64,000 nt of DNA. Source: Chrysomallon squamiferum. Its lineage: Eukaryota; Animalia; Mollusca. Position numbers and translations under genes: made by a program. Position 1 is the first letter of the stretch; each line of letters opens with the position of its first letter. The notes under the pieces are model-generated. The model did no database searches, was not told the DNA's origin, and saw nothing but the letters and a program-made list of their open reading frames with translations. Below are positions 1-64,000 of the stretch, one piece after another. The stretch lies in assembly GCA_012295275.1 (NCBI GenBank), contig CM022679.1, positions 29,140,001 through 29,204,000 on the forward strand, read 5' to 3'.

Positions 1-682
1 TCTCTTCGTACAAACTTTATCAGTAGACTTAACAGCGCCTGCTAGTTCGCTAAATTACTGGGTGACGTGTTTCATTGGACTAATTCGCGATTACCAGACC
101 CTCTCTCTCTCTCTCCCCTATTCAAAACACTGGATCCCTCACTGCACTGGCAACCGTTTGGTATCTGTAGTATGTGAAGAATCTCTGATGATATATAACT
201 CTGTGTAGTACATCCATCATTTTTTTGTATTTTTAAATTTGAAGAGTTCTTAATTGTCTGTAACTCGCCAAGCAGTATATTATGAGCGATAGTAAAATAA
301 TAGTTTAAAAAGAAAATCTCATAAAATAAATAAAGGAAAGCATAAACTAACTAGATTAAAAACACGAAACGAACTGTGAGAAAAACTTTAAATAAATAAA
401 TAAATAAATAGATAGATAAATAAATAAATAAACGATCGCAAAAACAGTACGAATAAAAATTTTAATTGAAAAACTTCTTCAAATATACATACATACATGT
501 ATATCCATATATTATGTACACATATTCATATAATCATTTATTTACTTATTTCTTTATTATTTATGAACGTGTATGTATGTATGTATGTATTTATGTATTT
601 ATTTATTTATTTATTTAAATATTTATTTATTTATGTATTTATGTATTTATATATTTATTTATTTATATATTTATTTATGTAT

Positions 683-729
<47 letters not shown>

Positions 730-751
730 TTTGTTTATTTATTTATAACAG

Positions 752-943
752 AACTTCATGGAACAGCGTGTTGATGGTAGAATACTTCCTCTGCTTACCA
801 CAGATCATCTGATAAAAAATCTGGGTATGAAACTTGGACCAGCAGTTCTGCTCACCGAGGCAGTCGCCAAGAAAATACAGGAAGCGGGAAAACTGCTCAC
901 GTGCGAGAGTTGCCGAGGTCTGCTCCCAGGGCCGGCGGTTTAA
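752..943 (+). CDS. Terminal coding exon of a SAM-domain protein (SAMD7/SAMD11/Samuel or Ph/Scm-type SAM), C-terminal half of the domain; upstream exons are outside the window
   Basis: A T-rich tract and CAG acceptor (749-751) precede a phase-0 exon, NFMEQRVDGRILPLLTTDHLIKNLGMKLGPAVLLTEAVAKKIQEAGKLLTCESCRGLLPGPAV, with TAA at 941-943. This matches the SAM pattern F.EQ.IDG..LPLLT.EHL...MGLKLGPA recalled for SAMD7/SAMD11. Confidence 0.85.
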   Translation, partial: NFMEQRVDGRILPLLTTDHLIKNLGMKLGPAVLLTEAVAKKIQEAGKLLTCESCRGLLPGPAV

Positions 944-1299
944 TAACATGAATATTCATGAGGTTTTAAAAAACATTATTGATGTCAGGTGTTGTATGAC
1001 GTCAGTGCACTTTAGTTCAATATGGCGGACTGGAAATAACAAAAATTTTAGCAGAACGAAAAAGACGATTGAAAGAAAAAGACGATTAACACACAAAGTT
1101 TTTAAGCTGAACTAAATAACACTGTCGTCGTTTTAGTGAAATGTGTTTGCTAAAAAGAATATTATTTTATTTTTTAAGAATTTTAGAAATTGATATCGCC
1201 AGAGAAATTGCGTTTTTTGTGTTTTTTTCATAAGTTAATACAGTTTTATTTTGTTTTGTTATTATTACTTCATGCAGATGTAATTAACTGTTATTGTTG

Positions 1300-1365
<66 letters not shown>

Positions 1366-3544
1366 GACCAAATTTTAAAAACGAAAGTTAAAAATAAAAT
1401 AGAATAATAATAATAATTTTGTAATAAAAATGTCACAAAATGATAAATCATTAACAAAATTACATAAAAAAAAACAATCCCCCATACACATTTTTAACAC
1501 TGTTATCATGAATGAAAGCCAATGATGAATACTGATTATTAAATATTTAATATAAAAAGTAAAAGAAACTTGTGTATATATAACGATTCAAAAGTGCTAG
1601 ATGTTTTAGATTTTAATTATTTTTTTATTTTTTGTAAAAACTGGCGACCAAACTAGAACGGCAGATTTAAGAATCATTCAGATTGAATGATGAACAAACA
1701 TACGTCATCATAAAGAAGTGTGATTTTCTATAAGAAACATTCATTTTTTAGAAGAAAAATAAGAAAAAGGCAAAAAATAATAGTAACGTAGCCGAAAAGA
1801 TGAAATAGTACCTTGAGTCTACATTTGGGGTTAACTAATTTATTTTTACTTTTTATATTTATATATTTATTTATTTTTTATTATTATTTTTATTTATTTA
1901 TTTATTATTTTTATTTTTTAATATTATTATTATATTTTTTTTTTTCCAAGATGGAATTTCTAACTTCATTTCATAAACAGGTATATTATATAGGAGTGAA
2001 AGTCGTTTTCATTTTCACGAGCAGTTTTTATAAAGATTATTCCATATACTGGACTGTGTCATGATAAACTGTTTTACTGTCTTCAAAATCGTTAAGTCTC
2101 TTTTTAAACCGATTCTCAAAACTCTTGGCACATGCTGCAACAAAATTAATATTAGTAAGTCCCGGAAACCTCAAAATGACATTTGTTTGTAGATACGCAA
2201 CCCAACTTGAAGATTTAAATATCAGCTGCTTTGCAAGTTTGTATAAAAAAACCCACTGATTTTTGTAAATTATATAAAAAGTTTCTTCTCTTTGGAGGCA
2301 TATTTTCAAATTATGATTTTTTTTTTAAAATTCTATTTTGAGTCGGAAGTTTGTAAAATATTTCTGTTAACTAGTATTTCGAATGCACCCGAGACAACGG
2401 GTTCATTGTGTAATATAATTATTGTTTGTATATAGATATTTATTTTTGACCACTTTTGTTATGTGTTTTGAAAAGCGATTTTGTCATATTTGTATTGAAA
2501 CGTAGAAATAACTGCAAGTGTTCGTTTTAATAAATTATCAAAGTGTAAATAAAATACCACAGATCACATTTTTCTATTGTGTTTTTACTTCTTTTTTCTT
2601 TTTAAAAAAAATATATGCTAGTTTAAACACGCATAAGCATAAGCTTCAGAACACATATACAGTATACATACATACAAACATACAGTCAGATATATTAGGT
2701 TGCGATGGTACTTCAGTGTATATTTGCATATCTAAATACACACACACGCGCACACACAAAAGTAAAACTATGGGAATACAAAAATTTGCTAAAATTATAT
2801 GTATATATATTTAAGACAGGGTTGAAGGAAGTAGAAAATACTGTTAAAACAAAAATTTATCATAAATATTTGATTTCCTGATCTCACTCACCTAAACGGC
2901 AAACTCTTACCCTTTCCTAATGTCTGGTTAGAAGATTAATAAATAAAACTATTTACAACAAAACAACAACAACAACAACAACAAAAATATATGTTTCTTA
3001 AGATGATATAGTCATTAATTATAATAAGTGAAAAATAAATATTTGTTAACCCATCGAAATGTTTTATTATTAAATATTTTGTTAACATTAAAAACAATCG
3101 CCTGAGAAATAATAGTCAAAACACAGCTATAACACTTTCTGGCATTACTCTAATACTCAGTTTCACTGACTGAACTTTTCCTTCTTGCGCAGTCGCAGTT
3201 AACTAAGAAAATAACTAATGAACTACCTAGACAGCTGGCAAACTAACTTGTAAAATAATTTGCCAGCTAAATGACTAAAAAAATTAAGAATTAACGATAA
3301 ATAAACTTAGCTGGAGAAAAGACAGATTTATCCTGGGTAACACCTCAAACATATCTGTAGACTGACCTTTTTGTTACTATTGTTACCGATTCTTATATCG
3401 TATAAATTTCACAAATGGGTTACAGCTGGTTAAATAGAACAAAATGATAGAGAATTGGAGAAAAGAGGATTTATTTATTTCATTTATTTATTTATTCATT
3501 CATCCATTCATTTATTTTATTATTATTTTATTATTATTATTGTT

Positions 3545-3592
<48 letters not shown>

Positions 3593-4359
3593 TATCGTCA
3601 CTGAATTACTTGTCAGACTTTTGTAAAATGTAAACCTGGATGACGGCCTAAGGAGCAGAAGTGACTTAAGTAAATTATATATCTCCCCCATTAATGGGGT
3701 ACGGGTAGCTACGAGGATACGATCAAATCTGCTGCTGGTAGGTTTTCACAAATGACTTCTGCAGCATATAAAACAACAATAAAACCACAACAACATAACG
3801 TTGATAAACAAAGCAACAACACAGATTATATAACCTATGACACTTGTTCTATGTATTCAAAGTATTAGGTTAAAGTACAGAAACTTGTCACCGTGGCTGT
3901 TTAATGTTTAAACGTATCAATGGTAGGACAGGTTATAATTCATAAAGTTCTTCAAGCAAATTGGAAATTAGAAATTACTCTCAAACTATATACCATATTC
4001 AGCAAAATTAAGAGGTGATTAAAAGGCGAAATAAGTTAAATAATAGACTTTGTACTGAGCAATATTTGTACTATGTGTCGTGTCACATATCTGAACCTTA
4101 CAGGACAAGGTCCAAGTTGAACTCGTCCCGACCGAATAGCGTCCACAACCTAGATCGGATACTGTTTGCACCAGTTTTATTATGTAATTTCTACATTTGT
4201 CGCTGTTGTTGTTGTTGATACTGTCGTGGTAGTAGCAGTAACTCTAACTGGTGGTGGTGTTCTGAATTTTAAAAGTAACAGATTTTACAGCAAAGCGAAT
4301 ATCAGGAAAGAAATAGAAGTTTTAAATTAAACAAACAAACAAACAAACATACAAACAAA

Positions 4360-4402
<43 letters not shown>

Positions 4403-4709
4403 AACAAATAACATTAAAACTTAGAGAAAGGTAAAAAAAAGGAAAATATCAAATAAAAAACATTACATATAAAAATATTTATAGTCTTAAACAAAATAGA
4501 AAGAAATAAAAAGAAAATAATAAATAACGTATACAAGTATTTTAAAAGCGCCTTTTAAAATTAAAGAAAGATAAAAGAGGAGGCAAATTACTTTATTTTT
4601 ATTTTTATTTTATTTTATTTTTTTTTAAATTTATTTAAAAGGAAACAAAAATTAAAAAAAAAAAAACACACAAGAAAAGAAAAGGAAAGAAAAGAAGAAA
4701 AAAAAAAAT

Positions 4710-5616
4710 CGACTTGGTAATTTGCTCTGGCGCCCGCAATCGCCGTAAAACCCGGGGTGATTATCCGGTGTTGTTTTAAGTCATTTTTAGCGGTTATTTA
4801 TGGTATTTCCACCAATTATCGATCACCTGCAGTGTGAAATAAATCGCTTTGTAACCTGCAGGACGGAGTCGCCAGCTCGCGCGGGTCGCGACTGCGCACT
4901 GGCAGGCGCAATAAAACAGCAACTTCTCAAACACCCCGCTGACAGCACGCAACTGATTTATCTGCAATACTTTCCAACAACTTTAGCAGCCGAACACTCG
5001 ATAGCAAAAGGCGTGAGTGCACGTAGAGAGAAAAAAAAAAAAAAAAAAAAAAACCCTTTGTTTGTCGTGGAAGATCTATGTTTTATTTGCCGCTTCTATT
5101 ACGGACTATTTACCACGTTCAGTGCTATTGAAAAGTCGCAGATAAACGCGAGCGAGATTTACGATCGACGCGTCGTCCGAGATACAAAACGATCCCTTCA
5201 AGTGCGGACCATCGCCCGCCGAAATATATTTCGCGTTAGATCTATTATTTAGTCGCACGGATCCGGAAAAAGTGCTGGCATTGTACTTTTCGTGAACGAG
5301 CTATCCGTTTCGGTTCGATCTTTCACCGAGGTGGAATATCAAACGAACAGTGAGAGTGGGTGTTAGAAGTAAAGCCGCGAGCCGTTACTCATTCTCGTTT
5401 TCGCGTTTTGTTTTCCACCCCACACGAAACCCAGCCGCAGACTACACCTCCCGGACGTCTTTGATCCCGCCGGTCACAATGCAGCTGATTTAAATTTTTA
5501 TTAATCTTCGTAGCTCACCGATCCACTTATCTGAATAATTCCGCACAAAAGTTTACCTCGAGACTATCCGACGTTGCATTTAAATCCGTAACCATGGCAA
5601 CCGAGTACCAACCGGC

Positions 5617-5675
<59 letters not shown>

Positions 5676-5910
5676 CGGTCGGTGATGTAAATTCCTCCCC
5701 CCCGATGATGGCGCACCGCAGTTGTATTGAATGATTTAACACTCACGGCGCGGTATTGCTCGTTTTGCGACTATGAAAAGATAAGACATCAAAGAGAAGG
5801 TCTTTTCAAAGCTGCCATTTAACCGCGTACGTTACTGATCGATAACATTAAATTGTACGTACACCACTTTACACTCGAGACATAAACACTACAGCGTCAT
5901 GCGTGCTTGA
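4710..5910. promoter_or_regulatory. CpG-rich non-coding block (candidate enhancer or promoter) with an RFX X-box
   Basis: High CpG density relative to its flanks, and GTAACCATGGCAAC at 5588-5601. Similar blocks lie at about 12250-12900, 13560-14070, 15590-16010, 17400-17675, 33390-33760 and 54810-55230. Confidence 0.4.
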
Positions 5911-6049
5911 GTTTGAATTAAAGTCTTTCAAGTTTTTTAAAATAAAAAAATGGGGGGAAAATAACTTTTCGTTCCTTTTTTTTTTATATCTCTTTTTCAT
6001 TCTCGTCTAATTATATGCTGTGTGTGTGTGTGTGTGTGTTTGTGTGTAT

Positions 6050-6151
<102 letters not shown>

Positions 6152-6660
6152 AAACAGATATAAAAACAGCCTGTCACTGGACTATTGTTGTTCATGTTAC
6201 ATATACTTACATATAAAACCCTAAATAATAACAAAGACAACAACAACAATAATAATATTATTATTTTCACACGTATTTTTCGTCACTGTTTTATTATTGT
6301 TCAGTTTTGTTTTAAAATATCACGCGCACACCGCGCCCTTTCTCGTGTGTGTCATTCAACGCTTCCAGTTTTGCAATCGATTCCTGCTGGCTGTGGAACA
6401 CGTGTTTTGCTGCTGTCAGAGTGTTGTCAATGTGTTGCGGTGTGGGGCAGACGACACGCGCGAATTTGGCATTGATTGGAAGATAACATCTGCAGAGTGT
6501 CTGTTTTAGCCGAGCGATTTCGTGACAATGAAACAGACCCGACACTGGCGACAGACGTACGTAGCTTGACATTATATAATGAACAGAGGCCTTATACTAT
6601 ATTGTTTTTATTTATTTATTTATTTATTCTTCTTCTTCTTCTTCTTATTATTATTATTAT

Positions 6661-6777
<117 letters not shown>

Positions 6778-8862
6778 AAAAAGAAACAACGGAATTATCT
6801 CCAGGGGCAATCAAGTACACAGATATGTTTTCAGAATTTCTCTCCTAACACTTGCCTTAATCGTTTTTGCAAAGTTTAGCGTTATATATGTTGTCGTATG
6901 ATTATTACAAAATTTTCGAAGAACACATAAGTAGCTTTCTCTTATTACAGACTAGAAAACAAACCTTGACTAGCCTACACAGCAATTCATCAATTATTAC
7001 TCGTCAAAACTCAGATCCACGCCGTGATAATCAAAATTAGGTCGCTGGTGCCGAACACTTCGTTAATATTTCAGTTTGCTCGTCAGTTTAAATGTCACTG
7101 TTTTGTTCTAGCCAAAACACTTGTATGTCGTGGGTTTTTTTCTGGGTTTTTTTTTGTTTTGTTGTTGTTGTTGTTGTTTTTTTGTCTTTTTAAGTGGAAA
7201 AACAGTAACAACACTAGCAAAACTTAATTGCAGTTTCTTTTTCAATTAATTTATTATCATTGAATTACGCTCTAGATATATAATTGCTTGACTATCCCTC
7301 TACTTTACTTTGAATAACAATTATCATAAGATACTAAATAAATAAATAAATAAATAAATAAATGTCAAGTACATTTATAGTGAACTCAACATAAACTTTA
7401 TCAAAGAATTCCGTTCGAGAAAGATTTCCAGTATCTCCGATACAATACCTTTAAAATGAACATTAAAGCTGAAATGGGTGTGTCTGAAGTAGTACGTCAT
7501 ATCTACACGTGGCTGCCACTGGCTGTCATGAAAAACAGATAATTTGCTAACATGAAGAAACGAGGATATTAAATTTGCTGTCTGCAACAAAGAAAATCTT
7601 TGATAACGCAATTCTGATACGCATTTCATAGTGTTCGTCCTTTCGTTCGTTTATTTATTTATTTTTAATTTTTAAAATAGCATTGTTTGTTATTATAGTT
7701 GATGTTGTTTACATTAAAATTCTAAAATTCAGTTTGAACGAAATAATGACAACAACCTACTATACTACTACTCCTTCTTCTACTGCTACTACAGCTGTAT
7801 TGCTGCTGCTACTACTGCTATTTTTACTTCTACAATATAACTACTTATCTTACTACAACTACTATTTATTTCTATTACTGTTGATAATAATTGATACTGC
7901 TGCTACTACTACAACAACAACAACAACAACAATACAATACCAACAACAGCAAGAACAATAATGCTAAAACACGAACAAAGCAAATAAGTAAAAATAATAT
8001 TCGCTATTCAGTTTAAGACTTCACGAACCTTTTGTATTTTATGTTGCACGGCTTTTTAAAAAACGAGCAGAACAACAAGAACAAAAAGAAGAAGAAGAAG
8101 AAGAAGAAAAAGCAGCGTCACACCAGATGTTGGCCACGGTGTTGTAACGGGGAGGGGTGCGCGGGAATGCTTACTCAAAACGGAATAACAAAGGCTATTT
8201 ATTTGCATTCAGTGAAACATAAGATCCTGTGAAATTCTCCTTAGCTTCAATAACAGCTTAACGATCGCGATTCTCGCTCCTGTAAAATCCATTTACGTAA
8301 TGTTAAGCATCTTTGCCTGTAAAAAATCGCTCGCAGCTATTATCAAATGACGTGTAACGGAAAGAAAAGCAGTAGCTGTAACGCTACAGCCGAACGACGT
8401 ACGGAAATTCCTCTACGGAGTTAACCGAACACCTCGCTGTCAGGTCTTACACCACACCTTTTTTTTCCACTTTTTATTTTTTTTTTTTTTTTTATCATTA
8501 TTTTTTTTTTTTTTTTTTTTTTTTCTCCTTGAAAATGATTACTTGTTCTTTAAACGAAATGCTTAATTTACTGTAGTTTCCTATTGGTCAAAATTCGTAT
8601 GAAGAGTGAGGTGTGGGGGGAACAGTAACAGGAGGGTGGGAGAGTGTGAAAGAAAGAATAAGAAACAAAGAAAGGAAGACAGAAGAAAAAAGAAACTACG
8701 TTACGAAACCGACAGAATGTCATGCAGCTGGATTTTGTCTTTTGAAATTTTTACCGTCTTTTTCTTTAAATTTAAAAAAAAAAAAAAAAAAAAGAAAAAA
8801 AAAAGATCGTTCTGCAGTTTTCACTTTACGATCCCGAGTCACAGCTGTTAAAACTCGAAAAT

Positions 8863-8909
<47 letters not shown>

Positions 8910-9146
8910 AAAAAAAAATAAAAATAACAGAAGAAGAAGAAGAAGAAGGAATAAAAGTACGGAAGAGACAAACAAAGAGATAAGGAACAATGAAAGAACG
9001 AAAGAAAATTCAAGAATGAAGAAACAAAGAAAGGAATGAACGATAGAATAAATTAGTGAAAGAAGAGAAAAACGTAAAACGAACGAATAAATATGGGATA
9101 AAACAACTATAAGACTGGTTTGCTGTTTTCAGCTGTGGAAATAAAG

Positions 9147-9240
9147 CTGAAGTTTTTGAGTAGATAACTGAAGTTTTTGAGTAGATAACTGAAGTTTTTA
9201 AGTAGATAACTGAAGTTTTTGAGTAGATAACTGAAGTTTT
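9147..9240. repeat. 21-bp tandem repeat, about 4.5 copies
   Basis: Unit ctgaagtttttgagtagataa. Confidence 0.9.
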
Positions 9241-9323
9241 GGTATCGCTAGAGATGTTTCCTTATTATTAAAAAATTTGTTGTAACATTTACGAATTTTC
9301 GTTATTACTATAAGTTTGTATTA

Positions 9324-9462
9324 TATGTAAAATTTTGTGATTGCTACAGCTTTGTGTTAGTAGTATATGTAAAGTTTTGTTATTGCTACAGCTTTGTGAT
9401 TGCTACAGCTTTGTGTTAGTATGTGTAAAGTTTTGTGATTGCTACAGCTTTGTGTTAGTATA
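9324..9462. repeat. About 40-bp tandem repeat with internal sub-duplication
   Basis: Four copies of the core ttgctacagctttgtg. Confidence 0.85.
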
Positions 9463-9567
9463 TATCAAGATTTTTTTTATTGAAACAGCTTTGTAATAAA
9501 AATTGGTTTATACTAGAGAAATATATAGCGAAAAAAGAGAGAAAGAAAGAGTGAGAGAGCGAGATAG

Positions 9568-9650
<83 letters not shown>

Positions 9651-9719
9651 AACTGACTGACTAACCGGTATTTCCTTTGTAGTGGTGTCAAATTTTGTTT
9701 CTCATCAGAATCACAAATA

Positions 9720-9872
9720 GTAGGCGGGGCTAGAAATACAAAGAGGCGGGCGCTTCTGTTTAACTGTCGTTACGGCAATAAATTCTAACAACCAATCAAC
9801 ATTAGCTTAGCACGGTAGAGCGGATTTAGTGAATGGATTTGGTCACGTGATCTCCTGTGACGTTATAAAGGC
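9720..9872 (+). promoter_or_regulatory. Promoter-like motif array: GC box, GC box, CCAAT, E-box, TATA
   Basis: GGCGGGGC 9723, GGCGGGCG 9745, CCAAT 9792, GTCACGTGA 9842, TATAAAG 9864. Confidence 0.4.
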
Positions 9873-11975
9873 TCTTTGCAATGGAAATAAAAATTAACTT
9901 TAAAAAAAAGGAAAATACATATATGTGTGTGTGTATATATCTAATTGGAATTAATATAAACGGCACAATGGCGGTTAAAAGTTCAGCGGGTTATGACTGT
10001 TCTATTTAGAGAACGAATTTGTCATCAGCCGATTCCGTAGTTCATTCACCTCCGCAGACGTCTGCCCGGGTCTCGCGCTAAAACAAAACATGACGTCACT
10101 TTTGGCAACGTGCAGGAACCATTGTCAGCCTCGTTTATGAAAACCACTGCTATTACAGCAGTTTTAAATACAGAGTTTATTTTTGAATTTGAACTTTAGC
10201 AGCGATGTTTTATATAATTATAACGTTAGTGTTACTGTTGTTATATTTTTAATGATTAAAACATCTAACAACAATAACAGAGGCTTAGTAAAAAGCCCTG
10301 TTAATGGAATTAATAATAGTAACAACGACAACAACAGCAACAGCAGCAACAGCAGTAACAGAAGTTTAATTGTATACTGTTGATGATTCAGTTGTTGAAA
10401 GTTGTAACAATAACAACGACGGCCACGGTGTAATAATACAACAGTTGTTTCATTTATCTGTTTTTGTTTGTTGGTGTTGATGATGTTAACTTGATTAAAG
10501 CATTGTTTTATTCTACTCAGTTTCCTTAGTCCAGTGTGAATGAAACCGCTAATTTCAGATATAATCATCATCATCATCTTCATCATCACTGTGTTTTGCA
10601 CTGAGGGTATTTTCAGATATAATCTTCATCATCATCATCCATATCATCATCACCATTCAGCTATAATCATCATTATCATTATCACCATAATTATCATTAT
10701 TATCATCATCACTGTTTTTTTTTTGTATTCTGAGAATTTTCATCATCATCATTATTATCATTATCATCATCATTCTTGTTTTATTGTTAGTATTTTCAGA
10801 TATAATCATCATCATTGTTGTTTGTATTGTTTCTTGTGCGTTTTTGTTTTTTGTTTATTCATACCAGTTGTTCTTGATCGTCATCTTTTCGTTGCCGCTG
10901 TTACTGTAGATGTTGTTACTATTATTGCTGTTGTTGTTGCTATTTTATTGACAAAACTGTCGGCTTCAAAACCCTAATGAGAGAAAAGAAAAAAACAACA
11001 ACAGAAAAACAAACAGCTACGGCAGCGTTCATGCTAATTCGCACACTATTTATGTCGCTGTGTTATCAGTGTTGCCGTAGTTGCAGAAGAAACATCGCTG
11101 CTGCTGCTGTTACTGATAATGTTGATAATGATAATTATTCTACCTTTGTATCTTGCTTAATAATAAAAAAATAAGAGTAATAAATAAATGATATAAAACA
11201 AACAAATAAATAATATAAAATAAATAAATAAATAAATAAAATAAATAGATATATAAATAAATAGATAAATAAATAAATAAATATATAAATAAATAAATAA
11301 ATAAAAATTAAACAAACAAATAAAGATAACAAACAAATAGCACAGTAAAAAAACAACAACAACAAAAAAAACAACAATCAACTTGTCAAAGCGTTTTTCA
11401 TTTAAAGAAAGTTTCTCCGGTCCAGTCATACTCGCATCACTTTAATTTGATTCATCTGCGCACGTGCAATACACGCGAGAGATACGTTTCTCGTAATTGC
11501 ACATTACGAATTCCGTGCATGAAAAATGGCAACAGTAAACACTTGATGTGTTGCGTTACAAAAATATCCTCACAATTAGAAACAGATGCGACGAGCGAAA
11601 CAAACCACGCACGAACAGAAACGAGTTTTTTACTTTTACACAGCTCCACTACAAACTTAATAACATTCTTCTTTTGCATTTTCTTTCTTTCTGTCTTTCT
11701 TTGTACATACACACACACACACACACACAGGGCACCACTAATATATGTATATTCTATTTTTTATTTTGTTCTTTTCACTAATATATGTATATTCTTTTTT
11801 TATTCTGTTCTCTTTTTTTGTGTTTCTTTGTTTCTTTAAATTGTTCTTTGTCCTTATTTTCTTCCCGTCTTTCATCTTTATTTCATTTATTTATTCGTTG
11901 TTTCATTTTATTTTATCTTGATTCCTTTCCTTGTTTTATTCTTTCTTTCGTTCGTACGTTCGTTCGTTCGAGATC

Positions 11976-12175
<200 letters not shown>

Positions 12176-12739
12176 TTACGAAATGTCAGTAAACAAACAA
12201 CATTCTCTTTCTTGGATGTTTGTTTTATGAAATTATTAATTCCAGCCGACGTTTCGAGGCGGTACTGAGTGTTAACAACGGCTGAGAAACACGACTGACT
12301 GAGAGAGAGTGTATTGATAAACAGAAAAAAGAACTCGGTCTACAAGCGCCGCGTTCTCCGCCAGCTGATCAATGACTTGTGCATTAGTCTGGCGGGCACC
12401 ATAACAGTTTCCCCGATAACGCCAGCAAATCGTTACGCCGCACTTCACGCCGTCAAAACGATCCGCAGTTTCTATCGAGCGGTCGGCTACAGTCTACGCA
12501 CGCCCCGCAGCGAGAAACGAAAGAGAGAAAAAAAAAAAAAAAAAAGTTCTAGAAGCGCCGACTCGAAAATGTTTAGAAATCAATGAGGCAGACGGTGTGT
12601 AATTTTCCCGCTCTCTCTCTTTACCACGATCATCCTCTCGTGCCAATCAAACCGCGCGCCAATAACAGCCCCCGAGCGCCTCCTGCATGACCGCATTTCC
12701 AGACGATCGACCGGTCCGTGAGCGCTTTCCATTTCTTCT

Positions 12740-12770
<31 letters not shown>

Positions 12771-12921
12771 CGTTTTCTTTTCAATTCTCGTTCTCCACTT
12801 CCGCCGGTCGGACACAACTGGAGGAGATTCAGCGCGAGACTTTGTTTTTCCGTGAAACATTTGTTAGGCTTCCTTCTAAATTAAGCCGCATCTAATATCG
12901 CAGATATGCAAAGGAGGGATT

Positions 12922-12966
<45 letters not shown>

Positions 12967-13091
12967 CTATTATTATTATTATCGAAGAAAGGAAATACAA
13001 ACCTTTAGGCGAGTTGATGGCAGACCCGGAAAGATTTATGTCGTTTTTATTATATAGGTTTTTTTTCTCTTTCTTGTTTTTGTTTTTCTTT

Positions 13092-13161
<70 letters not shown>

Positions 13162-14073
13162 AAATAATGAGAGTGCAGAACGTGCAGATTCTATGTATGT
13201 TTCTGCGTCTGAATATACATTGTATTCGGATGTTTCAGAGACAAAAACAATTATAATTGTATTATACTGAACAGTTCTATTATACACACGCACAAACACA
13301 CACACACACACAGACACACATATACATATAATTATTGTTATATTTATTATTTTGTAATAATATATAGTATTACACTGTATTGCATTTTCTTTATTGATTT
13401 GCTTTGTGTTTTTCATTTTTTTATTTTATAATCAGTCATGTTCATCGTGTATTCTGTAATTCAGTTCTGCGTTGTATTGTGTTCACTGCACTATAATAAA
13501 TTGTGATGTTGTATTATATTGTATTGTATTGTATTGTATTGTTCATAACACAACAAACGATATTACACGCTGTCTTCTTCGTCTGCGATCGATCTCGTTT
13601 TTCCGTGACACTAATTTAACAACCCGTTCCAATCGGAGGTTTTAGCGATCACGTGACCCCGACGATCTCTCTCTCTCTCTCACTCTCTCTCTCTCGTTCT
13701 CTCTTTCTCTCCGTCAGTTCAATTTCCCGATATTCCCCGCTAGAACTTCGATATCCGATTGTCGCAGATTTAATTCCGTATAATTTGAGCAGGAATCAAG
13801 GATTTCGTCGGCCGCTGTTTATCGGAATAACCGCAGCGCTGATCACGACGTGCTCGCGCTCTTGTTTGGCTTTCGTCGTGGAATTGTTGTTTTTCAGTCG
13901 CCGGAGAGCTCTCTGGTTCACTTGGCGCTCTTCCTGCACGAACCGCGAGTTTGCTGAATATGACGCAGAAACCGTTAACGGATGAACACATTTCGATATT
14001 TGCTTTTGTTCGTCGCCCTCGTGTTTACCAACGTTGTTACCGTCTAGCACTTTGCACAAACGTTCAACCGATA

Positions 14074-14280
14074 TAAGGCCAAGAGAAAACATTGAAAGGT
14101 GTTTTTTTTTCTTCTATTAAGGCCAAGAGAAAACATTAAAAGTTGTGTGTTTTTTGTTTTGTTTTTTTTTCTTTTAAGGCCAAGAGAAAAATATTTAAAA
14201 AGTTTTTCTATTAAGGCCAAGATAAAAATATTTAAAGGTTTTTTCTATTAAGGCCAAGAGAAAATATTAAAGGTTTTTCT
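14074..14280. repeat. Variable-length tandem repeat, 5 copies
   Basis: Core taaggccaagagaaaa..tt.aaag.t, followed by T-rich spacers of variable length. Confidence 0.85.
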
Positions 14281-16067
14281 CAATTAGGTAAAGAATAAAT
14301 TCAAAATGTTTGTCTCTTAAGGTGAAGCGAAAACTTCCATTTAAGCGGTATGGTGAAAAGTTCTATGTTTCTTAACTGAAGTCAAGAAGAAACGAAAAAC
14401 TGTTTTTCAAATGAGGGAAAATGATAAATTTAAACCTTATTTGTTAATTTCAAGTACATATGTAGCTATATGTATTCTATAATTAAAACTGTATTATCTG
14501 TACTACCAAACTGTGCTAATAATAAAGTATGTAAAATAACGATCGCGAGGGCAGAGAAATACTGACATTTCCCCGTCTACTGTGACGTCATTTCGTACAC
14601 GAGGAAACATTAATTCGTCAGTGATTTACTGAACGCACGTTTCTTGCTGGCAGATGGCAGCGTCTCATAAAACGTGGGTTTAAGTTAGACTGATCTACGT
14701 CACACGGCAAGTTGTAGACTGGTTTTCATTTGCAAGCGTAGTGGGGGAAGTGGTAGTCATTACACAGTGCAGAATTAACGTGTCTTTCAGAGATAACCAC
14801 ACGTGTGTCAAAACAAAACAGTGAAAGTCTCGTGATGAATGACTACACTCGTTTTCTTCTTCTTTTCGTTTAATTTTAAAAATGTTGTCTTCCGTTTTTT
14901 TCTTTTTTCTTTCTCTCTTTCTTACTCTACTGCACATTTTCTTTCTTCTTTCTCTCTTTTTCTTCTTTATTTCGTTCTGTTGCCCATTCTTTATATATCT
15001 TTCTTTTTCATCTGTTTCTCTGCTTAATTCTATCTACGTGTGTGTATGTATTCATATATGAAAGTATGAAGGAAGGTAGGTATGTTTGTTTGCGTGCTTG
15101 TCTATGTAGATATATAGTGTGATGAGTGTATATGTATATATATTTGTCTGTGTGCGTGTGTTTGTGTGTGTGTATCTGTGTGTTGTGTGTATGTCTGTGT
15201 GTGTGTTTTTTGTGTCTCTGCCTGTGTGTGTATGTATGTGTATGTCTGTGTCTATGTGTGTATGTGTGTGTGTGTGTGAGTGTCAGTCTATTGTATTTAC
15301 TCACACTTATACACGTATGACATCTAACTATTCGCTGTAAAATTCTCACATTTTCATTAACCCCATACCACCACCACCACCACCACCACTACCAACACCA
15401 TCAGCACTACCAACAACACCACCAAAACCACCAACAACAACAACAACAAATAACTCACAACCCTTTTTCCAAACAAACCCTCGCCTGCCCACCAACCCAC
15501 GCACCCACGCACCCACGCACCCAACTCGTGCGAAACGCCCTTCCACAAAACGCAAAATCAATAAGAAAAAAAAAAAGAACCCACACTCGAAAAACCGAGC
15601 GCTGCTGCTAATAGCCAAATAGCTATGAAATTGGAGGAAAAACGGCGCACCGTTAACGCAATCGAATCTCGATATATATAAAACCCGTGGCGAATGCCAG
15701 CTGTCTTGCTTCCGTCGGTTGTTAGACGCGCGCTCGGCGATAGAACGCGAGAAAGTCGGACAGCAATTTCCGTACGTCGATAACGCGAGCGGAGATGGCC
15801 TCAGCGAAGCCGAGCAGTCGGCAGGAAGTAATTTCCTCCGCGGAACACGTGCGCACCAGACCGTTCTCGCCTGACAGCGGAACCGCGCGTCGAGTGACTG
15901 AAACGAACGAACGACTGAACGAACGAATTCGCGGGTGAATTCTGCGATGCTCTTATTACCGCGTCGCTTTTTTTCTTCCTTCGTTTTTCTTCTTCTTCTT
16001 CTTTCGTCCGTGATGTTATTTATTTATAATCACCATCCCCCGTCACCATCACAATCACCATGACAGT

Positions 16068-16109
16068 TATTATTATTATTGTTGTTGTTGTTGTTATTAT
16101 TATTATTAA

Positions 16110-16164
<55 letters not shown>

Positions 16165-17240
16165 ATTATTATTAATTTTATTATTATTATTATTATTATT
16201 ATCATCATCATCATCATTTTCACTATTAGTAGTAGTAGTAGGAGTAGTTGTACTATTATTAATTTTATTATTATTATTATTATTATTATTAATTTAATTA
16301 TTATTGTTGTTGTTGTTGTTGTTGTTGTTGCTATCATAGTATTGCTATAAATATCACTATTGTTCCTACAACTATTGTAAATTTAGCTACTACTACAGCA
16401 ACATCTGCTTCTACAACTACTTAAATAATGCTTCAGCCATAACATCATACCAAACATTATCCCTTCTAATAATAACTACAGCTTTAACAACAACTACTGC
16501 AGCTGCTGCTACTATTAATATTACTTATATTACAACAACAACCATTGCTATTAAGACTGTTATTACCACTACTACCTCTACTACTATTACTACTACTACT
16601 ACTACTATTATTTTACTATTACTACTACTACTATTATTATTTTACTACTACTACTACTATTACTACTACTACCAGTATTATTTTACTACTACTACTACTA
16701 CTACTACCAGTATTATTTTATTTTACTATTACTACTACTATTTATTATTTTACTACTATTACTACTACTACTATTAATTTACTATTACTACTACTACTAT
16801 TACTAGTACTATTTTACTACTACTACTACTATTTTTTTACAACTACTACTATTTTACTACTTATTACTACTACTACTACTATTTACTTCTGTTACTACTA
16901 CTACTACTATTACTACTACTACTGATACTTTTTACTTCTACTACTACTACTTACAACTACTACTACTACTACTACTATTTTACCACTACTACTACTAACT
17001 ATTTTACTACTACTACTGCTTGCTGTTTTACCTTTCTATTTTACTACTACTACTACTACTACTACTATTATTTTACTACTACTACTACTTACTACTATTT
17101 TACTACCATACTTCTATTGCAGTAACACCTCCGACTATTGCGATACTATTACAATAAAAACACAGCATCTACTACAGCTATTACACTGCTGTATTACAAC
17201 AACAACTGCTGCTACTACTACTACCACTACTACTGCTATT
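16068..17240. repeat. Compound trinucleotide low-complexity region (TTA/GTT/CTA)n
   Basis: Direct reading; it is the source of the poly-I/L/T/Y ORFs. Confidence 0.9.
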
Positions 17241-18129
17241 ACAACGGCTAAACAAAATTTCTAGTAATTCTTAAGTTTTTTTTATTTTTTTATTATTCTT
17301 AACACAGTTTTTAAACCTCGTTATTAGATGTAGTACGGTAAGTAACAAAAAAAAAAAAAAAAAAAAAAAAAAAGAAAAAAAAAGAAAAAAGAAAATTTAC
17401 CGAGCGCCGTATTGTGTTGCGCGCTATTATGCGGCGTATCTTTTGTGCGGGTTAGAGGTGCAGTTCGCGGACCGCCGAGATCCAGTTACGACCCCGGGTC
17501 AACAACGCGTTACTGACGTGGCTAACGAAACGGAGCCGTGAGCCGAGAGACACGGGAAAGAAATCAACATGATTGATTGGGTCGATGAAACGTCGACATC
17601 GCCTTAATGACCAGACCGTCGAGCGCGCGTATCAGTGACATTTCTCAACGACCGCGGCAGCCGCGTAACCAACGTCTTTTTTTTTTTTTTTTTTTAAAAA
17701 ATAATTATTATGTACCGAGTTTCTCTGTCAGAATTATCATGTGAGAAATAGCAGGCAGTAAGAAGAAGAAGAAAAAGAAGAAGAAGAAGAAGAACAACAA
17801 CAATAACAACAACATCAACAACAATAATAATAATAACAATCACAACAACAATTATAATAATCACAATAACAAAAACAACAACAACAATAATAATAACAAT
17901 AAAATCATCAACAATAATATTATAATAAAGAAAAGGAAAGAAAGAAACAGAAAGAAAGAAAGAAAGAAAGAAAAACAGAAAAATAAGAATTACATAGAGA
18001 CTTTTTCACACATACACAAATAAATAAATAAAATGTCTTTCTGTCTTTTCTCTTTCTGTTTTTTTTTTTTTTTTTTTTTTTTGCTTTCTTTTTTTTGAAA
18101 TAAATAGATGTTTTTGTGGCATCTCTTAA

Positions 18130-18191
<62 letters not shown>

Positions 18192-18781
18192 CTCCACGTA
18201 CACCCTCCACCCCCGCTTTTTTCTGGAAAAAAAAAAAAATTCGAATAATCGCGTCCGTTACATGAACCCGCACCTCGCCATTAATTTTAACTGCTTTTCT
18301 TCTTCAGGTCGACCAACGCAGATCTTCACGAGTTAGGCGTGGCCGGTGTAACTCTAGCAGTTAAACTCGTTCTGTAGATCAGTCTACACTCCGGTAATTG
18401 CCTGGGCGTTCACGTCTGTACCACGGATCACAAAACATTACTGGTGTGACGTCACAACGTTATCGGTTTCATTTCACGTCTTTTGTTGGAACCGAGGGGT
18501 AGGTGAGGGGGAACGGGTGGAGGTACTGAAGGGGGGGTATGGGTGGAGTAAGGGATTGAGGTAATGGACCCCAAAGACTGTCAAATATTGACGAATTGGC
18601 GGAACAGGTCGTTCAGTGCATAAACCTTTTTTCTTTATTTCTTTTTTTTTTTCTTTTTTCTTTTTTTTTTTTATTTCTTTCTTTTTTTAAATTTTTATTT
18701 CCAATTGTTCTACCTAATTTTATTTATTTTAATTCGATTTTATTTCCAAAGCATTTTCATTTCTATATTTATCAGTTTCTA

Positions 18782-18827
<46 letters not shown>

Positions 18828-19289
18828 GCTTATCTATCTGTCTATTTATCTATCTATCTATCTGTTTGTCTGTCTGTCTGTCTGTCTGACTGTCTGTCTA
18901 TCTAGCTCTGTGTCTGTGTGTGTGTCGGTCTCTCTCTCTCTCTATCCTATTATTTACACTCTGTCTTGTATATATGTATATGTGTATGAACTTACGTATG
19001 TATATGTAATGTATGTGTATATACACCGATATACATATATACAAGACAGAGTGTAAATAAAGAGATAGACAGAGAAAGAGACCGACACACACACAGACAA
19101 AGACATATATATGTGTGTGTTTCTGTATGTATGTACATATACATGTACGTTTGTATGTATGTGTATATATATTTTTTGTATGTATGTACGCACACACACA
19201 CGCACATATATATACATATACTTCACTTACACCCTCCACTCCTCGTTTTATATATATATATATATATATATAGTACATATCTATTTATT

Positions 19290-19339
<50 letters not shown>

Positions 19340-20385
19340 TGTAAAAGTGTGTCTGTTTCTCTCAGTATTTTCTTTTATATCTTTCTACATCTCTTCCTGA
19401 CTCACATCTCTACTCATCCGCGCGTTTCATTTATTTCAACCTCTATTTAATTCTCTGTCTCTTTCATCCATTCTTCTGCGTGGCTGTCTGTTCGTCTGTC
19501 TCGCAACTGTAGGTAACTGGGTTTTTCACAGCCTGTCTCAGCTGGGTCATTCTGTTTTCTTATCTCCTGGAAGTACAAAGAACCGCTCACTGTCTGGCTT
19601 CTTTCGCCTGTATTAGTTTAGCGACTACTGAAAGAAGAAACCCACAATGTCGGCGAGTAATGACGTCATAGGCTTTCTGCTATTGCTGGTCTAGTTTTTG
19701 CTTAAGTAGAATAACGTAAATAATAAAAACAAGGAAGCATTCTTTTGTTTTAGCTGCGTATTGATGTATTGTAATATTTTGTATTATGACATGTGGAAGA
19801 TTAATTTCCTGTGAGCCTTGATGCATAGACAAGCACAGACACAGAGAGATATATAAACATACACGCACGCATGCACGCACACATACATACACATATATAC
19901 ACACACACACTCACATCAATATATTCATTGACATAGATATTTACATACACAGAAACACACGCGCAGATATATATATATATACACATATATATATAAAACC
20001 TAAAACGTCCTCCAACAAGAACAGATCCCGGTTCCTCCAGCTCTTGAACAAATATCAGTGTGTGTATTAGAGGACGCGACGAAACCGCTGACGTGTACCG
20101 AGCCACGTCACCGACAGAAGAAGAAAACTTATCATTCATACTGCGGCGACGTTCAGACGCACAGACGTGATGGATGTTTATTCAGATCATCTTTCACTGA
20201 CCCGACAGCGCGCTTGTTAATGTGTGCGTGCCAAATGACGTCGAGTATACCAGCTCGCAGCTTGGACCAAACGAGGGAGGAGGCGTGCATCTCACTCATT
20301 TCCAAATGTGAAACAGTTTCGGGAGATTTGAGGGTACATGATGTGTATTTGTGTGCGTGTGCGTGTGTGTGCGTGTGTGCGTATG

Positions 20386-20420
<35 letters not shown>

Positions 20421-20430
20421 GTGCGGGTGG

Positions 20431-20505
<75 letters not shown>

Positions 20506-20894
20506 TATGTGGGTGTGTGAGCGTGCGTGCGTGCGTGGGAGTGTACCAAGTGTTTGGCGTGATGTAAGTGGTACATAGTATTTATCAGTTGTATCACATG
20601 AAACTGGTTTGAAACAAGCTTGAACCAGTTTTGAAACATTCGGCTAAGAAACAGGAAAGGCAAACATATCGGTTCAGAATATTTAATGTTAAAATATTTC
20701 TCTTACTTTCTCTCTCTTCTATTTTCCTTCTTTTTTTTTTTTTCGTTCTTATTAGCTCTGGATTTGTTTGTTTATGTATTTATCCAATTGGCAGTCTGTC
20801 TGTATCTACATCTGTCTGTTTATCAGTCTATTTGTCTAACAAATTCAGCAGAAAAGTTCCAAAGAGCGAAAAAAAAGTAATAACAAACAAATAA

Positions 20895-20965
<71 letters not shown>

Positions 20966-21302
20966 TATTATTAATAATAAAATGAATAAACAAATAGATA
21001 AAAAGTAAATAAATAAATAAAATAAATAATTATAAAGTACAAAAAAAAAGATAAAATAAAATAACATAAACAAACAAAAATATACATAAATAAGTAAGGG
21101 TATAAATAAATAAATAAATAAATACTATGAAATAAAACAACAACAAAAATAATAAAATAAAACAACAAGAAGAAAATAACTCAGTTAAGAAGATGAAATC
21201 ACTGAAGCGTATCGAACCCGCGTCGCTGTGAACCACACTTGACTGAACACTGACTATACAAAATTAACACAATAGACTAAATTCAACATTTTCGCTCTAA
21301 CT

Positions 21303-21375
21303 CGAGTTATGCCGAGTCATGCCGAGTTATTCCGGGGTATGCCGAACTATACCGAGTTATGCCGAGTTATGCCGG
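21303..21375. repeat. 10-bp tandem repeat, about 7 copies
   Basis: Unit gccgagttat with point variants. Confidence 0.9.
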
Positions 21376-21539
21376 ATTGCAGGATCAACGCCCCTCTCTC
21401 TGGCATATTTTCACTCTACCTTAAAGTTAGCATATCAAACAGTTTTAATTTTTTTTTCACTTTTATTTATTGCTTTAAAAATATTCTGTGGAAAATACAT
21501 TCTGCTAATATGCCCAGATGGTATTGATATTATTATTAC

Positions 21540-21584
<45 letters not shown>

Positions 21585-21622
21585 TCATTTAAAGAAGAAT
21601 CTAAAGAATATAAATATAAAGA

Positions 21623-21706
<84 letters not shown>

Positions 21707-22057
21707 TCAGTTAATAAGCCTCACATTTTAGGCGTGAAAAGTTACAAAACGAACAGTACCTCAGTCTTATGTGTACATTTCTACTAACATCTTCATTCAG
21801 CTAGAAACGACAATGATATGTGTTTATGAATGTTTATGTATGTGTGTAAGTTTGTGTATCTGTTTGGTCTGTATATTGTTTGTGATGTGTATGTAAGTGT
21901 GCGTAAGAGTTGTGCGTAAAATTACTGTCATAAATGTTAAGAATTGAAAACAAACATGAATGTGCGTGTTTGTAAGCGTGATTGGGGTGGTGTAAAATAT
22001 TGCGTATGGTGTATATCTGTATATTGAGTATTGTGTCTGAATGTCTGTATGTGTTTG

Positions 22058-22109
<52 letters not shown>

Positions 22110-22373
22110 TACTTTCATAAAATTTAAGGACTAAGAGAAAAAAGCATAGACAAATTTACTACACAGACTGAATCCATTAAATTTTTCTTTCTTGCCTGCT
22201 GACTCAGTCTGATAAAGACAATTCATACGTCAGCAGAAATACCTTATTTACTGAATTTTCGGAAATAAAAGTTATTTAAAATTTTATCACAAATATTTCC
22301 AAAATATTATTTTTATTGGAATAAAAATATTTTTACGTTTTGTTCCAAATTCTTAACGTTAATTTTAAACACT

Positions 22374-22834
22374 TACCCTAGCCCTAACTGTAACAGAATC
22401 ATGACCCTAGCCCTAGTCACTGTTACTGTGACGGAGACAGCCTGTCTCCTCTTTAATATCTTGTCTCGGTTCTAATTACTGGTCACATGCGATTGCGTTA
22501 GACGCCCAGTGACTGTTACATATAACAATGTTAAATTATCCTTTTACTGAAACAAAACGAATTTTAAACATATCCTAAGGTGCGCCTATCCCTTAACCTG
22601 ACTCTAATCCGAATGCTAACCCTTACCTTAATCCTTATAATAACACTATCACTAACACTAATCTTAATCCTAACCCTAACTCTGTCAACCTAGCCCTAAG
22701 CCTAATACCAGTCCTAATCCTAACCCTAGTTGTCACCCTAACACTAATCCTACAGCTCTCCCTAAACCTAACCTTAAAATACCCTAACCCTAAATCCTAA
22801 TCCTAACCCTAATCCTTAAAATATAACCTTAACC
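22374..22834. repeat. Degenerate (CCCTAA)n telomere-like tract
   Basis: Many ccctaa/cctaac/cctaat hexamers, densest at 22590-22834. Confidence 0.75.
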
Positions 22835-23293
22835 TATCATTTAGGCAATAGTTGATGACGTATTGAACACTATCATTGTCATTACTGTCTTCGAAATCTG
22901 CTTAAATGTACATAAATATCTTTGTGATCACCTAGTACAATAATTTACGTTATGAAGATGTGACGAATATTTTGTATTATGTTGAAATGATGATAAAACG
23001 GACAGTAATACTAATAATGATAATTATGATGATGATGGTGGATTTAAAAACGATGATGAAGCTGATGCTGCGGGTGAGGATGACAGTAACGAAAAAAAAA
23101 AAAAAAAAAATGATGACGAGAGTATGAAAAGGTTTCAGAAAAACTATATTGCCTTTTTTACAAACAGCAGTTCACTACGAAATCCCAGTTTAGTTATTTC
23201 CAGTTCAGTTTTGCTAACCCAGAATTTATTTTTAGCTTGAGGAAGTAGACGCGGGTGAATGATCGTTTCTCATCAATGCCTCTCCGTGTTGCA

Positions 23294-23343
23294 GGCGGAG
23301 TAATACATCAGCGGAGTAATACATCAGGCGGAGTAATACGTCA
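23294..23343. repeat. 16-17-bp tandem repeat, 3 copies
   Basis: Unit (g)gcggagtaatacatca. Confidence 0.9.
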
Positions 23344-23509
23344 AACTTTATCTTGTCAGTGCTTCAGTCCTATGTTCCAGGTTACCCCTCGTAATGATCT
23401 GCCTGTTTCTGTCTCTCGCTGTCGTGTTTTATTTTTCCTTCTCTCTCTCTACGTGTTTGTGTGTATGTGTGTGTGTCTGTGTGTATGTACGCTTTTATGT
23501 ATGTATGTG

Positions 23510-23540
<31 letters not shown>

Positions 23541-23624
23541 ATATATATATATGTATATTTATACACACACGTACACCACAAATCTCTTTCTTTTTCTCAA
23601 TCTCTCTCGTGTTTTTATTTGTCA

Positions 23625-23711
<87 letters not shown>

Positions 23712-24436
23712 TTATTTTTCAGTTGTTTTTTTTGGCTACGTCTGTCTCTTTTTTTCTCTGTTCATATCCCGTCTATTCTTTCGTCTCTATCTACCCGTAC
23801 ATGTGTTTGTATGTTTAAGTATTGTGTTTGTGTGGAAACATTTAATCGATTCCTTTTTACATTTTTTTTTTTTCTAAATTTTTTTGTTCTTTTTTCTTTT
23901 TTTCTGCATGTTTTTGTTTTTAAAACGATTTTAATACTAACAGTCATTTGAGCGTATGCACTCACTTTGAACTGCACAATTCAAAAGTAATGGATCCCAG
24001 AGAACTATACAAAAAAAAAAATATAAAAAACTTCATTTTCCTAAGAAGTATTTCAACAAGCATTTGAGACAGTCTTGTGTTTGTTTATCCCGACATTTCT
24101 ATCTTAACCATAAACAAACAGTCCACAAGGGAGCTGCTGTGTCCGCCATTATCGTCTGCACCGATCTGAAGATATTGCCTATCAATAAATTGAGATATGC
24201 CGTCAGGAAAATAGTTTAGCTCTGACGTCACCGAAAAGTGTGCGTGCGATGGCGTCTGCAGTGCGCCCTCTACCGCAGACAAAGCGAGTTTGATAGTATT
24301 GATACGCAAGTTTTTATTAATGGCTGCCTCTGTTGTCACCGGCCACACACGTCTGAGAAAACTTGAACACGATCACGTGCCTATTAACATGTTTTATTTA
24401 CGTAATGAAAAGCGATTATAGATATTTACTAATAAT

Positions 24437-24475
<39 letters not shown>

Positions 24476-24894
24476 TGTATTTATTTGACATAATCAGTTA
24501 TATATATATATATGTGATGTCAAATAAATAAATAAATAAATACATAAATTTAAAATTTTATATGCGTATGTTTCAGTGTATAAACTATATGTACAGATGT
24601 ATTTGTATGAAGTTGTTTGTTTTATTTTATTTATAATTTTATTTATTTCATATATATTTATTATTATTATTATTATTATTATTTATTTATTTATTATGGG
24701 GGCCTGCTGTTGTGCGTGTGTGTGTATGTGTGTGTGTCTGTGCGTGTGTGTGCGTGTGTGTGTGTGTATATATATATATACATAAAGATATATGGTATCT
24801 ATGTATGTGTCCATTTTTCAGTTTGTATGTATGTATGTTTCTGTGTGTGTATACATACCTACATACATACATACACACACAACATACACACACA

Positions 24895-24938
<44 letters not shown>

Positions 24939-26059
24939 ATATTATAGTAACATATAAAAAGCAGTAGTCATTTGTATAATGTATAACTGTATTTAAATCC
25001 AGTCTTTGTAAATGTCGTGGACATTGAGAGGCTGTTACACTCTTTAGCCACAGTTTAGTACACATCAGACTGTACAAAGCAGTCGCGCTATATGTGTGTG
25101 TTTCTGTGTGTATTTGTTCTAGGTATGCGCACGTATATTTGTGTGAAAAACAATATGAAAAGAAAACAAAACCAGAAGAGATGATAATACTTTAACAAAA
25201 AAAAAAAATAATAATAATAATAAATAAAAATCAGGCTGTACACATTGTAAAATATATTAACATACACTACAATATATTAACACATGCACTAGAATATACG
25301 TACAGTATAATAATAAAATAAAAATAAAATAAAAAATACACGACAGGGCTAAGGAAACATATAGATTGTTGTTATTCTTATACATTGCAGTTTATCGCCA
25401 GGATTCACAGTTAGGCGATTTATCTCAATGTATTAGGCGATTCATCGATCGATGTGTAAGTTATCGTCACACGATCTTTTTCCACAGGGATGAAGTTAAT
25501 CGATTCATCGCCAAGCAGCCTAAAATAGGCTGACGCAATCACAAGTGTTCGTTCCGTCGTCCTTTGGCCGATATTTGTCCAATTCTTACAACAGTTTAGC
25601 GATTTATCGCTACAAAAAACAACAGCTAGGCTAGTTTTCTTCATATAGCTACTGTCAGACGATATATCGCGATACAGCGATAGTTCGATACATCGTCATA
25701 CGTCTTCAGCTAGATGATACATCCGAAGCTGCAGTTTTTTTTGTTTTGTTTTTTTGTGTCAGTTATGCATCTACGTTGTTGCTATACGAGTACAAAACGG
25801 TGACATATCGTTGTATTCTATCTACTGTAGATAATTATATGGATCAGCGCATGCTTTACATATTCATTAAAAATAATGATTATAGTAAAAAAATAGAGAG
25901 TATCGTGTGTTTGCACTCTGTCTCAGATTACTGCAAGTCGTAAAACATGAACTAGGATTTCACTGGCCTTGACATGTTTACAGTTAAATAGTTTTGTTTG
26001 TGTTTGGAGTTATGTACAGGTAAATACAGTCAGTATATTTCCACTTTGTCTATTCCGAC

Positions 26060-26133
<74 letters not shown>

Positions 26134-27233
26134 TACACAGTATGTACATATAAAAAAGAATTATAATAAATAAATAAATGATCAGTCAATAATTTTGTTT
26201 AAAATCAAAATGGGTCCTTAGTTAACACTTTAGTATTCATAACCCCGATACCCCCTAAAAAACCCCACAACAACAACTACAAAATAAAATAAAATAAAAA
26301 CAAATATATAAAACAATAAAACAATAAATAAATAAATAAATAAATAATCGGTTCTCTTCGTTCATTTTCGGCTGTCGTTGTTCGTTAAATGACGTAATCA
26401 GTTTAGTAAAACCTCGGATGTTTTCGTTTACGAATATCTGCAGACGCACATTTTTATAATACCACCATGGAAACTTCAAGAACTATTTCAGGAACTATTT
26501 TCTATAAACTGCTGTTCTATTATGGCGCCGAATCTACCGTCACAGTCAGTCGCGCGTATGAATATCAAATATCTGAATAATGTTAGTAGTTCAGAGAAAC
26601 AAGGAATAAGTAAGTGAATTTTGATGTTGATCATTTTTGTTACAGGGATGCCCACAACAAGCGTGCTTAATTATGTTTGTTCCTTTATTAGTATTTCACA
26701 TCACCGTAGGAGTTTCCTTTAGAAAATAATATCCAGTGAAATGTTTTCTTTCGATGATATTTTTCTTTTATTCTTTTCTCATTGTTTTCTTCTTCTTCTT
26801 CTTCTTTCTTTCATTCTTTTCATATTGTTTATCCTGGAAATAAGTTCACCTTTTTTTTTTTTTTTCTTTTTTTTTTTTTGTTATTTTTCAACCGACTCTG
26901 CACTTTTTGTTTATTTGTTTCGTTTATGTTTTTTAGTTTTTGTTTTTTGTTTTTTTTTTGTAATCCATTAGATATTAATACCATTAACATAAGTATGTGA
27001 AAGAACTGACCAGGATTTTGTTTTTTCTTTCAAATTTCCACTTTTTGTTTTTGTTTTTGTTTTTTTAACTGCTCACTATTATTCGTAAATAAACGAAATC
27101 TCCGATCCGCTGACAATAATTTAACTATTTTTTTTCATCGTTTATCAAATTTTGTTCTCCTTCACACACACCAACCTGGGAATTTATTATTGCTCTATTT
27201 TCCCCCATCACTCACCCGCCCCCCAGAGTCACG

Positions 27234-28064
27234 CTAGCACGAGCAGAAGCAGTCGTCCGTGACGGGAAACGACGTCCTCACCCACTTGCACCGCTTCCTC
27301 ATCTTCTTCTTCGCGTTCTGCTTCCTCAGCCGACTCGCCCAGTCCTCCGTGTCGTTCGAGTCGTCGTCGACCTTGCGCACGCGGTAGTCGATGTAGCTCC
27401 GGTGTCCCCGCATCACCACGGGCCTGCCAGATCTGCCTCCGCCGTGGCTGTTGTGGCTGCTGCTGCTGCTGCTGCACTTCCACTGCAGAATCTTGAGTCG
27501 CTTCTCCTTGGCCGGCACGCAGTTCATCCCGGGGGGCCAGGAGCACGAGCTCTCGCTGAAGCAGTAGCCGACCTTGACCCAGCGCGGCCAGAAGTACGGC
27601 CCCACGTACGTCCAGCGGCGGTACACGGGACACGTGGCCCGCTCCAGCAGCCACAGCTCGAGCGCTTTGACGACGGTGTCGTTGACGAGGCCCGACGACT
27701 GCCCGGACAGCGCCTGAGACAGGTTCAGAGCATGCAGCTGCTTCTGCAGGACGGGGTTCATCGTTACGAGGACGACGTCTTCCAGCGAGCTGGGTCGCGT
27801 GATCGACATGTAGTCCGGGTCGAAGTGACTCTTCATCCTGCGCATCAGCTTCTCCGGCTTGAGGTGCTTCTTGCGCGGAACGTCTTTCAGGATGAGTCGC
27901 TCCAGGGGGTCCCCGAGGAACAGGCCCGGCTGCTGCAGGCGGATGTGGTCCGTCCTCGGGTCGCGCGCGCGTCTGTAAGACGGCAGGCTGCACGAGATGT
28001 TCGTGACCAGGTGGAAAGCGAAACAGAAAGGAACAAGCGCCTGGTACGAGTCGTTCAGCTTCAT
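27234..28064 (-). CDS. Noggin-like secreted cystine-knot protein (276 aa, single coding exon)
   Basis: GC-rich ORF with a hydrophobic N-terminus, P.KKHL...L.....HFDP.YMS and LELWL...ATCPV...W...G.YFWPRWVK.G.C....SCS.PPGM.C.P......ILQW.C...C.W....FPV..DC.CSC. All nine noggin cysteines are present. A 61-aa insert lies between Cys5 and Cys6 (27291-27473), the hallmark of noggin-like genes. Confidence 0.95.
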   Translation of the reverse strand: MKLNDSYQALVPFCFAFHLVTNISCSLPSYRRARDPRTDHIRLQQPGLFLGDPLERLILKDVPRKKHLKPEKLMRRMKSHFDPDYMSITRPSSLEDVVLVTMNPVLQKQLHALNLSQALSGQSSGLVNDTVVKALELWLLERATCPVYRRWTYVGPYFWPRWVKVGYCFSESSCSWPPGMNCVPAKEKRLKILQWKCSSSSSSHNSHGGGRSGRPVVMRGHRSYIDYRVRKVDDDSNDTEDWASRLRKQNAKKKMRKRCKWVRTSFPVTDDCFCSC

Positions 28065-28805
28065 CGTCAGTTCTGAAAAACAACAAAAAAAAAAAAAAAA
28101 ATAAATAAAAAATTAATAAAAATAAAATATATAAACTAGACTGATTTACTGTAAAAAAAAAAAAACCAAATCCAAACAGAATCTGAGAGTAAAATTATTA
28201 TAATTAATATTTATTCAGATAATCAAGAATAACAGCTAACCCAGTACTGACAGTGAATGTAAATGAATTCATTTAACACACGTCTGTTGAGATGATAAAT
28301 CATTATCATTAACTTACATTATTTCGACAGTAGGAATAAATGATAATCACGAAGATACATCTGCTGACAGTGAGAGTAAAAACTGCTGTGATTAGCAGAC
28401 ATCTGCTCAGACAGTTGGTCATGCTAGTGAACAGACATTCATTGACGCTGACTGTCAGTTTAATTTTTTTGTTTTACGTATTTAGAGCAAGGACGCGTTA
28501 AATCTGGAAAATCACAAGTTCGTAAGTACTGAAGAATATAGCAAAAATATTTCAGCAATTTCGGCCAGTTCATGACAAGTGTATTGTGTTTGGATAAAGA
28601 ATTAACGCAGCTTAAATACGACATCTGAGATTAACAAAGTCTTCTGTTGTCACAGTTTGTGGTTTTTTTTTTTTTTTTCAACGTTACCTAACTAGGTTAC
28701 TAGGTACGATAATGCGTCATGCTCACATAACCAGTCTATGCGCAATCAGCTGATTCTATCAACAGTTATAAAACTAAAACATATGTATATATGTAATCAT
28801 AAAGG

Positions 28806-28844
<39 letters not shown>

Positions 28845-28892
28845 TATATATATATATAAATATCTGCAATAAATCAGTACTTTTCACAGATA

Positions 28893-29166
28893 ATAACGCT
28901 CGTTGTGTTTTTGTATAACTATGACGTAATTCAGGAAACCCACCGATTCCGCAGCATGAGTTACTCTTTTTGTTTAGCCATGAGAGACTATTTATCTTTA
29001 CCCTCCCAAAGACAGTAAAATACAGCTAAAATCAACTCATTTTCTTTTATACGTATGGCGTTGGCTGGATCGGGAAATAATGAAACAAATGCAACCAAGA
29101 AGGACTGATCTAACGACTACAACGACTCAGACAAATCACTAATAAACATCTCACTCGTCAGCTACC
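28893..29166 (-). mobile_element. Degenerate tRNA-derived SINE, MetaSINE-like, inside the noggin-like intron
   Basis: Ordered fragments ggaaaccc..catgagttactctttt..ttagc..tcccaaagacag..tggctggatcgggaaata..gctac match, from memory, the reverse complement of the molluscan Meta-domain SINE. Confidence 0.55.
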
Positions 29167-29417
29167 CGAGAGAATAAAAGAATTGGGGCGTGGTTGCAAA
29201 AAGATAAAACAAACTTTACGAAAATGAAGAAAGTTACGAGTTTGCAAAAAAACAACAACCGATAGTGCACCTTTAAACAGATGTATTCGTCCTTCAGAAC
29301 TAGTTAACTGTGTCACAATGACGTGATACCGCACACTAGTAACTCGGTTACGTAATCCTAGAAAACTGTGACATTAAAGGGCGGAGATACATACAGAAGA
29401 TGAAAATTACACACACA

Positions 29418-29469
<52 letters not shown>

Positions 29470-29538
29470 CTGAAACACAGAAACAGTCACACACATGTAT
29501 ACATTATTACATAGAGATATATACATACATACACACAC

Positions 29539-29569
<31 letters not shown>

Positions 29570-29892
29570 TACATACACATATACAACATACGTACGTACG
29601 TAGTACATACATGCTTACATGTACATGTACATTCATATCTGCGTATGCAGACTGGTGAATTATTTTTAACGATGTTAGTACTTTAATAATAGTAATATAT
29701 CGGTTTCAAGTAAACATTGCCTACTTCTTAATTTACTTACATAAGCAGATGTGATATGTCTTAGATAAATAATAAACGTAACATGCTGTAATATAAGCAT
29801 CCAGATAAATTTAATAGAAGTATAAATTAATCCTAGTAGATGTGTATTCAAATTAGATTAGATAAACGTGAACTGTAGTCTCCATGGCGATA

Positions 29893-30316
29893 CACACACA
29901 CTCACACATCCACACACCTATATACACACATACACACACACACATACACATCCACACACCTATATACACACATACACATCCACACACACACACATACACA
30001 CATACACACATACACATACATCCACACACCTATATACACACATACACACATACACACACACACATCCACACACCTATATACACACATACACACACATCCA
30101 TACACCTATATACACACATACACACACACACATACACACAGACACACATACACACATACACACACATACACACACACACATTCTCTCTCTCACACACACA
30201 CATCCACACACCTATATACACACATACACTCACACACATACACACAAACACACACACATATAAACACACACATAAACACACACACATTCTCTCTCTCACA
30301 CACACGCACACACACC
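29893..30316. repeat. CA-rich minisatellite with higher-order unit
   Basis: The motif acatccacacacctatatacacacat recurs about 6 times. The tract ends about 40 bp before the inverted noggin-like copy. Confidence 0.85.
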
Positions 30317-30355
30317 TATGTTATAATATACATTATATTTGTCTTATTAAAGCGA

Positions 30356-30463
30356 TTTCAGAACTGACGATGAAGCTGAACGACTCGTACCAGGCGCTTG
30401 TTCCTTTCTGTTTCGCTTTCCACCTGGTCACGAACATCTCGTGCAGCCTGCCGTCTTACAGAC
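30356..30463 (+). repeat. Perfect 108-bp inverted duplicate of noggin-like 27971-28078 (acceptor, 5'UTR, first 31 codons)
   Basis: Base-by-base comparison: tttcagaactgacgatgaagctg...ccgtcttacagac is identical (108/108) to the reverse complement of 27971-28078. Confidence 0.97.
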
Positions 30464-30662
30464 TTTAATTAAGTGGTAATAAATATTCTAAACATTTTGT
30501 TTGTTTGTTTCTACATGTACAAGGCTAAGAATAAATCTAATATATACTAATACGACGCTAGACGTAAATCAAAAGAACGCGCGGTATAGACACGAATATT
30601 AAAATCCACAACTCGGAACAGTAACTATGTATAAATATAAAAAATAAAATAAAAATCCTTAC

Positions 30663-31060
30663 CTGATGTCGTCGTTGTTGCAGATGATAATTATACCTGA
30701 TTCTGTTGTTTGTTCGTTTGTCGTTTCTCTGAATGCCTTTTTTTTTTTTTTCTTTCTTTTTTTTTTCTTTTTTTTGTTCTTTATTGTCTCTCTTCACCCA
30801 GTGTGCAAAGCTTTTAACACCGATCTTCCGTGCGTACGTTCGTCTGTGATGTTGATGTCCATGTCTGTAATAGATATGACAGGTTGGTAGTGTAGAATGT
30901 CAGGCACGCCGAGCAGGGAGTTGTTTTCACGAATAATTTACCTGTACGTCACGCCGCGTTACCGTGGACGAAGCGAAGTCAGCCCCGCGTAGCGGAACAG
31001 ACAGAGAGCACCGGTCTATAATCTCCTTTGTAATCGGGATGAGCAGTGGGTTATAAACAG
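30663..31060 (-). promoter_or_regulatory. Candidate non-coding first exon and core promoter of the noggin-like gene
   Basis: CpG-rich block immediately upstream of the splice donor, with weak TATA-like words at 31016-31021 and 31051-31057. The TSS cannot be fixed from sequence. Confidence 0.4.
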
Positions 31061-31067
31061 TCTATCT

Positions 31068-31328
31068 GATGGTGACGATTATGATGATGATGAAGATTAT
31101 GACGGTGGTGGTGATGATGATGATGAAGATGATGACGGTGATGATGATATAGATGAAGATTATGACGGTGATGATGATGATGATTATGAAGGTGATGAGG
31201 AAGATGATGACGGTGATGATGATGATGATGAAGATTGTTACGGTGATGATGATGATTATGACGGTGCTGATGATGAGGATGAAGATTATGATGGTGATGA
31301 TGATGAAGATTTTGACGGTGATGATGAT
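31068..31328. repeat. Degenerate (GAT)n repeat with a recurring gaagattatgacggt motif
   Basis: Directly visible; it lies just upstream of the candidate noggin-like promoter. Confidence 0.85.
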
Positions 31329-31537
31329 TTAGGTATGTTAGATTTTTTTGGTGATTTTTATTTTATAGTTTAGTTATTTTTGCCATCAAGATGATTAAGA
31401 TGATATATTTTATAGGAGTCACGATAACTGTGATGTCGATTATGTATACTCTGGTGCGAATATATATATATATATATTGTTATTTGTAATGTATTATTTA
31501 TCATCGAGATGACCAATAAAAATTTTAATATTAATTA

Positions 31538-31590
<53 letters not shown>

Positions 31591-31745
31591 AATAACAACA
31601 ACAAAACCAGACAAATTAATTAAAAAAGAAAAGAAATTAAATGTCAGTAGTTGTGTAATGATGATGTTGATGTTGACGACGACGAAGGTTTAATACATCT
31701 GAGCGAGTTAAACAAAACTGAATGAAGGCGTGACAGTAATTAGCG

Positions 31746-31776
<31 letters not shown>

Positions 31777-32289
31777 GTGGGGTTTTTAAAGAATAAGAAA
31801 AAAGAAGATTATGATTTTTTAAAATGTAGAAATATTTTTTTTATCAACTATTCAAGTAAACTTTTATTAGTGTTGATTATGATGGAGATTATTCATTTAA
31901 AAAAACATTTTTTATTTATTTATTTACTTTTTTATAACTGATATTATCTGGTTTATAAAAGGTCACGACAATAAACAAAAAAATAAACAAACCTATAAAT
32001 ATAAGCAGAAGTGCGTAAACAATACCAATAAAAAAAATAATTAGAAGTAAACAGTTATGGTAGCAACATCTAAAACCACTACCACCGACAACAACAACAA
32101 CAACAACAACATTACTATTATGTTGTCATTACTATTATTGTTAATTATTATTAAAAGCTTTTGTTTCTTGTTAATACAAAATAGATTATCAACAATGAAA
32201 CAATGATATATTTTTTTTCTGTCTTGTTATACTGTACACTTAACCTGTTTTTTTTTGTTTTTTTTACCACTGTTCCTAAACTTGTATAC

Positions 32290-32356
32290 AGGTCATAAAA
32301 GGTCAAGAAGAGTTATCTGCACTTGGGTCGTTAAGACCTACAGAGGTCAAAGGTTG
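32290..32356. promoter_or_regulatory. Nuclear-receptor direct repeats: perfect DR4 and near-perfect DR1
   Basis: AGGTCA-taaa-AGGTCA at 32290-32305 and AGGTCA-a-AGGTTG at 32344-32356. Confidence 0.5.
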
Positions 32357-33246
32357 TCACACAATGGAATTCCAGCTCGGAGAAAGTGCAAAACAGTGAA
32401 CAGAGAATTACTAAGTCAGGTAGTCAGTTTTCTGGTGTTTTAGTAAGTAGAGGATTTAGTCACTAGATGAGTGAGTGAGTGAGTGAGTGAGTGAGTGAGT
32501 GAGCCATTCAGTTAGGTGTTTAATCGACCAATTGATTAATTGATTAATTAATTAAGTCAGTCTTTATTTATTACATCTGATATTTGATCATTCTGTTAGG
32601 TGGTTGGTAAGTGAGAAAGTAAGTAAGTTAGTAAGTCAGTCAGTCAGCATGCAGTTAAGTAAAAAATAATAATAACGAAGTAAGTAACTATGTAAGCAAG
32701 TAACTTAGTAGGTAAGTCAGCAAGTAAATAAGTACGTAAGCAGTAAGTAACTAAATAAATATATCAGCAAGATTGTAAATAAGTAATTAAGATGACAAAT
32801 AATAAGTACGTAAGTAAGTCAGCAAATAACTAAACAAGTGAGTAAGTAACCAAGTATATGAGCAAGTAAGTAAGTAAATCGGTAAATTATTAATTATGTC
32901 TATGTCTTTAAGTCAGTCAGTATTGCAGAGTACCAGTGTATTTTAATCAAATTCACTGATATTTCAGAATACATTTTTTTTTAGAATTAAGGTAACGTCT
33001 TCGAAAATCCCCCCTATAAATATATCAAACAGATCTTCTGTAAAAACATATACTAAGAAAAACAAAAATGGTGTGAAAAAAAATTGAAAGAATGAAAGAA
33101 AGAAAAGAAAACTTTACAAATCTGCAGAAAATACATCAAATAACAACAAATGCGAAAATAGCGAGAGAAAGAGCGAGCTGTTTAGAGTGAGATAGAGTGA
33201 TAGAAAAATAAATGAATAAAAGTGTTTGAGAGAGAGACAGCGAGAC

Positions 33247-33344
<98 letters not shown>

Positions 33345-33787
33345 CGAGCGAGAGCGAAAGAGCACTACCCAGCATCAGTCCCAGTATTACGTCACAGCTT
33401 TAACAAACTATGACGCCATCGGAATTCCGTAAAAAAATATTTTTTTTCCTTTACTTCGTGGCTAGCACAGCGTACTTCAGCTTTGAGATATTCTTCTTCT
33501 TTCACGTTATCTCTGCCACCATCTCCTTCTTCAGTCGTCGACACACAATTCGTCAGGAGTGAGAACTGCCAGCCCGCTGGAATGCTAACCTTTTTATCGC
33601 GGGTTCTAGGCACGCCAGCGCTGCGGAGAAAGCGGGGATGTGTCGAGCTTGCTGCATTGACTGCCCATCACCGGATAAGACGAAATGTTAGGACTCGAGA
33701 TAAGAATGTCAGATACGTTCCCGAACACGCGGTTACGTAATACGTGACTAATTACGTTACTGATTTGCAATATGCCAGAGATGAGAA

Positions 33788-33823
<36 letters not shown>

Positions 33824-34589
33824 CTTCTTTTTTTTTTTTTATTTATTTATTTATTTTTCTGTTCTTTCCTATTTATTTATTTTTCTTTCTTTCTTTCTTT
33901 ATTTATTTCTTTATTTCTTTATTTATTTATTTATTTTTTTTAATTTATTTTTTTTTTTTTTTTTTTGTCCTTTTCTGTCGTTTCCTATTTATTTATTTAT
34001 TTATGTATGTATTTATTTATGTATTTATGTATTTATTTATTTATCAGAAAACCAGCACAATAATATTTTGGATGTAGATTTTTTTTTTTTTTTTTTTTTT
34101 TTTGCAGAATGGTTCTGTCGTTTGGTGCTTTATGCCAATCCAGAAAGTTCGCAGGAAAATCATTCTAGTGAAAACACGAACACAGCTATAATTTGTTTGA
34201 TATTTTGTGTTAATGCTTTAATGTTTCATGCATAATCAGAGCAAGATAGATGGAAAGTTACCTAATTAGGTAAAGCATGAGCTCCAGTAATATCCATTTT
34301 TAGAGAAATAACTAATAATAAATAACGCATTTGTCTCAAACAACTTAGTAATAGTACTAGCGATAATATATTAAACAAAAACTAAAAAACAAAATTTAAA
34401 GAAAAACGAAAAAAGATGGGAGAGAAAATAAAAAGTTGAAAGCAAAGAAGAGAAATTGAGGAAATATAAAGATATAGAAAAACAAGATTTTTCTATTATA
34501 GTTACCAGATGTATAAAATCCAAAAAAAAAAAAAATAATAATAATAATAATAATAATAATAATTAATAATAACAATAACAATAATAATA

Positions 34590-34628
<39 letters not shown>

Positions 34629-35287
34629 CTTTATTTACATTTTGCGGCGTTAGAAATATGGCGGACGTCTGAACAGCAAGAAAACGTTTTTCACGAAACA
34701 GTTTCTTCACCGAATTCCTAAGAAAATGGCTTAATTCAACGTCATTAACCTGCACGCGCTAAACCCGTTCCAGCAGGCTGATTAACTTTCAACACTTCTG
34801 CCTCACTTGAAACACACGCGCCTTTGTGTTTCTGCTACATTGTAAATTGCGCCTGCATCTCGTGCAATCGACCCATAAAGGGGATTTTATTTCAACATGT
34901 CTGGATAAAAAAAAAATTTCCCTCATTTTTTTTTTTTTTTTTTTACAGTGAAGACAGACCGAAATGCTGTTCTAACAACGACGTTGTTGTTTTATCTCCG
35001 GCGTCATGTTTACACATTTTCACTTCAACATTCTTCGTCTTGGGCGTTTGGTCGTCATCTTTGTGTAGCGGACTATCTCGTTCTGAGCAGACGATAATCT
35101 ACTCTTGTTTCGCGCCTCGCGAAGGGCTGAATGCCTAATTACCTTCAATAATATTATATCAAGGGCGGTGCGCCATGTCCAGAACATTCTGGCTGCAGAA
35201 AGGAATGTAACGCGTTATCTAATTGAAATGTTTTTTAAAATTGTTTGTTGACGATGAAGAAAGAATTAAAGCAGAATCAGAGATGCT

Positions 35288-35357
<70 letters not shown>

Positions 35358-35491
35358 AAATTAAAACATTTTTATTATTAAAATTAATATTTAAAAGTAG
35401 TTTGTTTTAAAATAAAATAAGAAAATATATTTAATCGTCTTTTTTTTTTAGCAGATCCAGACGTTCAATAAATTAAGCGTGACTGATACAT

Positions 35492-35526
<35 letters not shown>

Positions 35527-35910
35527 AAGAAAAAATAGAAGTGGTGTTTGTAGCAAAGTAAAAAAAAAAAAAAAAAAAAGTTTCCTCTGATGATTAAAAT
35601 ACCAAATATTTGAAACCGGGAGAAAAAAAAAAAAAAAAAAAAAATGAAAATCTATTTTTACCAGTCTCTTTAAGCGAATGTTTGAATGAAATCAAACAGC
35701 CAGAGAGAGAAATTTAAACAGTGTGTTCTGCTGATGTCATTATAGAGTAAAAAAAAAAAAAAAAATCACAAGTTTCGCTAGTAGTGGTGGAAAGATCCGC
35801 TTGGCACATTAATTATACGAACTGTCAAGACTGGTTACACCTAATAATATTTTAATGAAAACGAGACACGTCTGGCTCATGTGATATTCACATAAAACAA
35901 AGGTTAATGT

Positions 35911-35946
<36 letters not shown>

Positions 35947-36090
35947 GGTGGAAGAAATTATAATTGCTGATTTAACAAACATTTATTAAAAACAGAAGAA
36001 AAAAAAGAACCATTTCGCATGCACACAAAAACATTCACATTACATGTACACACACACATACATACATACACACATACATACAAATATACA

Positions 36091-36122
<32 letters not shown>

Positions 36123-39100
36123 AATAAACATATTTATCTTAAAATCGATAGAAGTCATTCATAAAGAGAAACGCAGCCGTTTTTCTTTCTTTCATTTTTT
36201 TTTCTCTTTTTTTTTTTTCTCCTTCTTTATATCATTATACAGAAACCATATGTTTCACATGTAATATAAAAATGAGCTGAGGTGTCTTTAAACAAATATT
36301 CATTCATTCTGTCTGGTTATCAATAATGTAAGTATATTTACGTAAGTTTATTTTATTTATATAAGTAGTCTCATTTGTACGTTTGACAGACGTAAGCTAG
36401 CACAGGCCTATCTTCTCGAACAGTGAAACCTTGTCCAAAACTACGTCACAAAGTTCTTAACGCCGAATAATCAGTACGCATGCGCGACGTCTGCTAAAGC
36501 CCGCCCAGAGTGACGCGAGCCGGAATGCATATTACCCCCCACCCAACCCCGCTATCGATCATCTTAAACGGAGCAATTTGTAAAAGCAGAAGTGAGAAAT
36601 AATTCATAGGAGCATTACCTGTGATATAAACAATCGCGTGAACTTTCAAATCTTTTTTTTTTTTTTTTGCCCCTTTCTTTATCACTTGGTGAAGATGGAA
36701 TCTTTCTGTGGCTTTTCAACAATCAATTAAGATAGAGGGGAGCGCCAGAATGTAATTTATTGTGGCGTGTGTTTATTTGCCTGTAATACTCGGTCGATTC
36801 CTCGTGAAAGCGAGTGACTGACTGCTAGTGTTACGTATTAACTTGGCAGATGATAAATTTATTTCTCAGAATGAACGAGTGAATGAATAAAATAATGAAT
36901 GAATGAATGAATGATCCTATAAATGGTGAATTAAAATCACTGTTAATAATATACTGATGATGACGACACAAACAACAACAACAATAACAATAACAACAAT
37001 AATAACACTAACAACAACAGTAATAATATTAATTATAATAATATGTTATGATACAAAAAATATATTGATATATTCTTATAGTGGTGTTTGTGTGTGTGTG
37101 TGTGTGTTTGTGACATACACAGAGAGAGAGAGAGAAGGTGACAAAAATAATAAATAAATAAATAAATAAATAAGTAAATAAATAAATAAATAAAATTTCC
37201 AATAAACAAAACAAAACAAAAAAAAACAGAAAAAGAATTTTGATAAAATAAATAAAGAGGAAGAAACTGAAAACGCCATAATCTGTATATATTTGTTAAA
37301 TACGTACAAACACGCAGATTTATATACAACAGCACTGAAATTTATGTGGACGATCTAATCTTCATATTACTCCTATTTTTCCCCGTTTCTCTTTTCATCT
37401 TTCATGGACTCCTGTCTTTTACAACCATAATCATGATTTTCAAGCGCAAAAAAAAAAAAAAAAAAAAAAAAATAAAAAAAAATAAACTAACTGAACGGAG
37501 GCGCGTGTTACAGAACCAAAACGCATCACCTGAACGGAGAACGGCTGCTTTCAAGCTGAATGTCAGTCTGTGTGTTTACAAAGATTTACTCTTTCTCTAA
37601 TCAATTTTATTGCCGGCGTATCATGTTTACTGCGGACGCGAGACGTGCAGATCGGAAAAATGGTCTCGCTTCGGAAGAAATGTCAAAACGCACGCTTCAT
37701 TTAATAGATTATCTAACGAGTCGAAACATCTGTGTACAAGTTCGAGTTATCACCGGTCATCGCTCCGCCATCTTAGTTTTCATACAGTATCACTGAGTGG
37801 AGAACTACTTTCTAAAGAACTATTTGGTTTTAGTCACCTAAAAATGTATCGCTGCGCTTAAACTATTTCTTATAACAATAAATATATGTAACTGTAGTTG
37901 GAACTTGTTTTCTTTTTCTTTTCTTTTTTTCATTTTGATGTACGTGATGTAGCCAAAGTGCGCTGAACTTTGAAAGACTATCTTAATGATATAAATGCAT
38001 CAATGCGAAGCGTAGTTTTGAGATAATAAATATTTATGTTTGGGCGGTCTGACGAATAAATTAAAAATATATAATATTTTTTTAAAAATCAAAAAAAATA
38101 AATAAATAAATAAATAAATAAAAAATTTCAGGTGGTTTCGTACTAATTTTTTTAATTTATTAATAAACATGTATCGTAAGACATACACAAAACATTTCTT
38201 TTTCTTCTTCGTTGTCGTTACAAACATCATCAACATCAACAACATCATCATCATCATTTTCTTCTTCTTTTAAAATCAAAATTTATCACAGGTAACCGAA
38301 ATTGTCTTTACAACACAATAAAATATACAGGCGCAATTTCTGTACAATAACCAATGCTTCGTTCTTACAAATTACGAATGATAAATGTTGTCTTCGGTTA
38401 TTAGACTACCCCAGCAGTCTGTATGTCCGCCAGTGACTGTGTCAGTGTGTGTTAGAATGTGAGTTAGAAGAGTGTGCACAGTGAATTCAGATCTTCCTTG
38501 TTAGAACTGTGAAGAATGCGTTGCTGTCAGAATACTTTATTGTCTGCGTTATCAGTTCTTTCTCCAACCAATTAGGAAAGTGGGTAGTTCTACAGTGCTC
38601 ATGCAGATATGATATGGATAACTTATTATTCCCTGGGGGGCGGGGATGAGGTTATATTCCAGTATATTACTGCCATATTTTTTTGATCCAAGACTTGAAT
38701 AAGAGGGGGGGGGAGGGAATGTGATTCAGCTCGAGTCTGATGCTAATTTCCCGTTCCAACAAGAGCTACAGCGGTTGCGTTATGAAAGTTATGGGTTTCC
38801 ATTATTTGTAAATCACGTTTGTAGGAAAAAGGCTTTGGTTTTATGTTAATGTAAAAGCACAAGACTGTTTTTTTTTTTTTTTCTTCTGAGTCTGAGTTCA
38901 TGCAAATTCACGCCTGTAAATTCCAGTGATTATTAAATTTGTCTGAAGTGACGTTAAATGTGCGTTACCTTCTTTTTATTTCACTTTTAGGACGTCGGAG
39001 GAATGTTTACATCGCTCTTCCAACAAGCAAAACGCTTGTTTCGGAGCGGAAGTGCCGTCAGCAGAGGGAGCGGGAATGCGGGAAGGCGAGGGGAAAATAA

Positions 39101-39621
39101 TCCAGAAAGACAGGAATTCTCGGAATATTTCTGGGAACGCGGGAATAAATCAGAAGACTGTTCAATGGCGCACGTTTTAGTGCAGGCCACTGGAATCCTG
39201 CCAAAGTCATTTTTTTTTTTTTTTTTTTACTTTATCTGTTTATTCATGTCACACACACACACACACACATAAACACACAAAGATACACACACAGACATAC
39301 ACACACAAATATACACACACAGACATACACACACACATTCACACACACCCACCTACCCACTCACACACATACATACGCACACACGCACACACACACACAC
39401 ATACGCACACACACACACACACGCACACTCTCTCTCTCTCTTTCAGTAAGTTTCTCCAGCCTTGGTAGTACGCATGAACTCGTAATGTTTTGGTGTTTTT
39501 ATTTATTTATTCACATTTTTTATTTCATGCACCAGGAACTGGACCATGCCAAGGCTGTTCACTGATCTAAGAACAGAAATATACTGTAGGAGTGATATAA
39601 TATTATAACAAGTAACAAGGG

Positions 39622-39677
<56 letters not shown>

Positions 39678-42600
39678 ATACCATAAATGATAACGGTAAA
39701 TATTCACGGTTATGGTGATAACTTTATATTGATAACTGTAAATATTTATCTGATGTTGACAAATGTAAATATTCACAGTTACGATGTGATGAATAACGTT
39801 CTTTCTTTCAATTTCTTTCATCCATCTACTCTCTGTTTTAAATGTTTATTTGCTTTTTCTTTCTTTCTTTTATAAGCAGTTAAAATTCTTTCTTTCTATT
39901 TTTTTAATACGTTTTTCTCATTCACTTATCCATTCGTTTAATCATTTATTCCTCAATGTGGGCTTCTACGGATTTTAAAATTTTTATATTCTGATACAAT
40001 TATGTGTCTTTTCAAAAACGTGTTCATTCATCCGTGCGTCCGTTTGTACATTCATCCGTCCAACCAACCCCTCCCCCTTTCTTTCGTCAATTCATTCATC
40101 CACGTAACAACCGAAATATCTCTCTTCTTTCCATCCCTTTTTTTTTTTTTTTTTCTTGTGGTATTAATTATCTCGTAATGAAATTTAAATTACGTCGACT
40201 CAGAAAACGACATTGTTTACGAACTTGTCACCGTCACAATTAGCTTTGTTAGCAGGCGGCAAAACTGAATTAATGAAGCTAATTTCACAAACTGAAATAC
40301 AACAGATCTAATTTGTAAACCTTTTTTTTGTACGACTTGTGTGCTGCCCACATGTGAAAATGCATTCTTTTGCAGGTCATTTTTTTTTTATTATTGTTTA
40401 CAAATTGTTTACAAATCGGGAGAAACTGTCAGATACGCCCTAGATATGCCTTGATTATTTTTAAATAATAATAATAATAATTTTAAAAAATCTTGTCTAG
40501 ACGGGGGGGGAAGAGAGAGAGAGAGAGAGATGAAAACAGAATGAATGAAAGAAAAGCAGAAAAGAAAAAATACATAATAAATAGAAAAATATAAACAGAA
40601 AAAAGAAAATGAAGGCGAAATCGTTTGGAAGAATGTATCAAAAAAGAGAAAAAAGAAAAGAAGAAGAAGAAAAAAGAAAATAGGTAACAACTCCAATACA
40701 CAGTCTATTTTCATTCGGTAATTTCCGTGACTCACACGTTAGCCTTGACCTCAGAAATTCTCTGACGTCATCTTTTGTTGACATTCTTGTGAATTACTTT
40801 TATTGCGAGGTGAAAAGTCTTAATGATTCCATGATTTAGGCATTAACAGACTGGCAAGCGTTGTTTGGAGAAACAACACTTTGCCCAAAATAAATCGTTG
40901 ATTGAAAAAATATGCATAAATAAACGTTGAAGGGCACAGTGAAGCAAACGCTGCAGTATAATAGAAAAAAACAAAAAGAGTCAAGAAAAGAAAATTAGGT
41001 ACAAAATACCTCCAAAAATAAAGACTTGATCGGAAAAAAGAAAAAAAAAAAAAAAAAAAAAGAAAAGAAAGAAAATAAGAAAATAAAAGAAACAGAAACA
41101 AAATAAGGAAAAAAATTGAAAACTAAATAAAGAGGAAAAGCTGTTAGGTGCAAGTGTTCTAAAAATTCGAAATTCGAAACCAAAAGATACAAATTGTGTG
41201 TGTGTTTATGTGTGTGTGTGTGTGTGTGTTAATTTGTGTGTGTGTGTGTGTGTGTGTGTGTTTTTAATTTTCTCCAGCTGTATATTTATTACGAATTAAT
41301 GTTTAACATTATTATGCAACTCAGTTGGTAACCAAACAATAATTACGTCACTTGTCAACAGATTACATCAGTACAGAACAACTGACGTCATAGCAGAACA
41401 ATTCTAGTCGCGACAGGAAGATTACATCACAGTTTTACAATTTACGTTTCAAAACAACGAAAACAAATCTCATTAATCGGCATATTATCAAAGCAAGGGT
41501 TATTAAAAGTCATTCCGGTTTTTTTTTTTTGCACCTTTATCATTTTCCAAGAGAACATAAAGTTCATAGTGATATAGATTATTAAATACACTAAGGGCAA
41601 GAACATATAGGGTTTTTAAAAAAAAAAAAAAAAAAATAAGAATTAATGGAAAGAAAGTTAATCAAAGAATCGCTTGTTTCGGAAAGTCTTTTTCTCAGAG
41701 AAGTCAACCATGTTGTTATAAACTACATAACGCCAACACTAGGTCTCTGTTTGCTGTTAAGTAATTTGCTTCGTGTTTCTCAAAACCCGCTGGGAACTTG
41801 AAATTCAAATTTCCCAAGTTTGCATCTTTGTCGTTAATAATACAAGACAATAACCACTGTTTTATATCAAAAAAAAAAAAAAAAATAAAAAATAAAAAAT
41901 GCCTCGAGAAATAACAAAACAAAAAGAAGAAAAATTGTGTTGAATAATCTGGATCGGATTTAGATACGGCAAGAATCTGAAGCTTGATCTTTTCTGGGAA
42001 ATTTATTTAACAAATGCTGACAGATAAATCTGCTGTAAAGCAAATGACTTTGGCCATTTCAGTACGTGAGATGGCAAACGGTAGTGAGTAAATCTGCCTA
42101 GTGGTAGTAAAAGAGGACAGGTTTTGGTAACACTGGAATTTCAACATTGTGAAGTAAACTTAATTCAGACTAAATTATACCCTTCTTTAGCACGGTAGTC
42201 GGCGTTTTGTATGCCCCCAAAACGCAGATTAAAAAAAAGTAAAATTTTAAATAATATATATATATATATATATATAAAAATTATTATTATTTATTATTAA
42301 TTGTTTTATTAATAAAAAATAAAAACAACAGCTTCAATAGTAATAAATAAATGACCCTCAGCTACATTCTAGTATTCACAACCCCGATATGCCCCCCAAA
42401 AAGATAAAAAAAAATAAAATAAAATAAACTTCCATAACAGTCTTTTTTAAAATAAATCACTGTTATATTTCACAATCAGCAAAGATTTCTGCACTTTCCA
42501 AAGAGAAAGTGGACAAAATAGCTCTAGCTTTTTGTTATAATAACCCCGTAGAAACCTTACGTCAATTTTATATATATATATATAAAATTTTATATAACAA

Positions 42601-44806
42601 CATAAAATGGTAATAAGAAAGGTAGAGAGACTATCTGATTACACCGGGCTGGTAAAGATTCATGAGAAAGACAAGTAAAAAATAGTTTGGAAGAAGAAGA
42701 ATTGATTTCATATTTGCGTTCTTTTATTACCACCCGCGATGTTTTTGTCTGAAACGCAATAGTTAAGTGTCGTGTGCAGTTTATACTAAAACTGTTTTAA
42801 ACCAGAAGAGAAACACTTTTGAAAACAACTATAATAAGATAATATGAAATAAAATAAATAAATTAAAAAAATAAAAATAAAATAACAAAGACACGTGTGA
42901 ACATAACAATAGGAACTTTACTTTATTTGTTAAAACAAGGTAACAGTAATTCATTATTTTAATTAATCATTTATCAGACCTTACACTATAATTTATTTAT
43001 TTATTTATTTATTTATTTATTTTATTGTTATGTTTATTTTATTTTATTTTTGTGTTTATTTATTTTATTTTATTTTATTTTATTTTATTTTATTTTATTT
43101 TATTTTATTTTAATTTATTTTTTATTTTATTATTATTTTATTTTATTTTATTTTCATTTTATTTTATTTTATTTTATTCATTCATTCATTTTTATTTTTT
43201 AAACTATTTTTGTTTTTCATTTTACATCTATCAAAAACATTGCGACATTTATTATCTTACATAGCTATTTTTTCATTCACTGGATTTAAAAAAAAGAAAA
43301 AAAAAACGTTTTCCGACTTTAAAACATTACTTTCACTGTTACAGAAGCAAACACTTCTTTATCACGAGCTGCCGACTTCAATCTAACATTTTCTGAAATC
43401 CATCGAAACGTCACATAAAAAGGAATTAAAGGAGCACTTAAAAGACGCGCAGTATAAAATAAAATTCGTTTTATGTGAATCCTAATGCACCAAGTATATA
43501 AAACAGATTTGAAGAAATATTTAGTAGTAATATATAAACAGCTGTGAAGTTGATGAATCAAACTTAGATACTGAAAGATAATATGCATATTTGTATTTAT
43601 ATTCATGCACACTCACAAACACATACATACACACATACATACATACATACATACTACACATAAATAGCATTAAACTCACATTCCTACATACATACATACA
43701 TACTAAGACACACATGTATACATACTACACATACATATCATTAAACTCACATTCCTACATACATACATACATACTAAGACATACATACTACACATACATA
43801 TCATTAAACTCACATTCCTACATACATACATACTAATACTAAGACACACATATAAATATTCTCACATAAACAAACACTTATGTGTGTGAATGAACGACTG
43901 ACTGAATTTCCATGCTTAAGTATATTTCACATAGATCAAATGTTTGTTTTGAATACCCCTATATATTTTTAGAAAATATATATATTTTTTATTAATCTAG
44001 CCTTGCTATCGTCTTTGTTATTTAAAAAAAAAAAAAACCACACACTCAGGCGCTCTCAAATACATACACAAAGACGCACAGAAGCCATTGTACATCTACG
44101 TCTGGGTAAATCTGAGAATGCAGTAATAACAGCAATAAGAAAAACCTGTCATAAACTCATACAGTGGCATTCTTTCCCACCCACTCGCCGAAACAACTCG
44201 AGTGTGTAAAAACACTCATACAAATAACATACACGTCAGTGATACCTTTCTATTAATAACAGGTATATATATATATATATAACTAGTACAGCAACACGAC
44301 AACTACATCAATAATAATAATAACAATAATAGCAGTAATAATAATAATTATAATAATAATAATAGCAGTAGCAATTGTAGTAGTTGTTGTAATAATAATA
44401 GCAGTAGCAATTGTAGTAGTTGTTGTAATAATAATAGTAGTAATAGTAGTAGTAATACTAATAATAGTAATAATAATAGTAATAGTAATAATAGTAATAA
44501 TAATAGTAATAGTAATAGTAGTAGTAGTAGTAGTAGTAATAATAATAATAATAATAACAGTAATAATAATAACTGTAATAATAATTATAATAATAATAAT
44601 AGTGGTGATTAGTAGTAGTAGTAGTAGTCGTATTCGTAATGGTAGTTGTAGTCGTAGTAGTAATAGTAGCAGGGACATTAACGACAAAAACGGTAAAAAG
44701 GAAAAAAAAATAATGATAACAAATGAAATTCTTTTTATTAAAAATTGTTATTATTATTATTACTATTATTATTATTATTATTAATAATTTTAAATTTTTA
44801 TTATTA

Positions 44807-44856
<50 letters not shown>

Positions 44857-45594
44857 CACTACAACAACAACATAATAATGATAATAACTAATTCAACATA
44901 CCTTACAATACCAAAGAAAACATTATGCCGTTTCAGAATTTCGGTTCGGGACGTCCCATCAGTGAATGAATGTTCAGCAGTGTTTTCACGGAGGGAGAGA
45001 TCGACTGTATGAACTTTTACTACATTGCAAAAACACTTCGGATAAAAAGCAAGTTGTCTTCTCATAGCAGGTTACTTGAATTGTAGCACGTAGCTCGCGC
45101 TCCGCTCGCGCTCTCCTGCGCGCCATCTACCGGATACTTGGCGTCGGATTTGGCGTCACCGTGTTTTGGGTGTCTTCAGAATCTTTTTTTAAATTTTTGT
45201 TTTTTGTTTGTATCTTTTTTTTCTTTTTTTTTTTCTCTCTCTTTTTTTTTTTAAATACTTTTACTTATTGACATGAAATATTTAATAAATAAATAAATAA
45301 ATGAAATTTAAAAAAACACACAAAAAAACCCTCTTTCTTTTGTTACGTACCTGAATTAATTTAGAGATATATTTTTATTGATGTAGTACGGTACATTATG
45401 TAAAGTTCGGTTTCAGATTTCAAAATTTTGAAATACAGAAGAATTTTTTTTTTAAGATACCTTTATTTTTTCATCTTTTTTTTTAAAAAAAAATTCCTTT
45501 TTCATACCTGTTTACTATGCTTGTCTTTCTATTATTTTTTTTTTTTTCCAGGACTTTTTGAAATAGTAAATCAATGTTTCATATTATTTTATTA

Positions 45595-45638
<44 letters not shown>

Positions 45639-45854
45639 AAGAAGATAAATAAATAATAAAAAAAAATAATAAAAGAAAAACTGTAATAATGTGTTGATTT
45701 TAATTGTTAAATTACATATCCTGTTTGATAACAGACACAAGGAAGACAGTGACCCCGTATTAAATACACAACTAAAACACAATAGTTAATTACATAACAA
45801 AGATATCTGCTGCAAGAACCACAGAGACAAAATAATCTCATAATTGTCTGAGAC

Positions 45855-46240
45855 TAGGATAGATGCTATAACTCTTGTCAAAAATATTGTAATTAAAAGA
45901 ATAACTTTTATATTCATTACTGTGTGCAATTCGGCAAGCAGGCATGCTAAAACCCTTGTCAAAAATATTGTAATTAAAATAATATCTTATAAATTCATAA
46001 CAGAACATAATTCGACAAGGATGCACACTCTAATTTGTGTTAAAAATACTGCAGATGAAATATCTTTTAAATTCGTTATAGAGAGGAATTTGGCAAGGAC
46101 GCATGCTAGAAGCCTAGTTAAACATATTGCAATTAAAATAATGTTATAAACTTATTAAAGAATACATCAAAAGGTGTATGCATCCATAACTGATGACGTT
46201 AATAATAATGTAATTAAAACAACATGTCGTAAATTCAGTT
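45855..46240. repeat. Diverged ~80-bp tandem repeat, about 5 copies
   Basis: Recurring aagga.gcatgcta.aac.cttgtcaaaaatattgtaattaaaataat....ataaattc. Confidence 0.8.
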
Positions 46241-46852
46241 TAAAGTCTCGAATCATGTAGCATTCAGTGGTTTAGTAACACACACACATACACACACACA
46301 CACATATATAAATATATATATATATATGTATACATACATTATTTTTATTATTAAAGTATTATATATTTAACTGAGGTAAATGAAAGTAATAAATTAATGA
46401 ATAAAATGAAACAATTCAAACAAATAAAGAAACAAACAAAAAAAAAACAAATAACAGAGAAACAAACCAAAAAAACCAAACAAAGAAACCATCAAATAAA
46501 TGAACACATAAACCAATAAACAAAAAAATAATAAAATAAAATAAAAAAACAAACATTAAACAAACAAATAAACCAACAAACCAACAAAATAACAAAACAA
46601 CAAACCATCAAACAAATAAATACATGACACTATCTTTAACACTAGACGTTGAAACAATCAAGTTTTGTTATATTCCTTGACAGATCTTCATGAATTGTCA
46701 TCTTACAAACTCTCTCTTTTTCTAGAGCTAAACGTTGATGTCAGATTTTATTATTTAAAAATACGAGTGAAGAAGAAAAAAAAAGAGTAAGAAAAACAAA
46801 CAGTAAGGAAGAAAAAAGGAAGAGTAAAACTGTATTTGTTGAAACAACATGC

Positions 46853-47497
46853 ATGTATGTACGTATTTATGTATGTATGTATGTATGTATGTATTTATGT
46901 ATGTATGTATTTATGTATGTATGTATGTATGTATTTATGTATTTATGTATGTATGTATGTGTGTATGTATTTATGTATGTATGTAATTATGTATGTATGT
47001 ATTCGTGTATGTTTGTATATGTATATGCATGTATGTTTTTATATGCATATATGTATGTATGTACATATGTGTGTATGTATGTATTTATGTATGTATGTTT
47101 GTTTGTAAGTGCATATGTGTATGCATATATGTCAGTATATACATATGTATATATACATATATACATACATACATACATACATACATACATACATAAATAT
47201 ATACATAAATACATACATACATATATAAATACATACATAAATACATACATACATAAATAAATACATACATAAATACATACATACATGCATACATACATAA
47301 ATACATACATACATACATACATACAAACGTAAATACATACATACATACATACATAAATATATACATAAATACATACATACATATATAAATACATACATAC
47401 ATAAATACATACATACATACATACACACACACATACATACATACATACATACATACATACATACATAATACATACATACACACACACATACATACAT

Positions 47498-47548
<51 letters not shown>

Positions 47549-47600
47549 TACATACATACATACATACATACACACATACATACATACATACATACATACA

Positions 47601-47634
<34 letters not shown>

Positions 47635-47648
47635 CATACACACATACA

Positions 47649-47682
<34 letters not shown>
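46853..47682. repeat. (TATG)n tract followed by a (CATA)n tract
   Basis: Direct reading; the orientation switches around 47110-47160. Confidence 0.9.
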
Positions 47683-47685
47683 CAA

Positions 47686-47840
47686 CGGTAACGTCGTCAG
47701 CCTTCGGAGTGCGGGCGAAAGGGCGCCATACGTTCGAGTCTCGTCAGCGGCATCTGACGGGTTTGTGAAGTCGTGATTGGACTTTGTCCTCCTGCGCCAG
47801 TGCGTTCAGTAATATTGTCTATGTGCAGAGTCTATTCAGA
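47686..47840 (+). mobile_element. tRNA-derived SINE head relic
   Basis: B box GTTCGAGTC at 47732-47740 in a GC-rich segment, followed by gccagtgc. There is no complete cloverleaf, and it abuts a (CATA)n tract. Confidence 0.45.
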
Positions 47841-48726
47841 CGTACATAAAACAGAGAATATTCAGTTCCTAAAATAAATAAATATATATTTGTATGTATG
47901 TATGTAAGTATGTATGTAAGTATGTATGAATGCATTCCTTTATATAAGTAAGTGTATAAAAATATGTTAATGGATCTGAAATAGAACTACCAGTATCTAT
48001 AAAAAAAAAAAAATAATAAAAAATAAAAAACATCATAAAATCTAAATGTGTTCGCATATTTCTGTCAGAAATAGGTCTGTCGCACAATAGCGAAGTCACA
48101 TAAAAAAAAAAAAAGTACTAAATAAAAATCTTTTGGCATTCAGATAGAGTGATTATGCTGCAGATGAAAGATCTCGCTTCCCGATCACGTCGTAAGTTCA
48201 TTATTCCAACGAGAGATTAAGGCTTGGTTTTCGGCTTGTGAAACGAAACGAAGCAGACGTCTGGGCTAGAGCTGGCGTCTGAAACGAGGACACGACAGAA
48301 TGCGCGCGCAGTTCGGCTACAGACGTGAACCAGAGAGTAACGTGATGTTTGGCACACGATTGTGCCGTCTGCAAAATTTTCTCTTTTTCAGTTAATATCG
48401 GTGATTATTTTTTTTTTGGGGGGAGCCGTGCTTCGCTTAAGATTTTTGTTTGCTGAAGTACGCTTGTTGTGGTCACTGTATGTATATGCCGAAATAATTT
48501 AGGGAACAATGCAAGAGTCATGTTTATTTCTTCAGTGTTCAGTACGCAGATCTGGTGTTTCTAGATGATTCTTGTTTATTTGGGGTCATATTTACTTACT
48601 TACTTACTTACTTACTTACTGACGTATATTTTTAATATCTGTGTTCCTGTCTGTCTGTCTGTCTATCTATCTGTATAATAATAATAATAAATATTATCAT
48701 CATCATCATCATCATGATCATTATTA

Positions 48727-48782
<56 letters not shown>

Positions 48783-49150
48783 GGTGTAATATGGAACGTC
48801 AGCAGTGATATTCACATTAACGAAATTAAATTACTATTACATCTAAGTGTGACAAGTAGATTATTTACATACTTAGTTAATACAAGCAATGATTACAAGT
48901 TAATAGGTCGTGCCAGGACCGATGCGCCGTTCTATAAATAACCACAAATTTATAGTCACGTGATGCAAAATGGATTACCTGAACGATAATGTCTAGACTG
49001 CTGAATAATTAAAATAATATCGCATTAACGACTTCACAGTTCATCTGACTTTGGTTTTTATTATGGTGTTTATTGATATCATTTTTCCCCTTTTTATTGT
49101 TGTCGTTGTTATTTTTAATTGTTGTTATTGTTGTTTTGTTGTTGTTGTTG

Positions 49151-49231
<81 letters not shown>

Positions 49232-49720
49232 TTTAAAATATTAATTCTTTTTCTATAAAATCTGAATGAACTCATAAAGCAGACACAAACATCTTTTCCA
49301 CACATATAGTCTGATATTTGACCTGTGTGTTCAACTACAACAACGGCAACAAGGCCACGATGTTCCGGAAACGATGTCTTTGGACATGATGTTACGTGCT
49401 CAGGGACCACGTCGCCGTCATCTGAATAAACACTCTCCGGTTATGAAAACAAAACACAAATCTCGGCAATTTTCTTTTTGCATCATCAGTGACAGCGTCT
49501 AAGGTTGGCTGGAGGGGATGCCGTGACCTTCGCTTAATCATCATCGGCTGCTTTGAAACATGAAATTGTAAAACTTGGACCCCTCTGAAAAGCAGTTCAG
49601 AAATCCATGCATTCTATCACATCTTCCACAGATAATAAATTCCTAACATGCATTGTGTTTGTGTGTGTGTATGTATGTATGTATGTATGTATGTATGTAT
49701 GTATGTATGTATGTATGTAT

Positions 49721-49809
<89 letters not shown>

Positions 49810-50447
49810 TGCTCAGCATTAAGTAACAATCAAATCAAATCAAAATTCAAAACGGTGAAGTTGATGACTAAATGAATCGCTAAAAAGGTTAAATAATAAA
49901 TGAAGCATAAATTCAATGAAAGGCTAAAGGAAAAAAAAAAATCGGAACAGAATAATATTGAATGTTAACAACAACAACAATAACAACAATAGTTAAAGAA
50001 ACAAGAAAACACCATGGAAGAAAAAATAAAAGAATTAAAAACAAGAATTAAAAAAGAAAAAGGAAAGAAAGAAAGAAAGAAAAAAATGGAACATTTTTGG
50101 CGCCACTCTCAGGCAGACAGATGCACGTGCACGTCTGTTTGGAAACCCGGATGCAGCAAGTCGTGTGCACGATACAGCCAACACGTGCTGACATTTCCGT
50201 GCACTATTTTGAGAAAGACATAACAAAACGTGGTGTAGTGCCAGTGGAATTTGTTTCTTCACGAACGCAGGAAACATTTGTCTTTTTTTTGAAAAAAAGA
50301 AAAAAAAAGAAAGAAAAAAAAAAGAATGCTGTAGATAGCAATCTTATTAATTATCATGAAATACCATTTTAACACTAATGGCTGATACTTGTTTATACGT
50401 AAAGGTGACTCAGAAGTATTTGGCAGTCGAAAGTGTTTGTATTATAA

Positions 50448-50509
<62 letters not shown>

Positions 50510-50565
50510 GAAAGAAAAAGGAAAGAACATTTCTTGTCAAATTACATGTGTGACTTTGTCTGTAG

Positions 50566-50609
<44 letters not shown>

Positions 50610-51066
50610 TTTCAGAACAAAATCAGAGCAAAAGTAAATCAAATTAATAAATAATTTTAAAATTACCTCTAACCCTATATTCCAAAACTACAAACATTTG
50701 TTAATAACTAAATGTCGTTAAATCTTGACCTTCGGTTTAACATCGTCTATTCTAGGTGATGATAAAATCTAAAATTAAAACCTTCAACAGAACTGTGACC
50801 TTTTCAAACGAGCAGCTTGGTGCACTCTGCTGAAAATAGAAAACGCTTCCTGGCTGTTTCACAATAATAGAGCAAATGTCGTCAAGCATTTATTCATATT
50901 CTGACACAATCATTTTGATTAAGATAAAATTTCTGTCTAAAATGTAACAATCTGTCATAATTTATAACCGTTTGCTGCACACATCTCATACAAATGGCCT
51001 TGTTTGGAACGAACTGTTAAGAGTGAAGCAGCTTTTTTTTTTCATTTTTTTTTTTTTCAGTTAATT

Positions 51067-51182
<116 letters not shown>

Positions 51183-51309
51183 GTCTGTCTGTATGTTTGT
51201 CTCTTAGATAAGCAGCATACGATTGCAAGACTGAAGCAGAAGTTAAAAAAGAAAATTAAGAATATTAAAAAAGGGATTGTATATATATCAGCATGTCATG
51301 ATTTGAACA

Positions 51310-51470
51310 GGCGCGTTTCATGCGTGTGGTGGTCTGGGATGTCATGGGTTGTGTGGAAGCCGATCCTTTTTAGTGAACCCTTTACACGTTTTCACGTTCC
51401 AACGAGAGGTTGTGATACTGGGCATGCTAAAGATTCACTGCTGGCAATGATAGGAAAATAACGTAGCAAG
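51310..51470 (+). mobile_element. Degenerate MetaSINE-like relic
   Basis: Fragments ggtctgggat..cgatcc..ttttcacgttccaac..gggcatgctaaagattcactgctg..ggaaaataacgtagc occur in the expected order. Weaker relics may exist near 38705-38830 and 42460-42556. Confidence 0.4.
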
Positions 51471-51634
51471 TTTCAGAAGTGTATTTAATTTATTTTTTAT
51501 TTTATTTTATTTTATTATCTTATTTTGTTTTATTTTAATTTTTATTCAATAGCCATAAAAAGAAAAGGTTACATGTCGATTTTTTTTTTTTTTTTTTTTT
51601 TTTTTAGAAAACAGTTGTTTGATATGATTTTGAA

Positions 51635-51680
<46 letters not shown>

Positions 51681-51703
51681 TCATAAAAAAAAAAAAAAAA
51701 AAA

Positions 51704-51734
<31 letters not shown>

Positions 51735-53170
51735 TCGCCGTAAGAAAGAAAGAAAGAAGTATATAGGTTTTACTCAGTGACATATATCTGCGAGTCTATT
51801 ACCTAACAGTGCAAATATGTTATATATAGGCCTGCTACTCAGTTTTCGCCATCTTGCAGACGATAACTTTCTGTCAATAAAAAGTTGTGAAAGAAAACCA
51901 AGACGAACACGAAGGTGGATGAAAACTCACATTTCTGCGATGTCGTTTCGTGCAGAGAAGTATAATCTAATTTGTACCCATCACGAAAAGGTAAAAATAA
52001 ATAATACTGTTTAAATAATAAAACATCTGAAGAAGGTAAAAACATTTACAAAAAAACACGTCGAGTGCAAGTCGTAAGAGTTCCTTCACACTTTTCTTTG
52101 TGATGCAGACGTCCAGTTTTTTTAATAAAATTTCTGATACGGTGTTTTCTAATAAGGAGCACGTGCCCATGTCTGCCAGGGTTAACACGTGATTCGGGTG
52201 ATCAAAGCTTCTCAGACTCGAGTTCATTTCAGTGCAAATGTCAGGCGACGTTTACAAAATAGTTCTGTTGGGGCGATACAAGTTCTTTCATTGACGATAT
52301 AAACCTGGCCTGTTATCGGCGCAAATTTTCCGCGGAATTATACGATCTTTGTCTTTCGTATCGTTGTCGCTATCAGTCGCCCTTCTGGGCCGAGGCGCTT
52401 GTTAACGTCACAAATATTATAATTAGTTTCCCCGCCAAATCTGCAACAGACGAATGAGATGTATTACGTTACGAAAATTACCTCGCAGATACTTTAAGTC
52501 TTTTTCAAATTAGACATTTGATATTTTCCGATAAATCAGCACAAGTAATTTGACTGCAAATTTTGGTTTTATTTATGTGTTCATTTTTCTTTTCATTCTT
52601 ATCTTTTGACTTTGACGTTAGAATTTGTTTTGGGGTTTTTTTGTTTGTTTTTTTTGCATTGTTTTGTTTAATTTTAACAACGCAGTCATTATTTATCTTT
52701 ACTTAATTAAAACTGACATTCTGAAAATTTCTTGAAAAGATAAATGTAAATTGGTATTTAAAAATAAAATTTAAAAACATTTAAAAAAAAGGGAAGAAAC
52801 ACCACTAAAATTAATAATTTAAACTACATTTAACTTGATTATTAAGTAATTTCGATTAATCGATTAACTGATTTTTGATCTAATCATTCGTGCATCGCAA
52901 ATAAAATTATCGATTATCGATTCAATCTGTGTCAGTTTGAATTTGTCATACTGGCACTAAAGACCGCACAGGAAGAAATAATTTGAGATAAAAATATTCT
53001 CAAGTTGAAAGTAAGCAAAAAAAAAAAAAAAAAACTACTTTAGATTTCCTGAGATTCTTTCATGAAATATCTTTTGTCGGTTTCAATAACGTCATTGTAA
53101 AAAGCGCCAACAGCAGCAACAAAATAAAACAAAAATAAAATGAATGAATGAATGAATGAATGAATAAAAA

Positions 53171-53220
<50 letters not shown>

Positions 53221-53766
53221 TAGTAATAATAATAATAGTAAAGCAACAATCAAGTTCTAAAAACGAAAATAACTGCAACAGATACAACAACAAATCTAAC
53301 AAATAATATAAAATAATGCCTAATACATACAATCATACATACATACATAGATAAATGAGTAAATAAAAATTATTGTAACTTAAAATGTATATATATATGT
53401 TGGATGAATACTTTTTTTGTTCAGTTATACGTTTATTAAAATATCTAGCGAAATGTTAACGTAGCAATAATTTGAAATGACGTATTTTCTAAACAACCAC
53501 ATCTGTTTTCAGTTCCAGTGCTTTTAAAGTTATTATCAAGTAATTGAAATGCTCAAGTTTATACTTTTAAACAATTAAACGACAATAATCTCTGTTTACA
53601 GTGACGTAGTGTTAGCTGTTGGTTGGGATGGGAAATGTGAAGAGCTAATAACTAAGCAGGCACGTCCTGTGCATATATTTCGTGAACTTTGATACACGGA
53701 ACGTAGTATTAGCTTTATGCTATTTTCTGCAAATGGCGGCTAATCCTCTTCTAAGGCTAACACCTT

Positions 53767-53845
53767 ATATTCTAAAATCCAAAAAAAATTCCGAAATTAG
53801 AAAACTTTCCGATCTCAGGCATTTTGGATAAAGAAATTTGAACCT

Positions 53846-53848
<3 letters not shown>
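53767..53848. mobile_element. Terminal fragment of a pogo/Tigger-family DNA transposon (Tigger4/MER46-like end)
   Basis: atattctaaaatccaaaaaaaattccgaaattagaaaactttccgatctcaggcattttggataaagaaatttgaacctg-TA ends in the CTG+TA signature of Tc1/mariner-pogo elements and follows the recalled Tigger4 terminus. The partner end was not found. Confidence 0.55.
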
Positions 53849-53901
<53 letters not shown>

Positions 53902-55641
53902 GTTGTTGTTGTTGTTGTTATTGTTGTTGTTGTTGAATTATATGTTTATTTTATTTTCTTTTTTCTTTATTTTTGTTATTTTATTTATCTATTTATTTTT
54001 ATTTTTCTCTTATATTATTATTATTCTTATCTTACCAGCTACTTTCGAAAGCACTCTTAGCTAGTACTAAATGATTGGTCCCTTATCGAGTTAAGAATTA
54101 ATGTTGAATTCATCTTTGAAATAAGTTAAATCAAGCAGGTGGGTGTTTTACACCAAACAGCGGCCATAACTCACATGAGCTTGGATTAGAAGCAGGAGGT
54201 AAAATTTAATTTATCTTTTCACAAAAAGTTATACGTCAGATTAAGCACTGAACATAGTTAATCTTCTTTTTTCCTTTCTGTTTCTCTCTCGCTCTCCCTG
54301 TGAAGGCGTCTCGTATTTTGCTCGTGTGTTTTCAGCTATATTTTGGTGTTTATATAATAATTATACTCCAGTCTATTTATAATGCGTCCAAAAAGAGTGT
54401 GTAAATAAATGTAAAATTTATTTGATTAAACAGTATTTACGTATTTTATTTATTGACATAAGTTATTATTAACTTTTAAATATTTTATTTTATTTATTTG
54501 TTTGATTGTTTCTTATTTATTTTATTTATTATTATTTATTTTTTTTTTCTGGTTGTTGTTGTTTAACATTCGAATACATTATACGTTTAATATTTCGAAG
54601 TTGCAGTATTATAACTATGTTTTGATGCTTTTTAACTTTTTAAAAAATCTTTTAATTTAATTTAATTTTTTTTTTTTTTTTTTTTTTAATTTTCTTTTTT
54701 AACGAAGCCAACCTTGAACTAAATCAGCTTCAGTCCGAGATCAACAATGCTTTATTATTCCCAAGTATCATATGTTAAATGATTTATTTTAGATTTACAA
54801 TAGTATCCAACATGAAATTAGCGCGACCTCGGAAACTTATCACGTGTTATCGCGAAACTCCGCGCTCATGTCGCACAAACCACTTCCCTCCAAACAGAAC
54901 GTCATTGTCGGCTGCGGAATCGGGACTATCTGCGCGAGCAGTTTCCCGCCATATTACAAGAACGCTTGCCGCCGTTATTCCTTTATTGTCGATTCTTTAT
55001 CTTTGACGTCAAAGATAATTTCAATTTTCCGGCCGTTCGTTAACTCCGGTCAGGCTCGTACAGCGACAACTCGCAATTAAAGCTGCTGCATTCAGTCCAG
55101 CCGCGGTTTCGGTTAACGAAGATTTGTCTCAGTTTGATTGAGATTGTTATGGCAACATGTCTGACGACCGACTTCTTTCTCTTCCGTCGTGTTTTCCTCC
55201 AAAGACGTCGCTGATCGGTTTTGGTTGTAAATGAAGTTCTGTACTTTTCTGTATCTAATCTAGAGGGTGAAGAAGAAAGGCGACTGGAAAACAGGAGAAT
55301 TTTACATGAATAAATAAATAAGACAAACCAGGGCTTGTACGGGCCTATCGGCTACAACAAATTCACTATCACGCCATTCCAGAGTGGGCACCAAATTTTT
55401 CATTAGTAGTCGAAGATTAAAAAGCAAATGAATGGAAGAAAATTTAATTATAATCAGTGTTTCATGTTATTATTATTATTATTATGTATCAGTAATACCT
55501 ACCCCAGTCTTTTAAGATTTATACAAGAATAAGGCGTTTCTGTTAAATCTTGGCTCTTAATACATCAAAAAGTGGCATCACATCTACAAATAAATAAATT
55601 CTTATAAAGGTTTAACAAAGACTGTGTGTGCTATGTGCGTT

Positions 55642-55755
<114 letters not shown>

Positions 55756-56870
55756 CTCGGTCTGAATTAGTTAATAAATATGTTTTTTTACATAATACAA
55801 TTTTTCACTCGATCTTATGACAATATTAACTGTATATTTTACTCTTATTTTTGCATCTTTCACACAATGATTCGTTATAAATACTTTATGCTTTATGTTC
55901 ATGAAAAGTCTCATAAACTGCTTCAAGTTTATTTTTGTTTATGGATATACGTGTCATAACTGTTAACGACAGAGGAATACAAAAACAAACATATTTTAAA
56001 TGTTTATTTTCCAGTCGCGACGCTTAAATAAATACACGTAAATCTTAAAACACTCTCAGAATTCGAAATATTAATCTTAAATATTAAATAATAACGGATA
56101 ATAAATTAAACAAACGAAATAAAAGAAAATAAATAAATAAATAAATAAACAAATAACAAAGAATATGCTGAAAGATAAAATGGTAAAAATTCCTCAAAAA
56201 GCCGTATAAAGTCTTTAAAGGTACAACTCTCTTGAAATAGAAGTAATCAAGAAAAAAAATAATATTAATAAAACCAACAAAAAAAAAACACACAAACAAA
56301 AAACAAACAAAAAAAAAAACAAACAAACAAACAAACAAACAAATAAATAAATAAATAAACAAAACAAAACAAAACAAATAAATAAATAAAAAAAATTGGT
56401 CATAACTGCCTTTAATGAAGTTATTTGAAATCGCCATTTTTTCTTCTTTTTTTTTTTTACCGTTTTCTTAAGCTGTCAAAACTGTGCATGATATCACCGA
56501 AGCGTTAAACAACGACAAACATCTCAAACGACTAACAAGTGAGTGGCGCATGAAATGTTTGTTTGTGCTGAGGAGACACGCCTGCTTTCAAAACACAGCC
56601 GCACGTTCCGCGTGCAACCTGATCGAACTAAACAAACATGGCAGCACGATTTTCGAAATTTATCTTATTTTGGTATCGGAATAATATTCTCAAGTGAGTT
56701 GAAAAGAAGAGAAGATTTTTGTGTTTGACTGTTTATTACTCTTTTGTCACTTTTTTTTTTTATCTTTCTCTGCCTCATTCGAATTCCAGTCCTTGCCCCC
56801 CACCCCACCCCACCCCACCCCAGTAACGGCCACATCAGTGCTCCATACAATCTTCTTTTTCTTTCTTTTC

Positions 56871-56958
<88 letters not shown>

Positions 56959-57245
56959 TTTCTGCGCCAGTACGAAATGTGGCTCTGTTCTCATACGTGA
57001 TCTGTTATTAACTGATATTCGCTGGTAGACCAACCTGGTATTCCTCGTATGATTATCATAGCTCAGTAACAAAAGTTCCTACATAATTATTATGAAGTCG
57101 TGTTTTGTTGACGAGTGGTGCTGTCAGCTTTCCTCGATATGTTAAGTCTGATGTTCTAGAACCGTCGATGAAAAAAAAATATGTATATATATATTTATTC
57201 ATTCTCTCAGTAGAAGTATATGATTAGTCTCTATTTTTCTTTCTC

Positions 57246-57290
<45 letters not shown>

Positions 57291-59116
57291 CCCCACTGAA
57301 AATTGAGTTGGTTATGATGCAAGACATGCTAACAGTAATAATTCCATTAGTTTTAGGTTTTTTTTTTTTACGTTTCAAGAAAACATTCACCTTTAACATC
57401 AGCATTCAAGAACAGTCTAAACACTGGCTAGGAAACTAAAAACGTGTTTTTATCAAATCATGTATTTTAAGCAGTAACGGATCCTTTGTGTCATGTAAGT
57501 CTCATGAAAGCTGATCGTGTAACAAACAACATGTCGGACGCGCGGAAAAAAACGGGGGTTTCCAAAGCAGTGTACACTGACTCCCCCCCAAAACGACGAG
57601 GCACTTCAGAAAGTCGAAACTCACCAGGTGTGTGTTTTTAGTGTCAGTTTTATTTTATGCCCGTGGAATAAAATAAATACTGTTAATGAGTAAGTCAAAC
57701 CAATTATACTGGCATTCTGAAGTTCCTGAATCCCAAGGTTGGAATTCGACATTTGCGAACATATTTCAGTAATAATAAAGACGGTGATTATGATGATGAT
57801 GATGACTATGATGATTATAATAATAATAATAATGATGATGATGATGATGATGATAGTGACAAGATAGTGACAGATTCAAATCGTACAGAATCTTTTTAAC
57901 AAATATGACAACTGAAACAGCACCCCCCCCCTACTGATCACGTCTAGATCTACCCTGCTACATGAAGTTCGTACAATGTTTAAACAATTTAAATGTGTGT
58001 ATGATGAAAGCAGACATTTATTGCATTATGGGAGAGGCTTTAGGCCAATTTAATTATACTGGGTATTTCATATCAGTAATATTTATTCATGAAAACAGCT
58101 AGCATAATACACTAGACACTCCCCTGAACAATAAACAAAAATAAATCAAATGCGACACTAAAATTAAATAGAACCACACCTAAAAGTGAGTGTAAGAATC
58201 TGAATATGGATGAAAAAAAAAAAAAAAGATTAAGTAATAAAAAAAAGAAAGAAAAGGAAAGCGTTCTAAATATATAGATAATACTTCGATAAATAAATAA
58301 ATAAATAAATAAATAAACAAACAAACAACAGGTATAAAAATTGATATTTTTTTAATTGTCGTTTTACAGTCAATTTATTAAAGGAACAGTGTCTAAAATA
58401 ATAAAAAAATATTAATAAATATAATAAATATAAAAATAAAATCTTATTTAAGAAACAGTTATTATTTATTTAGTAATATTAAGAATGTTTTACAATAAAA
58501 TCAAATTTTGCGAAACCTCACTTTTTCTTGCAAGTGGATAATAACACCTGTATTATATTTTAAGAAAATAATTATTTTTACACTACGAGTATTTGAAAAT
58601 ATTAATATATTTTATTAACATCGAATCTTACTATACTCTAACAATATGACAACCTTTGTATTTTAAATAATCACAAATGTAAAGGAACAAAGTTGAGATA
58701 AAAACGATCATTTTTTTTTTTTTTTTATAAATGCTTTGAGAATTAACAGGGGAGGCAACTCCAAATATTAAACCTCCAGATTGTTTCGTCACAGTTATTT
58801 CCCTTATGATATAAATTTTTTTTTTTCTACGTAATTACAACGTTTTTGTGTCTTCTTAACGTTATATAACTTCTGCTTTTATTTTTACCGTCTGCTAATT
58901 TACTAAAGATAAATTTAATATTTTGATTCACATATCTATATAATCAAGAAACTGAATGAATGAGATGCCTATCTAGACACTGTAAAATAATAACATCCAG
59001 AAATTGTCAAAAACCATTAATATTCAGATATCAGACAAGACGTTCATCTGGATAAGACACAAATTTTTTAAAATATTCCTATCTAAACACTGTACAAGTC
59101 AGACACTGACGAGGGT

Positions 59117-59277
59117 CTACTGGATGTGGCCTGTTTGAATTAAAGTGTATTTTCTCACAAATTCCTGGTTTGCCTCCCCTGGCAGGGACTTGATGGCTCT
59201 GAAGTAGATCTGACCCACGTTTTCTGGCTGTCCATTTGGATCATACATCTCAAATTTAACATAGTCCAGCCATAGAT
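59117..59277 (-). CDS. UTP6: U3 snoRNA-associated protein 6 homolog, last coding exon
   Basis: TTTACAG acceptor, then (D)LWLDYVKFEMYDPNGQPENVGQIYFRAIKSLPGEANQEFVRKYTLIQTGHIQ with TAG at 59117-59119. This matches the recalled UTP6 C-terminus DLWMDY.KEE..HP.G.PENCGQIYWRAMK.L.GE....FV.K....QTGH. Confidence 0.92.
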
Positions 59278-59337
59278 CTGTAAATAACAATAACAATAAC
59301 AATAACAATAATAATAATAATAGTAATAATAACAGTA

Positions 59338-59410
<73 letters not shown>

Positions 59411-59642
59411 CAACAAAAACAGAACTGACACAGTAAGAACTTAAATATCTATTAAGAAATGAGTATTACTTCTTGTTTATTAATTAAAAACCAAAAAAAA
59501 AAAAAAAATCATTTAAAAAAATACATAATTTCATTTAATTATAATTCTTAAAGCACAGATCAGTATCACAAGTGTCAAAGATACAAGACAGTATCAGCTA
59601 CTACCACGACAACATCGCTCAGACATCAACATCTGACATTAC

Positions 59643-59715
59643 CTGTGTCATCTGAGCCAAAGTCTTGGAGAGCGTTGTCGAACGTTTGTCTTATCAGTTT
59701 TGTCTTTGGCTTCTC
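59643..59715 (-). CDS. UTP6: UTP6 penultimate exon (73 bp)
   Basis: TTTTATTCAG acceptor and CAG|GTAATG donor. It encodes EKPKTKLIRQTFDNALQDFGSDDT plus G, and the phase-1 end joins in frame to the last exon (G|AT = Asp). It resembles UTP6 IREYYERALREFGSADS. Further exons appear to lie beyond the window. Confidence 0.9.
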
Positions 59716-60031
59716 CTGAATAAAACAGAAACACAAATTTATTACAAAGATGATTTTCTTTTGTGTATGATTATCTGTCGTCTATCTGTAACAAAACCAG
59801 TATTCATGATGAATAATTTAACTTGTTCAGCAACAAATGGTTCCTTTATGAGATCCTTGAAAATATAAGATTGAAAACATTAAATTAATAATGTATCACA
59901 GTCATATTCTGGAATCAGATGCCGTCAGTCTGAGTAATAAATCAATTTTTTTAAAAATAAAATGAAATAGAAGAAAACCATTTTTTTTAGTTTTAAGATT
60001 TAGTAAAATTGTTGCATGCATGCCTCCTGAG

Positions 60032-60062
<31 letters not shown>

Positions 60063-60544
60063 ACAGACACACCAACACACACACACCAACACACACACAC
60101 ACAGACACAGACTCACACACACACAGACACAGACAACACACACACACACACACACACACCAACACACACACACACACACAAAACACAGACTCACACACAC
60201 ACACAAACACACACACCAACACACAGACACACCACACACACACACACACAGACACAGACTCACACACACACAGACACACACACAAACACACACACACACA
60301 CACAGACTCACAAACACACACAGACACACACAAGAACACACACACAAACACACAGACACACACAGTCACACAAACACACACAGACACACACACGGACACA
60401 CACAAACACACACACAGTCACACAAACACACACAGACGCACACACACACAGACACACACACACACACACAGAACACACACACACAGACACACACACACAG
60501 TTACATGCACACACACACATTCTCTCTCTCTCTCTCTCTCTCTC
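60032..60544. repeat. CA-rich compound microsatellite ending in (CT)n
   Basis: Direct reading. Confidence 0.9.
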
Positions 60545-60734
60545 AGCATGTAGCAAGTGCTACTGCCAATCCAATTTAGCATTCTAATAACAATAACAAT
60601 AACAACAATATTACTGGATAACAAAAACAACATTCAGCTCTGTATAAAATGTAAAATAAAATTTCTGGGCAATAAAATGAAACGACAGCAGTTTTCACAA
60701 ACTCAACAAGCTTTCTACATACAGACACAAAGGA

Positions 60735-60926
60735 GGAGCTTTCCATGGACTGTTCTTACTGGTTAGCATCAAAGTATTTTTTTATATACAAACAGGAAGA
60801 AAACATTCTGTGATATTTGATAAACCAGTCAAGAGCAGGAAGATACAACATCACAAAGGTTACTCTGTGGAGAATTGAACTTTCAACCTCTCATTCCTCA
60901 AGTGAGAGTTGCAACCACTAAGCTAC
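60735..60926 (-). mobile_element. Degenerate tRNA-derived MetaSINE-like element in the UTP6 intron
   Basis: The minus strand begins TGTAGCTTAGTGGTT (A box) ... GTTCAATTC (B box). The body ttagcatcaaagtatttttttatat..acaggaagaaaacat..tttgataaaccagtc resembles the Meta domain. Confidence 0.6.
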
Positions 60927-61851
60927 ATTTCTGATTCTCCATAGTATAAAACTCTTTTTGAAGTAAAATATTTTAGGACAGCTGGTTCAAAATTATTAAA
61001 CTGGTCAAACATTTAATTTTAATGATGATTCACTCTTCAAATCAGTCATTCTTCAGGCAAGAGCTTTCTAACCACTAAACCTAAATGCCACATCATACTG
61101 AAAAACACCGAAAACTGTTCTTAAAATAAAAATCTTTTGAAACAAACCGAATCATGTGAACTACTCTAACATCATTATCAGGAAGCGTTGCTTTAAATCA
61201 GTCAAACTTCTGGCGAGAGCTCTCTAACCATTAACCTACTCTCTCTCTCTCCAGTACGATACACCAGACTGAAAACCACACAAAACTGTTCTTGAAATAA
61301 AATCATTTAGAATGGCTGGTAGAGATTTATGGAATCTGTAATGAAGTATTGACGAGTTTGTGTGATGGTGATAAGATGAAACATTCTGTGAGGACAGAAA
61401 ACTCTCGATTCATAAGCAGATTAAATTCTCACAGAGCTAATGAAGGAAAGAACTTAAGCTGAATTTAGTGTGGATATCTCGTCCCAGCTTATCTGTTTGT
61501 GTCTGTGGCAGGCTTCAACAAGACATTTTACATTTTTCCCATTGTAGGAAATTGATTTCTAGAGATAAAAGCAATGAAAATAATCCTTTCTGTAAATTTT
61601 TGTTTTATTTTTTTTATTAAATTTGCTTTCTGAGTTAAAAGATAAATTTAAGATGATGATAAATGGAAAAACGTATGTATCTTTGTGTGTTGTGTGTTTG
61701 TGTGTTTGTTTGAGATTCTATTATAACCACTTTAATAAGAATATTTTGAAATTAATTTGTAAGTGATTTTTCATTTTTAATTATTTACTATGGCACTCAC
61801 ATACACACATATCTATATCTATTTATCTATCTACATCTATCTATCTATCGG

Positions 61852-61886
<35 letters not shown>

Positions 61887-61991
61887 ATTACAAAGCAAAT
61901 ATACAAAAAACATAAAAACATTTTCACAATCATAACCATAAAGCTATTTTACAATAACAAACATTTTGTTTCACCATCAATACTATTAATT

Positions 61992-62917
61992 TTAATATTT
62001 ACTAATATTTCACTTCATACTTTCACAACATTAATATTTACTAATATTTCACATACTACTTTCACAACATCAATATTTACTAATATTTCACATACTACTT
62101 TCACATTAATATTTACTAATATTTCACATACTACTTTGACAACATTAATATTTACTAATATTTCACATACTACTTTCACAACATTAATATTTACTAATAT
62201 TTCACATACTACTTTCACAAGATTAACATTTACTAATATTTCACATACTACTTTCACATTAATATTTACTAATATTTCACATACTACTTTCACAACATTA
62301 ATATTTACTAATATTTCACATACTACTTTGACAACATTAATATTTACTAATATTTCACATACTACTTTCACAACATTAATATTTACTAATATTTCACATA
62401 CTACTTTCACAACATTAATATTTACTAATATTTCACATACTACTTTCACAAGATTAACATTTACTAATATTTCACATACTACTTTTTAATATTTACTAAT
62501 ATTTCACATACTACTTTTTTTAATTTTACTAATATTTCACATACTACTTTGACAACATTAATATTTACTAATATTTCACATACTACTTTGACAACATTAA
62601 TATTTACTAATATTTCACATACTACTTTGACAACATTATATTTATTTACTTTGACAACATTAATATTTACTAATATTTCACATACTACTTTCACAACATT
62701 AATATTTACTAATATTTCACATACTACTTTCACAAGATTAACATTTACTAATATTTCACATACTACTTTGACAACATTAATATTTACTAATATTTCACAT
62801 ACTACTTTCACAAGATTAACATTTACTAATATTTCACATACTACTTTCACAACATCAATATTTACTAATATTTCACTTCATACTTTCACAACATCAATAT
62901 TTACTAATATTTCACAT
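61992..62917. repeat. 39-bp minisatellite, about 24 copies, in the UTP6 intron
   Basis: Unit ttaatatttactaatatttcacatactactttcacaaca with 36-bp and point variants. It explains the repetitive ORFs at 62015-62932. Confidence 0.95.
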
Positions 62918-63924
62918 GCCTATTGCAATTAATGTGACACTGTCAGCTTCGAATCCATCACCTGAATCAGGTGTCACTAGCTGAAGTGATCTCCTCGTGT
63001 ACCTGGTGAACTTTGTAGTCCTGCTAAATGAGTTTCTGCCAGTCACTTATTGTCAAGCAGCTGGCTGACGTTAGACATTAAAAGTAGCCATTACATTTGA
63101 CGCTCAGTGGCAGCCAACAGAAACACAATCACTGCCGATTAATTTCACTGCCATTTTGTTTGAGGCAGTCATTAGGAGAAGATTAAAAATTAAGATTGAA
63201 AAATGAAAAGGGATGAAGTTTCACTTACAGGGTTTTTTTAATTTTGATTTAAGCTGCCGTTTGTGAAGTGTCAACAATGAAGAAACAAATAATAATAATA
63301 ATAATAATAATTGTAATACTAATAATAGTAATAATAAAAATATAATAGTAATAATAATAATAGTAATAATAATAATAGTAATAATAATAATAGTAATAGT
63401 AATAATAAAAATACTAATAGTAATAATAATAATAATAATAGTAATAGTAATAATAGTAATAATAATAGTAGTAGTAGTAGTAATAATAATAATAATAATA
63501 AGGAAGGAGGAATGTTATGATAAAATTAATAACAAAAACAATAACAATAAATAACAATAAAAACAATAATGATAACAAAATAACAATAAATAATAACAAA
63601 TATTACCAAAAAAAATCCCAATCATAATAGACAAAATTTTGAAAAATGATTTTCTTAAAATACAAATTAATTCTTTACTGAAAAGTTTACATCCATATTA
63701 AAATACCTACAACATAAAAAACAAAATTAATTTTCTAGTTTTGTGTGAGATCTCAATAGTTTCAGAAATATGATAGTCTAGGAAAATATTAAGGCCACTG
63801 TAAAATAATTCAAGAAATTTCATCTACAAATTTCCTCCCACAAATTTACTTCATTAGCAAAGAAAAAAATATATTAATAATACAAAAAACAAAAAAGAAA
63901 AAAAAAAAAAAAAAAAGGAATAAA

Positions 63925-63955
<31 letters not shown>

Positions 63956-64000
63956 TAATAAAAATAATAATAATAATAATAAATATATTAACAATGTAAC

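What the first reader, a model, noticed from the sequence alone, without database searches (positions are those of the whole stretch)
27971..30463. Noggin-like gene carries a perfect antisense copy of its own splice acceptor, AUG and signal-peptide region inside its first intron
Seen: 30356-30463 is the exact reverse complement (108/108) of 27971-28078, which covers TTTCAG (3' splice site), the 8-nt UTR, the ATG and 31 codons. The two arms are 2277 nt apart. Both candidate upstream donors (30663, 30942) place the copy inside the intron. Inference: the pre-mRNA can form a 108-bp perfect duplex that buries the acceptor and start codon. This could act as a cis splicing attenuator, as an exon-complementary sequence for ADAR editing of the AG, AUG or signal peptide, or as a Dicer substrate giving endo-siRNAs against the gene. 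The excised intron would also be an antisense RNA to the mature mRNA's 5' end, a built-in negative feedback on a BMP-pathway modulator. Established: inverted partial gene duplications can create hairpin or small-RNA silencing loci, and ADAR uses intronic complementary sequences. Perfect identity in otherwise degenerate intronic DNA implies a very recent origin, gene conversion or selection.
Basis: partly seen in the sequence, partly recalled or inferred. Interest (0 to 1): 0.9.

Follow-up and report, generated by a model that had tools for sequence, protein, structure and literature searches.

The report
Backwards exon copy in snail intron
A snail noggin-like gene carries, upstream of its coding exon and likely inside its first intron, a real backwards copy of that exon's start that is predicted to fold onto the splice site and start codon, but the gene's RNA shows no bulk editing and the copy varies between samples, so it is most likely a near-harmless scar of DNA copying rather than a proven switch.

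Summary
30356-30463 is the exact reverse complement of 27971-28078 (108/108), the start of a 276-aa noggin-like gene of a gastropod (nearest named relative Gigantopelta aegis). It is not an assembly artefact and probably not private: contigs of 2 of 5 DNA runs (two studies) cross from the copy into its own flank, and the other 3 break at its edges. A 108-bp pre-mRNA duplex is predicted (-227 kcal/mol). No function is shown. Two RNA runs hold long exon contigs with no A-to-G change at 18 of 18 compared adenosines, AUG included. In 3 of 5 DNA runs the collapsed repeat is only 91 bp and carries two substitutions. If those lie in the copy alone, both become G-U wobble pairs; contig depth hints (7- to 37-fold, rough) that gene and copy share them, which would mean gene conversion. 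Best reading: an inverted templated insertion (MMBIR/template-switch type), near neutral. A splicing or editing role stays possible but untested. The scan noted the same layout before in other genomes (GRK3, VAX2, slit, GSK3B, p190-B).

The parts
27234..28064 (-). Noggin-like coding sequence, 276 aa, one coding exon; hydrophobic N-terminus (likely signal peptide); nine C-terminal cysteines with a 61-residue insert between the fifth and sixth
   Evidence: RNA contigs over 27236-28070 (X6) and 27275-28070 (X9)
27971..28078 (-). Template arm: last 6 intron nt (TTTCAG), 8 nt UTR, ATG and the next 91 coding nt
28073..28110 (-). Polypyrimidine tract and AG acceptor before exon start 28072 (inferred from sequence)
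   Evidence: X9 RNA contig ends two letters beyond 28070 and X6 runs on for 123 letters that do not lie on the intron
28073..30662 (-). Inferred intron 1 (2590 nt), AT- and microsatellite-rich, holding the copy 199 nt after the donor
   Evidence: sequence, donor and acceptor motifs; spliced junction not displayed directly
30356..30463 (+). Inverted copy (antisense in the pre-mRNA). Read on + it gives only a 32-aa peptide and a stop
   Evidence: junction-crossing contigs in X1 and X2
30356..30446 (+). 91-bp form of the shared stretch in runs X2, X3, X4, with substitutions at 30394 and 30402 (gene positions 28040 and 28032)
30663..30967 (-). Inferred non-coding exon 1; donor CAG/GTAAGG at 30663; RNA contig over 30786-30967 passes the candidate donor at 30942 by only 25 letters

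Best explanation
The 108-bp piece is an inverted copy of the gene's exon start that was likely inserted about 2.3 kb away by template switching during DNA replication or break repair, and is likely a near-neutral passenger that the gene tolerates. Shown: the copy, its junctions in two runs, its variation between runs, and unedited exon contigs in two RNA runs. Inferred: a nascent DNA end annealed to the nearby exon, copied about 100 nt in reverse and returned; the TTT that starts both the copy and its right flank may be the microhomology. It arose on the time scale of the species' intronic polymorphism and spread by drift. The pre-mRNA would be able to form the duplex, but the spliceosome likely reaches the acceptor often enough, because the polypyrimidine tract lies outside the duplex and is transcribed before the exon arm. 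The arms may be re-matched from time to time by gene conversion (about even odds).
For: Classical signature of an MMB-type templated insertion: close to and inverted against its template (PMC8421209, passages); about 100 germline events per person were called there, about half shared between two people, and the authors propose that non-disruptive ones accumulate. The copy's ends ignore function: it stops one base into codon 32 and holds only 6 nt of the acceptor region. Variation in the arm (2 substitutions plus a break after 91 bp in 3 of 5 DNA runs) is at intron-like density, against 1 difference in 808 exon-side letters in X3 (Fisher p 0.03). RNA contigs of X6 and X9 differ from the window at one synonymous site only (27710), which DNA runs X3 and X4 share. 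Five AI notes of this scan report the same layout in other genomes (unchecked leads, not support).
Against: Both substitutions keep RNA pairing whichever way they are phased: as G-U wobbles if only the copy has them (chance about 0.07-0.13), or as Watson-Crick pairs if both arms have them. The copy is seen or implied in all 5 DNA runs laid, one a divergent haplotype (X5: 8 differences in 258 letters), so it may be fixed. Inverted pairs within transcripts are under-represented and lower expression in human data (PMC5080714, abstract), so a perfect duplex over an acceptor is not expected to be free of effect. Microhomology could not be scored without an empty allele.
Confidence: 0.62

Rival explanations
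1. The copy is a retained cis regulator: the intronic arm pairs with the acceptor, AUG and signal-peptide codons, slows removal of intron 1 or recruits ADAR, and so tunes noggin-like output in some tissues or stages; pairing is kept by selection or conversion.
For: Full duplex predicted, -226.7 kcal/mol against -35 and -24 for the arms alone; both observed substitutions keep pairing; rough depth arithmetic favours both arms sharing them by 7- to 37-fold; exon-intron duplexes with ADAR-dependent splicing repression are documented (33 exons; PMC5991522, passages).
Against: No A-to-G change at 18 of 18 compared adenosines in 2 of 2 RNA runs (contigs show only majority letters); the arm is shortened to 91 bp in 3 of 5 DNA runs; shared substitutions are equally explained by neutral conversion; no cross-species conservation shown.
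Confidence: 0.2
2. The hairpin or the excised intron silences the gene in trans or in cis through Dicer products or antisense pairing, like hairpin RNA loci or the Lymnaea antiNOS transcripts.
For: A perfect 91-108-bp duplex is a possible Dicer substrate (established knowledge); a gastropod precedent for antisense made by inversion exists (PMC3537157, passages).
Against: The gene is recovered as long exon contigs in 2 of 2 RNA runs; the duplex would be nuclear and lost on splicing; no RNA contig was laid on the copy's flanks in X6 (a hole proves nothing).
Confidence: 0.05
3. The copy is real but ordinarily diverged: only the copy carries the substitutions, no conversion occurs, and the window's perfect match reflects one young, unmutated allele or collapse of the two arms during assembly polishing. 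This is a sub-case of the neutral reading without homogenisation.
For: mRNA contigs of X6 and X9 carry the window's letters at both sites and share 27710 with X3 and X4; the changed Ala9 is conserved in 3 of 3 close homologues; contig assembly can merge near-identical paths.
Against: It needs the copy's path to outweigh the gene's in 3 of 3 runs; simulations gave it 7- to 37-fold lower likelihood, though contig depth is a weak measure by the tool's own warning. X1 shows the last 30 nt of both arms identical.
Confidence: 0.11
4. Assembly artefact.
For: The copy lies beside long AC microsatellites.
Against: Junction-crossing contigs in X1 and X2 from two studies; X2 differs from the window inside the arm, so it is not the same data.
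Confidence: 0.02

Closest known systems
MMBIR-linked templated insertions (MMB-TI; Osia et al. 2021, PMC8421209; passages read)
   Same: Short insertion near, and inverted against, its template; a germline variant shared between individuals
   Different: Template 2.3 kb away; junction microhomology unscored; the copy happens to cover a splice acceptor and start codon in the same transcript
ADAR editing-complementary sequences and exon-intron duplexes (PMC5991522, passages; GluR-B paper PMC1920255, listing and abstract start only)
   Same: Intronic sequence complementary to an exon of the same pre-mRNA, covering a 3' acceptor
   Different: No majority editing seen; conservation not shown; the complement lies upstream in the intron and is a perfect recent copy
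Arm homogenisation of inverted repeats by gene conversion or template switching (PMC8604942, passages; PMC3723533, listing and abstract start)
   Same: Two neighbouring substitutions may be shared by both arms, one changing a codon
   Different: Those cases have arms of 7-16 bp with spacers up to 70 bp, or very large Y palindromes; here a 108-bp arm and 2277-bp spacer, and sharing is only a depth-based hint
Lymnaea antiNOS-2 antisense RNA (PMC3537157, passages)
   Same: Gastropod; antisense to a signalling gene created by duplication and inversion
   Different: antiNOS is a separately transcribed pseudogene acting in trans; this is a 108-bp piece inside the gene's own inferred intron
Noggin-like proteins; Gigantopelta aegis 'noggin-2-like' XP_041362894.1
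   Same: Pfam Noggin, nine C-terminal cysteines, long insert; 59% identity in alignment
   Different: Extra 16-residue Ser/Gly-rich stretch in the insert (61 against 45 residues); activity untested

Membership tests
MMBIR-type templated insertion | [quoted passage not shown] | tested here: met
   definition from PMC8421209
MMBIR-type templated insertion | Microhomology at the junctions relative to the empty site | tested here: inconclusive
   TTT starts both the copy and its right flank, common in AT-rich DNA; no empty allele was seen
MMBIR-type templated insertion | Present as a heritable variant in genomic DNA of more than one sample | tested here: met
   X1 and X2, two studies
ADAR editing-complementary sequence | Complement lies on the same pre-mRNA as the exon | tested here: inconclusive
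   RNA contig upstream at 30786-30967 and donor motif at 30663; spliced junction not displayed
ADAR editing-complementary sequence | A-to-G differences between RNA and DNA in the paired exon | tested here: not met
   0 of 18 adenosines changed in X6 and X9 contigs; majority level only, low-level editing not testable
ADAR editing-complementary sequence | Pairing conserved across species with compensatory changes | not testable with these tools
   No orthologous genomic locus of a close relative could be fetched
Hairpin RNA / endo-siRNA locus | 21-23-nt reads from the arms and silencing of the target | not testable with these tools
   No small-RNA or raw-read run was offered (all 22 runs kept as contigs)
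Noggin family | Noggin domain with cystine-knot cysteines | tested here: met
   Pfam PF05806 E 5.8e-34; PDB 1m4u_A E 1.4e-20; nine C-terminal Cys
Noggin-like subgroup | Long insert between the fifth and sixth cysteine (criterion recalled from Molina et al. 2011, not read) | tested here: met
   61 residues against 7 in the 1m4u chain
Noggin-like subgroup | No conserved N-terminal clip domain (PMC9071555) | tested here: inconclusive
   Neither phmmer nor the profile aligned the first 28 residues of the 1m4u chain; weak similarity is not excluded

The most novel reading that the evidence does not exclude
A young inverted exon copy has become a self-masking RNA switch for a developmental ligand: the intron arm hides the acceptor and AUG, and gene conversion or selection keeps the two arms paired as they mutate, even writing intron-born mutations into the signal peptide. 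That would be a regulatory element caught at birth, with segregating 108-bp and 91-bp alleles that allow a direct test.
Probability: 0.13. Interest if true: 0.75.

Novelty: new member of a known kind. Interest (0 to 1): 0.3.

Why it matters
If neutral, it is a clean natural example that an animal gene tolerates a perfect 100-bp duplex over its acceptor and start codon, and perhaps that a 108-bp intronic copy can feed mutations back into coding sequence. If functional, it would show how editing-complementary or splice-masking elements originate in one step, with natural alleles to compare. At present the first is more likely and the class is recurrent, so interest is modest.

Tried and rejected
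Own-genome search: no genome held, so copy number elsewhere and the genome-wide rate of such copies are unknown. Related loci in metagenome contigs: 1 of 76 candidate stretches, 33% identical, 2332 nt, with only 170 nt upstream of the match and no exon-derived inverted arm; too distant and short to test conservation. Hairpin at the reconstructed empty site (-2.6 kcal/mol): 26% of 166 local 40-mers fold as well, rejected as evidence. DNA versus mRNA origin of the copy: exon 1 and the intron both end in TCAG, so only two T's favour a DNA template; undecidable. The 194-aa plus-strand ORF 29884-30468 is microsatellite plus the copy, rejected as a gene. RNA-versus-DNA differences at 28032 and 28040 as editing: rejected, because the window's DNA, X1 and X5 carry the same letters as the RNA and one change is not A-to-G. 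Holes in cover (X5 and X2 right of the copy; X3, X4 in the intron) were not read as absence. X9 has a low-depth intron contig (28128-28227); pre-mRNA or DNA, not used. No notes on this genome or on similar proteins in the scan. Paper search for noggin-like + insertion + cysteine + BMP gave 0. Searches listed no paper on this locus; none used a species name, so this is not a claim of absence from print. Supplements were not opened.

Full report
Observation. The two stretches are exact reverse complements over 108 nt, cannot be extended, and lie 2277 nt apart. Apart from simple and tandem repeats this is the only long exact inverted pair in the window; chance expectation is about 1e-56. The template arm holds TTTCAG, 8 nt of UTR and 94 coding nt of ORF 27234-28064(-). 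The ORF is a Noggin-domain protein (PDB 1m4u_A) with nine C-terminal cysteines and 61 residues between the fifth and sixth, against 7 in the human chain. That insert is the mark of noggin-like proteins as I recall it from Molina et al. 2011, which I did not read; PMC9071555 (passages) defines them by lack of the clip domain, which I could not settle. A search gave 6 relatives among 383 candidates; the best (58%) clusters with Gigantopelta aegis noggin-2-like and the named others are gastropods, so the window is likely from a related snail. The species was not determined.

Is it real and shared? On 30322-31060, X1 has a contig from the left flank through all 108 nt with no difference, one from the last 30 nt of the copy into the right flank (30 letters, one short of the tool's bridging rule), and one from the same 30 nt into the gene. 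X2, of another study, crosses the left junction with 34 + 91 letters and two substitutions (30394, 30402). X5, a divergent haplotype (8 differences in 258 letters near exon 1), shows only the gene form, but its contigs break exactly at the copy's right end; its flanks have no cover, which proves nothing. On 27180-28800, X3 and X4 each have a 91-nt contig from 27988 that by its length would end at 28078, the copy's edge, with the same two substitutions (28040, Ala9 to Thr if in the gene; 28032, silent). So the copy is shown in 2 of 5 DNA runs and implied in 3 of 5, and in 3 of 5 the shared part stops after 91 bp for a reason I could not see (a third difference or a shorter copy).

Is it transcribed and does it act? 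X6 has a contig over 30786-30967 and both RNA runs have long contigs over the coding exon. The X6 exon contig runs 123 letters past 28070 without lying on the intron, which fits splicing to an upstream exon; the only GTRAG donor upstream is at 30663. Folding 27900-30967(-) gives all 108 pairs, -226.7 kcal/mol for the duplex and -186.8 for the 91-bp form. Yet each RNA exon contig differs from the window at one site only, 27710 (silent, shared with DNA runs X3 and X4), so 0 of 18 compared adenosines in the arm, the A of AUG included, are edited at majority level. Contigs hide minor editing, intron retention levels and small RNAs.

Who carries the two substitutions? Either the copy alone, with the gene's path merged away in assembly, or both arms. 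For the first: both mRNA contigs carry the window's letters, and Ala9 is kept in 3 of 3 close homologues. For the second: simulated contig depths were 7 to 37 times more likely with the gene sharing them on one or both alleles, over three sets of assumptions. The tool warns that contig depth is no copy number and the assembler's merging rule is recalled, so this is a hint; I put sharing at about even odds. Either way pairing survives: copy-only changes turn G-C and U-A into G-U and U-G (chance about 0.07-0.13). This is the best evidence for function, and it is weak. Two changes in 91 letters against 1 in 808 elsewhere on the exon side (p 0.03) suggests that they arose in the unconstrained copy.

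Mechanism. A short insertion close to and inverted against its template is the classical signature of MMBIR-type templated insertion, found as germline variants shared among people (PMC8421209, passages). The ends fit an accident: one base into codon 32, 6 nt into the intron. Microhomology is unscored without an empty allele, and an empty-site hairpin was no better than background. I commit to a repair- or replication-born insertion, near neutral, possibly homogenised by conversion or template switching (PMC8604942, passages; PMC3723533, listing), at 0.62, with 0.11 more for the neutral case without conversion. A retained splicing or ADAR role gets 0.2: exon-intron duplexes can repress splicing through ADAR (PMC5991522, passages) and inverted pairs lower expression (PMC5080714, abstract and outline). 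Silencing as in Lymnaea antiNOS (PMC3537157, passages) gets 0.05, artefact 0.02. 10.1101/2024.05.28.596352 and PMC10869764 (passages) only confirmed that noggin-like genes occur in lophotrochozoans and invertebrates.

Novelty. It works like a templated inverted insertion and could work like an editing-complementary or splice-masking arm; the editing test was not met at majority level, so I do not file it there. The scan's own notes list at least five similar inverted exon copies in introns of other genomes (8 notes shown; unchecked). Verdict: real, new member of a known kind, interest 0.3; the open points worth a test are the phase of the two substitutions and nascent-RNA behaviour.

Noticed in passing
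window 27970: Run X5 has a different letter at the first gene base after the copy's end (Arg32 to His), at the very place where its contigs break.
   Followed up: partly
window 28071-28072: The X9 exon contig ends two letters past 28070, i.e. at the inferred exon start, although exon 1 and the intron share TCAG before it; unexplained.
   Followed up: no
window 30862: One upstream ATG in the inferred exon 1; a TATA-like ATTATAGA lies at 31015-31022 on the minus strand, about 50 nt above the RNA contig's end.
   Followed up: no
window 30935-31051: X5 differs at 8 sites, mostly clustered at 30982-30997, and appears to lack 8 nt near 31044; a divergent haplotype or population.
   Followed up: no
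window 27420-27475: The protein has a Ser/His/Gly-rich stretch (AGC repeat) that the Gigantopelta-cluster proteins lack: insert of 61 against 45 residues.
   Followed up: partly
window 61872-63003: Minisatellite of about 39-nt units, some 27 overlapping matches.
   Followed up: no
window 46849-47467: TATG-type microsatellite directly followed by its reverse complement, a 300-nt imperfect palindrome.
   Followed up: no
window 9147-9240 and 45852-46162: Short tandem arrays of about 21 nt and about 81 nt.
   Followed up: no
window 1-64000: The noggin-like ORF is the only long GC-rich coding-like stretch; the other 25 ORFs of 100 aa or more look mostly like simple-repeat or chance frames and were not searched.
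   Followed up: partly
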